From: Spirogloea muscicola
Lineage: Eukaryota
DNA: 58,368 bases
NCBI GenBank assembly: GCA_009602725.1
Contig: WELB01000028.1
Span: 427,545-485,912 of the forward strand
Reading direction: 5' to 3'
A model generated the notes under the pieces. It searched no databases. It had not been told where the DNA came from and was given only the letters and a program-made list of their open reading frames with translations. A program made the position numbers and the translations under genes. How positions within the stretch are numbered: position 1 is the first letter of the stretch; each line of letters opens with the position of its first letter. This document shows positions 1 through 58,368 of this stretch, piece after piece.

Positions 1-1
1 T

Positions 2-205
2 GCTTTGCACCAGAAAGCTGGGCGAGCTCTAGTTGGTAGCAGAAGGGCTTCGTATCTGCCATCTAGTATCCAGGCATCGGTTAGCGACCTTTATGTTTTG
101 ACCCGTGGTTACTGAGCGGGTCAATCTACCGTAGGTTATGTAGGTCTTAAGATGTGCTTGCCTTTGTACTTGGCCATTTGGCCTTCGTTTGTTTCAAATA
201 CACGA
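2..205 (+). mobile_element. 3' end of CRE-like non-LTR retrotransposon (diverged subfamily E): ORF end plus 3' UTR
   Basis: 2-116 translates ALHQKAGRALVGSRRASYLPSSIQASVSDLYVLTRGY*, matching the C-terminus of the RLE ORF at 42035-43111. Its UTR recurs at 499-568 and, inverted, near 41425-41535. Confidence 0.7.
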
Positions 206-498
206 AATCTTCCTTCAGCGGCCCATGGCCTACGCCTTGCATCTGCGTGCTGGCCGTGCTCTCGCCGCGGCCCACGGCTTTCGTCAGGGGGATAGTTTCC
301 CGGCAGCTAGTCTGTCGGATTTGAGGCTCCTCACTTGTAACTACTGAGTGGTCCATCCTCCCCCGTTCTGACGTAGCATCTTCAGGCCCCTTAAAGGCTG
401 CTTAGCGCTTTTTAGGCCCCTCCATCATTTGGCCCCTTCGAACCTTTGTCAATTCTTTTTCGGGCTGGCTTTTCACAGCCATTGCCCCCATTGGGAGC
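206..498 (+). mobile_element. 5'-truncated CRE-like element (subfamily B) nested in the UTR of the previous copy
   Basis: Closely similar to 42970-43245. Flanked by a 70-bp direct repeat (136-205, 499-568, one mismatch). Confidence 0.8.
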
Positions 499-1776
499 TT
501 ATGTAGGTCTTAAGATGTGCTTGCCTTTGTACTTGGCCATTTGGCCTTCGTTTGTTTCAAACACACGATATTCCCCCATTGGGCGTGCCACTGCGAGTTG
601 GCGCTCGATAACCTCAATCTCAGGAGCTTTGCACATCGAGGTGTCTTGACGCCCGGCGCTGGCCAAAGCTCGACTTCCGTGTGCAGCTGCTCCTCAGCGG
701 CTGCCGTTCCTGCTCTTGATCCCCCCTTGAGATCAGCAGCCGCTTCTCCGTCGAGGGCTCTGGCTGAAGCCTTCCGGCTGGCTTTGCTGCTACTCGTCAC
801 GGCCAACGGCTTGTTCACTCCTTGCTCAAATGAGCTCGAGCAAGGCCCAACTCACTTGGAGCTGCTGCGACGGTTACGCAGCTCGCCTGTGTCTCCAGCT
901 TCAGCGCCACCCCACTGCCAGATTTCGTCATCAGCCTCGCGGTCTCCGGCGTCATTGTTCGTCATAGATTTGCGCACGTACTGTGGCAATCCTCCTCCCA
1001 CACTATGGCGCATTACCTTGGCACAGTGGCCGGCGGCCTCGAGCTGCTGGCGGCTGACGAGGTGCCGGATACACCCACCAATCTTCTTCGATCCCAGTCC
1101 TGCCACCAGCGCATGTGATGCTTCCAGTCCTTCGATGCTGCATTCTCTCTTGGCCTGCAAGTGGTTCGGCCGTTAACTAAAGCTGTCGGTGGAATTTTGA
1201 TCACCACAGATCCTATCTGCAAGCATGTCGTGGAGCGCCCCGGCAGCAGTTGTGGACAGCCTGCAGGGGTATCTCCTTTTTGACACCGCCGCATTGCCAC
1301 AGGTGCGATGAGGCTTAAGCTATGCTTTTGAGGCCCTCCCACATGACCACCCCAACACTTTGTGTCCTATCGCTCATTGGGCTATCACCACATTGCATGC
1401 TGTCAAGCTGCAGCGGTGCTGGTGCGCAGACCTTCCTTAGCATAGACTTAGGGGGTCCCAGCCCTGGTCAAGCCCGTCCTGTCGTCCTCCGTGACACTGA
1501 TTTACAACTTTGCTTCACTTGCTCCCGGGCACTCCTGTGGGCAAGACTTTGGTCGCGTCTTGAACGTGTCCACTGCCTGTCGGGTTAGGCAGTGAAAGCC
1601 GCACCTGAGCTCGCTGAGAGTCGCAGCGCGAGTCTGGGAGACAGGCCAGGTCACGGTTACCGTCAGCTTCCACTACTACTGGTGGCCGTCAATGCCAGTC
1701 CTTGAGTTGTTTAGCAGGGTTTATCGCCTGCTGGCCCACCCATGACTCTGCTTGGCGTGGCTGCGCTGGTGCATAG

Positions 1777-4700
1777 GACGTCACTGCACTCCGGTCGCTG
1801 GACAATGTCTACCACTTTCTGTTGCGCAAGAACGTAATGCAGGCACCTCCTGTGCACCTCTTCTGACAGCTTGCAGTGCTGCAGCTGCATCCTCGAGGCG
1901 GCCTGCTTGTCATGAGAGGGTAGTTCGGCAAGAGGCCAACATGCAAGAGGGTGCCCCTCGTGCTTCCTGCAGAATCTGCCGCTGACCAAGGACGCGGCTG
2001 CGCTGTATCTTCCCGCTCTTGCCAGCGAGGTTTGTCGTACCCTTGTTCTATCATGTGCTTTAAATGTTTGCGTGATGTACTGCACTTTTTTCTGCGAGCA
2101 TCTGGGTAAGCCGACGGATTCAGGTTGTTCTCGGTATCCTCAAAATTAGTAGGTACTCCAATTGATCAAGCCGTCAACCTTTTCAGGTGGACTGGCAAGC
2201 AGCGGAGGCGGTCTTCTGGCCATGGCAAGGAGCTGCTGGCCATGGCCGATGTGACAGGGTGCGTGTAACGCCCCAACTCACACTTCGGAACTCATGTCAA
2301 GAACATAAACTGGTCAAAACCACTCAGTGTACGTTCTCGGTGCAAGCGCGTGCAGCCCCCCCAAACCTTGGCTTTCCGTGTCACCTGCACCCGGACATGC
2401 CGGGAGCTGCCCAGGCACGGGTACTCCTCTGAAAATGCAGCAGGTGTGCTAACAGGAACTTATAACGTGCCTGTAGGACTTGCAACTTAATGTAACTGGA
2501 TATGGAGTCTCAGCTCAGACATTGCTGACAAGTGATTTGGGAGCAGCACAGTGTGGACTGCTGATAAACTGCTTGCCTCCCCTCTTGCAGCCCTTATAGG
2601 CGCAGGCATCCACATGCAGCTCGGCTGGAGGGTTGACATGCGCCACTTTGACGGTGTGGGTCCCCCATCCACCAGGAGGCATCGCATAGTGCTCCAGCGC
2701 AGCCTAGACTCGATCCGGCAGCTTCGTGATGTCCATTTCAGGCTGTTGTATTTGCCCTGCTTCTCCACAGCTCAAGCAGCCACCAGAGGTTGTGTGATAG
2801 TATAACGCCCATCCTGACCGAGCTGTTGACTGCGGATGTTGTTTGCTGGCTGAATATCTTGCAGTGGAGATCATTGCATGGATCTGTGACAGCGAGCTCA
2901 TATTGGCCATGTGCCTGCTATACGGGTGACGCTTGCCGATTGCCGATTCGCCAACCTCAATTCATGACCTTATCAGCCGCTGCACTTGCTGCTGTTGTTG
3001 GCCACCAAGATGGACTTGTTTTGGAACGCAGTAGACTTTTTGGTACGCAGTAAGACCACTGCTATAGATTGCCGAGTTATGACATTGTCCAGACAGCACC
3101 ATGGCCGTGGTTATTGATTTGGAATTCCTGATGTCCATGTATGCAGCGGACAACAGCTTCAAGGAGGTCTAGACGTAGCTCATACGACGGCAGAACTGGA
3201 GGATGCCCCCTCTGCATGTTGTCGACCAGGAGGTATGGGCAGTGCGTTGCCCGGCAACCGCCAGGCCAACAACAAGACCAGGCTACAGGCACGAGCTAGA
3301 AGTGCAGGAAGGCAGGTGAGCATTGCCACTTGACAGGAACTTGAGGACCAAGCTCGTAAGACAGCAAGAGCATGTAGAGATGTTATTGGTTGAGTTGGTT
3401 GACTTCGTCCTTCTTGGTTGCAGCCAAGCATGGCTTGTGAGCATACTTCTGTACAATGAATGTCCCTCGACCCAGATTGTAGGAAGCTTACACATAGCAA
3501 ATTCATGAAGTGCAGTTATACTCACAACGTACATACCGCAAGGCCCTTGGCCCCACAGCCCTGCGCCCGAGGTACTGGCTTCCACGTTCTGGTGAGGCGG
3601 CATGGACAGACAAATATTACCAGTCGAGTTTACTAACGGCCTTATTTCACAAGCTGTTCTCGCCTAAGTCTTGGGCTCCGCAAAATCTCAGTTTGCCTGC
3701 TCGGTGCATGACGGACATACATGCAGTGTGGCATACGGCCTCCTCCAAATGGCAGACATCAAGCCTGGACACGTTGTGCTTGATCCCATGTGAGGCATCT
3801 GTCTGCAGTCATAAGCTTGTTGAGAGATCATTAGATCTACACTGGCCGCGCTTACTATTGCCGCAATCCGCCACAAATAATGAAGGCCACTGGCCATCAG
3901 TTTGCAGATGCTGTGTCGCTAGAGTACTTCTCTGTGTGCGGCAAACCCTTCGTGTCACAGTTGACAGGAGGGTGGAACAAGAGCCTTGGTTTGCAGCTTG
4001 TTGCTTGCAGCAAAGCTTGAGTAAGCCTGAAAGTAGGAGCTACTCATGTTGGCTGGCCTGTAGGTGTGGCTGCGGGACTATATCTCTGGAAGCCGCCGGG
4101 ATCATGGGCTCGAGTATCTGCACCTTGGGAGCAGACTTGAAAGATGCGGCAGTTGCTGCTGCGAGGGTCAACGGGATGGCATGCTTTCCAGGTGCTAACA
4201 ATTAGGAGTAAACAAGCCATGCATAGATTACATACCAACAGTACATTGTGGATTTCCACGGTTGTACATCTGCTTATTGGTGCGAGGACATTTTCGACTG
4301 AGGGTGGTAAAGTCTGATGTGATCATAGCAGATTGCACAAACTTGGACGCGGCTGCAGGCCAGACAGGAAGCTGGTGCGACGTGCTACAGTGGGATGCGA
4401 CGCACATGCCATTCCGCTCTGACTTCATCGACCGCGTCGTCTGCGATATGCCATTTGGTAACCGGAGCGGTATAGCCCTGTCCATGCATTGACATTCTCA
4501 AAAGCAGGGCTGCCTAGCCGTGACGTGGACTAAATGGATCACGGCAATCAATCTTTGTGTACCCTAAATGCAAGATACACATGCGCTTTATTAATAGCGC
4601 TGCTGTGATTATGATTTAAGCCTAGAGTGGGTGCAGGTACGTTCAAGTCGAGGGAGCGCTTGGGCCCAAAGGTTGTGCAGGAGGTGGGTCGACATAGGTG

Positions 4701-5490
4701 CCCTCGTGAGCACTTTGGGTTTTTGCATGCCATGATGCATGTTTCTCTTGCAATTCTCTGTATTCTATGTCAAGGCGACAGGAAGAGAGGGTAAACAATA
4801 CGAAACATGTTTGCTAATCAATTGCTCCATTGATACTATCTGAACAGGTCATCCGGATTCTCAGGCTGACTAGTGGTGAGGATGGCACGCTGGGTATCTG
4901 CTCCATAGCCGATCGACATACCTATGATGCACCATCACAGAGCCTCCCAATTTGTTAATACCGGCGCGGCGTATGATCAGTCATCCGTACATGATTGGGG
5001 GGACCAAGTGATTAGCCCATGCAGATCTGTCATGGTTGTGATCATAGGTTGTCTGATGGACTGAAGCTGCTTCATCTGCAAACCTCGCAAAGTCACCAGA
5101 TGAAGCCTACTCAGTTGTCTGCTTGTGAGGTCTCTACAGGTGTTGCAGTCCTGATGTGCCAAGGAAAGACCATGAGGCACGAGATAGAGGTTGTGCAGAG
5201 GCGGTACTTGCAAATCCAGAAGCTCCTTCCCCTTGAGATGGAGGTCAGAGACCTCACCTTGCAGATGCTCCTGAATTGTCTGGCCTGCTCTTGTTAGTAC
5301 CTCAGCCCTTCGTTGAGATTGTGTTGTTGAAAGCTCTGAGATTGCTTGGCAGAAAGTCAGGAAGTCAAGAATGGTTAATTAGCATTGCAACTAATCTCTC
5401 ATCTAGTAATACTTAATGTTTGGTGGTCAGGGCCTTTGGGTGGATGTGTACATTCTTCACAGGACACCTGAGCGATGGACACATCCTTGA
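1777..5490 (+). CDS. THUMP-domain SAM-dependent RNA methyltransferase (THUMPD2/3-like), multi-exon, 5' end not located
   Basis: Spliced exons: DVTALRSLDNVYHF (1777), VDWQAAEAVFW, GAGIHMQLGWRVDMRHFD/VEIIAWI (THUMP), RKALGPTALRP, HVVLDPM/CGCGTISLEA (motif I), QWDATHMPFRSDFIDRVVCDMPFG (motif IV). Last exon GLWVDVYILHRTPERWTHP* ends at 5490. Confidence 0.8.
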
Positions 5491-6574
5491 GTACTGTACC
5501 GCCCACCTTGGTTTTGTTCTTGACTAATACCATCTCGATTGTTCTGAAGACAGCTGATTACCAATGACCAATTACCGATGACATAGTCATTGGAAATAAA
5601 ACCAATCATCATATTGCGCGCAGGGCGGGGGCAGGCTATTGTAATTGGAGATCTTGTGCACCAATGAGTGGGGCACAGCCTTCAGCTCTTGTACTCCTCA
5701 ACGTTCTGGTTGCTAATCGGAAGGAGGCAGGTTAGCTGACGACCCAGCACAGAGCCTTGTTTGATTATCGTAGCTCTGTCCCTTGCCTGGCCACGTATAC
5801 CTTGAAAAGCAGCATGATGCCAAGCTACATGACGCATCCATATGGAGATTTGCTGCTAGTGGTCACTACTGAGCGTGGCTACCATCAATCAAGTGATGAA
5901 TTGTGCGGCATTTGTGCCGCTTTATGAAGGCATGTCCCAGCAAGGTGCTCTATGACCTTCCATACCTCTGCATATACTTGATGGCAGCTACATAGCAGTG
6001 TTCTGATTCTGACAACCTTAACACAGGCATTGGGTCTGTTGGAGGAGGTATGCCTTTTTGCAGCCATGCCCGATGGACTTCAAGTCCCATCGTGGTTGAC
6101 AGTCACCACTACGGAGTAGGTCAGAGGCAGATACATGCCTCCTCTGTGGCCTACGCAAAGACAGGCAGGCACCATAGGCCTGGTGCCACTAGCGGTCGCC
6201 ACCCAATGTCGGCTCCTGCTTCATTATGGGGCCATTTCCTTACGTGTTTCTCAAACCTGGTGTGTGAGAAGCAATTAGTGCCGTTCAACATAGCAAGGAG
6301 AGTGGCCTGCACATGTGCTTTGGCATGCCTCCCAGTATATTGCTTGGCATTGCAGCGCACTGCCCTGCAGCCTTCGACCGGGTCTCACCATGCTGATTTC
6401 TTGGAGGCTGAAGTGCTAAGGCGGTCAAGTGTTTCTCCATCGTCTTAGCTTAGGCCAGCGCGCTTGCGGCAGCCATTGGCAACAGTAGATGGTCTAAATT
6501 AACTCTCCATCTTTGTTCTATTCAAATGCCTGCCTATCAAAGGCTGCGTGCCTTGATTGCGGCAGGCACCTGTA

Positions 6575-7815
6575 AATCTTCCTGCTCCTATGGCTGCTCC
6601 TGTGCCTGCTCCTGTCAGAGCTTGGCGTATCAGATTTTCTTGACAAATTCGCCTGTCCTTGAGCATTTCTATTTCTTCCTTCCGTGTAGCCATCAGACTC
6701 CAGAGCTCTTCTCTTTGGGCAGTCACTGACCACATGGCCAAGCTCACGACAGTAGGAACATGGGATCAATGACTGCCCACAGAAAAGAGCTCCGCAGTCT
6801 GATGACAACGTTCAAAAGAGAAAAACAAATGCTGAAAGACAGGCGAATCTGTCAAGAGATTTTGATAGGCGAAGCAACGACAGCTAGCTGATTGATCGTG
6901 GAGCATCACATCATTCGACTTACAGGCGGAATTGGCTGCATAACGATCAATCTGTTCCTGCTTTCGAAATAGACCTCGGCAATAGCAGTTTGCAGCCTGC
7001 TGTGGGAAGAGGAGAAGTGCAGCTGCAAGTGCCTACCTCCAATGGCACTGAGATGCAGCAACTGAAAAGTGTATACCATGCACCTGGTCTGTCATCCAAC
7101 CAACTGTCTGCGTCTCAGCTGTTAGTTCAGGAATATCAAGCCGTTTTCGAGCGAGACATCTGTGCAATCAGAAAATTTGTTGTTCCCACAGCCTGAGCCT
7201 GTACCTGCACTTGCCCGTCCAGAGCAAACAGATCTCCTGATCTTCGTCCTGTCCTGATTTGAAGACCAGATTTTCTGATTGTACAGATGTCTCGAAAACG
7301 TCGTCGAAAGTCGTCGAAATCGACTTGATATTTCTGATCTAACAGCCGAGACACAGACAGTAGATTGGATGCCAGACCAGCTGAATGGAAGACATTTTTC
7401 AGATGCTGCATCTCAGTGCCATTGAAGGTAGGCACTTGCAGCTGCACTTTCTACTCTTCCTGCAGCAGGCTGCGCACGGTCATCGCCGAGATTTATCTTG
7501 AAAGCAGGAACAGATTGACATTATGCAGCCAATTCCTCCTGATGTGATGCTCCACTATCAATTAGTTCCTGCTTTTTCAAGATGTATCTGAGCAACATCA
7601 AGATCAGCCAGAGCAGTAAGTTGTACAGGTGAGTGAGATCTGAGTCTGTCTGCCGCAATGAGCGGGTCTGCATCTGTGCTGCCGCGAAAAAGGCGGTCTG
7701 CTGGGCCTGTGGAGAAGGGCTGATGGAGGACTCTGACTGGAGATTAAAAACGAATCTGAGAATGTTGATTACAGCAGACAGGAGCAGGCACAGGAGCAGC
7801 CAGAGCAGGAAGATA
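6575..7815. mobile_element. Scrambled Ty1/copia gag-protease remnants in both orientations
   Basis: CSYCRELGHVVSDC zinc knuckle (- strand, about 6720-6760). Protease-like IDRGASHH (+, about 6891) and IDSGASH (-, about 7560). GRGEVQLQV..VYHAPGLSSNQLSASQL (+) and VFHSAGLASNLLSVSRL (-) match the copia post-protease motif. Confidence 0.7.
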
Positions 7816-8548
7816 CACCATCAGCTTTGGCAACAGGGCAGGCTGGAGCTGCTCCATACAGCACTAGCAGCAGCAGGCCTGCGCTTCAGCGGGCACCTTG
7901 CCTCACCATGGCCCCAATGCCAACCGTCACAGCACATCATGGGGCACAAGTGATTGAGGTTTATGGTTTCACTTTCTGTGAGTGATGCCTTGTTCATGCA
8001 TTCACAACCGTAACTGGGACAACTGCAGCAGTTGATGAGAATGAACCCTCATGCCAGGAGCCTGCAGTTCCTGCAAGCTCTAATCGTCATCCTTCAAATT
8101 TTTCTGACTGCGGCACTTCCACATCGTGAATAGCTTGCACCGACTTCTCACACCGTCTGCACCAGCTGTAGCACATGTCACTACATAATTGCTGCCTACA
8201 GTATGACACCATTTGCTTCACCAGCTTTTGCGGCCCTGGGGCAGGTCCCACTACTGCTGCTGGCAGCTGTGGCCATTGCTGGGAACCGGTGCAACCCTCG
8301 AGCGTCAGCTAATTGCACCAGATCTAACAAAGCTAGTGACAGGCCTCTGTGGCTACGTATGCGGTACTTGCACGTACTTCACTGCGAGCAAACCCGTGGC
8401 GGCTGTTGCCATCATTTCTACAAGGACGGCTGAGCCCCGTGCAGCACAAATAATTGGTGGCATTGCTGCAGTTTGCCGCAACGAATAGACTGCCGGGCGA
8501 CTTTGCAAGGTGCTGATCTACTGAAGAGTGCATTCTACTCAGTGTGGT

Positions 8549-9884
8549 TCAGCCACGGCGCATGAAGTCAAAGAGGCCGCGCTTCTGTGTCTCCTCCTCG
8601 AAGACGAACGCCTTGAGGCGGTCATTCTGGATGAGCCGGTATGCAGCCTGCTCCAGTGCGTAGCCCGCCACCGTGGGAGGCTTCTGCAATACCAGCGGCT
8701 CACCCCGGTTGCTGCTCATGATCACGCCCGAGTCCTCGGGGATGACGCCGAGCAGCGGCAGGCCGAGTGTGTCCTGCACATCCTGCACCGACATCATATC
8801 GTTGGAGCTGATGAGGTCGGGGCGGACGCGGTTGACGACGAGCTTGATGTCGGCAATCCCATCGACCTCGAGGAGGCCAATGACACGGTCGGCATCGCGC
8901 AGCGCGGTGACGTCGGGCGTTGTGACGATGATGGCCTCGTCAGCGGGCGCGACAGCAGTGATGAACCCTGCCTCTATCCCAGCGGGGCAGTCGATGAGAA
9001 TGAAATCAGGGCAGCCGTCAGGTTCAGGCCGCTCCTTGAGCGTGTCGACGAGCCACGTGAGGGCCTTGGTGCCGAAGTTGTACGGCATCTTGAACCGCGG
9101 CTTGGCGATGCACAGCAGCTCCAGGTTGGGGCACCGCCGGTCGCGGATCAGGGCCTGGTCCAGCCGGCACTCGCCTTCCATCACCTCCGCCGCCGTGAAC
9201 GTCACCCGCTTCTCCATGCCTGCGTGCATTCAGGTCACGGCCAATGGAACCGCCATCAGCACCGCAAGATGGCCTCTGAGGGCCTCAAACCTCCGATGCC
9301 GTCAATTGGGCTGTCTCGATCGGCTCAGCGCAGCCACACCGCTGGGCGCCCAGATACTGAAGCTGATAACCGATGACCCGTCAACCCTCAATGCTGTGCC
9401 GTCCCGAGAGCGACGGGATGAGGCCCAGGCGCTGACCGAGGAGGAGGTCCAGGTTGCGCAGGCCGATGTCGGCGTCGATCGCGACGACCTTGTAGCCCAT
9501 GCGTGCGATGGCGATGCCCAGGTTGGCCGTCGTCGTGGTCTTGCCCACACCGCCCTTGCCGCTGGTGATCACGGCGACGCGCGGCGGCGTGCCGCGCATC
9601 TGCGGCCGCTGGCCCCAGCTGAGAGCCGCTGTTGCCGCCGCCGCCGCCGCCCACCGGCCCCCCTTCCGTTGACGCGCCGCCGCCGTGACGGCCAGCAGCT
9701 CGGCCGCGGGCCGTCGCCATGGGCCCTCGGCGAGCTCGCTGCGGTCCCCCAGGAAGCCAACGCTGCGGCCAGGCGTCGCTAACGAGGCCGGGGCTGGTCG
9801 TACACAGCGGCCAGCCCCTGCTGCTGGTGCGCCGGCGGCTGTGGCGGCGGCATGGACGCAGTGAGCGCTCGCGGCGGCGGCCAT
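8549..9884 (-). CDS. minD: Plastid division ATPase MinD with transit peptide; exons 9884-9437 and 9219-8549
   Basis: Deviant Walker [63 protein letters not shown] and C-terminal KRGLFDF. Ala-rich N-terminus; GT-AG intron in phase. Confidence 0.95.
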
Positions 9885-10223
9885 GCCGCAGCGCCTCTGC
9901 GGCGCGCGGCACTCAGGCAGAGCGCGGGTGCGCCCGCCAGCNNNNNNNNNNNNNNNNNNNNNNNNNNNNNNNNNNNNNNNNNNNNNNNNNNNNNNNNNNN
10001 NNNNNNNNNNNNNNNNNNNNNNNNNNNNNNNNNNNNNNNNNNNNNNNNNNNNNNNNNNNNNNNNNNNNNNNNNNNNNNNNNNNNNNNNNNNNNNNNNNNN
10101 NNNNNNNNNNNNNNNNNNNNNNNNNNNNNNNNNNNNNNNNNNNNNNNNNNNNNNNNNNNNNNNNNNNNNNNNNNNNNNNNNNNNNNNNNNNNNNNNNNNN
10201 NNNNNNNNNNNNNNNNNNNNNNN

Positions 10224-13200
10224 GGCCGTCGCACCGCACCCCGCAGACGACTCCGGCCAGCGGCTGTCGCGCGAGTGCGGCTCCCGGCTCCGCGGGCGCG
10301 GCAGCGGCCGCGCCGCATGGCGGCCACGCCGGTGATCGCGGCGCCGCTAGCTGGCAATGGCTTCCAGGCCCAAGCGGCGGCGCATCGCGGCGAGCTCCCA
10401 GGCTTGGCAAGTCAGCTGCGCTCCCGGTGAGAGCCTTCTCCATCCAGTGCCATGGCCACCCGCGAGCCTTTCCTAAGCCTTTCCTAACCTTTCCCACGTA
10501 TGTCTGTGCCTTTCCGCGATTGCCGTGGCTGGGCTTGTTCATGGCCAACTTGGCTCACGCCTTAGTACTGCTGGCTCCTGCCGAGCGGCCTGCCGAGCCG
10601 CTCTTGCCCCATGACATTGTACTTAAGCATAACTCAATCACATAATACATCGTTCATGATGAATCTTAAGCATAACCTTCTCCCTTGGTGGTGGCGCGCT
10701 CGCAGGCGGGCCCGATGGCCGGCGCGGCCTCTACCACTGCAATTACTGCCAGAAGGACGTGTCTGGCACGGTGCGCATCAAGTGCGCAAAGTGCCCCGAC
10801 TTCGACCTCTGCCTCGAGTGCTTCTCCGTTGGCGCCGAGCTGAGCCCCCACAAGGCCTCCCACCCGTATCGCGTCATGGTGCGCCTCCTCCTCTCTACAC
10901 ATACCAGCTGCTGCTTGGGAGTTCCAAAGAGCGTCATATGACTGCTTTGCGGTCAAATGGCCGATCAGCTCGCAAATGCCAGGGGATCGTTGTTGGGGTA
11001 GCCTGTCATTGTTTACTGCATGCAGGACAACCTGAACTTCTCGCTGCTCCACCCAGACTGGGCGGCCGATGAGGAAATTCTACTTCTTGAGGTATGGGAT
11101 GCTCAGCACACCTTGCATACGTGATCCAGTTTCTCGTGCTCATTGTAGAAGCTGCGTACTCCAGCTTCGCTGCCCTTATGCACTGCCAGTTGAGCTGGGG
11201 GCAGTGGGCTTTGATTGGCAGGCCGTTGAGATGTTTGGGCTCGGGAACTGGGCAGAGGTGAGCGAGCACGTCGGCACCAAGGGCAAGGTGCAGTGCCAGG
11301 AGCACTTCACGGCAACCTACATGGACTCGCCCTGCTCGCCCCTCCCGGTGTGTGATCAGTTGCCTGCGTTGTCATATTGAAGGCATTATCAAATTCTCCA
11401 CCGACTCCAAGAATGCTACCCATGCAGCAGTGCTCATCATGCTGGCGGGCTGAATGGCATAACACATCTTTAACCTCCATGGAGGAGGCAGAAGCAGATC
11501 AGGCTTCTTCATCAGAGGTGTTGAAGCGAAACCTTGCTGTGTCCTCCCAGGACTTGTCTGGCGTCGTTGGGAAGAGCAAGGCGGAGCTTCTTGCTCTCGG
11601 TCGGCAAGGGAAGGACTGGCTGCCGGGTGAAAGCACGATCACCTGCATATGCGCCTACGAGCATTTGCTCATGCAATGACTAGATGAAGCAGGCCGTTTG
11701 CGTCATCCAATGTGCTTGACCAGCTTGATAAGGGCATTTCCTGACATATAAGAGTTATCCATTGCTATGTTCTGCTCCTGAAGGCCAAGCAGCCAATGCT
11801 GGTGGTGGGGGTGGCTTCTTACCTAAGGTGGAGGACACCTCTGAAGCTGCATTGAGGTAGGTGGTCCTTGGTGTGCCCGGTGCTCTTTCAGTGTCATGGC
11901 CAATAGCATCATGAGAAGGTCTGCTCCAAAGCCAGAGTGATCAGAGACTCATGACATGACCTGCAACAAAACACCGTGACAAATAGTCACAACAGTAATT
12001 CTCCTGCTTCTCACTGGTTCACCTGCTTCTGGTAGGCCACACCTGTTTCCGGCGCTTGATTGGCAGGTGTGTGGCACGTTTGCAGGGAGGAGCCGAGGGA
12101 GGAGCGGAGCGCAAGCCCCGAGTACCAGTCCAGCGGTGGGCGGCCCTGAGTCGTCTAGGCCCCTTGATGTACATCTGTCAATGTGCTTGCCTTTGTATTT
12201 GGCCACTCAGGCCCTCCATCACTCTATACACACTCCATGTCTTGCAGAACTGTGTACAGGGGTCCCCTGTCCGGACTTGGTGGCAACCCTCATTTCCATT
12301 TGATGTTTGGAAAGAAGTTCATCATCGGTGCTCATTGCTTTTGTGAACATGCGTCCAAGTGGCAGAAGGTAAAGAAGGACAGATGGCGGCCAAGAGCCGA
12401 GGAGCGTGGGGTGCCGCCACCGAAGGCGGCGAGGGTGGCGCGCGGGGCGCCAAGAAGTCAGCCGGCGGTGCCGGGGCCCTGGCGAAGAAGGAGGAGGACA
12501 AGGTTCCCACGCCTCCAACCGAAGGTGACGCTGCAAGGCAATACTGTGACAGCAGCCAACATTCTCCCTTTCTGCTCCAATTCTCCAACGTTCATTCTTC
12601 GGAGGACTGACCCACTTGGATTGTGCTGCATAGCCATTGCTTGCAGCAGTCCACAGGCGAGGGATCACAGTGGAGCTAGTAAATCTTACAGTTTGACTTG
12701 TCTACTCTGTGCTTCGATAATCATGTGTTTGGTTATTTTGATCTATGCTCAATTGCTATCACCTCTGACAAAGAATGTACTGCCGTTTATACAGAATCCA
12801 TGCAGAGTAACCGCACCATTGGTGGCAAGACGCCGTCGAAGCCACCCTTGCACACTGCCGAAGCTGCTGCAGGCCAGCAGCCAGCGTCCCACGACACTGG
12901 CTCTGGCGGGGGTGCGGACGGCCCCGAGCTCGCAGGCTACAATGCCAAGCGCGGCGAGTTTGACCCGGAGTATGACAATGAGGCGGAGCTGCCTTTGGCC
13001 GAGATGGAGTTCCGCGCTGACGAAGATGCTGACCGCGAGCTGAAGATCCGCATGCTCCACATCTACCGCTCTAGGTACACGCATATACTATCTGAATCTC
13101 TTGTAGGGCTGAAGTTACGAGCATCACATCATCCACTGATTACCGTGAGAGGACCTTGTAAGGAGCTTCTAAGAGGTCCACTAATATGCCATATTTCAGT

Positions 13201-14619
13201 GCTGCTGGGTAAGCGAGTCTATTTCCAACTAGTGATTTTCTGCAACCTGCCCGCTGACTGAGTCGCCTTTGGTGCTTGTTTGCTTGTCGAGGAGCAGGCT
13301 TGCGGAGAGGAGGAGGAGGAAGGAGTTCATCCTTGAGCGAGGCCTGCTGAGCCCCAGCAAGCGATTGCAGGTGCTGGACCGACGGAGGGGGGCCGGCAAC
13401 GGCATGAGCAAGGAGGCACAGGAGCTCTGGGCCCAGGCCCGCGTGTTCGCAAGGTACCACTCTCAGGCGTCCCATGAAGCGCTGGTCGCTGGCCTGATCG
13501 AGGAGCGTCGCCTGCGGCAGCAGATTGAGGAGCTGCAGGTACCACTGGCTCCTCTCTGAGTGTGGTGGTCACACAAGTGGTCACACATCATCCACTTGGC
13601 ATCAAGATGCCTCACTTTAACAGCCAGTACATAGACTACACTCATCAGCTTGCATCCTCAATGCCGCTGACGTGCCCAAAGACGAGACTGAACCAGATTG
13701 GTCGTTACAAACTGTGGACGCTTTTCCCAGACCTAGTCTGTAAGCCCTTCTTCTATCTTGACTACTCTGGTGCAGGAGCTGAGGGAGGCGGGGTGCCACG
13801 AGCTGGCAGAGGGTGCTGTGTATCTGGCCGAGAAACGACGGCAGGAGGCGGAGACGAGCCTGCGTAGGCAGCGGGAGAGCCCAGCAGCCCACCTCTATGG
13901 CGCAGCCGCTGCGTCTGCGGCAGCGGCGGCGGCAGCAGGGAGGGGCAGCAACCATCGCACCAACCGGCAAGGGGCCAGGGCGGCAGCCGCGGAAGGGGCT
14001 GACCACCACCCAGCCACGACGCTCAGCACCATGGATATCGACAGGTCACGCACTGGCGGGCTCGCCGGTACACCGGCGAGCCTGCTGGACGATACGGCTC
14101 TGGTCAAAATCTCCAAAAGCGACTCTAGGGGGCCGCTCAACCTCGACGGCCACCTCGGCCTCGACCTTCTGTCAGACAAGGCAAGCCGACACGGCCTGAG
14201 CTCGAGCAGGGCATGCTGTGTGCTGCGCGTCAAGCCCTATGGGTGCAGAGAGCTTTTCACAGCATGTGCTGGTAGTCCTCCGGTGTGCCACTGATTGCTG
14301 TGAAGGTCCTTTGCCTGATCTTTCTTTTGTGTCAATGTCACCTTAGGAGCGGCAGCTTTGCGCGACCACGCGCCTGCTCCCAGTGCACTATCTCAAGATG
14401 AAGGAGGTGCTCATGCTGGAGGCGCTGAAGCAGGGCGGCGGTGCACCACTGTCCCGGGCCGACAGTCGAAAGCTGTTCCGTGTCAGCCCCGCGCTGGTGG
14501 ACCGCGTCTACGACTTCCTGTGCTTGCAAAGCTGGATCAGCGGCGACTCCCTGCCAACTGAGGGCGCAGGCATTCAGAGTACCGGCAGCAGCCTGCTCCA
14601 TGGCAGCCCTCTCCGATAG
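10224..14619 (+). CDS. ADA2: Transcriptional adapter ADA2 (SAGA), multi-exon; start lies in or next to the N gap
   Basis: ZZ finger YHCNYCQKDVSGTVRIKCAKCPDFDLCLECFSVG; SANT DWAADEEILLLE/AVEMFGLGNWAEVSEHVGTK; GYNAKRGEFDPEYDNEAE; ERRRRKEFILERGLL; SWIRM LLSDK/ERQLC..HYLKMKE..VDRVYDFL; stop at 14619. Confidence 0.95.
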
Positions 14620-14906
14620 CGTCACACCCCCCCTAGACAATAGGCGCTTATGTGCAATTTATAACAGTTCACTCTTGTGGTAAGCTGTGACGAATGCAAG
14701 CATCACAGCAGGAGCCGAGGCCGTCTGCCGCAGTGCGACTTGGCCGAGCAGGCTGCGCGCATTCTCAGATAGAGCTGGACACTTGCGAGCGTCATTGACA
14801 GACAGTTGAACAGTCACTGACGCTGCAGGCAAAGGCAGGTACAATACAAACAGAACAACTACTTGTCAGCTAAGATGGCCAAGATCAGCACATGGTAACG
14901 CCAAGA

Positions 14907-16328
14907 TCAGAGACGCCGGATACTCTCAATAAGCTGTCCAGGCAAGAGAGCCTCAAGTTGCCGTCTGAAAGATCCGCCAAGGTCATCGTTTGCCCGCGGA
15001 CTCGCAATACAGATCGGCGTGGTGTACACGACAGAGTTGATGTCATCGTCAACCCTGGCCTCAAAGACGCTGCCGAATACATCCCGCAGGCGCTCCTGCG
15101 CCTCAATCCTAGCGGGCTCTGAATGAGGCACAACATTCACGGCCAGCATGCCCTCGGGGTGCAGCACAGCCCGAAGGGCCTGAAGGAAGTCGACCGACAA
15201 CATGTCCTCAGGTGGGGCGCCATACTTGCCGTGGGCGTCACCAGCATCAATGTCCAGGACGATAATGTGGAAGGGCAGCGAGCAGAATGGATGAAGAGCT
15301 TCATTCATCCCTTGCTGGCGGCCTGTGCCAGGCGCAACGGCGTGACCATTCGTGTGAGCACGGCGGCTCTTCTTACCGCCACTCACATTGCGTGTCTGAT
15401 GGCCGCCAGCTTCGGCAGAGCTGGCATCAACCAGGGACGCAACGAAGTGGCGGGCGTCTGCAATTTGGAGGCGCAGGCGGGAGCCCTCGTGCAGCCCAAA
15501 GTGGCGGCGGGCCAGGCGGACGACCACTTTGTCCAGCTCCACGACCTGGGGCGAAGGCGGGAGGAGCGGCCGATGCTGTCAGCGAGCCCCACGCCGCGCC
15601 GAAACAATCATGCCAAGCAAGCAACGATGCACAGCTGCAGACGGGCTGCGACGCTGATCCTACTGGGGGCCAGCCCAACTGACCTGGATGTGAAACGATG
15701 GAAAGTGCCGGTGCACGAACGCAGGCAGTGCGCCGGCGCCGCCGCCGAGGACGAGCAAGCGGGGTGGCGTGCCGCTGGCAGCCGCCGCCTCCAGCAGTGG
15801 AGCCACCAGCACGAAGCCCGCCATGACCGCCGGAAGGTACTTGTGGACCAGCCGACTGGGGTCGATCTCGCGTCGGCGGTCTCGGAGCGGCCGGCCGGCG
15901 TCGGCGAGCGGCGGTCGCCGGAGCGCCACTTCGGACTGGACGAGGTCTGGCATGCGCCGGAAGCGCAGACGGCGTCGGAAGACCGATGGTGCGGCACAGC
16001 CAATGGCTGCAGCCCCCCTACTGCAGCAAGCGGCTTCGTGGGCGCGGAGCTCCACGTCCTCCACCACCATGGCGCCCGTCAGCTCCGACTCGGCCTCCGC
16101 GACGACTGCGCGGTCCAGGACGCCGTCGTCGTAGGTGATGAACGGCACGCCGCTTCGGCCGCCGCCGCCGTTGCCGCCATCGTCAGTTGCGGCAGCGACG
16201 AAGCTCGCACGGGGCGCGAGCGCAAGCACCAGCGGCCCGAGCCGCGCCTGCTCCGCCGCCCCCTCCGCCTCCGAGGCCGGTGGCGGCGGCGGCGGCGCGA
16301 TCCGCGAGACGACGAGCAGCCGCGCGAC
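14907..16328 (-). CDS. METTL13-like (spermidine-synthase-fold) SAM methyltransferase; exons 16328-15684 and 15545-14907, 5' part in gap
   Basis: VPFITYDD..GAMVVEDVEL..FRRRLRFRRMPDLVQSE, LVHKYLPAVMAG, LVLGGGAGALPAF, VVELDKVVVRLARRHFG, IIVLDIDAGD, APP..FL..LHPEGMLAVNVVP. Confidence 0.85.
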
Positions 16329-17443
16329 NNNNNNNNNNNNNNNNNNNNNNNNNNNNNNNNNNNNNNNNNNNNNNNNNNNNNNNNNNNNNNNNNNNNNNNN
16401 NNNNNNNNNNNNNNNNNNNNNNNNNNNNNNNNNNNNNNNNNNNNNNNNNNNNNNNNNNNNNNNNNNNNNNNNNNNNNNNNNNNNNNNNNNNNNNNNNNNN
16501 NNNNNNNNNNNNNNNNNNNNNNNNNNNNNNNNNNNNNNNNNNNNNNNNNNNNNNNNNNNNNNNNNNNNNNNNNNNNNNNNNNNNNNNNNNNNNNNNNNNN
16601 NNNNNNNNNNNNNNNNNNNNNNNNNNNNNNNNNNNNNNNNNNNNNNNNNNNNNNNNNNNNNNNNNNNNNNNNNNNNNNNNNNNNNNNNNNNNNNNNNNNN
16701 NNNNNNNNNNNNNNNNNNNNNNNNNNNNNNNNNNNNNNNNNNNNNNNNNNNNNNNNNNNNNNNNNNNNNNNNNNNNNNNNNNNNNNNNNNNNNNNNNNNN
16801 NNNNNNNNNNNNNNNNNNNNNNNNNNNNNNNNNNNNNNNNNNNNNNNNNNNNNNNNNNNNNNNNNNNNNNNNNNNNNNNNACGCCCACGTCGCTGCCCGC
16901 CGCCGCCGCCCTTGCAGCGGCGCGGAGCGGCGTGGCGCTCGGCGGCGGCGTCGTGCCGGCGCTCGCGCACCTGGCCTTCGCCTTCACAGGTGCCGCGCCC
17001 ACATCCAGCAGCGCCGCCGCCATTGCCGTTCTGCGCAGCCGCAGCCAGACGGCCTCTACCTCTCCTCCTCCATCACTTAGCGGCGCAGGAGCCGCCGCCT
17101 CCGCCGCCGGCAAGGCCCTGACCCCCTGCGCCACCGCCGCCGGCTTGTCTCGTGGCCGCGGCCGCCGCTCTTCCTGGAGGGCAGAGCAGCTGGCTCGGGA
17201 CCTAGAGGCCTTCGCCGGCCACGCCAATCGCCGATCCGCCAACAGCAGCGACGTTCTGCTTGCCGGTGAGCCCGCGCCGCCACTGCTGGAGCTTCGCGCT
17301 GCACGCGTGTCCCCCATGGTCGGCGGCTACAGCTGGCGGCGTTGTTTATGGCATGTCTGGCCAGCAGCAGCCGTGTGCTGCTAGCAGCTCAGCGCTCGCA
17401 GCCCGGAGGCGGGCTGCTCTCCTGACATGGCTGCCCACTTATC

Positions 17444-19889
17444 TCAGCGAGGCGCAACGAGAGCGTGCTGGCCCACTTGCGGCAGCTCGTGGTCACGGCC
17501 AACGCCTGTGGCCTTGGTGGCCCATCCCTCAAGCGCAGGAAGACCGTGGCCGCTAGCAGGGGCCAGAGGCTGATGCCTTCCAGCTGAATGTTGATGCCAT
17601 TCAGCCACTCGTTGGACATGCATTACCCAGCCAGTAGCCACTGGCCACAAGCCTGGCTGCTCATCACGGCCTGCTTCGCACAGGGATGCCTGTGCCGACT
17701 CGGCACGCAGCCACTGTCTGTGGCCCAGCCTGCCAAGATTGACGGCCAATGACCATGGTAGCATGAGGGCGCCCAACACAGCACCCAGCCCACAACAATT
17801 GCAGCTGCTTCCACCCACAACGGCAGCTCAGAGCTCTGCACAACAAGATGTTGCCAAAAGCCAGTCTCTGGAAGGTCCGGTAACTTGACCGCAGCTCAGC
17901 TTGCCAATTGAGCTCGTCTTGACAGACGGCGCCCGATTGGAGCAGCTTTGAGAAAAGCTGCAGCATCTGGCCACCAGTCCAGTCAGGCAGGCCAACCCTC
18001 ATGAGTGCCGGCGTAGTGGTCAGCAGTGGCAGCTGCGCAATGTTCAGCCAGAGACGCCGCAAGCCGGCGCTGCTCCCAACAAGCCCCTCGGAAGATGGCA
18101 CGTGAGGCTGGGAGGTCGTCCTGCACGAGCAGCGCCCTGCGAAACGACCACACGAGGTGACCCCTCCCTCAGTGCTACTTCTCATAGCAGCCTGGTGCAT
18201 TGAGGACGAAGTGAGGAGCGCAGGTCCAAGTGGGCAGGCAGCTCTGGGTGGGGAGGAGGCGTGGAAGAGGGTGGGGGGGGGGGGGTTTTGGAAGGAGGGG
18301 GCTGCCGCGAACCAGGCATCCTGCAGCTGTTCGGGCATCATGCGTTCCCGCTGTACAGGTGTGGGCTTGGGCTCCGCCAACAGCGCCTCCACTGCATCCC
18401 AACGCACGTCACGCCCTGCTGCCCGCCACCGCTCAACTCGTAGCATCTGCTCGCCTGTCAGCTGCGCCACGCGCAATAGCAGGGAAGAAATCAGCTCTGC
18501 CGCTGAGGAGAGCTGCCAATTATGCCAAGCGTTAGCGTAACTGCAGCGGAGCGCCTGCAACTGACCGACACGCAGCGCATGGGGATGTCGCCAGGCAGGC
18601 TTCCGGCTAGCATGGAGCCCGAACCATCCGCAGCGACGGCACTGACGGCGGCTGCCTCTGCAGCCTTCCGCCGCTTCAGCCGCCACCTATGCGACCAGGT
18701 AAGATGACAACGTGCACAGAGCTGTAGACATTGCCACCATCGTCACCCTGTAAGTGCCGCAACGGCAAAGAGGGGACAGGGAGGACGTCTTGAGCGGGTT
18801 GCAACCTCAGGTAGAGTTCGGCAGCATCTGCCAAGCGCTCGGCACCCGGGCTTAGGCCGGCAGAGGCCTCCCACACTGCCAGCGACCGCTCCCACGACAG
18901 CTCGGAAGGATCCGTGGCATGGACAGCGGCGGGCGGCTGCCTGCTGTCACCGGGAACTGCTGCAACAGCCAGCGCCCCGCCACCATCGTCACTGCAGACA
19001 AAGTGGCTCAGCAAGTCATGAACGCGATGCTGGAGGCTCATAGCCAAGTAACAAGTCTGACCAATTGGGGTCCATGGGCGCCAAGAGCCCCAGCATGTTG
19101 ATACCGACAAGAGGCAGCGCCTCAAGTGGAGGGGGGGCGTTGAGGCTGCCGACATGCGGAGCTGACATACTGGGCAAGGCTGGACTCGTGCTCCTGCTGC
19201 ACCTCGGGGGCGCTTGAAATGTCCGAGGCGCCAATCTGCCTGACGCCAGAAGCAGCCCCAAATTGGAACTGTCAGCAGTCGCGGGTGACAGTGAGCAATG
19301 ACAGCGCGCGGCGCAGCTTGTCGAGCCATTTGCGAGCACTGCGGCGGCCTTGATGGAGGAAGAAGCGCGTGCCTGGCTTGGAAGCGGGCAATCTCGGCGG
19401 CAAAGAGGCGGCGCTGGCGGGCGGCATGGCGCCGCAGCTGCACGACCGCAAGCGGCGTCTGCTCGCCGCGGCAGACGGATGCGCCCCTGCACTCCAGCGC
19501 AGCGGAGGCGCTCCTCCTTTGGCGGCCATGAGGCGTCTGAGGTGTGAGCTCGCTGGCTTGAGGTGGCAGCGGTCGGGGGCCTGCGGCGGCGGTGAGTGGT
19601 CGTCACCAGGAGAGGAGCTGGTTGCCGAAGTGCAGATTGCTGCCACGCAGCAGCGCCGCGACAGCAGCGTCGGCTTCGGCGTCGGTGGCGCAGGCGGCGG
19701 GCGGGAGGTGCGCCACCAGGCTCGCGCGCTCGGCCGCGCTCAGGCAGCGCCGCCAAGTCTGCGCAGCAGGCGCGGAGGCGGCGCCAGAAGGAGCTGCTGA
19801 GGACGAGGGTGATGGCGGCGGCGTCAACAAAGTCGGCGGCGGCGGCGTCGTCGAAGGCGGCAGCGGCAGCGGCGGGGGCGGCGGCGGCG
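17444..19889 (-). CDS. NFRKB-related DEUBAD-domain protein (INO80-associated type); only two exons firm, both ends uncertain
   Basis: Exons 19758-19607 and 19486-19373 join to TWRRCLSAAERASLVAHLP..AVAALLRGSNLHFGNQLLSWGASVCRG, matching the plant NFRKB-like pattern W..CLS..ER..L..LP..LL.G.NFHFGNP...WG..VC.G. Confidence 0.65.
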
Positions 19890-20354
19890 NNNNNNNNNNN
19901 NNNNNNNNNNNNNNNNNNNNNNNNNNNNNNNNNNNNNNNNNNNNNNNNNNNNNNNNNNNNNNNNNNNNNNNNNNNNNNNNNNNNNNNNNNNNNNNNNNNN
20001 NNNNNNNNNNNNNNNNNNNNNNNNNNNNNNNNNNNNNNNNNNNNNNNNNNNNNNNNNNNNNNNNNNNNNNNNNNNNNNNNNNNNNNNNNNNNNNNNNNNN
20101 NNNNNNNNNNNNNNNNNNNNNNNNNNNNNNNNNNNNNNNNNNNNNNNNNNNNNNNNNNNNNNNNNNNNNNNNNNNNNNNNNNNNNNNNNNNNNNNNNNNN
20201 NNNNNNNNNNNNNNNNNNNNNNNNNNNNNNNNNNNNNNNNNNNNNNNNNNNNNNNNNNNNNNNNNNNNNNNNNNNNNNNNNNNNNNNNNNNNNNNNNNNN
20301 NNNNNNNNNNNNNNNNNNNNNNNNNNNNNNNNNNNNNNNNNNNNNNNNNNNNNN

Positions 20355-20480
<126 letters not shown>

Positions 20481-20501
20481 AGGCGGCCGCCCCGCGCCGC
20501 C

Positions 20502-23500
20502 ATGGCGGGCTGCGGGCGCGACGCCTGGCAGGGCTCGCGCGTCGACGAGGACCTCGACGCCGCGTACCCGCTCCGCGACACCGTGGCGCACGCGCCGCCA
20601 TCGCGCTTCCGCCCGCGGGTAAGGCCATCGCACACCCGCGCCGCCTGCCTTTCCCTGCCTTTCCTGGCGCCGCCGCCGCCGCCAGCCCTGATTCCGCCAC
20701 AACGGCGTCGTCGTGCTTGCCAGGCGAAGAAGCGCCTCCAGGCGCGGCAGTGGCGTGGCGCCTTCGGCGGCGAAGGCCGCCTCGTGCGCCTGCAGCGCGT
20801 CGTCTCCGCCATCCCGCGCGGGGTGCCCTCCCTCACCTCCCCATTTACAGCCGCTCTTCAACTAATTATAGCATACATACAAAATAAGATCCTACATATA
20901 TATATATACACATATATATATAGCAGCCGCATTGTCCAATTTACAGACCTCCGCGCCCTTGCTCGCTATGTCTTGTGATGTTTACGGATGTTTTGTACGT
21001 TTTGGAAGCCGATCAACCGCTGGCTAACCATATGGCCAGGCCCAGCGGCCTTTCGCGTCGCCCAGCGTATGCTGCCTGCATTGCATCGCCCATTTCAAGG
21101 AGACACAATGCCAATCATTGCAGCAGCGTCTGACGCACAAACGAATTGGCCTCCGCTGCCAACCCCCACGGCTGCTGCTAGGGTGTGGAGCCTGCAGTGC
21201 GTGCCGACGTGTGGGAATTCCTGCTCGGGTGCTTCTCGCCAACCTCCTCGGCTGCCGAGCGCCTGGAGCTCCGACACCGCCGCCAGTGAGCGCCGCTGTC
21301 GCCGCTGCCATTGCCGCCTTTGCTCTTACAACAAATTGTCCTTGCTGCAGGTATTGAGTGCTGCTCTTGCCAGAGCCAGCGACCATGAATTTGTCACTTG
21401 CGCTGTTGCTCCAGGGAGTCCTACGCCGAGCTCAAGCGGCGGTGCTGGGAAATGGACCCGGCCGTCGGCAGCGGCGAGGTGGTGACTGACCCCCGGCCCA
21501 TCTGGGGCCACACGGCGGCGGTGGCGGAGGTGACGGCGACCAAGTTGGCCCCATTGAGACCGGCCGATGCTGCAGCAGTGGCAAGTGGAGATGACGCAGC
21601 CACCGTTGCCGCCAGTACGAGCCCCGACGCTGGTCAACTTGCTGGCGACGAGCCGCTCGTTGAGCCGGCCAGAAGCTTGGAGGGCCCCGCTGCTGAGGGC
21701 GTTGCCGGCGTTGCCGAGCTCCACGAGATGACGCAGGACAACAGTGACCGCGCCGTCGTCATGGCTCCCCTGGCCAATGGCACTGCGAGGCCTGTCGACC
21801 AGGGCGACTTGAGCAGCGGCGGTGCCGCTGCGAGGGACGCGGCGACACTACCGTCGCCAAGGGGGGGCAGCGTGGAGCCACCTGACCACGAGCTCGGCCA
21901 GCAGGATGGGATGAGCGAGAGCATGCGGCGCGCGGGGCCCGGCACCTCCTCCACTGAGCGCGTCACGCGATGGCGCTGGACGCTCCACCAGATTGGTCCG
22001 TCTCGATCACTCTGCAAGCGCTGCAGCGGCATCGGCCTTCATACACATTTTGGTTCTGAGGCAGCCCAGCCGTGCCCCTGCAGGCCTGGACGTGATGCGC
22101 ACGGACCGGGTGCTGGAATTCTACGAAGTGGCGGAGCACCGTGCGCGCTTGTGGGACATCCTCGCCGTCTACTCCTGGCTCGACCCCGAGGTCGGCTACT
22201 GCCAGGGTGAGGCTGGCGCTCTTCTGGTGCCAGCTATTGGCATTCTAGTCTGCCTGCAGGCCGTTTTGAGCGTACTCCCTCCTTCAACAGCCAGCCTCAG
22301 AACCGCCTCATGACCAGTGATGAGCGTCGGCCACTGTGGCGGCCCGCGTTCTGATCACGCTGCCACGCCGGGCCGAGCGTTGTGCTGACTGCAGGCATGA
22401 GCGACCTGCTATCTCCCCTGCTTATTGTGTTCCGTAACCGGGAAGAAGCGGACGCCTTCTGGTGCTTCGAGTTTCTGATGCGGCGCCAGGTCGGCCCTCT
22501 GCTACCTGCCCTCTGCTGGAGCTGCTGGCACCATGCTTCGTGCGCCACAACGTGCTGATGCGTCAACCGAGGCGCCTCTGTCGTCTCGCAGCGCGAAAAC
22601 TTCAAGGGCGACCGGCGAGGTCTGGGCGTCCAGTGCCAGCTTGACGGCGTGGGACGTGTCATCAGCGCGCTGAACCCCAAGCTCCACAATCACCTTGGTA
22701 GCAACTCAACTCTGGGCCTCCCAGTCCAGTGGTGCCCTGCTGCGGCATGTATGCCCTCCCTGGTCTTCCCAGTCTCTTGCTGCAGACGGCAGGCACAGGG
22801 CTTGACTCCTGCCCAGCCCTGTGTCCCGCTCGTGTGGCACTGCAGCGGAGCTTGGCGGCAGCTCCTACTTCTTCACGTTCCGGATGCTCATGGTCCGCTT
22901 CCGCCGCGAGTTCAGCTTCGCCGACATCCTGTACCTGTGGGAGGTGTGCGCCGACGCTTATTGTTTGCCATCCAGGTGCTGCATCTGTTCATCATTGGTG
23001 CACTGTTTGTGGTTCGGTGTTGGCAGGATCTTGGAGATGGAGTCCAGTAAAGCGAGCAGCGGCTGTGGTTGTTCTTCAAATCACTTGCACTTGTTGCAAA
23101 TGAAACGTTGCAGATGCTCTGGGCGCTGGAGTATGACTCGCAGGAGGCCGCCAGGCAGGCCTACATCGAGCGAGTGCCGTTGGAGAGGCGCCCCAAGGGC
23201 AGTGGGCGATTGCTGACGCCGGCCGCCATAGCCAGCCCACCAACCACTGCCACAGACGCAGCTACGCTGCGAAGCGCCCGCGTACTCGGCAAGTACCGGC
23301 AGCAGCAGCTGCTGCTTGGCGGCGGGGCAGCGGCCCCGCAGCTGGGCAGCAAGGAGGCGCGTGCGCAGGAGCTGGTCGTCTTCTGCGTCGCTGCGCTGGT
23401 CCTCCGGGCTGGCCGCCTGCTTGGCCAGGCGGCGGGCCTTGACGAGGTCGTCAAGGTGCGCAGTTGGGGGTACGGTGCTGGCTGTGTCAGGTTGCTTGCA

Positions 23501-23684
23501 TGTTACAGCCCCACCATTTGTGCCGGCCAAGCCTGATGAAGCATCGGTGCCTCCTATGAGAGTGCAGCAAGTCAACGATATGACCGGCCACCTGGACGTC
23601 AAACTTCTCTGCAAGCGAGCCCTCGCTACCCACAAGCGTTACCTCTACAAGGTAGTCCAAGCTGCCTCGCACTTTACGGGATGA
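20502..23684 (+). CDS. TBC-domain Rab GTPase-activating protein (plant Gyp1/Gyp7-like), multi-exon
   Basis: RGGVEPAVRADVWEFLLGC, WTLHQIG/LDVMRTDR (Arg finger), ILAVYSWLDPEVGYCQG/MSDLLSP (Gln finger), EADAFWCFEFLMRR, YFFTFRMLMVRFRREFSF..LYLWE, NDMTGHLDV. Confidence 0.93.
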
Positions 23685-24519
23685 CTCTTCTGCCTGCTCT
23701 GCTGGCCAGTGAGCGTCCATGTATGCTTGTTCATATTTCAACGAGGATGCCCAGATAACCCTTTGGCAGTGTTGCTTTTTGCGGTGCCAGACAGGTGGAT
23801 TTAGGTGATGTCTGGCAGCATCAAGGAGCAGGGCAAATTTCGCCAAGGCATTCGTCCCTGGCTTTGGTCTGACAGGGGCCTAGTCCTGAGTCCATATTGC
23901 AGTCTGCTTACGTCCGCAAAGTAGCAGCTGTGAATAGGTGCTGCTTGCATGCACCACATTCTATCCCCATGTGCCATGCTAGCAGCCAGGCAGCATACTT
24001 GAATCAGCCGTTTGTGGCAAACAGGATGTCGCTTGCCTTTCCAGCGCATTGCACTTGCTGACGAGTGCCTTGGGTGGCTTACTGCTGCTGATCTTGCTTC
24101 TGCTGCCTAAGGATGTTGTTGAGGATGCAGGTCGTAGAAGCCTTGGCATGCAGTCAACACCGAACTTTTGAATTATTGTTACTTTCTGCTTCGAATCAAC
24201 TTCACCGCAGCAGTTTAGAATTGGTATTGTTGCACGCAATACATTGCCTATCTCGTCTCTATTTAGTGTATTTTTGGAAGTGTCTCAAGGTTCTGCAGAC
24301 AGGGCAAGCTTGTGGAGTATTACTAGCTGTATGAAGAAGCCCGCAATTATGTAAGCATATGCTACCTGTTGTGTGGCCCTCATATCATGCTTCGTGAGGG
24401 TTGGCACTCGAAGCAAGTGAAGAAATAAAGCATGACCGTCTATTATTGCTCGAAGACGGCAGCAAGAAAGAGGGCTTAGACAGTGAAGACGAGCAAATAC
24501 CACGACGCTGAGTAGCCTC

Positions 24520-25110
24520 ATGTGGAAGCAAGCGCGGCCAGATTAACTGGTGGCTGGGAGAGGCCAGCCCAAAACAACGGACACATGTTGCTCATGTGGG
24601 CATGAGCAACAACAGACAGGTCGAAACGACCAGTGATACCACAGGAGTGAAACGAGCTAAGGATATACAGTAGTGAAGCCATGGCTAATCACAGCCTTCG
24701 CCCCTTACTGGAAGAGTATCTTCTCTGCGAAAGGTCAGCCCTGACTTCTTACAAGAAGGAAGACTCTTCCAGTAGAGGGCGAGGTCTTGCAAGGTCTGAA
24801 AGAAAAAGAAAGAGAAAAGGCCGGAGCAAAGAAGAAAGACTCTTCCAGTAGAGGCGATAGCCAAAATAGTGTAACTCAACTGGACAAAGAGGGAAGGGCT
24901 CGCTCATTGAGGATAGGGGCTGGAAAAGCCAGCCCAAAATGAATGAACAAAGTACGCGAAGGGGGCCAGGGAAGCGCTAAGAAAGACAAGCACAACAAGG
25001 AACAAAGCAGCTACGTATTACTCGGTAACCCCTGGTAAGCAGCCTCAGGTCAGTGAAGCTAGGCTCCTGGAAGTGGGTCCCCTGGCCAGAGCCAGAGGCA
25101 GAGGCAGAGG
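24520..25110. mobile_element. Cluster of CRE-like 3' tails in both orientations
   Basis: Inverted subfamily C tail (24528-24575), paired tails (24690-24860), inverted stem-loop tail (24890-24945), and a - strand ORF end FTDLRLLTRGY near 25020-25100. Confidence 0.6.
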
Positions 25111-25351
25111 CAACGAACAACCCTAGATGGGGAGGAGACAAGTGGAGACGATCTGGAAGGAGAGGTGCTCATTAGTCGCACGATCTGCCGATCTCACGGC
25201 CAGAAACGCCGTCCTTGCGGAAACCCCCCGGACCAACTCCCCAAACCCCTGGGCACTGGATGGGGTTTAAGAATTTTAAGGAGCCGCATACCAGAACCCT
25301 TGACTCTGCGTCCTGCTCCCGGCTGGCCCGCCGCATTCCCCGGCGCCTCCC

Positions 25352-25353
<2 letters not shown>

Positions 25354-25390
<37 letters not shown>
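25354..25390 (+). repeat. (GGC)n microsatellite directly before the RPP3 start codon
   Basis: Uninterrupted ggc run ending at the ATG at 25391. Confidence 0.9.
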
Positions 25391-25391
<1 letters not shown>

Positions 25392-25896
25392 TGGGCGTGT
25401 TCCAGTTCGTGTGCCGCGAGGAGGACGGGCAGTGGACGGCGAAGCGGCACGGCGGTGAGGAGGGCGCGGAGGAGCTGACGGCAGAGGCGGACTCCACGTT
25501 CGGCCTCGGGCGCAAGCTCGTGGGCCTGGCCGTCGCCAACTCCCCCGGCGGCGGCGGCGTCTCCTCCTTCTTCTCCCTCGTCACGCCCTCCTCCGGCGTC
25601 TACGAGGTCCGCCGCCTTTGCCGCCGCCGCGGCAGCCGCTGCTGCTTCCTGGGTCTGCATTGGCAATCGCCATTGTGGAAGCCGGGGCTGTTGTGAGCAC
25701 CGTTTCGGCGGTCGGGGTTGCGCGGCGGCACGTCAGGTGATTGTCGGGGGCGGCGGCGGCTTCGGCGGCGGCNGGCGGCGCAGCGGCCGGCAGCGGCGGC
25801 GGCGGCGGGGCCGCAGCGGAGGAGGAGAAGGAGGAGGAGAAGGAGGAGGAGAAGGAGGAGAGCGACGACGACATGGGCTTCTCGCTCTTCGACTAG
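25391..25896 (+). CDS. RPP3: 60S acidic ribosomal protein P3; exons 25391-25606 and 25737-25896
   Basis: MGVFQFVC..GQWTAK..GGVSSFFSLVTPSSGVYE|VIVGGG is the plant P3 N-domain. Acidic tail EEEKEESDDDMGFSLFD*. The frame change coincides with the n at 25773. Confidence 0.92.
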
Positions 25897-26811
25897 CCGC
25901 TCGTCCCACGGCCTGGCCCGCCTCGCTCGCCCTGCGGCAGCAACGCAACACAGCAGCCATCATGACGCCAGCTGCGCTCAACCCATTTGGTGCTCCATAT
26001 CTTACTGCCGTCATTCACTTCAGCTGTCAGCTGTGCCGCAGACTAGCAGCCAGGCGGCGGGGCCTCCGTCCAGCGAACGCCCCCGTGTTTTCCACGGCTG
26101 CAGCTTGCTGAGCTTAGACCCATGCTGCTCGCACGCGGCCGTCACAGCACTGCGGCTGCCCACCATGGCGACTGTCCAAGCTCATGTAGCCACTGGCCTG
26201 CAAGGCGCCGGGCTGGCCTTCATCTCTAATCGCTGCGACGGAGCACGTGATCATTGTCTCCAGTTTTTGTACTATGGTTGTTTGCATTCGGCACCATTTG
26301 TATTTTGCTTGGTTGTATGTCATTGGTGTCGTGGGTAGCCTAGACTTCGCTGGTGACAGGCTGTGGACATGGGCTGAGGTGGGCATTGGTGTGAAATCTT
26401 CCACCCAAAATCAGGAGAATGATCTTGTCAGGGACATGAATAGATTGCGAAAACCTTTCCAATGAGCCCTCATCGGTCGAGTCTTGCCTACCACAGCTTG
26501 AAGTTGGTTACTGCGCTGCATGCTTACGCTGCTGCTGTGCATCACTCTGGTCGGGATTGACGGTGGTCGAGCAGTCACGCATTGCTGAGCCCTTATTTCT
26601 AAGGTCTTCTTATCGCAATTGCGACTAACTGGCCAGCAAGTCATTATAGTCCATGTTGTGCACCTACAGCTGCGGGAGGTACACAGGAGCTTGCTGAGCC
26701 CTCGTGTTCAGCCTCTCAAAGTGTTATGAGCGAGGAAGCCAAGGAGTTTGAAGCTCACTGGAGGCAGCACAACAGCATTGTCGGCATGCATGCATTGCAG
26801 GGCGCGAGCTT

Positions 26812-26990
26812 ACTTGATTGTTGTCGAGCTGGAGGTACTGCAGGCTGGTGACATTGCTGAGGTTGGCTAGGAGCAGCCCGCTGAAAGCATTGTGAGAAAG
26901 GTTCAGGCTGTACAGCATGTTGTAGAGGCCACTACTGGCGGGGATGATGTCTCCGAGCGAGTTGCCAGAGAGGTCCAGCACCACCAAGTT
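26812..26990 (-). CDS. Isolated exon or fragment with plant-type extracellular leucine-rich repeats
   Basis: LDLSGNSLGDIIP, LYSLNLSHNAFSG and LQYLQLDNNQ fit LxxLxLxxNxxxGxIP. Ends at a GTAAG donor. Confidence 0.55.
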
Positions 26991-27606
26991 GGGCCCGGCC
27001 AGCAGCTCGGAAGGTTGCAGCTGGCTAGACAGTCAGCATTGCTTGCTAGCTGATGTTGGCGCACTTCTTGGGCCGGAAGGGCACCATCACAGAGTGGTCC
27101 TGGTTACCCAGGTCGCGGTCCGCAGATCCCATGCGTATCAAGTTGTTGTTTGAGCACGTCTTTGTGCCACACCTCAGAGTCATTGATCTGCACTTCTGCC
27201 AGCCTTGGGCATTCAAATATGGTGGCCAGCAGATATTGCATGTAACATCAGATAGAGCAAATCTGCTGTTCCCCACCAAAGTGTTAACATTGTTCAATGT
27301 ACATTTGCTGCGGGTGTAAGAGTAGGAATGCCCTTCACAAAGTGATGCCTCTGGGCTATATGACTCCAGAGCTATTAGTATAATACATCAGCTTGGCAAA
27401 CGTCTTCCAATATGGAGCTTTGCCTGTAAGACTGAACACTGCGAGATGGTTCCCCACTAAGCACCTTGGAGGTGGTGCAAGAAGGCCATGGCCACTGAGC
27501 ACGATGAGAGCCACACGAGCTACCTTCAATAGCAGCAACTTAAATTACGGACATCCTTGGCACCCTCCTTGCTGAAAGTGAGGGCCAGGGCGGCTGCGGC
27601 GCCACC

Positions 27607-30415
27607 TCATGAGCCCCAAGTGGATACGTGCATGCAGCCGCGTTCATTCCATCCCAGCATCAGCGCATTGCCGTCCTGCGAAACCGCAAAGCGCTTGCTA
27701 TCGTTGTCGACGTACTCTGCCACCATTGCTCGCACCTCGTGCACCATGGCGGAGCTGAACGATCTGCAGCACAAATCACACCCACGCCAGCACAGCATCT
27801 CAGCACCGGAGCTGCGAGCCACCCGGCAGTCTACTGGTCACCTTCCGCAAACATCTTCCTATAAGGACATGTGCAGTGTACCTTGGTGTAAAGTGAGCGT
27901 CATCCAGGCGCTCGCGCCACTTGACCAGGGGCTCAGTGCGGCGGACGCGGTCAAGGCCTTCGCACGCAATGATGTTCATGATCTCCCGTCCAAACACGTG
28001 CTCTTCAAAGAGCTGCCGGCTGACACTGCCGCGTGGCATGCACGTGTCGATTGCATTCATGCCGCAGTAGTAGAACTCCACAGCCTGCGTACGTGCAGCC
28101 GAGCAGCCACGGCAAAGCATCAGCAGCCTTTGCAGGCCACACAAGTCAAGCTTGTGTGCTTCTGGAAATTGGCAGACAAAGGTGCTCCTGCTGCACAACT
28201 GATCTCTTAAGTCGACCAGCTGGCCAGGTTACTATAAGCTTGTGACGTACCCCTCGAAAGCGTTGGAGGAAGAAGGGGCAGTTGAAGTAGGTCTCCATCT
28301 CAGCAAGCGCCAGGACGCAAGGACGGAGGCACCGGAGCGCCCGCAGAGCAGCATTGCGGGGGTTGGAGCGAATGACGCTGGCGTCAGGCACGTTCTGCAG
28401 GCGCATGACCGCATTGATGGCAAGTGCCTCGCCAGCCTCGAGCTCGAGGAGCGCCGGTGTCAGGTCCTCGAACTTCGCCACCAGGACGGAGCACTCGAAT
28501 GGTATGCCGAGCTCCCGTGCCAGGTGCGCAAGCTGGGCGCCCAGCTGCCTGCAGTCACTGTTCCGCTCCTTGCCAAGCTGAGCTGCCTCTGCATCGGGTG
28601 GGTCCACGAATGTGATGCGAAGGCGCGGTGGGCCGCCAGGCCGCAGTGCCAGCGCGCGGAGTGCCGGCTGCCACTGGCTGCCCTGCACCCGCGCACGAGC
28701 ATCATGAGCGCACGCAATGAGCCGCAGCTCGTCAAGCGAAGCCCATCAGGCAATCCGTCGTCCGCGAGCATGCTGCTTGCTCTCATGGCTATGTTGAGCA
28801 GGGGCTGTGGGCTGCGCTGCAAACCTGCCACATGGAGATGTCCAGGATGTGCACCCGGCGCTCAGCTGCCACTGCCTCCAGGATCGCGCCATTGGCTGAC
28901 ATGATGCAGAACTTGATGAAGGGCAGCGCCTCCGCGAAGTCCTGGGAAGATGCCGCCATGTCCTAAAAGGCGACCCGCCCACATGCCAGCCGTAAACACG
29001 TCAATTTGACGCTTGACTACGGCAACAACGGTTAACACTCATGTGAGCTGTAGGTACCAGCAGATGTAAAGATAAACAGCGACAATATACCAAGCAAGTA
29101 ACACAAGCGCAATAAGAGTTCCGATTTTGCGCCACTTCTGAGACATGGACAACTTCCTGGTGCCTCAAGTTGGCAAGGTGGACCGATGGGGGTGCTGAAG
29201 GCTGGGAGGTGAGTGGTGCAGATTTGTGGAAGGAGGATCGAAACGATGGAGAAGGTCATACAGCAGTCACTGGGGGACAAACCTGGGGCCGAATACGGGA
29301 GGGCTGGCGGTACTGCACAAGGCCGAGGCCCTGCGTGCGTGCCCACAGGGCCTCCATGAAGTAGAAGGCGGCTCGCTGCGCAGGCGTGCCGGTGGGGGTC
29401 GCCTCGCGGCGCAGCGCAGAGTGCAGCAGGCGCGCGCGGGCATGGTCGCAGGTTGCCACCGCCTCGGCGAGCGACGCCAGCTGCTTCGCCAGCAGCGGCA
29501 CACTGGCTGAGAGGGTAGGTGCCACGGGCCAGCTCACAATGCGCGTCTTATCAACAGTGGCGGCAGTGACGGCTGCCACTGTCGGCGGTTGGCCCCAGGG
29601 GCCGCCCGGCCACTTGGAGAGCGTGGCCCCCACAGGTTTCGGCAGCAGCATGGCGGTGTTAAGCGACGTCAGGCTCCCCGGCGGGACCTGCGTCAGCCAG
29701 GGCTGCGGCCACGCAGCGAGGTCCCCGCGCAGCTTGACGCCACCGTCGCCAGAGTACGGGCGCTTGAGGAGCGCAGCGCCGTCGGCGGCTTTGGCGGGGT
29801 CCAAGCACGCACGGCCGCGCCGCACCACAATGTCCTTGGACGGGTCTGGCCAGCGCTTGCGCATGTCGACGAGCAGGCAGCGGACGCAGCTGCACCCCTC
29901 CTTGCAGCCCGGCCGCAGTCCTTCGCCGCCGCAGCGGTCGAAGCCGCCGCCGCCGTTGCCACCAACGACGGTTCTGGCGCCGGAAACGCCTGCCCTGCTG
30001 CCCTGCTCCACGGCCTCGCCCTCTCTGCCGCTCGACCTGCTGCCGACCCCACTGCCAATGCCGCTGCCGCTGCTGCCGCCGCTGCCGCTGCCGCTGCTTC
30101 CAGCGCCACCTGGCGGCACCGCGGTGGCGGTCTCGTCGCCAGAGCGCGCCGGCGAGCAAGAGAGCGGCTGCAGTGCGATGTCTGAGCCAGACGCCTCGCC
30201 GACCGACTCCGCCGCCACCGCCGCCGCCGCCGCCGCTGCCGCCGCCAGGTCGTCGGACGCTGCCATCCACTCCGGGATGCTCACTTCCTCCGCCGCCTGC
30301 GCCGTGATTGGCGCGTCCCACCAGTTGTCCTCCCCGACGCCGTTGTCACACAGGGCCCAGGGCTCGTCCGCAGGCCATGCCAGCAACGCCGAGTCGACAT
30401 CGTCGTCGTCGCCGT

Positions 30416-30455
<40 letters not shown>

Positions 30456-30611
30456 GCCGCCGAGCGGCGGAGGCGAGAGGCCGCTCTCAACGCCGCCGTT
30501 TGCGGTGTGGAAGCTGCCGGCGGCGGGTGCAGCGTGGCAGGCCCGCTTTCCGGGGGGGCCTGCGCCGCCCCCNNNNNNNNNNNNNNNNNNNNNNNGACAT
30601 CGTCGTCGTCG

Positions 30612-30653
<42 letters not shown>

Positions 30654-30787
30654 ACGGCGGCGCGCGCCGCACGCTTCAGCGCTACGGGGGATCCAGCCTG
30701 CTGCCAGTGGCGGGGAGCCTCCGAGGAAAGACTACAGCCAACATCGGATTCTCGCCGGAGGCCCGTCAGGTCCCACATCTGCAACAT
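27607..30787 (-). CDS. GRAS-family transcription factor, copy 1; exons about 30787-29283, 28962-28825, 28682-28251, 28084-27882, 27763-27607
   Basis: LHRI (PTGTPAQRAAFYFMEALWAR), VHIID (PFIKF..ANGAILEA..RVHILD, QW..L.ALALRPGGPPRLRIT), PFYRE (NPRNAAL..LRP..NCPFFLQRF) and SAW (GREIMNIIACEG..R..E...W..LMLGW..VSTW). Start codon uncertain. Confidence 0.93.
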
Positions 30788-30959
30788 CGCTCAGACTATA
30801 GGGCCAGCCCCATGCAACGGAGGCGCGGATGATATGTGGCCGCCATGGTCGGTACGGTCGTCGCCAGCCGCCTTTGCCCATCTTGTGGGCTGCTGGCCTT
30901 TCCGAAGTGTACCGGCTTGGCTTTGCCGCCTTCCTTTCGCTCAGTGCTTCAGCGCTGTT

Positions 30960-31140
30960 GCCTTTCATTCGGTGCTTCAGCGCTTTCTCTGGCCCCTTCG
31001 GAAGTTGTTCTTCCTTTATCCTGGGCTGGTCACTCACCCATCGCCCTCTACTGGAAGCGTCGTTCCCTCTTTCAATTCATGCGCGTTGTGCTTCTTGTCA
31101 CAGCCATCAACCTCTTTGGAAGAGCCCACTTAGTTGCATC
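30960..31140 (+). mobile_element. CRE-like 3' UTR remnants between the GRAS genes
   Basis: ggccccttcgg..ctgggctgg..tcgccctctactggaag matches the tails at 24690-24790 and the shared tail motif. Confidence 0.45.
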
Positions 31141-32127
31141 GGTCCTCGGTTCCAAATCTAGTAAGAGACTTTGCTGAACCAGGATATGCCCGTCGTGAGG
31201 ATGAGCTTCCGACTGACCTGGGCTTGCCTGCAGCATGTCTCTCGTTCTTTATCCGCTGTGTGTCAGTCCTTATGTGGGACCATACAATGTTGCCTTCTTT
31301 CCACCCATTGCCTCTCTGCCCCAGGGCGAATGCAATGGTGGGTGTTCATGCCAAACAATTGGGGCGCTTTAGCGACCTTTTTCTGCGTGCATTGTTGTAA
31401 GACTTGAGACTCATGAGAAAGATCCGCAAATGTGATGTGCCAATGCAAATTGTGTGGTAGATGGCGCAACACATTTGTCTCTGGGCTTGCCACCAGGCTG
31501 GCCATCAGAAGGACTTCTCCATCTCTTGTACTTCTTCTGCAAGAGTGCCTACTAACCAATGTGAAGGAGCGTGCATTGCTCGGCACATGTGAGGCTTACA
31601 CGAATGTAATCTGGTCCAACAAGGCGAGATAGAGCCACGCATTATGTGAGGCTTCAGCAGGGCACACTGCGCTTGCATGCAAGGAGCAAGCAGCAAACGC
31701 TGTAGAGCCAGCTAAGAAGTTAGACGCATAGTGAGGTCAGGAGCTGCTCGGTGAAGCTTTTCCCGTTCGTACGCTCTTAGATCAACCTCATAAGCATCTT
31801 GTATTTTGACAGGCTCGGCTGGGTGGACTTGATGGCTGCACGCACTTGCACGCACCGCTTGCACCCTAGCAACTTCTATTTGCAGTAATTATCATCAAGG
31901 AGGCAAGACCATCAGGTAACACCAAGTTGCCAGTGTATAACAGCTTGAGGTGCCACGGTCAGGACTCATGCAAGTTGACACAGTGCTCCAAACCCTGCAC
32001 GACAATAGCAAAGGGAGTGAACGAGCATGTGTTGGCTCGCACATAGGGGAATCCAAGGGGTGCAGGGTGTAGGGCAAAGCGGTGCGGACATCTTTGCTCT
32101 TGTACTCGGGCAGTCGGGGAGAAGAGC

Positions 32128-34835
32128 TCAGCATGCTGGTCGCCACAGAGTCGCGTGGATGAGCGGCTGCGACTTCCACTTGAGCATGAGCGCGTCGCCC
32201 TGCTCTGCCATGGAGAACCCCACATGCTGCTCCGCTACAGCCCTTGGTTGGTCCTTTGCTGCCTCGGACCAGGGCCTGTACATAAGATTGCAATGCAGCC
32301 TCAAATTGCGTTCTAAACCCAGGATATAAGCAGCAAGCGGGTCACAAACCTGCGTATATGAGACTCGTACATTGCCAGTCAGCAAGCTAAGCCAGCTGAC
32401 ACTTTTCTCCTGTCACTAATCTGTCCTCCTGTGCTTGCTAGTGACTCTGCAGCACTTCAACAATCAATCAAGCTCTTTCAAACTCCTACTGTATTAGGCA
32501 TGGATACTGCCTGACGCAGTGTGACTGCACATATTCAGCAGCAAGTGATTCTGACCACTGCACAGCTGGTTCTGCCTGGGTATGCTACGCAGCTGGGTCT
32601 GCCTGGATATGCAAACGTACTTGCCAACAAAGCCGGCGTCCTTCATGCGCAACTGCCACTTGCTCAGGTACTCGGTGCGCTTGTGCCGCAGTAGTCCCTC
32701 GCATGCAACCACCTCAAGGATGTGCTGAGACAAAATGTGCTGCTCAGCAACGCGCCGCCAGAGGCTTGTTGAGGGCATGTGCACGTCTGTTGCCTCAACG
32801 GCGGCCATGTAAATGTCCAAGCACTGCACACATAGTATCAGCACACCATTCTACTAAGAAGCTTGTTGAGTTTGCATGTGAGGTGTACACCCAGAGGTGA
32901 TGACAGCGTTGTTTTCAAGTTATCTGTCCACCTGCAGCTTGATAAACAGGAAATAAGCAGCATAGCAGAGCTGTGTGTTATTGGAGGCCGCAGTAGACCT
33001 GCTTGAAGCGCTGGAGGAAGAAGGGGCTGTTGTCATTGGAGTGCATCTCCACCAGGACCATGACATGCGGCCGCAGCCGACAGAGCGCCCGCAGCGCCGC
33101 ATCCCGAGGGCTGGACCGCAGGAGGCTTGCGTCTGGCAGGAAGCTGAGGCCCATGATATCATTGACGACCAGCACCTCACCATCCTCCGCGCCGATCATG
33201 TAGGGCTGCAGGCTCTCCAGCCGCGTCTCAATCACGTGAAATTCCAGCTGCACGCCCAAGGAGTTGGCAACTGCCAACACCTGCTTCCCGGACTCCCCGT
33301 CCTGGCTAAGGTACTGCTCATTGGCACACGTGTTCTCCATGATGCGGATGTGGCTATCGTGCACCCGAGTGATGCGCACATGGGGCGGGCCCCCCGGGAG
33401 GAGCGCCAGCGCATGCAGGAGCCCTGGCCACTGTCCTGTCTGCAACAGCAAGACGAGCATGGAGTGAGCAAGCTGAGTAGTGTGTACAGTCAGAGGGGCG
33501 GCCAGAGTAAGCAAGTCGACCGCCCATGTGCACTTTGTGTGCACTGCCAGAAGCTTGAGCGGCCTGGCACCTTCCTGCAGCTGGAGCTCAGGGTTCGGGA
33601 TTTGCAATGTAGGGCAATGGTTTGTGAGCTGCTCCTTTCCTTGTCGGCTTGATACACAATCCAGCGAGCGAGCACCGCGGCTGTCGGAGATGGCCAGGAG
33701 GACAAGGAGATGCTTACCCAAGTGGCTATGTCCAGGATGTGTATCTGCCGGCATGCAGCGGCCACCTCCAGGATGGTGGCATTGGCTACACCGTGGCAGA
33801 ACTTTATGTACGGCATGTGCTGCTGGAATTCCCCCATGGCACTGACCATTGGCTGCAGAGCGGCAGCGGCAGCGGGGGTGCGCGCAGTTGGCAAGCGAGC
33901 ATTGTATCATGCAATACAGTGAGAGCTTCGAAACAGAAAGGTCACAACAGCCAAGCCCTGGACACAATGGCCTTGCGTCGCTGCCAATTCTCCATGGCTG
34001 TGATCAACGCACATGCATGACGCCAGCTTCCTGGCGGCAAGGGGTTCACCTCGCTCATGCTCTCGGTTGCCAGGCGTTGCCGCCGGATGCACACCTCGCC
34101 CTGGGTGCGGGCCCAGAGCGCCTCCATGAAGTAGTAAGCGATGCGTTGGACGTAGGTGCCCGATCTGTCGGCGGCGCGGCCGAGGACGGTCATGAGGAAG
34201 CGGGCGCGCGCCTGGTCGTCAGTGGCGACGGCCTCGGCAAACGCCAGAAGCTGCTTCTTGATGCGGCTCTCCAGCGTGTCCACCGCCGCTGTCACCAGCT
34301 GCGCCGCCCTGACGGCGGCCGACGGCCGCTTCTGCAGAGGACCGCTGCGGGCGCCGAGCACCGAGTGGAGGCGCCGCGTCGTCGCCTTGGCAACGCCCGT
34401 CAGGCTGGTCAGCGACAAAACCTCCCGGAACGGCGGGTCCAGCAGGCCGTACAGTTGTGGCACTGGAGGCGCCGACGCATACCCCCGCCGCACCGCCAGC
34501 ATGCGGCCTAAAGAAGGCGCGACGACGCCGCCGCCGCCGCCGCCCGCCTTGCCGTCGAGGTCCCAGCAGGCCGGGCTGCTGAGCGGCGAGCGACTGACCA
34601 TGGCATCATCATGGTCATCTTGCAGCCAGGCCAACGGCTCGCCGACGGCGGCGGCGGCGGCGGCGGCGGCGGGCGGGCTGGGGAAAGCGCGGGGCTCGAA
34701 TATTCGGCGGCGGGTGGCGCCGTCCGCCGAGTATCTTCCGCACTGTGCTTCGGGGCGGGGGGTCCCCGTGATCGAAACCGTGGCCGAATGCAGCGCCGCG
34801 GCGCCGCCGGCCTGGTGATCAGAATGTGCGACCAA
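32128..34835 (-). CDS. GRAS-family transcription factor, copy 2; exons about 34835-34050, 33852-33718, 33439-32999, 32823-32621, 32275-32128
   Basis: LLAFAEAVAT..GTYVQRIAYYFMEALWAR, PYIKF..ANATILE..QIHILD, QWPGLLHALALLPGGPPHVRIT, SPRDAAL..NSPFFLQRF, VVACEG..RTE...W and LMLKW..ATLW. Start codon uncertain. Confidence 0.92.
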
Positions 34836-34979
34836 CTACAACACGGACTCAATTGGGCGACGCGCCCTGCCCCCGCCGTGCCGACGTGGCACCGCCGCGT
34901 GCTTGAGCCCGCGCTCATTGGCCAGCTCTGTCCCACGGGGCTGGCCCCAACTGCCGGCGGGGGATACGGCCTCTCTTGT

Positions 34980-35870
34980 TCATTCTTTGTTCATTCATCC
35001 ATTCATTCTTCTGGGCTGGCCTCTCCCAGCTCCCAGCCGCCCTCTTTTCTTCGTTCTGCCTCTTGCAACAACCAGTTCGGTTAGGAAAATTGCTCTTCCA
35101 AATGACAGCAATGGCTGTGAGAGGCCAGCCCAAAGGATGGACACGGTCTGAAAGGGCGGGATGGCGCAAAAAGCAGGATACTAGTCTCCAAGACGTCAGC
35201 AAGTGGGCTCTCAATAAGCTCTAGTCAATGAAATGGAGGCCAGATTCGGAGCTTACAAAAAGTCCACAACGGGGCAATAAGCTGCCTAAGGGTTCTCTAG
35301 TACCCAAGAGTGAGCACGTACATAACCGACAAGCTAGGCTGGGGAGCCAGAGCACCACACGCAAGCCATTAGCCTAGTGCGCGCCCAGCACGCAAGCAGA
35401 AGCAGTAGCTCTTCCAGCCTGCCCACGCCTTGCATCTGCGTGCTGGCCGTGCTCTAGCTGCAGCCTCTGGCTCTCGTCAAGGGGAATTTCTTACCGCCGG
35501 CTAGTCTTTCTGACTTGCGCTCCTGACTAAGAGGGCACGAAGTGCTTATTGCATGGGCAAGCTTTAGGAAAGCACTTTCGGGCCCCTTCAGACCTCGTCA
35601 ATCCTTTCTGGGCTGACTGTTCACAGCCCTCGCCCCCTTTGGGAGAAGAAGTGGCTCTCCCAATGGGGGCAAGGGCTGTGATAAGCCAGCCCGAGCAAAG
35701 AATTAACAAGGTTCGAAGGGGCCAAAGTACCGAGGGGTCAAAAGTGCAATCCCAGAACTGGGGTAGGATGAACCACTCAATAACTAAGAGTGAGGAGCCG
35801 TTAATCTGAAAGCCTAGCTGCCGGAAACAATCCCCCCAATGAAAGCCAGAGGCTGCAGCAAGAAAGATCC
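34980..35870. mobile_element. Cluster of CRE-like ORF ends and tails, including a tail-to-tail pair
   Basis: A + copy at 35420-35645 meets a - subfamily B copy at 35646-35860. Further stem-loop tails at 35005-35035 (+) and 35112-35140 (-). Confidence 0.65.
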
Positions 35871-36074
35871 ACTTTCTTCCAATGATACTTGCTGCTATTC
35901 CCGGTAGTCCCATCAACCAGCCAGATTTACACTACTAAGCGAGGGCAACCTTATCTGCAGCTAATTGTGTCAGGTCTTCGTCAGGCAACCTGCATGACTC
36001 AGGAGCAGGGCCCAGACTACTTCCGAGTAGAGCTTGATTGAGCACAAAAGATTGAAAGGTCAAATGGCTCATCN

Positions 36075-36300
36075 TGCGGTCCACTTGCGCGCAGGCCGCG
36101 CTCTGGCGGCGGCCTCCGGCTTCCGTCAGGGCGACGTCTTTCCGCCTGCTAGCTACTCAGACTTGCATATACTGACGAGAGGTTACTGAGAGTTCGCTTA
36201 CTGCTGTCTCAGTCCTTAGCACTCCGACTCCTTCAGACCTTGTCCATTCTTTTGGGCTGGCCTCTCCCAGCCACCAGTTAATCTGGCCGCGCTTGCTCTC
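36075..36300 (+). mobile_element. 5'-truncated CRE-like element (subfamily C)
   Basis: HLRAGRALAAASGFRQG..SYSDLHILTRGY* plus a UTR nearly identical to 39600-39815. Confidence 0.8.
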
Positions 36301-36404
36301 TTTCTTCGCCAACTTCCGCTGCTTCTGGGATGCCTGCTTTTATTTTGTTTTTTGTTCTGAGGCATGAAACCTGGGCCCCTGGCTTTGCTGGCCCCTCTTT
36401 ATCC

Positions 36405-36670
36405 GCATACGCCTGGCGATATCGTTTCAACGCTCCCTGGCAGCGCTTGCTCCCTTGCCTACGCCGTCCACACGCGAGCAGGCCGTGCTATGTCTGAGAG
36501 AAGGGCTCGCCCGTTGAGGATAGGGGCTGGGTAAAATGGCTGCCGCCTCTGGGTCTCGGCGGAGTGCCTCTTTCCCCTGCAGCGAGCTACTCCGACCTGA
36601 TGTTGCTCATTCGCGGGTCCTCTGCATCGTCTTGTGTATTTTGTGGTATTTTGTACCAATTCTACACTTG
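36405..36670 (+). mobile_element. CRE-like fragment (subfamily A) interrupted by an inverted tail at about 36495-36535
   Basis: Similar to 41860-42020. The inserted piece matches 24890-24925. Confidence 0.65.
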
Positions 36671-37069
36671 AGCTCGAGCGCCTCGCCACGTCATGCTGAA
36701 GCGTCAGCGTCATTAATGTACTAGCGTCACCTGGTGGCGACCGGCAGGGTGACGCGCAGTTGACGTCAGGGCAGAGCGGCTCACGAGGCAGGTGACGCGC
36801 AGGCGCGCTGGTCGGGAGGGGTCACTGAATGTTCCCCCTCGTAGGCAAATCGGCGAGTTCAAGCTGCTCTGACTTGCGGCTGCCGACCACGAGAAGAAGC
36901 AGCTCCTTCAGAGGGGTAAGCTCTCTCAGAGGTGGCGAGGGCAGTGGAAAGCCAGCCACCAAGTATGAACAAGCACCAGCTTTTAGCGCGAGTACCCAAT
37001 CGTGGTATTTACTCCCGTACCCCTTTGGGCGAGCTTCTTCTTTGGGAATGGAATTGGCTCCTCAGTAAG

Positions 37070-38065
37070 TGGGCGAGGGCTGTAGATAGCCAGCCCAAGA
37101 CAAATGGACAAGGTCCAGAGGGCCGAAGGAGCTAAAAGCACACAGCTGTTCAAGTGGCTACATTGCATGGAAGCTCAATGTCCCTAGTCAGCAGCCGCAA
37201 GTCGGAGTCTTGTGGAAAGAACCTTCTCTCCCTCTCCAAATTGGCTGGCTCTCGCCATGCTGATGAAGAGCGTAGCGTAGCATCCGCCATACCTCGCGTT
37301 TGCTTCCCCTCCGTCTCCAGAAATGAAATAGCGCTAGAGGCGAAGCCGGCGCATGCGGCTTCCGACAAGGGCTTCTTAGCGGGCGCGGCGGCCCACATCA
37401 ACCACCGGGCCATCTCCAACACTCCAGCTGCACTGCACTTCACCAGGCGACTCTGTCCCTCGGCTATGGTGGCCTCTGCGGCCGACCGCTTGCTCGCGCT
37501 TGCAGGGCGGCGTACCTGGGCAGGGGGCGCAGGTCCACGCCCCGGTGTCTCAATGCTTCCTTCTACAAAGGGCTTCGTGTGCTGGAGCAGTCGGTCATTG
37601 AAGTGGAGACCGGCTCACTGCCATTTCAGGTGTCTCTCTGGTCGGCCCAGAATGCGCTCTGAATGAGCATCCAGACCTAGCAGCGCGTGTAATTTACTTT
37701 CGCATACCTCGTGCACACCGCCGACCTACGCACTCAAGCTTGCCATGCGGTCGAGGCGGACAAGGTGGCCTTTGAGACGGCTTAGCAGCCCCTCCATTAG
37801 ACGAATCTGCAAGGGAGCGCACGGCTGCGGTCGGCATCCTTCGTGGAGCCTTGGCATGTCTCATAGCTCTGCCCCGGTATGATCTCGTTCAGATGTATGA
37901 TGCGCCGGTTGATGCCTTTCGCACCGTAGTCCACCGCGTCCTTGGCCTTACCTCGCCCAGTCTCCTGCAGTGTGAGTGCGGTAAAGAGGGACGTGGTTGA
38001 CGGAGCTGGCTACGCACGTCTTCAATGTGTTCAAGAGGAGCGGCCCGGCATACGACCTCCACCAG
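37070..38065. mobile_element. Degenerate CRE-like pieces: - strand ORF end and tail (37070-37215), + strand zinc-knuckle region (37500-38065)
   Basis: SDLRLLTR and the tail stem-loop on -. RVLEQSVIEVETGSLPFQVSL and LQCECG with frameshifts on +. Confidence 0.65.
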
Positions 38066-39568
38066 ATTTAATAATCGGCATCTCCTGGAGGCAGGATAAA
38101 CTCTAAACCCTGAAACCTCTCCTCCCTTGCCGCGCAGCAGACCACTTTTCCCGCTGAGTCATCTGTCCTTGCATGTTGCGGCCACCCCCTCAGACATCGT
38201 TTGTTCTTTTGGGCCTTGAGCAGAAGAGCATCTGCTCTCCTACTGCTGCTCAGCGGGCCCCACGGTCTAAGAATTCGATTGTAGAAGCTCCCTCCCTTCA
38301 CCCATCCTTGTACGCAATTGGCTGGCCTAAACGGCCGCTGCAGCAGGAGCAGCAGCAGCAGGAGCTCCGAGGGGCGAGGATGCCCTTGCTCGTTAGATTC
38401 CAACAAGTTGCATGCCTGAGGAACTCCGGAGTGCGACAATGTGCACAGCAACGCACCTGGATACCTGACGTACCTTCACGCACAGGAAGGTCTTTAGCTA
38501 ATTCACACTGGCCGGCTGCTTTGGCAATCGTTGAGCTCCAATCAGAGGCAGTGGCTGTGAGGGCCCTTAAAAGAACAAATTGATTGCAAACAGCAAGCTC
38601 AAGGGCATGAATGGGAAGTCTTAAACGAGAACGCACCACAAGATGAAAGCAGCCCAGCCAGTAAGCAGCAAAGGCTATCTCTTTCATGTCAGATACCGAG
38701 GGGGCGACCTCGTACACAAAGGCGATTAAGTATGCGGGCATCTGCGACCGGCGTCTTCTTCTGCTCATGCTGCTACTGGGTACTGATAATGAAAAGCAGT
38801 AGACTGCATCGACTTGTCTCAGGCTGCAGTCTTCAGAAGATGAGCTTGCAGTAGCCGCACACGTCTTTGCTGCTTGATGTGCTGTATCGACCACCTGTGC
38901 TGGTTTTCAATCACTCCTGAATAGTGCAACACCTTATGCTACTTGCAACTACTGCCCCTGTGGTAGAGCACTACTCTATGACGTTCCATATCGCTATCAA
39001 TACGTGGTGCTATGGCGAAGCTGTGTCTTGGACCCTAGCTCACCTGCTCCTCCTGGCCAACACGCGTTGAGCATTTGATTGTAGACAGTCTAGACAGGAA
39101 ACATAAGACTATGTCACTTGTGCACATCTTCCGCATGCTAACATGCCCTGCCAGCATTGCTGGCCTGTCCCTTCCACTTGCGGGCCGAGTCTGCATCAAC
39201 TACTGCATTGAGCTTGCACACGCCCATCAACTTGCCGCAGTCCTAGGACCACAGAGCTCGCGTAGACGCCTACTCGCCCCGGCTTCAAGTCTGCGAATGG
39301 CCTCCTTGAGTTGCACCGCCATGAAGAGAGAAGGTGCGCGGAGCGCCTGAAATTGAAAAAGGGAGGCCAATTCTAGCCTTACAAATGTCCTGTTTATTGG
39401 GTAATGAGCTGGCTAAGGGGGACACTAATATCCCCGAGTGAGCACATGCATATCTGACAAGCTATACTGAGGCCATGAAACAACGCCCATGTACTCCCTG
39501 TTGTAGCAGCCCCAGAAGCGGACGCAGGACGGGTCGGCAAGGCCCCCGTCGGCACGGCTCCCCTTGGC

Positions 39569-39815
39569 CATCTCTTTGCAGCGGTCCCTTGCGTTCGCGG
39601 TCAAATTGCGCGCAGGCCGCGCTTTGGCGGCAGCCTCCGGCGGCCGTCAGGGCGACATCTTTCCGCCTGCTAGCTATTCAGACTTGCATCTACTGACAAG
39701 AGGTTACTGAGAGTCCGCTTGATGCTGTCTCAGTCCTTAGCACTCCGGCTCCAGACCTTGTCCATTCCTTTGGGCTGGCCTCTCCCAGCCACCAGTTAAT
39801 CTGGCCGCGCTTGCT
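39569..39815 (+). mobile_element. 5'-truncated CRE-like element (subfamily C) with 10-bp TSD
   Basis: tccccttggc at 39559-39568 and 39816-39825; ORF end SYSDLHLLTRGY*. Confidence 0.8.
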
Positions 39816-40029
39816 TCCCCTTGGCTTCGTGGCACTCGCGGCGGCAGGTCCTGCCCCCCCCGTGCCCCAGCCCTCCCGACCCTCCTTTCCTCCCCCGCCA
39901 TCCCTCCTTTACAGCTGCTGCCTCCCACTCCCTCAGCAGCTCCAGAAGCGGACGCAGGTCGGGTCGACAAGGCCCCCATCGGCTCGGCTCCCTTCACTCC
40001 GTGGCACCCCCGGCCCTCCTTCCCCACCG

Positions 40030-40186
40030 GGAGAAATGCGCGCCCATAGAGAAGAGGAGCTGGCAAAGCCAGCCCAAAAAAAAATGGACAATGTCCAAAG
40101 CCAAAGAAAGAGGAGCCGGAGAAACTACAAAACACTGCAGAACACAGAAACGATGCAGAGGAAAGCTCAGTACCCACGAGTGAGCA
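40030..40186 (-). mobile_element. Inverted CRE-like 3' UTR (subfamily A)
   Basis: LTRGY* plus a UTR whose reverse complement matches 43255-43390. Confidence 0.7.
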
Positions 40187-40444
40187 CCCGGCCATTCCTC
40201 CTGCCACAGCTGCTGCCTACCGTTCCTCTTGTAGCTCCAGATGCGGACGCAGGACGGGTCAACACGGCCCCCGTCGGCACGGCTTATCCCCGCTCCGTGG
40301 CACCCCCAGCCCTCCTCCCCCCCCTGCCATCCCTCCTGCTGCAGCTGCTGCTTCCCACTCCTCTAGCAGCGCCAGAGGCAGACGCAGGACTGGTCGCTTA
40401 GGCCCCATCGGCAATTTTGGCCCTCCTTCCCACCCCCTCCATCC

Positions 40445-41016
40445 AGATGTGGTGACTGCAGATTGCGTCGACTCCGCCAACCCCGCAAAGTCGGCGACGC
40501 TCGCCGGGCACGCGGTCGATTTGGCGGCTCGGAGTAAGGAGCTCAATTTCGGTGACCACCCTCCAGGCGATGCCTTCGCGGCCCTGGCCATTGACGTTCA
40601 CGGGGCCTTTGGCAGCGGCTGGCTGGATCTCCTCCAGCGGCTTGCCCGGCGGGCCATCGAGTGGCAGCCGGGTTCGCCAAGCTTCAATGCTGCCGGCTCC
40701 CTCGCTCAGGTCTTTCGAATGAGACTGGCGGTCTCGCTCCAGCGCTCTCAGGCTCATGCGGTCCACACGCACGCTAGCTGCGCGATGGCTGCTGCCTCAG
40801 GGTCTCGGCAGAGTGCCGCTTTTCCTGCTTCGAGTTATTCTGATTTGCTGTTGCTTACTCGTGCTTACTGAGCATCCATCTGCATCATTTCGTGTCTTGG
40901 TGTGTAGTTTTGTCTTTCCTGGCACTGTTTTGTGGCCTTTTGAGGCCTGCGGACAACGTCCATTCTTTTCTGGGCTGGCTTTGCTAGCCCCTCTTTTTCT
41001 ATGGGCGAGCCCTTCT
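40445..41016 (+). mobile_element. 5'-truncated CRE-like element (subfamily A) with 19-bp TSD
   Basis: ORF DVVTAD..FAALAIDVHGAFG..RLAVSLQRSQA..SDLLLLTRAY*. cttcccaccccctccatcc at 40426-40444 and 41017-41035. Confidence 0.88.
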
Positions 41017-41629
41017 CTTCCCACCCCCTCCATCCTTCCTGCCACTGCTGCTGCCTCCCACTCCTCTAGCAGCTCCAGAAGTGGACGCAGGACGGGCCAA
41101 CAAGGCCCCCAGCGGCACTTCCGGCCCTCCTATCCCCCTCCCTTATCCCTCCTGCCACTGCTGCTGCCCCACTCCTCTAGCAGCTCTAGCAGCGGACGCA
41201 GGACAGGTCGATAAGGCCCCCATTGACACTTCCAGCCCTCTTTTCCCCCCTCGCCATCCCTCCTGCCACTGCTGTTGCCCCACTCCTCTAGCAGCTCCAG
41301 AAACAGACACAGGACAGGTCGACAATGCCCTCATCGGCACTTCGGCCACTTCCTTCCCATCCCCGCCATCCCTCCTGCCACTGCTGCTGCTCCAACCGGA
41401 GGAACAGTGGCCAGGCCCAACAGGGAAAGGGATTTCTTGTATTTGAAACAATCGAAGGCCACTATGGCCACCAGTAGCTGCTTCGTTTCTTCGTAGCTAC
41501 TATGGCCAAGTACACAGGCAAAGCACATCAAATGACGTAGCCGCTAGCAACTAGCAGCTACTGGAGCTGCTGGAGAAGTAGGGCGGCAGCAGTGGCAGGC
41601 GAAGGAATGGGAGGGGAAAGGAGGGCCGG

Positions 41630-42019
41630 CAGAGCCCCTGGGGGCACGCGGTCGGCCAGGCGGCCCGGGGCAAGGAGCGAAAATATGCTGATCACCCGGT
41701 GGGGGATGAGTTCGCGGCCCTGGCGATGGATGTACACGGGGCTTTCGGCAGCCGCTGGCTGGATCTCATTCAGCGGCTTGCCCGCCAGGCCATTGACCGG
41801 CGGCCGGGTCTGCAAGGGGCGATGCCCGGCTTCAACGCCGCCGGGTCGCTCGCACAAGTCTTCCGCATGCGCCTGGCCGTATCGCTTCAACGCTCCCTTG
41901 CCCACGCCGTCCACACGCGAGCAGGCCGTGCTATGGCTGGGCGGAGTGCCTCTTTCCCTGCAGCGAGCTACTCAGACCTGATGTTGCTCACTCGTGGGTA
42001 CTGAGCATCCCTCTGCATC
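41630..42019 (+). mobile_element. CRE-like element (subfamily A); its 3' UTR continues at about 43257-43390 after a nested insertion
   Basis: ORF 41699-42004 GDEFAALAMDVHGAFG..SDLMLLTRGY*. Confidence 0.8.
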
Positions 42020-43256
42020 CATGATGGGCGGCCCATGCTGCAGCAGGCTGTGGTGGAGGTGGCGACCGGCTTGCTGCCTTTTCAGGTGGCGCTCCGCTCA
42101 GCTCAAGACGAGCTACTTGCGGAGCACCCTGCCCTCGCCGAGAGCGTGGTCCCGTTTGCCCATCTTGCCCACTCCCCCGACTCGCAAGCGCAGGCGCGGT
42201 ACATGGCGGCAGTTGACAAGGCCTCCTTCACGGCCACGCTGCAGCTCCTCCCTCCCACAGACGTGCGAGGCCATGCTCGGCTGCTGTCGGCCGCCTCCCC
42301 TGGCGCGGCAGCCTGGCTGTCCGCGCTCCCCCTGTACGACGCCCTCAGGATGCCGGACGAACTCTTCCGTACGGCCACCCATCGCCTGTTGGGTCTTCCC
42401 CCGCCCTGTCTGCTTGGCGTGCTGCAGTGTGAGTGTGGGGAGCGGTCGACGGACCCGGCGGAGCTAGCGGCGCATATCCTTCGCTGCGCCACTGGCGGCG
42501 AGCGCACAGCCGCTCACGACCTCCTCCGCGACGGTATGTTCGGCATCTTTCAGGAGGCCGGATACACAGTTGCGATGGAGAATACTTCTGTCATGCCCAT
42601 CCTCCAGAGGGCCGACGGACTCCACACGCGCCGCGTCGACCTGGTGGCGTCCACGACGGGCGGTGGCGGGCGCATCATTGCCGATGTGGTCACCACTGAT
42701 GTGGTCGACCGCTCCAACCCGGGGCTTTCTGCCTCGCGGGCTGGCCACGCTGCGGCAAAGGCCGCTCGCAGCAAGGCGGCCAAACACGCCGACCACCCGG
42801 CTGCCGACGAGTTCGTCCCCCTGGCTGTGGACGTGCATGGGGCTCTCGGATCCCACTGGCTCGACCTGTTGGCCAGGCTTGCACGGCGCGCTGTGTCCCG
42901 CAGGCGCGGTGAGCCGGCTGACTTCAACGCCGCTGGCTCGTGGGCTCAGGTGTATCGTATGCGCTTGTCCGTCTCCCTCCAGCGGTCCATGGCCCACGCC
43001 TTGCATCTGCGTGCTGGCCGTGCTCTCGCTGCGGCCTCCGGCTTTCGTCAGGGGGATAGTTTACCGGCAGCTAGTCTGTCGGATGTGAGGCTCCTCACTC
43101 GTAACTACTAAGTGGTCCATCCTCCCCCATTCTGCCATAGCCTCTTCAGGCCCCGCAGTCGCTGCTTAGCTCGTAGTTTGGCCCCTTCGAACCTTGTCAA
43201 TTCTTTTCGGGCTGGCTTCTCACAGCCCTTGCCCCCATTGGGAGAGCCACTTCTTC
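42020..43256 (+). mobile_element. 5'-truncated CRE-like non-LTR retrotransposon (subfamily B); open 358-aa ORF 42035-43111 with zinc knuckle and restriction-like endonuclease, no RT
   Basis: ARLLS..GAAAWLSALP..FRTATHRLLGLP, CECG..HILRC (zinc knuckle), ERTAAHD, E, RRVDL, ADV, SKAAKH, FVPLAVDVHGALG and RLSVSLQRSMA follow the CRE-clade RLE layout. Confidence 0.9.
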
Positions 43257-43454
43257 TGCATCGTCTATGTGTTCTGCATATTTTGTAGTGTAGTCCTTTT
43301 TCCGGCTCCTCTTTCTTTGGCTTTGGACATTGTCCATTCTTTTTTGGGCTGGCTTTGCCAGCCCCTTTTCTCTGGGGCGCGCACTTCTTTTGAGGGCCTA
43401 TCCAGCGTCCGCTTCTGGAGCTGCTAGAGGATTGAGGCAGTTTCAGTGGCAGGA

Positions 43455-43594
43455 GAGAAGTGGCAAGTCCCACTGGGGGCAAGGGCTGTGAAAACCCAGC
43501 CCGAAAAGAATTGCCAGAGGTTCGAAGGGGCCAAATGACGGAGGGGCCTAAAAAGCGCTGATCAGCTACGAAGGGGCCTGAAGATGCTGTCAGA
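43455..43594 (-). mobile_element. CRE-like subfamily B 3' UTR tail joined downstream of the 5S sequence
   Basis: Reverse complement aligns with 366-495 and 43130-43255. Confidence 0.85.
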
Positions 43595-43624
43595 CAGGAT
43601 TGCAATTCTTTTTTAAACGTTATT

Positions 43625-43740
43625 GATACGACATAAGGACTTCCCGGGAGGTCACCCATCCCAGTACTATTCTCGCCCAAAGGAGCTTAACTTCAGAGTT
43701 CTGATGGGATCCGGTGTAGTGGCCCTGGTATGATCGTATC
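43625..43740 (-). rRNA. Full-length 5S rRNA sequence (solitary copy, possibly part of a retroposed cassette)
   Basis: Minus strand reads gatacgatcataccagggccactacaccggatcccatcagaactctgaagttaagctcctttgggcgagaatagtactgggatgggtgacctcccgggaagtccttatgtcgtatc. Box A, box C and a fully paired helix I are present. Confidence 0.95.
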
Positions 43741-44249
43741 GCGGCGGAAAATGGAAAAGGAGGGGATATAACCGACGCAAATGCCGATCGGGGCATTGCC
43801 GACCTGTCCTGCTGGAGCTGCTGCATGAGGAGTGGGGCAGCAGTGGCAGGGAGGGATGGCATGGGTTTCCAGGGCCGGAAGTGCCGATGCCTTGTCGACC
43901 TGGCCTGCGTCCATTGCAGGAGCTGCTGTAGGAGTGGATGAAATGGCTCAGCTTGGCCTCACCTCATTCATGCTCACCGCGCGCCCTCCGTGCTTGGCGA
44001 GGAGCTCCTAGATTGCCAGGGTGTCAGCTGGTGATGCTATCAGTAATCCAATGGAAGTCATGAAATCAAAGAAATTTCTGAGGGGAAAAAGAAACAGCTC
44101 TGTCCATTCTTTTGGGGCTGGCTTAGATCAAGGCAGTGGGAGGCGGACCCGACAAAATTGAAGAAGGTCTGAAGGTCGAAAAGTCTGCAGCCCGGCGAGC
44201 GGGACGATTAGGCACACAAAACTCGTCGAGCCCGAGGCGGCAGCTGCGC

Positions 44250-44500
44250 GTGACGCGTGGTACCGACGTGGCGCCATCACGGCGCAGCCAGCTGGCGCAC
44301 CGACGCCAACATGCCACGTGTCCGTAAAGAGCGATCTGACTGGCCGCGGCGGCAAGTGGATCTAAATATCCAATACTCGGAGTCCGCGTGGTCACAGCCT
44401 CCTCTGCGAGTGGCGAGCGCGGCTCCACCGCGCCATTGAAGCAGCCCTGCCGCAGGCGACCGAAGAGGACCGCGCGTCCCGCTATCCCGACGTGGCGGCG
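44250..44500 (+). promoter_or_regulatory. Cluster of ABRE, CE3-like and DRE/CRT motifs upstream of the LEA-like gene
   Basis: ACGCGTGG 44253, ACCGAC 44262 and 44299, ACGTGGC 44266 and 44490, GCCACGTGTC 44313. Confidence 0.5.
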
Positions 44501-44652
44501 GCCTCCTCCCCGCCGCTTCATCCGTAAGGCTCCGCCGTCCGCATTCACAAACCCCGGCTCAATTCTCGCCTCCCTCAATCCTTCTCCCTCCAGCGCCGCT
44601 CTCCCCGCCGCCTCCGCCGCCGCCCCCGCCGCCGCCACGCCCGCCATCCGCC

Positions 44653-46280
44653 ATGGCGGCCCTCTCCGCCGCCAGCCTCGTCGCCGCCCCCGCGGCGGCC
44701 TCCTCGTTCCTCTCCGGCAACCAGAAGGTACTTCACCGACCCTTTGCCCGCTTGTGCCTCTCCCCTTTGGCTCCAGGGGCCCCCAGTGCGAGCACGCCTC
44801 CATTACATGATGCAGTGCGGCCATTTCAGAAGAAAAGGCCTCGAGGGGCAAGGCTCTCAGGTTGGATGTCATATATCGTCAAGCACAATTCGTGAACACT
44901 GGCTCTGTTAGTTAGAGCATTGTGGAAGTTGCGCAATGAGAAACCAGTTTAACGAACTAGTGTGACACAAATTTAACATGTGTTGCTGCAGACTCTCCGC
45001 GTGAGGCAAGTGAAGCCGCAGGTGGGACCGCTCAGGACGTTTGTCCCCATTCGTGCTGAAGTGAGGACAGGAAGTGACCCGGTAAGTAGTCAAGTTCAAT
45101 GACTTTGACGAATTTAAGTATTGGCTGTCAGCTTCAAAGAGCTTCCGAGTTGTGGGAGACGTTGTGCTTGTAGGTCACATTCTATGTAATGTCTCTGATG
45201 CATATCGTCTGTGCAACAATTGCAGGGCGGCATTGGAGATAAGTTGAAGAATGCTGCTGAGAAGGTGGCCGAGACTGTGGATGATGCAACTTCTGGACTG
45301 AAGGACGCCCTTTCCGACGCCCGTGGCACAATTAGGGAGTGAGTTATCGCAACTACATACCTCCTTTCGGTCCAGCTGAGAATTGGGTCCTGCTCACTCC
45401 TCCTCAAGAGTGGCTGCATTGGTTGCTTGTCACTGGGACAGGTCGAGATTGGTAAGACTCCCCAGTTCCAACTTTGGCTAACTGTATTAAGTGGGACCAC
45501 GAGCTGAAAGCTACCTGTAAGATAATGTGGTGACCAAACGAGCTGACTTAGGTGGTGCGGCCATGTCGGTGATCCTCAGTGAGGGGACTGGAAAGCCTAG
45601 GAATCAGATAACAGCCGCATTAGGTGATGCGGCCAAGGCGGCGATCATTGGCAAGGCAACTCAAGAAATCCGCAAACGCATAGGAGCTGAAGTAGGTGGT
45701 GCAGCCATGTCGGAGGTTGTGAAACGGGCAAGTGGAGCGATTGGAAATCGCTTAAAATCTGAAGTAGGTGGGACAAGTGGAGCAGTTGTGGACCGCTTGA
45801 AATCTGAAGTGGGTGATGCAATAATGTCGGTGATTAACAGTGAGGCAACTGGGAAGATCAGCGATCGTGTCTCTGGTGGCAAGGGTGAGGTTCGTGAGGT
45901 GACCATCGGGAGCAAGGAGAAGGACCCTAGCAGTTTGGCTGCTAATCTGGCAGTAAGTCGACTGGCCAGACTGTAGTTGCTCCTGTAATACACCGTATGT
46001 TGCACCTGTAACAGACTTGCGAATCTTTGTTGCCAATTGGTCAGACTGAGTATGCTTATACGGTTGAGCATACTAACTATGGTTTGCCATTGACTTGTCA
46101 TGACTTGTCACTTGTGCTGTGCAGCAACAAGTTCAAGGAGCTGTAGAGAGTGTTACCGACAAGTTGACAGGTGCAGAGAATGCAACCCGGGGCTTTGATG
46201 ACCCTAACCAAAAGGGTGCCTTCACAACCCCCAACAGGGAAGCCAAGAAGCAAGCATGGGGTGACAAGCAGGCTCCTTAA
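44653..46280 (+). CDS. Putative plastid-targeted LEA-like hydrophilic protein; exons 44653-44727, 44992-45081, 45226-45338, about 45580-45953, 46125-46280
   Basis: Ala/Ser-rich N-terminus MAALSAASLVAAP..FVPIRA (transit-peptide-like). Then GIGDKLKNAAEKVAETVDDATSGLKDA and VQGAVESVTDKLTG. GT-AG borders; exon 4 acceptor uncertain. Confidence 0.65.
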
Positions 46281-47189
46281 GCTTGTATACCTAGTGAATG
46301 TGAGTGGCATTACCTGCCCAGCTTTTGACATTTCTCAGGAGATTTTGTAAACTGTACATTATCAAGCCCTTCAGGACGGCTTGAGCAGAAGGCCAATCAG
46401 TCTCGATTGGCTGGCTCTGGCACTTTGGATTTTGATCATTTGATTTTCTATATGAAGTATTGATGTGCTTTAACTTAGAAAAGCTGGATCTCGATCTTGC
46501 AAATGTTGGAACATACCACGTACTTACCGTAAAGTTTCTTACCAGTAAATATATGTGAGCGCTTTAAAACATGCAGTGTAGGAGGTTATGAACCTGCACA
46601 GATATGTTGAATGTCCAAGACTTGGGCATATTCTTGAGGTGGAATGATTGTTTGTAAATATTGATGTGAAGTGGCAATAATTGTTGCTGCCACTGCGTTT
46701 CACTGTTAGGAAGAGCAGAGCTGTAATAGACCATAACCACTTGAGTGTAGCAGGTCAAGTTCTGCCCTACTACACTCAGGTGGGTTTGATGGAGCACATT
46801 GGTAAACAATCTAGATAAGCTTGTTCAGATCTTTGCATTGCAATGAAGTAGCCAAAAGTTTTTCAAAACTGAGCAACCGCCATGAATAAGCCAGCCAGCT
46901 ACTCACTCGGTCTAGTAACTACACCTGCAGCTAAGATAGGTGCTGAGAAGGTGCATGTGAAACATGACATGTTCTCATTTTCGTTCTCAGCATGTTAGTA
47001 GCAACAATACTGACATCTGTAGTACTTGGATATTTGTGTATTGAAGTGTGACTTTGACATACTAAACAGTGACAAACGCTCCTTGATTATCAGCAACACC
47101 ATCAATGGCAGGTTAATCTTATGAAACCTGTGGATCATGAGGTTACAATTATGCGAAATGCATAAAATGTGAGATCTACGAAGGGGGGA

Positions 47190-47930
47190 GGGCTGCAAAA
47201 GGCCAGCCAGAAAAGAATAGACAATGTCTGAAGGTCTTAGCAAGCAATACATCACACAGCACCACGAAGGATGCAAGCACCACGAAGGGGGATCGCTCAG
47301 TAAACCACAGTTAGCAGCCGTAATTCAACATATAAGCGGCAGCCGGAAGAGGTAGCTTCCAAATAGCAGCTTGAGGTCTGCAAAAGGTCATAAAAAAATG
47401 AAAAAGGTCCGAAGGAGACAGAACCAGTCTTCCTGCTGATAGCCAGAGGCGGCAGCAAGCTGCAGCTAACTGCTAGCTGGTCTACAGGCTGACGCCTCCA
47501 GAAGCGAACGGGACAGTCGCATGCGATACACCTGGGCTAGCGAGCAAGCGGCACATGTCATCTACTCGCCGTGCCGCCATCAGAACACCGTGCAGCGCGC
47601 AAACGGGTTCAAAGGGGCCAGTCACTGAAATCTGGACGCCCGTGGACGTCGATGTTCACTGGAGCGAGCTCGTCTCCTTCAATGGTCTGTGTACTAAAGC
47701 CTCCTGGCCACCGGCGGCTATGGCTGCTACTTGCAAGCTTTTGAGGCCGAGGGTCCCTGATTTGGAGCAGTCAGCCACATCTGCACATCTGCCACATCTG
47801 CGATATTGCGTTGGCCCCCGCCTAACGTGGTAGCCACCACGGCGACCCTCCGTGTATGTGGTCCGTCAGTCCTGCTCTGGATGGGCATGATGGACGTACT
47901 CTCATTGGTCACATTATACCCCGCCTCCAG
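47190..47930 (-). mobile_element. Degenerate CRE-like fragment with tail
   Basis: EAGYNVTNESTSIMPIQSRTDGPHTRRVAVV..IADV matches the 42035 ORF. Tail stem-loop at about 47190-47235. Confidence 0.7.
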
Positions 47931-48477
47931 GCGTGCAGCAATCTGTTGATAAGCTAAACTAATACTAAAGCTTGGAGATTACAACTGAATAGTCAGGACA
48001 CAATTGGGGTAAGCCTATTTACAAATCAATCTGCGGCAAACGTTGTAAACGCCTTCGCTGGGAGTAGTTCAGCGTTTTCTGGCCCCTTCAGAATTGGTTT
48101 AAGTTTCCATTACTATTCTTTCTGTGTTTCGTCTGGGTGACTCTTTTCCAGCTGCAAGTTACTGACTCGGGATGAATAAGCTTCAATATGCTATTGTCAC
48201 TTGCATAGCTGTGTGCGTTTGGCGCCTTTCAGCCCTTCGGACCTTGTCCATTTTCTGGGCAATGCCGCCCTCGTGATTTATACCTTTGCAGAGTCACAGT
48301 CTGTACACAGCATCTGCACCTGAGTGTGCGACAAATTGTATTGTGTTCGAAGATTGATAAAGTGATGCCAGAATAGGTGTGACGGCTGAGAGAGATAGAG
48401 CCCTGATATAGTGACACTGATTGACATCATCAATAGCAGCGGCAGTGGCCTGCCTGACCTTGTTCATTCCTTCGGGC

Positions 48478-48565
48478 TCACGCAGTCCACACGGGCACCG
48501 GCCGCGCTATGGCTGCTGCCTCAGGGTCTCGGCTGAGTGCTTCTTTCCCAGCTTCGAGTTATTCG
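48478..48565 (+). mobile_element. Short CRE-like subfamily A fragment
   Basis: Similar to 40750-40840. Stops at cttcgagttattc. Confidence 0.6.
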
Positions 48566-49530
48566 AAGAAAGGGCTCGCCCATAGAAAAAGAGGGGCTAG
48601 CAAAGCCAGCCCAGAAAAGAATGAACAATGTCCGCAGGCCTCAAGGGCCACAAAACATGCCCGGAAAGACTGAACTACACACCAAGACACGAAATGTTGC
48701 AGATGGATGCTCAGTAGCCACGAGTGAGCAACAGGAAATCAGAATAACTCGAAGCAGGAAAGGCGGCACTCTGCCGAGACCCTGAGGCAGCAGCCATAGC
48801 GCGGCCAGCGCGCGTGTTGAACGCATGAGCCAAAGAGCGCTGGAGCGAGACCGCCAGCCGCCAGCTGATTCGAAATACCTGAGCAAGGGAGCCGGCAGCA
48901 TTGAAGCCGGGCGAACCCGGCCGCCGCTCGATGGCCTGCCGGGCAAGCCGCTGGAGGAGATCCAACTAGCCGCTGCCGAAGGCCCCGTGAACGTCAATGG
49001 CCAGGGCCGCGAAGTCATCGCCTGGAGGGTGGTCAGCATACTTGCGCTCCTTACTCCGAGCCGCCAAAGCGACCGCGTGCCCAGCGAGCGTCGCCGACTT
49101 CGCGGGGTTGGCGGCGTCGACGCAATCTGCAGTCACCACACCTGCGATGATACTGGACCTCCGCCGGGCGGGATGGCAACTAAGGCAGCGCGTCGGGTGT
49201 GAAGCAGTCTGTCGGCGCCCCGCTGGATGGGCACGATTGTCGTATATTCCACTGCCACCTTGTAGCCGGCCTTCAGGAACACACCCTGCATGGCGTCGCG
49301 CTGGAGGTCGTGTGTACCGGTCCGCTTGCCCCCGTGCGCGCAGCGGAGCATATGGGCAGCCAGCGCCGCAGGGTCATCGTGGCGGGCACCGCACTCGCAC
49401 TGTTGGACCCCGACGAGGCAGGGAGGGAGGAGGCCCAGGAGCCGGTGGACCGCCGTCCTGAAAACCTCGTCGGGTACTGTGAGCGCCGCGTAGATTGGGA
49501 GCGCTGATGACCACGCCGCTGGCCCGGGGT
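48566..49530 (-). mobile_element. 5'-truncated, frameshifted CRE-like element (subfamily A)
   Basis: FRTAVHRLLGL..CECG..HMLRC..RTGTHD..RRAAL and SLQRSLAH..SDFLLLTRGY*. UTR closely similar to 40870-41015. Confidence 0.88.
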
Positions 49531-49630
49531 AATGAATGCGGCTGCTGATATTAAAAGAGCGGCTGTGAAAGCCAGCCAGATGCATACAGGTGATCTTGAC
49601 GGAGCCACAGGCTAGGCAGACAGGGCGCTC

Positions 49631-51200
49631 TTAGTACCCCCGGGTCAGCAGGAGGAAGTCAGATGAGCTGAGGGGAGGAAGAGCAACCCCGCTGCGCAAG
49701 CCAGAGGCTGCTGCAAGGGCGCGACCGGCGCAGCGGTGCAAAGCAAGCGCTTGGGAGCGCTGGAGGGACATAGACAATCGCATGCGGTAGCAGGACACAA
49801 GACCCAAAGGCACCGAGCCTCCAGGAAGTGCTGCACCCTGTTCCCGGCGCCGCTGGTCAGCTTGAGATGCCAGCAGCGAAAGTAACGAGGACCACCGACT
49901 CCCGCAACACCCGTGGATGTCCAGGGGGTAGAAGGTATCACCCACCGGGTGGTCCTTGTACTTGTGCAACTTCTTCTGTTCGGCCACCTTCACGGCATAG
50001 CCGGTCTCAGGAATAATGGGGCCCTTCTTCCGGAAGCTGTCGGTGAGAACGACGTCCATGAGGAGCCGCTTGACCTCCCAGGGGGACGCCAACCAGATCG
50101 ACACGCCTCGTCCGAGGGACCCCGTTGCGAAGTTGGACGGGCATCACCCCGGTGCTCTCCTACGCCACTTGATATCTCGCCTCCTTGACGATGCCATACA
50201 TCGCATCCCGTAGGAGGTTGTGGGAGCCCGTGCGCTCACTGCCGTTGGCACACCTGAGCATGTGGTCACCCATGAGCAATGCATCATGCTCGATAAGCCC
50301 ACATTCACCTTGGGTCACCCCTGCCAAGCACAGGGATGGTAAGCCAAGACGGCGGCGCATAGCATCGCAGAACAAAGCATTTTCAATCCGCAAGCCCGCA
50401 TGCAAAGGCAAGGCGCGGAGCCACTCAGACGCTCCCAGAGACGAAACAGATAGGAGCCGAGCCTGGCTCGAGCATCTCCTTGGAGGAGACTCCGGCGATG
50501 CTCCGGTGGTTGCTCGTCTGCAGCAAGGGGAAACCGCGATTGAGCCTTAACAACAGAAACGTCAGCCCAGGCAGCAAAACTAAGAGGCTCGTTTACCAGA
50601 GGCGGGCATGCGGCAAAGAGGTCCTGTTGGCATGCTTTGAGAGTCACTTGGAAAGGCAGACTCCCCTGCACCACGTTACTGATGTGAGGCGCCAATACAC
50701 GTTGTTGCCCAAGGAGGAATCGTCCAGATATGGACGAAGCCACCTGAGCCCAGAAGCCAAGGTACGCTGGTCTGCACAAGCGGACCAAGGGGCGACAACC
50801 AAGCCCACCGTGACATATGGGCAGCGTACACTGCACCAGTGCTGCTGGAGACTGCTCTAGGAGTGGGTGAGCAATCTTGTCAGCAAGGCATCGTTGGAGC
50901 TTGACATTGATGGATGCATAGACCTCATCTATGGTAACCGAAGGTGGGACCGTTCTTAGGAGGAAACACGGCCGCTGTGCCACACTCCTGGTCAAAATGG
51001 CCACTGCCAACTGAGAGTCCTCGAGGGTGGGGAGCTCTGGCAGGACCTGCATGTATCTTGGAGACGAGCAAGGACAGCACCCTCCGAGAAAGACGGGTCC
51101 CCCACAGGCACTCCCAAGATCCTCAAGCCACCCTCTGGAGTCTGACAAGGTGTAGGCAACGAGGAAAGGAGGGAAAGAGGGATGCCATTGGGGGACCAGG
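49631..51200 (-). mobile_element. Longest CRE-like remnant: end of RT/thumb, zinc knuckle and RLE, frameshifted
   Basis: GLRILGVPVG, FLLRTVPP, QCTLPICHGGLG..PAYLG, RRRLGLP, DHMLRC, DVVLTD, AEQKKLHKY and RLSMSLQRSQA..SDFLLLTRGY*. Confidence 0.88.
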
Positions 51201-51329
51201 CAGAGCACTTGGCAGTACTTATCCCAAGCCCGATGAGCTGGAGCTGGTGCTGAAGCGTGCCGAAAGGAGGCGGCGAGGATCCGGGCGCGCCCTCGAAGGT
51301 CGTGCGGCGGGAGGACCTCCACCACCTGA

Positions 51330-51500
51330 TCACTATTACTCTCACTTGCTGTTGCTCACCCGTGGATACTGAGCTCCATCTGCATCATTCCGTGTCCAGT
51401 TGTGTAGTTTTCCCTTTCTGGCACCGTTTTGTGGCCTTTGGATGTTGGCCATATTTTTCTGGGCTGGCTTTGCTAGCCCCTCTTTTCCTATGGGCGAGCA
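51330..51500 (+). mobile_element. CRE-like subfamily A ORF end plus UTR
   Basis: YSHLLLLTRGY* followed by the subfamily A UTR and stem-loop. Confidence 0.75.
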
Positions 51501-52299
51501 ATGTCTTCGGTCTGGCCTCCCATAGCCATTCTTACATTGAAAGATCTGTTCCTCTATTCCTGACTTAAAGGGCCGAAAGGCGCCATAACCACACAATTGC
51601 GCAAGAGACTACAGCGAATGGGAGCTTAATGACCCCGAGTCAGCAGCCGCAAGTCGGAGTAACTTGCCAGTGGAGGTGTTGAAGGTGGCATAGCCCGTTA
51701 AGCCCCAACACTTGGCACACAGCTGCAACGGCGGTTTCGCCTGCACGTGAACCTGTGCCCCCGCTGATCGAGACACCCCCGCCCGAGTAACCGCCACTGT
51801 TACACTTGGCTACGACGCTAACCGACAGTTATCAGGGGGGGGGGGGGGGGGGGGGCCCAAAAAAGGGGGGGGGGGGGGGGGGGGGGGGGNNNNNNNNNNN
51901 NNNNNNNNNNNNNNNNNNNNNNNNNNNNNNNNNNNNNNNNNNNNNNNNNNNNNNNNNNNNNNNNNNNNNNNNNNNNNNNNNNNNNNNNNNNNNNNNNNNN
52001 NNNNNNNNNNNNNNNNNNNNNNNNNNNNNNNNNNNNNNNNNNNNNNNNNNNNNNNNNNNNNNNNNNNNNNNNNNNNNNNNNNNNNNNNNNNNNNNNNNNN
52101 NNNNNNNNNNNNNNNNNNNNNNNNNNNNNNNNNNNNNNNNNNNNNNNNNNNNNNNNNNNNNNNNNNNNNNNNNNNNNNNNNNNNNNNNNNNNNNNNNNNN
52201 NNNNNNNNNNNNNNNNNNNNNNNNNNNNNNNNNNNNNNNNNNNNNNNNNNNNNNNNNNNNNNNNNNNNNNNNNNNNNNNNNNNNNNNNNNNNNNNNNNN

Positions 52300-52313
52300 C
52301 GCGCCCAGGAGTT

Positions 52314-52359
<46 letters not shown>

Positions 52360-54297
52360 TCCGTCGGCGCCTCGGCTGTCGAGGTGAAGTCCCGACGAAG
52401 TTCTGAGTTGGGTCCTCGTGACGGGCGCTGCAGCTTTGCCGGCAGTGCAGCCGGCTGCGCCGCCAATCTGCCGTCTCCGCCAGCTGACCATCGTGGGCTG
52501 GCTGCGACGGCGCGCCGCGAGCAGGCGCACTGGCTGCAATTCACGCTGCAGCAGATCGACGCCAAGCTGTCGCGGCTGGAGGCGACGGTGCAGCACGTCG
52601 CGGAGCAGGCCGCCGCTGCTGCGTCGGCCGCCAACTTCGCCGTCGTCACCGCCAACGCGCTGCTCAACACCGTGGGCCTGCGCCTCAACCCTCAGAACGG
52701 CGGCCTTGCCAACCCGGCGACGGTAGCTGGCGGAGCGGTCGGCCGGGATCACCACCACGACATGATGGGGGAGCACAATGCCGCCGGCCCGGGGCGGCAG
52801 TCGGACGCGCCCGGCGGCAGCGGCGGCAGCGTGCATGTGCTGCCGCACTTCCTCGGCCTGGCCCTGCAGAACCAGGGCGTGCTGCCTACTGTCGCAGCCA
52901 TGGGCAGCGGGGAGGCGGTGGTGCAGCCCCTGCTGGTGCACGGCGGAGGCGGTCCGGAGACGGACGACACCGGCACCGGCAGTGGCGGCGACGACGGCGG
53001 CGGCGGCGGCCTCGAGGGCACCGCCACGACAGAGCCGCACGGAAGCTTCCGCCGGCCCCGCAAGCGCGGCAAGGTCCACCGCAAGTCCGAGGGCGATGGC
53101 CTCGCCGGCGGCGACGTCAACAACGTGGTCGCCCAGTCGCTGCTCGACCACCACCAGCACCACCACCACGGCGACGGTGCTGGCGGCGGCGGCAGCGGCG
53201 ACGGCGGCAACATCGCCCGGCATCTGGCCATCGAACCCGCCATCGCTGCCAGTCCACAGCCTGTAGCCGCAGTTGGGAAGGCTCGTGGCACTCAGAGCTG
53301 GGTGTGGGGCGGCAAGCACTGGCCCGAGGGCATCGACAAGTTCCTCCTCAATCCTGACCCCCAGACTATTCACGGTTAGTCACTCTCGGAATCACACCTT
53401 CATTTCTCATAACAGGACATAAGTGCAGGCCTTCTGTGATCACTGACCACTCCATCGCCACCTGGGCTGCCTTTCACTGGGGTGTACTTTACAGCCACAG
53501 CTTGCTGTTTGGTGAGGTCCTCCTCCTCCAGGACTGACTCTGCTGTGTCGGGTTGTTCCCTGTCGCTGCAGAGGTGTGGAGCGAGTACATGCATTGCGGG
53601 CCAGACGGTAAGCCGCCGTTGGCAGCTATCCAGTACCGATACGGCAAGCGGTGGGTGCCGATGCCCAACACCAAAGCTGGCAAGAATTGCCGCAAGCACC
53701 TGTGGTCTGCCAGGTTAGCTGGCACCTCCTCGTCCCTTCAGCTTGCTGGACCATTGCCACGTGTAGTGCTGGCCCTGCTCGCCATGCTGAGAAAATCGGC
53801 CATCATGAGCGCACGCCCTTCGCGGCAGCTTCATCTGCTGGCCCTGATGCAAGGCTCGCAGTTGGGGTACTTTGGGCTTGCTGCCTAACTGCAAAGATTG
53901 TATGCTGGGCCACTGTGCGAGCCTCTATTAAGTAAGCGCAAGAGGGAGCGGAAGGAGGGCGTGGTCTTGTGACACTCGCAAACGGCACTTTGTGAGCACC
54001 TGTATTCACATGGACGTCCTGGATTGATCCCTCCACCCTGCTGGAGCCTGGCGCAGGAATGAGTGGATCATCCTGGAGTTTTATGCGAAGCTCGGGGAGC
54101 GGGCGCAGCAGGCCAACGTACAGGCGCGCGTGCTGCAGGAGATGGAGGACAGGCGCAAGGAGTGCAAGAGCCTCGCCAAGTACCGCGACCAGGTGCGGGA
54201 CGAGTTTAAGCTCAACCTCGAGCGGCGCCACAATGCGAAGCAGCGCATGATCCAGGCCCGGCAAGACCTCGGCATATCACTGCAGTACCACGCCTGA
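52300..54297 (+). CDS. Protein with coiled coil, Gly/His-rich linker and C-terminal GCR1_C-like DNA-binding domain; exons up to 53374, 53572-53713, 54057-54297; start probably in gap
   Basis: Spliced product FLLNPDPQTIH|EVWSEYMHCGPDGKPPLAAIQYRYGKRW..RKHLWSA|RNEWIILEF..VLQEMEDRR..SLAK resembles the GCR1_C pattern. Both introns are GT-AG and in phase. Confidence 0.7.
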
Positions 54298-55032
54298 GTC
54301 TCACTCGGACCTTCCTCCATCCTTCCTCTCTACCTCACTCCTCCTCAATGTCCATCCCCTGTCTCCTCAGCTCGACAAGGCAGTGTCAGGTGGTGCCCGC
54401 CCACCTCATCCGCCACATAGCTGCCGGTGTTGACTGGCATGTCATCGTCACATCCCGGCGTGCTGAGCACCTCTGCTATCTGCCAGATGAGGCGAACCCT
54501 TGCCGCCACGGATAGATCAGCTGGTCGATCCTTGAGTCTGGATGTAGCAATAAGCATTAACAGGAAAAGCGCCTCCCAGAGTGAGCCTTCTGAAATGACA
54601 GCGGCCTACATTGGTACTGCGCCATCAACCCCATCTGATTCCAGAGGCGACCAAGGGCAAGTCAATAACAGTCATCAGCATTGTGAAGCAGTGCCGCGCT
54701 GCAGACCGAGCACCTGAGCAGCTCCAGCTTCAGTAGGCAGCACGACTTTCTGATAGTGCAGGGGCAGCAACAGGCTGCTGGGAGCCAGCTTGAAGGCAGT
54801 GGCGTCGCTAAGGAGGGGCTGCCTAAAACGGCAACCTGACCAGTGCCTGCACAGCCAGAGGACACAGCCGTCCTACTTGCTTGGTGGACAACCGGCAGCA
54901 ATGCCTTCAAAGAACATCGTGAAATCCAGGACCAGCAAGGTATTCCGCACAGACGCTCACTTCCGTGCAGGCAAAATGGCACACCACCTACCTTCTGCTC
55001 AGACAGGCATGATCGTAAGGATGCGGGCTACT

Positions 55033-58000
55033 TCATCCAGCGAGATTGATCGTGTAGGAGATGTACGGGTGGAGCTCAGCCTCGCCGCCCAACAAGCTAG
55101 CCATGCCCGCATCATCCGTGCCCTTCCAGAACGAGCTGGACAGAGACCCTCCCAAGCTGGTCAGACTATATTCACTAGCTTACGCTCAAGCATAAAGGAA
55201 TAAGCATCAGTATCAAAGTATGAGCATTGCGGCCATCTACATCAAGTTGAGGCACAGACTGCAAGTAGCACATGGTGCTGCCTGCAATGTCAACAGACAA
55301 CCATAAGTTCCACCAAGCTCACAATGTCAGACGATCAATATCATCCTTGCCATGCTTGTTAAGAGCTGCAAGTACCTGCTCACACTGCTGCTGAGGTTGT
55401 CAAGGGCCTGTCGCAGCTTCTTCTCGCTCCTGGGGTCTGGCGCCAGCACCGTGGACTGCCACAGCATAACGCACATAGCTTTAAGGCTGGGTCCCATTGG
55501 GTTAAGTCAGAGCAAGTTCCACTCGGCAAGACATTCACAACAAGGACGCAGGTGGTTGTCTACGACATTTAAGCCGGTCTTGGCAGATTGCCTGTGGCAC
55601 TGGCGCATTTGCCGCTTCTGGCAGAGCTCTACAGTGTATGCCAAAAAGGAGGGCATCTGTAAGGCTGTAAACTTTACCAAGTATTGGGGCGGAAGACCAT
55701 ATCTTAGGATGCTCTCTGCAAACACTCGGATAGCAGCCATGTGCACCCAGGAAGAGAAGACCTGCGCGGCATAGCAACGTGCACGCGTAAACAAGGATAT
55801 TCGGAGCAGAAGATACGATATCAGCTCTTGCATAACAGAGCTTGCTCAATTCAGGATAATTCCTGCTGCAAGTCAGGAGCCATCCAGCTCTCAAAGAGGG
55901 GAGTAGCATTCATCGCAAGAATGTCATTGCAAGAAGCTGTGAGCAAGGCAGGCCACCCTTCTCACCTCGCCGTAGCTGGCATGGCACCACTGTATGAGTA
56001 GGGACCGCATGCTCTCCTGATCCTCCGTGAGCCGCTCCAGGTCCTCCTGCCGCTGCTTCTGTGAGGCTGGGTCGTGCTCCGCCTCCCTGACCTGCAGACC
56101 GAGTGACGCATTGTTGCGGTTCGTTTATACAAAGACCCTCGTTGCAGGAGCTTTTGCAACACAGGCACGAGCAAAGTGGAGGCAGCATCTCAGCAGTGCC
56201 ATGCCTGTGATACTTGAGCCAGTGGCGGACATTCCGATGAAGACTAGAGGTGCGCGGGCATACCTGAAAGCCTTGCTCTCGGCAGCTCGTCCGGAATGTG
56301 TCTGCCACTTTATGAAAGAGCGTGACAGTGAAGAGGCTGTACTCGTTGTCGTCACATACCTTCTTCGAGGACCTGGGGACCTGGTAAACAGTGGTGCGAG
56401 CTTACGGGCAGCTGATTGCAAAGACAGGCAAAGCCCCTGGTGTGCCTCTTCCCGTATTCGAGCTGGCAGTAAGGGCCAGCCCATGAACTCGTGAAAACGC
56501 AGTACAAGAGGAACTCAAATGCGTGACGAAATCTGGCCTCCAAATACAAGCCGAGCGGGTGAATGCTTACCACAAAGTTGGACAAAGTCTCATACTTAGC
56601 AAGCCACTCCTTCTCGCTGTACTTGGGCACAATGATCAGCAGTGTCGTCAGATGCTCCGATTGGATGATGTCATTGGGGTCAACGACAGTTGAGAGGTCC
56701 CGCACCGCCATGCTGTTCCACAAGCCTGCATGCGTCAGTCATCTTGAACCCCAATTGCTGACATCAGAAAGCAAGCACTTCCTGCTGCACCCAGAAGTTG
56801 GCATGGCTGGTTGCTCATCGTGCTTTCGCTGCTACCAGCTCTGGTGAGGGCTTGGTCTTGACGGGATCACCTGCCGCCAGCCTTGCGAGTGATGGTGTTA
56901 AGTTGGGACCGTACTGTGTTGTATTCGGCAGCCCGAATCTGTGCACGAGCCCCAGACTTAGAAGCCTCAGGCTCTGACTGGAACACCTCGTGAAGACATC
57001 GTTCAGCACTGTGCCTCAGAGGCCTAAACCAGCATCGGTGCCAACATCAGGGGTCGGACGAGCACTACCTTGAGGTCGTCCTCCAACTTGGCGACGCTCT
57101 CGTGGATCGTCTCCACTGTCTCGCGCAGCGAGTTCATCACAGGGTACTTGGCCTCATCCCACGCGAACCTGCAATAAGCTCTCTGGTGGCAATTTAGTGC
57201 CTCTGCGTTTCCAAGATGCAGAGGCCCAAATGAAGTCAAATGCGGGAAGCCAAGGTGGCAGCCAAGAAGAGAGCTTGTGCGAAGTGAGGGAGAGAAGCTG
57301 GCCGGGTGGCATCCTGCTCCAAAGCTACCTGGTGAGGTACGACTCGATGGGCACGCCGTCAACTGAGAGCGTGCCGGGCTCCACACCGGCAGCCTTCTCC
57401 ATGTCCTCCAGCTGACGCCGGATCTTGTGCACCACAGCCTCCACAAAGTTGTTGTTCTGCGGAAGAAAACCCCATACGCCGCCCGCCCCCAGCAACATAA
57501 GCCTGAGCGGCGGCACAGACGCGGGGGCGCAGGAGGGCCTGGGCATTCCAGGGGGGGCAGGCGCGGCGACGACGGAGGCTGGAGCTTGCAGCGCAGAGCA
57601 CCTTGACGAGGTCGTCGCTGAGCGCGAGTAAGGAGTCCAGAGTGCCAATGCGCAGCTCGGGGATGTGGAACTGCCACAGGCACGGCCGAGGCGTATCCGA
57701 GTCGCCGTCAGCGGCGGCTCCCTTTGTGCAACATGCACGGCGACATTGCTAGCTCTGTCGGCCGGCCTTGGCATGGAGCGACGGGGAGACGTGGAGCCTC
57801 CAATCAGTGCGCGGCCACACTCGACGGACGGCGCAGCTCGAGCTGCATACCAGCGACGGCTCTGCCATGGTCCAGCTGACCAATCCCCAACGGCACAGGC
57901 AAACCAGCACGCAGGCGGGCTGCAGCAGCGCCAGCTAGAGGCGCAGCAGCAGTGGCGGCGGCAATAGCGGAGGCGACGGCAACGGCGGCAGCGGCGGCGG

Positions 58001-58143
58001 GTGCGGCAAAGGCGGCAATGGCGTGCCTTGAAGATCTGCGTCTCGAAGGAGAGCTTGGCGAGCTTGTCCTGCGCGGCGGCCCAGGTGGCCTCCCGGCCGC
58101 CGCCCTGCAGCGGCAGCGAGACGAGCCAGTACACGCTCGGCAT
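55033..58143 (-). CDS. VHA-C: V-type proton ATPase subunit C, multi-exon
   Basis: YWLVSLP, FHIPELRIGTLDSLLALSDDL, FAWDEAKYP, AEYNTVRSQL, VRDL..SEHLTTLL, VPRSSKK, VFSSWVH..IRVFAESILRYGLPP and HPYISYTINL. Confidence 0.96.
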
Positions 58144-58368
58144 CTGCCAAGCGGCGCAGCAGAGGGGGTGTGAGCGTCAGCCGGCCATCAGACGCGCCTC
58201 CGCCGCCGCCACTGCCGCCGCCGGCATGGGAGGCGCGATCGCTTGGCGAGCGCGGCGGGCCGAAGGCTCCCGGCGCGGGTCTGCGGACCTCGCCAGCGCC
58301 ACAGGGGCCGTGATCCACACCGCGCTGCCCTCGGCGCCTCAGCCGCCGCTTCCGCCGCCGCCGCCGCC

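Follow-up and report, generated by a model that had tools for sequence, protein, structure and literature searches.

The window analyzed here, a 58,368-nt stretch of Spirogloea muscicola DNA, contains a spliced plus-strand gene whose product ends in a GCR1_C domain. Its visible exons (52300-53374, 53572-53713, and 54057-54297) are joined at GT..AG borders into a single open frame of 485 codons and a stop codon; the alternative two frames of the joined exons contain 5 and 7 stops. Third-position GC amounts to 0.84 in the exons versus 0.54-0.58 in the introns of this gene. Splicing was seen in a contig of run X1 (a single run, the kind of which was guessed as RNA); none of the runs listed for this sequence is registered as RNA. 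This contig omits exactly the 197 and 343 bases of the two introns, with GT..AG at the ends of each. It differs from the window in 12 letters and may derive from a paralog. Two contigs showed 0 differences to the window (52523-52770 and 54258-54428), and contigs of both paralogs were found in the run. Since a window-identical contig spans a stretch where the paralog differs, the window copy is likely transcribed. No X1 contig covered the stretch 52300-52521.

The first-pass annotation had described an intact frame of three exons. The open frame and the splicing were borne out, but there are probably four or more exons, and the start of the gene probably lies inside an assembly gap (Table 1). 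The fourth exon follows from a comparison with the paralog P0001, the gene model of which (N-terminus unverified) is without exactly the 47 codons of 52384-52524, while a window-identical contig starts at 52523. Thus, these codons probably represent an additional in-frame intron.

Table 1. Features of the 58,368-nt window
Feature	Position	Strand	Evidence or remark
MinD/ParA-like gene	8549-9912	-	
ADA2-like gene	12683-13261	+	
GRAS-domain gene	28146-28745	-	Pfam above cut-off; neighboring pair with the next
GRAS-domain gene	32978-34003	-	Pfam above cut-off
Spliced gene	44650-46550	+	Strong contig cover; no Pfam match
Repeat-rich stretch within the preceding gene	45521-45976		Probably alternative or intronic
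Frameshifted repeat	48160-51650		Upstream of the gap; ends are imperfect inverted repeats (76-85%); no Pfam match
Assembly gap, 410 N	51890-52299	.	Follows a poly-G run; likely contains the start codon
Upstream coding exon, visible end, poly-Gly	52300-52383	+	Matches P0001 residues 25-43
Probable in-frame intron, 141 nt, GT..AG	52384-52524	+	Inferred; absent in the P0001 model; contig start 52523; no joint seen
Large coding exon: coiled coil, Gly/Ala/His-rich linker, basic cluster, GCR1_C start	52525-53374	+	Frame, P0001 alignment, contigs
Coiled coil, predicted, leucine-zipper-like	52525-52608	+	Heptad score 0.78 (simple script); identical in both paralogs
Basic cluster RRPRKRGK	53050-53073	+	Sequence
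His tract	53149-53169	+	Sequence
GCR1_C domain, two introns inside	53344-54162	+	PF12550 on P0001 residues 316-375; built profile on spliced residues 349-441
Intron, 197 nt, phase 1, Glu codon	53375-53571	+	Spliced contig; column and phase as in L001
Coding exon, GCR1_C core, 142 nt (L001: 145 nt)	53572-53713	+	Pfam, L001 alignment
Intron, 343 nt, phase 2, Arg codon	53714-54056	+	Spliced contig; column and phase as in L001
Final coding exon: GCR1_C end, basic helical tail, stop	54057-54297	+	Frame, structure model, profile
Likely 3' UTR	54298-54428	+	One window-identical and one diverged contig
VHA-C-like (V-ATPase subunit C) multi-exon gene	55300-58176	-	Downstream, convergent with the GCR1_C gene; weak match on one exon, remainder read by eye

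We take the frameshifted repeat upstream of the gap to be retroelement-like, by its reverse-transcriptase and zinc-knuckle motifs. Inverted ends would be unusual in a non-LTR element. Pieces related to this repeat lie at 40.0-43.6 kb, 35.4-36.3 kb, and 0.1-0.6 kb, and many variant contigs of it occur in run X1.

The coiled coil, the motif RRPRKRGK, and the His tract were found where the first-pass annotation had placed them. RRPRKRGK is presumably an NLS-like motif. A homodimer prediction for the coil scored 0.09. For the C-terminal domain, which the first-pass annotation had called GCR1_C-like, it had proposed an HMM search and a structure prediction. Window exon 2 alone scored 18.7-20 bits against Pfam GCR1_C (PF12550), under the cut-off of 23 bits. 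P0001, which is identical to the window product over the domain, scored 31.1 bits (E = 2.9e-7) as its sole Pfam match, and it is through this paralog that the window gene is assigned to the family. Scored with a profile built from 83 GCR1_C repeat domains, which is partly circular because the domains were retrieved with P0001, the spliced window product reached 29.4 bits, compared with at most 9.6 bits for 500 shuffles (451 scored).

The structure model of the C-terminal 158 residues was all-helical (pLDDT 77, pTM 0.75). Foldseek returned nothing for this model at E 0.001 in the PDB or the viral library, and sequence searches of the PDB gave nothing significant. The best VIA-align match, the moss LEAFY DNA-binding domain (Z 4.0, rmsd 4.5, 100 aligned), was tied with unrelated rows and is not meaningful. 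In an Atlas search with the C-terminal part, the top two clusters scored 0.90 and 0.89, with GCR1_C in 33% and 65% of their members, which we regard as a lead only.

P0001 comprises 452 aa, is labeled Spirogloea muscicola SM000076S21859, and shares 97% of the aligned residues with the window product (415/428). Word-index protein searches gave nothing besides it. The 13 amino-acid differences over the 428 aligned positions spare the last 160 residues entirely (P = 0.002). Among the contigs, all 10 coding differences listed for the last 160 codons leave the residue unchanged (P = 1.7e-7 if neutral, with a pS of about 0.10). In the linker, three of the four listed differences change the residue, and these replacements agree with P0001. 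The counts take in listed differences; 4 of the 12 in the spliced contig are unlisted and unclassified. Judged by these substitutions, the window gene is under purifying selection. P0001 also has no recombinase match in Pfam, in agreement with the earlier description of a gene without a visible recombinase. The copies observed are one in the window and one paralog in the protein collection; the contigs shown evidently comprise two variants. According to PMC11604088, which cites Cheng et al. 2019, the genome of S. muscicola was recently triplicated. As such an event would account for the gene pair, the window gene and P0001 are likely homoeologs.

A HMMER search of 1.84 billion representatives yielded 28 matches at E 0.001, P0001 included. 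All 27 others carry GCR1_C, 21 with two to five tandem domains and six with one, and none gave a recombinase match in Pfam at E 0.01. The 21 multi-repeat proteins (among P0002-P0026) possibly constitute a separate domesticated family. P0012 is a hypothetical protein of Myrmecia bisecta (KAK9815687.1; UniRef "GCR1-like domain-containing protein") with 27% identity over most of the C-terminal query. Like the window gene, it has a single GCR1_C domain of the same type, a similar helical tail, and no recombinase. Unlike the window gene, it is annotated with 195 aa and is without a clear coil. None of the 28 matches was an ortholog named from a land plant or a further streptophyte (an organism was named for 1 of the 20 others looked up). 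An alignment search of proteins of 491-2000 aa, which is weak evidence, found nothing among 7992 candidates.

A matching gene was detected in another alga. A metagenome scan with four single-domain proteins gave one locus, L001, from 296 candidates; another metagenome scan gave none from 74, and locus scans of viral contigs gave none from 31, 6, and 258 candidate stretches. The L001 contig contains no N, and no recombinase was found on it. The gene lies between PIG-V and Usp, with its first ATG 392 nt past the PIG-V stop. Its model, with splice sites hand-picked without RNA support, is open and has 8 exons with GT..AG borders and 447-459 aa. The layout is that of the window gene: coil, basic motif, His run, linker, GCR1_C, and helical tail. 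Moreover, both GCR1_C introns of the window gene occupy the identical alignment column and phase in L001. The chance of both coincidences is 2.6e-5 for uniform placement and 6.7e-4 if placement is restricted to sites between G and a purine. The core of L001 is 59% identical to the Myrmecia protein versus 41% to the window. By sequence, L001 probably belongs to a chlorophyte alga, probably distant from S. muscicola. Its neighbors PIG-V, Usp, and Utp14 differ from VHA-C in the window, which is uninformative at that distance.

Traces of the two introns appeared in further relatives. P0022 and P0023 align solely between both intron sites, and P0018 and P0028 end at the second site, which suggests that these four share the window introns. 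The first site is read through in P0018, P0027, and P0028, and both sites are read through in P0027. We also computed a quick tree of 92 of the 94 cut domains. This tree is unrooted, includes no reference Crypton or yeast gene, excludes the cluster duplicates P0029-P0033, and is composed of domains retrieved with the window query. Nine single-domain rows made up one side of a branch with SH-aLRT 90. Within this group, the window gene, P0018, P0028, and the L001/Myrmecia branch formed a polytomy. The window domain shares 37-41% identity with each of its relatives, and the Crypton-like P0028 is no exception. At its start, P0028 has the motif found at the end of the recombinase region in the CryptonF alignment (PMC3212892, supplement 3), a match made by visual inspection and with a pattern devised once the motif had been noticed; a coil-like stretch and then GCR1_C follow. 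It gave no recombinase match in Pfam, and its N-terminus had no usable Atlas match. Probably, P0028 is the terminal part of a CryptonF protein.

With a probability of roughly 0.6, we propose that the window gene is the domesticated 3' half of a CryptonF that lost its recombinase, and that it is now a host gene for a predicted nuclear DNA-binding transcription regulator. Import into the nucleus would depend on the basic cluster, and the pairing of two copies, or contact with a partner, on the N-terminal coil. The linker, rich in Gly and His, would serve as a flexible effector segment, and the helical GCR1_C domain would recognize a short DNA sequence in promoters in the manner of yeast Gcr1. 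The gene is best read as a member of a small green-algal family sharing two intron sites, not as a one-off fungal import. Because P0028 has the CryptonF motif and CryptonF is known and active in Chlamydomonas, e.g., CryptonF-1_cRei (PMC9977147), a Crypton of the green lineage would be the simplest donor, and a transfer from fungi is unneeded. Of the earlier proposal, support was obtained for a recombinase-free GCR1_C gene, which is under selection, and for a link to CryptonF via P0028. An independent domestication confined to S. muscicola found no support in that form, since the recombinase-free L001 has both introns and the Myrmecia bisecta protein falls into the group.

A more far-reaching version of the proposal is tentative. 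If CryptonF was domesticated just once, ahead of the chlorophyte-streptophyte split, this could have given rise to a green transcription factor family, characterized by the coil, GCR1_C, and two diagnostic introns, that survives in scattered algae including zygnematophytes and was lost in land plants. The lack, among the matches, of named orthologs from other streptophytes or land plants and the uniform 37-41% identity of the window domain to all relatives argue against one ancient origin.

The domain and its constraint would equally fit a domesticated gene with a structural or defensive role, which represses transposition at Crypton ends or binds centromere or repeat DNA like Cbf2/Ndc10. Cbf2 is described as a centromere protein of Crypton origin (PMC3212892), and a green alga has active CryptonF (PMC9977147). 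However, Cbf2 keeps a recombinase-derived body that is missing from the window protein, and the combination of a coil, a low-complexity linker, and a C-terminal domain fits the zipper-plus-DNA-binding layout described for Gcr1 (PMC7826247). We consider such a role unlikely.

It is improbable that the locus is a truncated or non-autonomous CryptonF, with the recombinase hidden in the gap or severed by the adjacent retroelement, and with conservation that reflects recent transposon activity. The repeat immediately upstream of the gap and the close Crypton-like relative P0028 are compatible with this explanation, gap sizes are estimates, and active transposon genes are also under selection. However, a recombinase domain is too large for 410 nt. 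Pfam detected no tyrosine recombinase in the upstream frames scanned (25 + 3 frames, a selection), and the end-of-recombinase motif was absent from the six frames of the window. For the window frames scanned, this agrees with the first-pass annotation, in which no tyrosine recombinase was visible. P0001 has just 24 residues before the first ones visible in the window, so a fused recombinase is not probable; these residues had no convincing counterpart in the window. A recombinase fused upstream of GCR1_C, as in CryptonF, was found neither in P0001 and the gap-free L001 nor, the 410 N aside, in the window frames scanned. In addition, contigs are few on the gene (22, versus 328 on 7.9 kb upstream).

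Still less probable is the reverse direction, according to which the GCR1_C regulators go back to an old family of host genes, CryptonF captured their domain, and the window gene never was a transposon. The 27 recombinase-free relatives, most of them multi-domain, would be in line with this, as would a tree with neither a root nor a reference Crypton. On the other hand, the occurrence of the family is patchy, the Crypton-like P0028 lies within the single-domain group, and Kojima and Jurka derive the domain from Cryptons (PMC3212892). Finally, a horizontal acquisition, raised in the first-pass annotation, would here mean the recent import of a Gcr1/Hot1/Msn1-like gene from fungi. This is compatible with a Pfam family described from fungi and with multi-repeat proteins of unknown origin at the top of the summed-score ranking, but it is very improbable given the green alga M. 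bisecta among the best single-domain relatives, the introns common to the window gene and the algal-type contig L001, the CryptonF already present in Chlamydomonas, and the high GC3 and short GT..AG introns, which suggest long residence.

Domestication of a Crypton into a regulator is already known from yeasts; the proposed green-algal case, with intron evidence for a wider family, is new. In the literature searched, the scope of which left out most subscription journals and bioRxiv supplements, we found no report of a green-algal GCR1_C family or Crypton domestication. If true, a recombinase-free GCR1_C family with conserved introns in two probably distant algae would give the green lineage a further DNA-binding family, and two kingdoms would each have made the same transposon part into one kind of regulator. 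A single origin before the split would make it a green parallel to yeast Gcr1/Hot1/Msn1. As the source of the window appears to be a zygnematophyte, the gene bears on the question of which regulators existed or disappeared around the time land plants arose.

The window gene resembles CryptonF in its C-terminal GCR1_C domain, CryptonF-1_cRei being compared by its description (PMC9977147). Unlike in CryptonF, no tyrosine recombinase was found in the frames scanned, and the copies observed gave no hint of a high copy number. Kojima and Jurka (2011, PMC3212892) name Gcr1, Hot1, Msn1, Cbf2/Ndc10, and Cdg1 as Crypton-derived yeast genes, argue that the GCR1_C domain came from Cryptons, and describe Crypton domestications in yeasts and animals. 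The yeast genes belong to Saccharomycotina, whereas the window gene belongs to a green alga. Gcr1 and Cbf2 retain a recombinase-derived remnant, which the window gene does not have, and the two family-specific introns and the basic helical tail further distinguish it from the yeast genes; orthology is not claimed. What it has in common with them is that a host gene retains GCR1_C while an active recombinase is missing. Like genes of the Gcr1/Hot1/Msn1 kind, the window gene is intact, apparently expressed, and recombinase-free, with substitutions that indicate purifying selection. The likeness extends to the layout of Gcr1, in which a leucine zipper dimerizes and the C-terminal domain is described as binding DNA (PMC7826247): in both genes, a zipper-like coil lies upstream of this domain.
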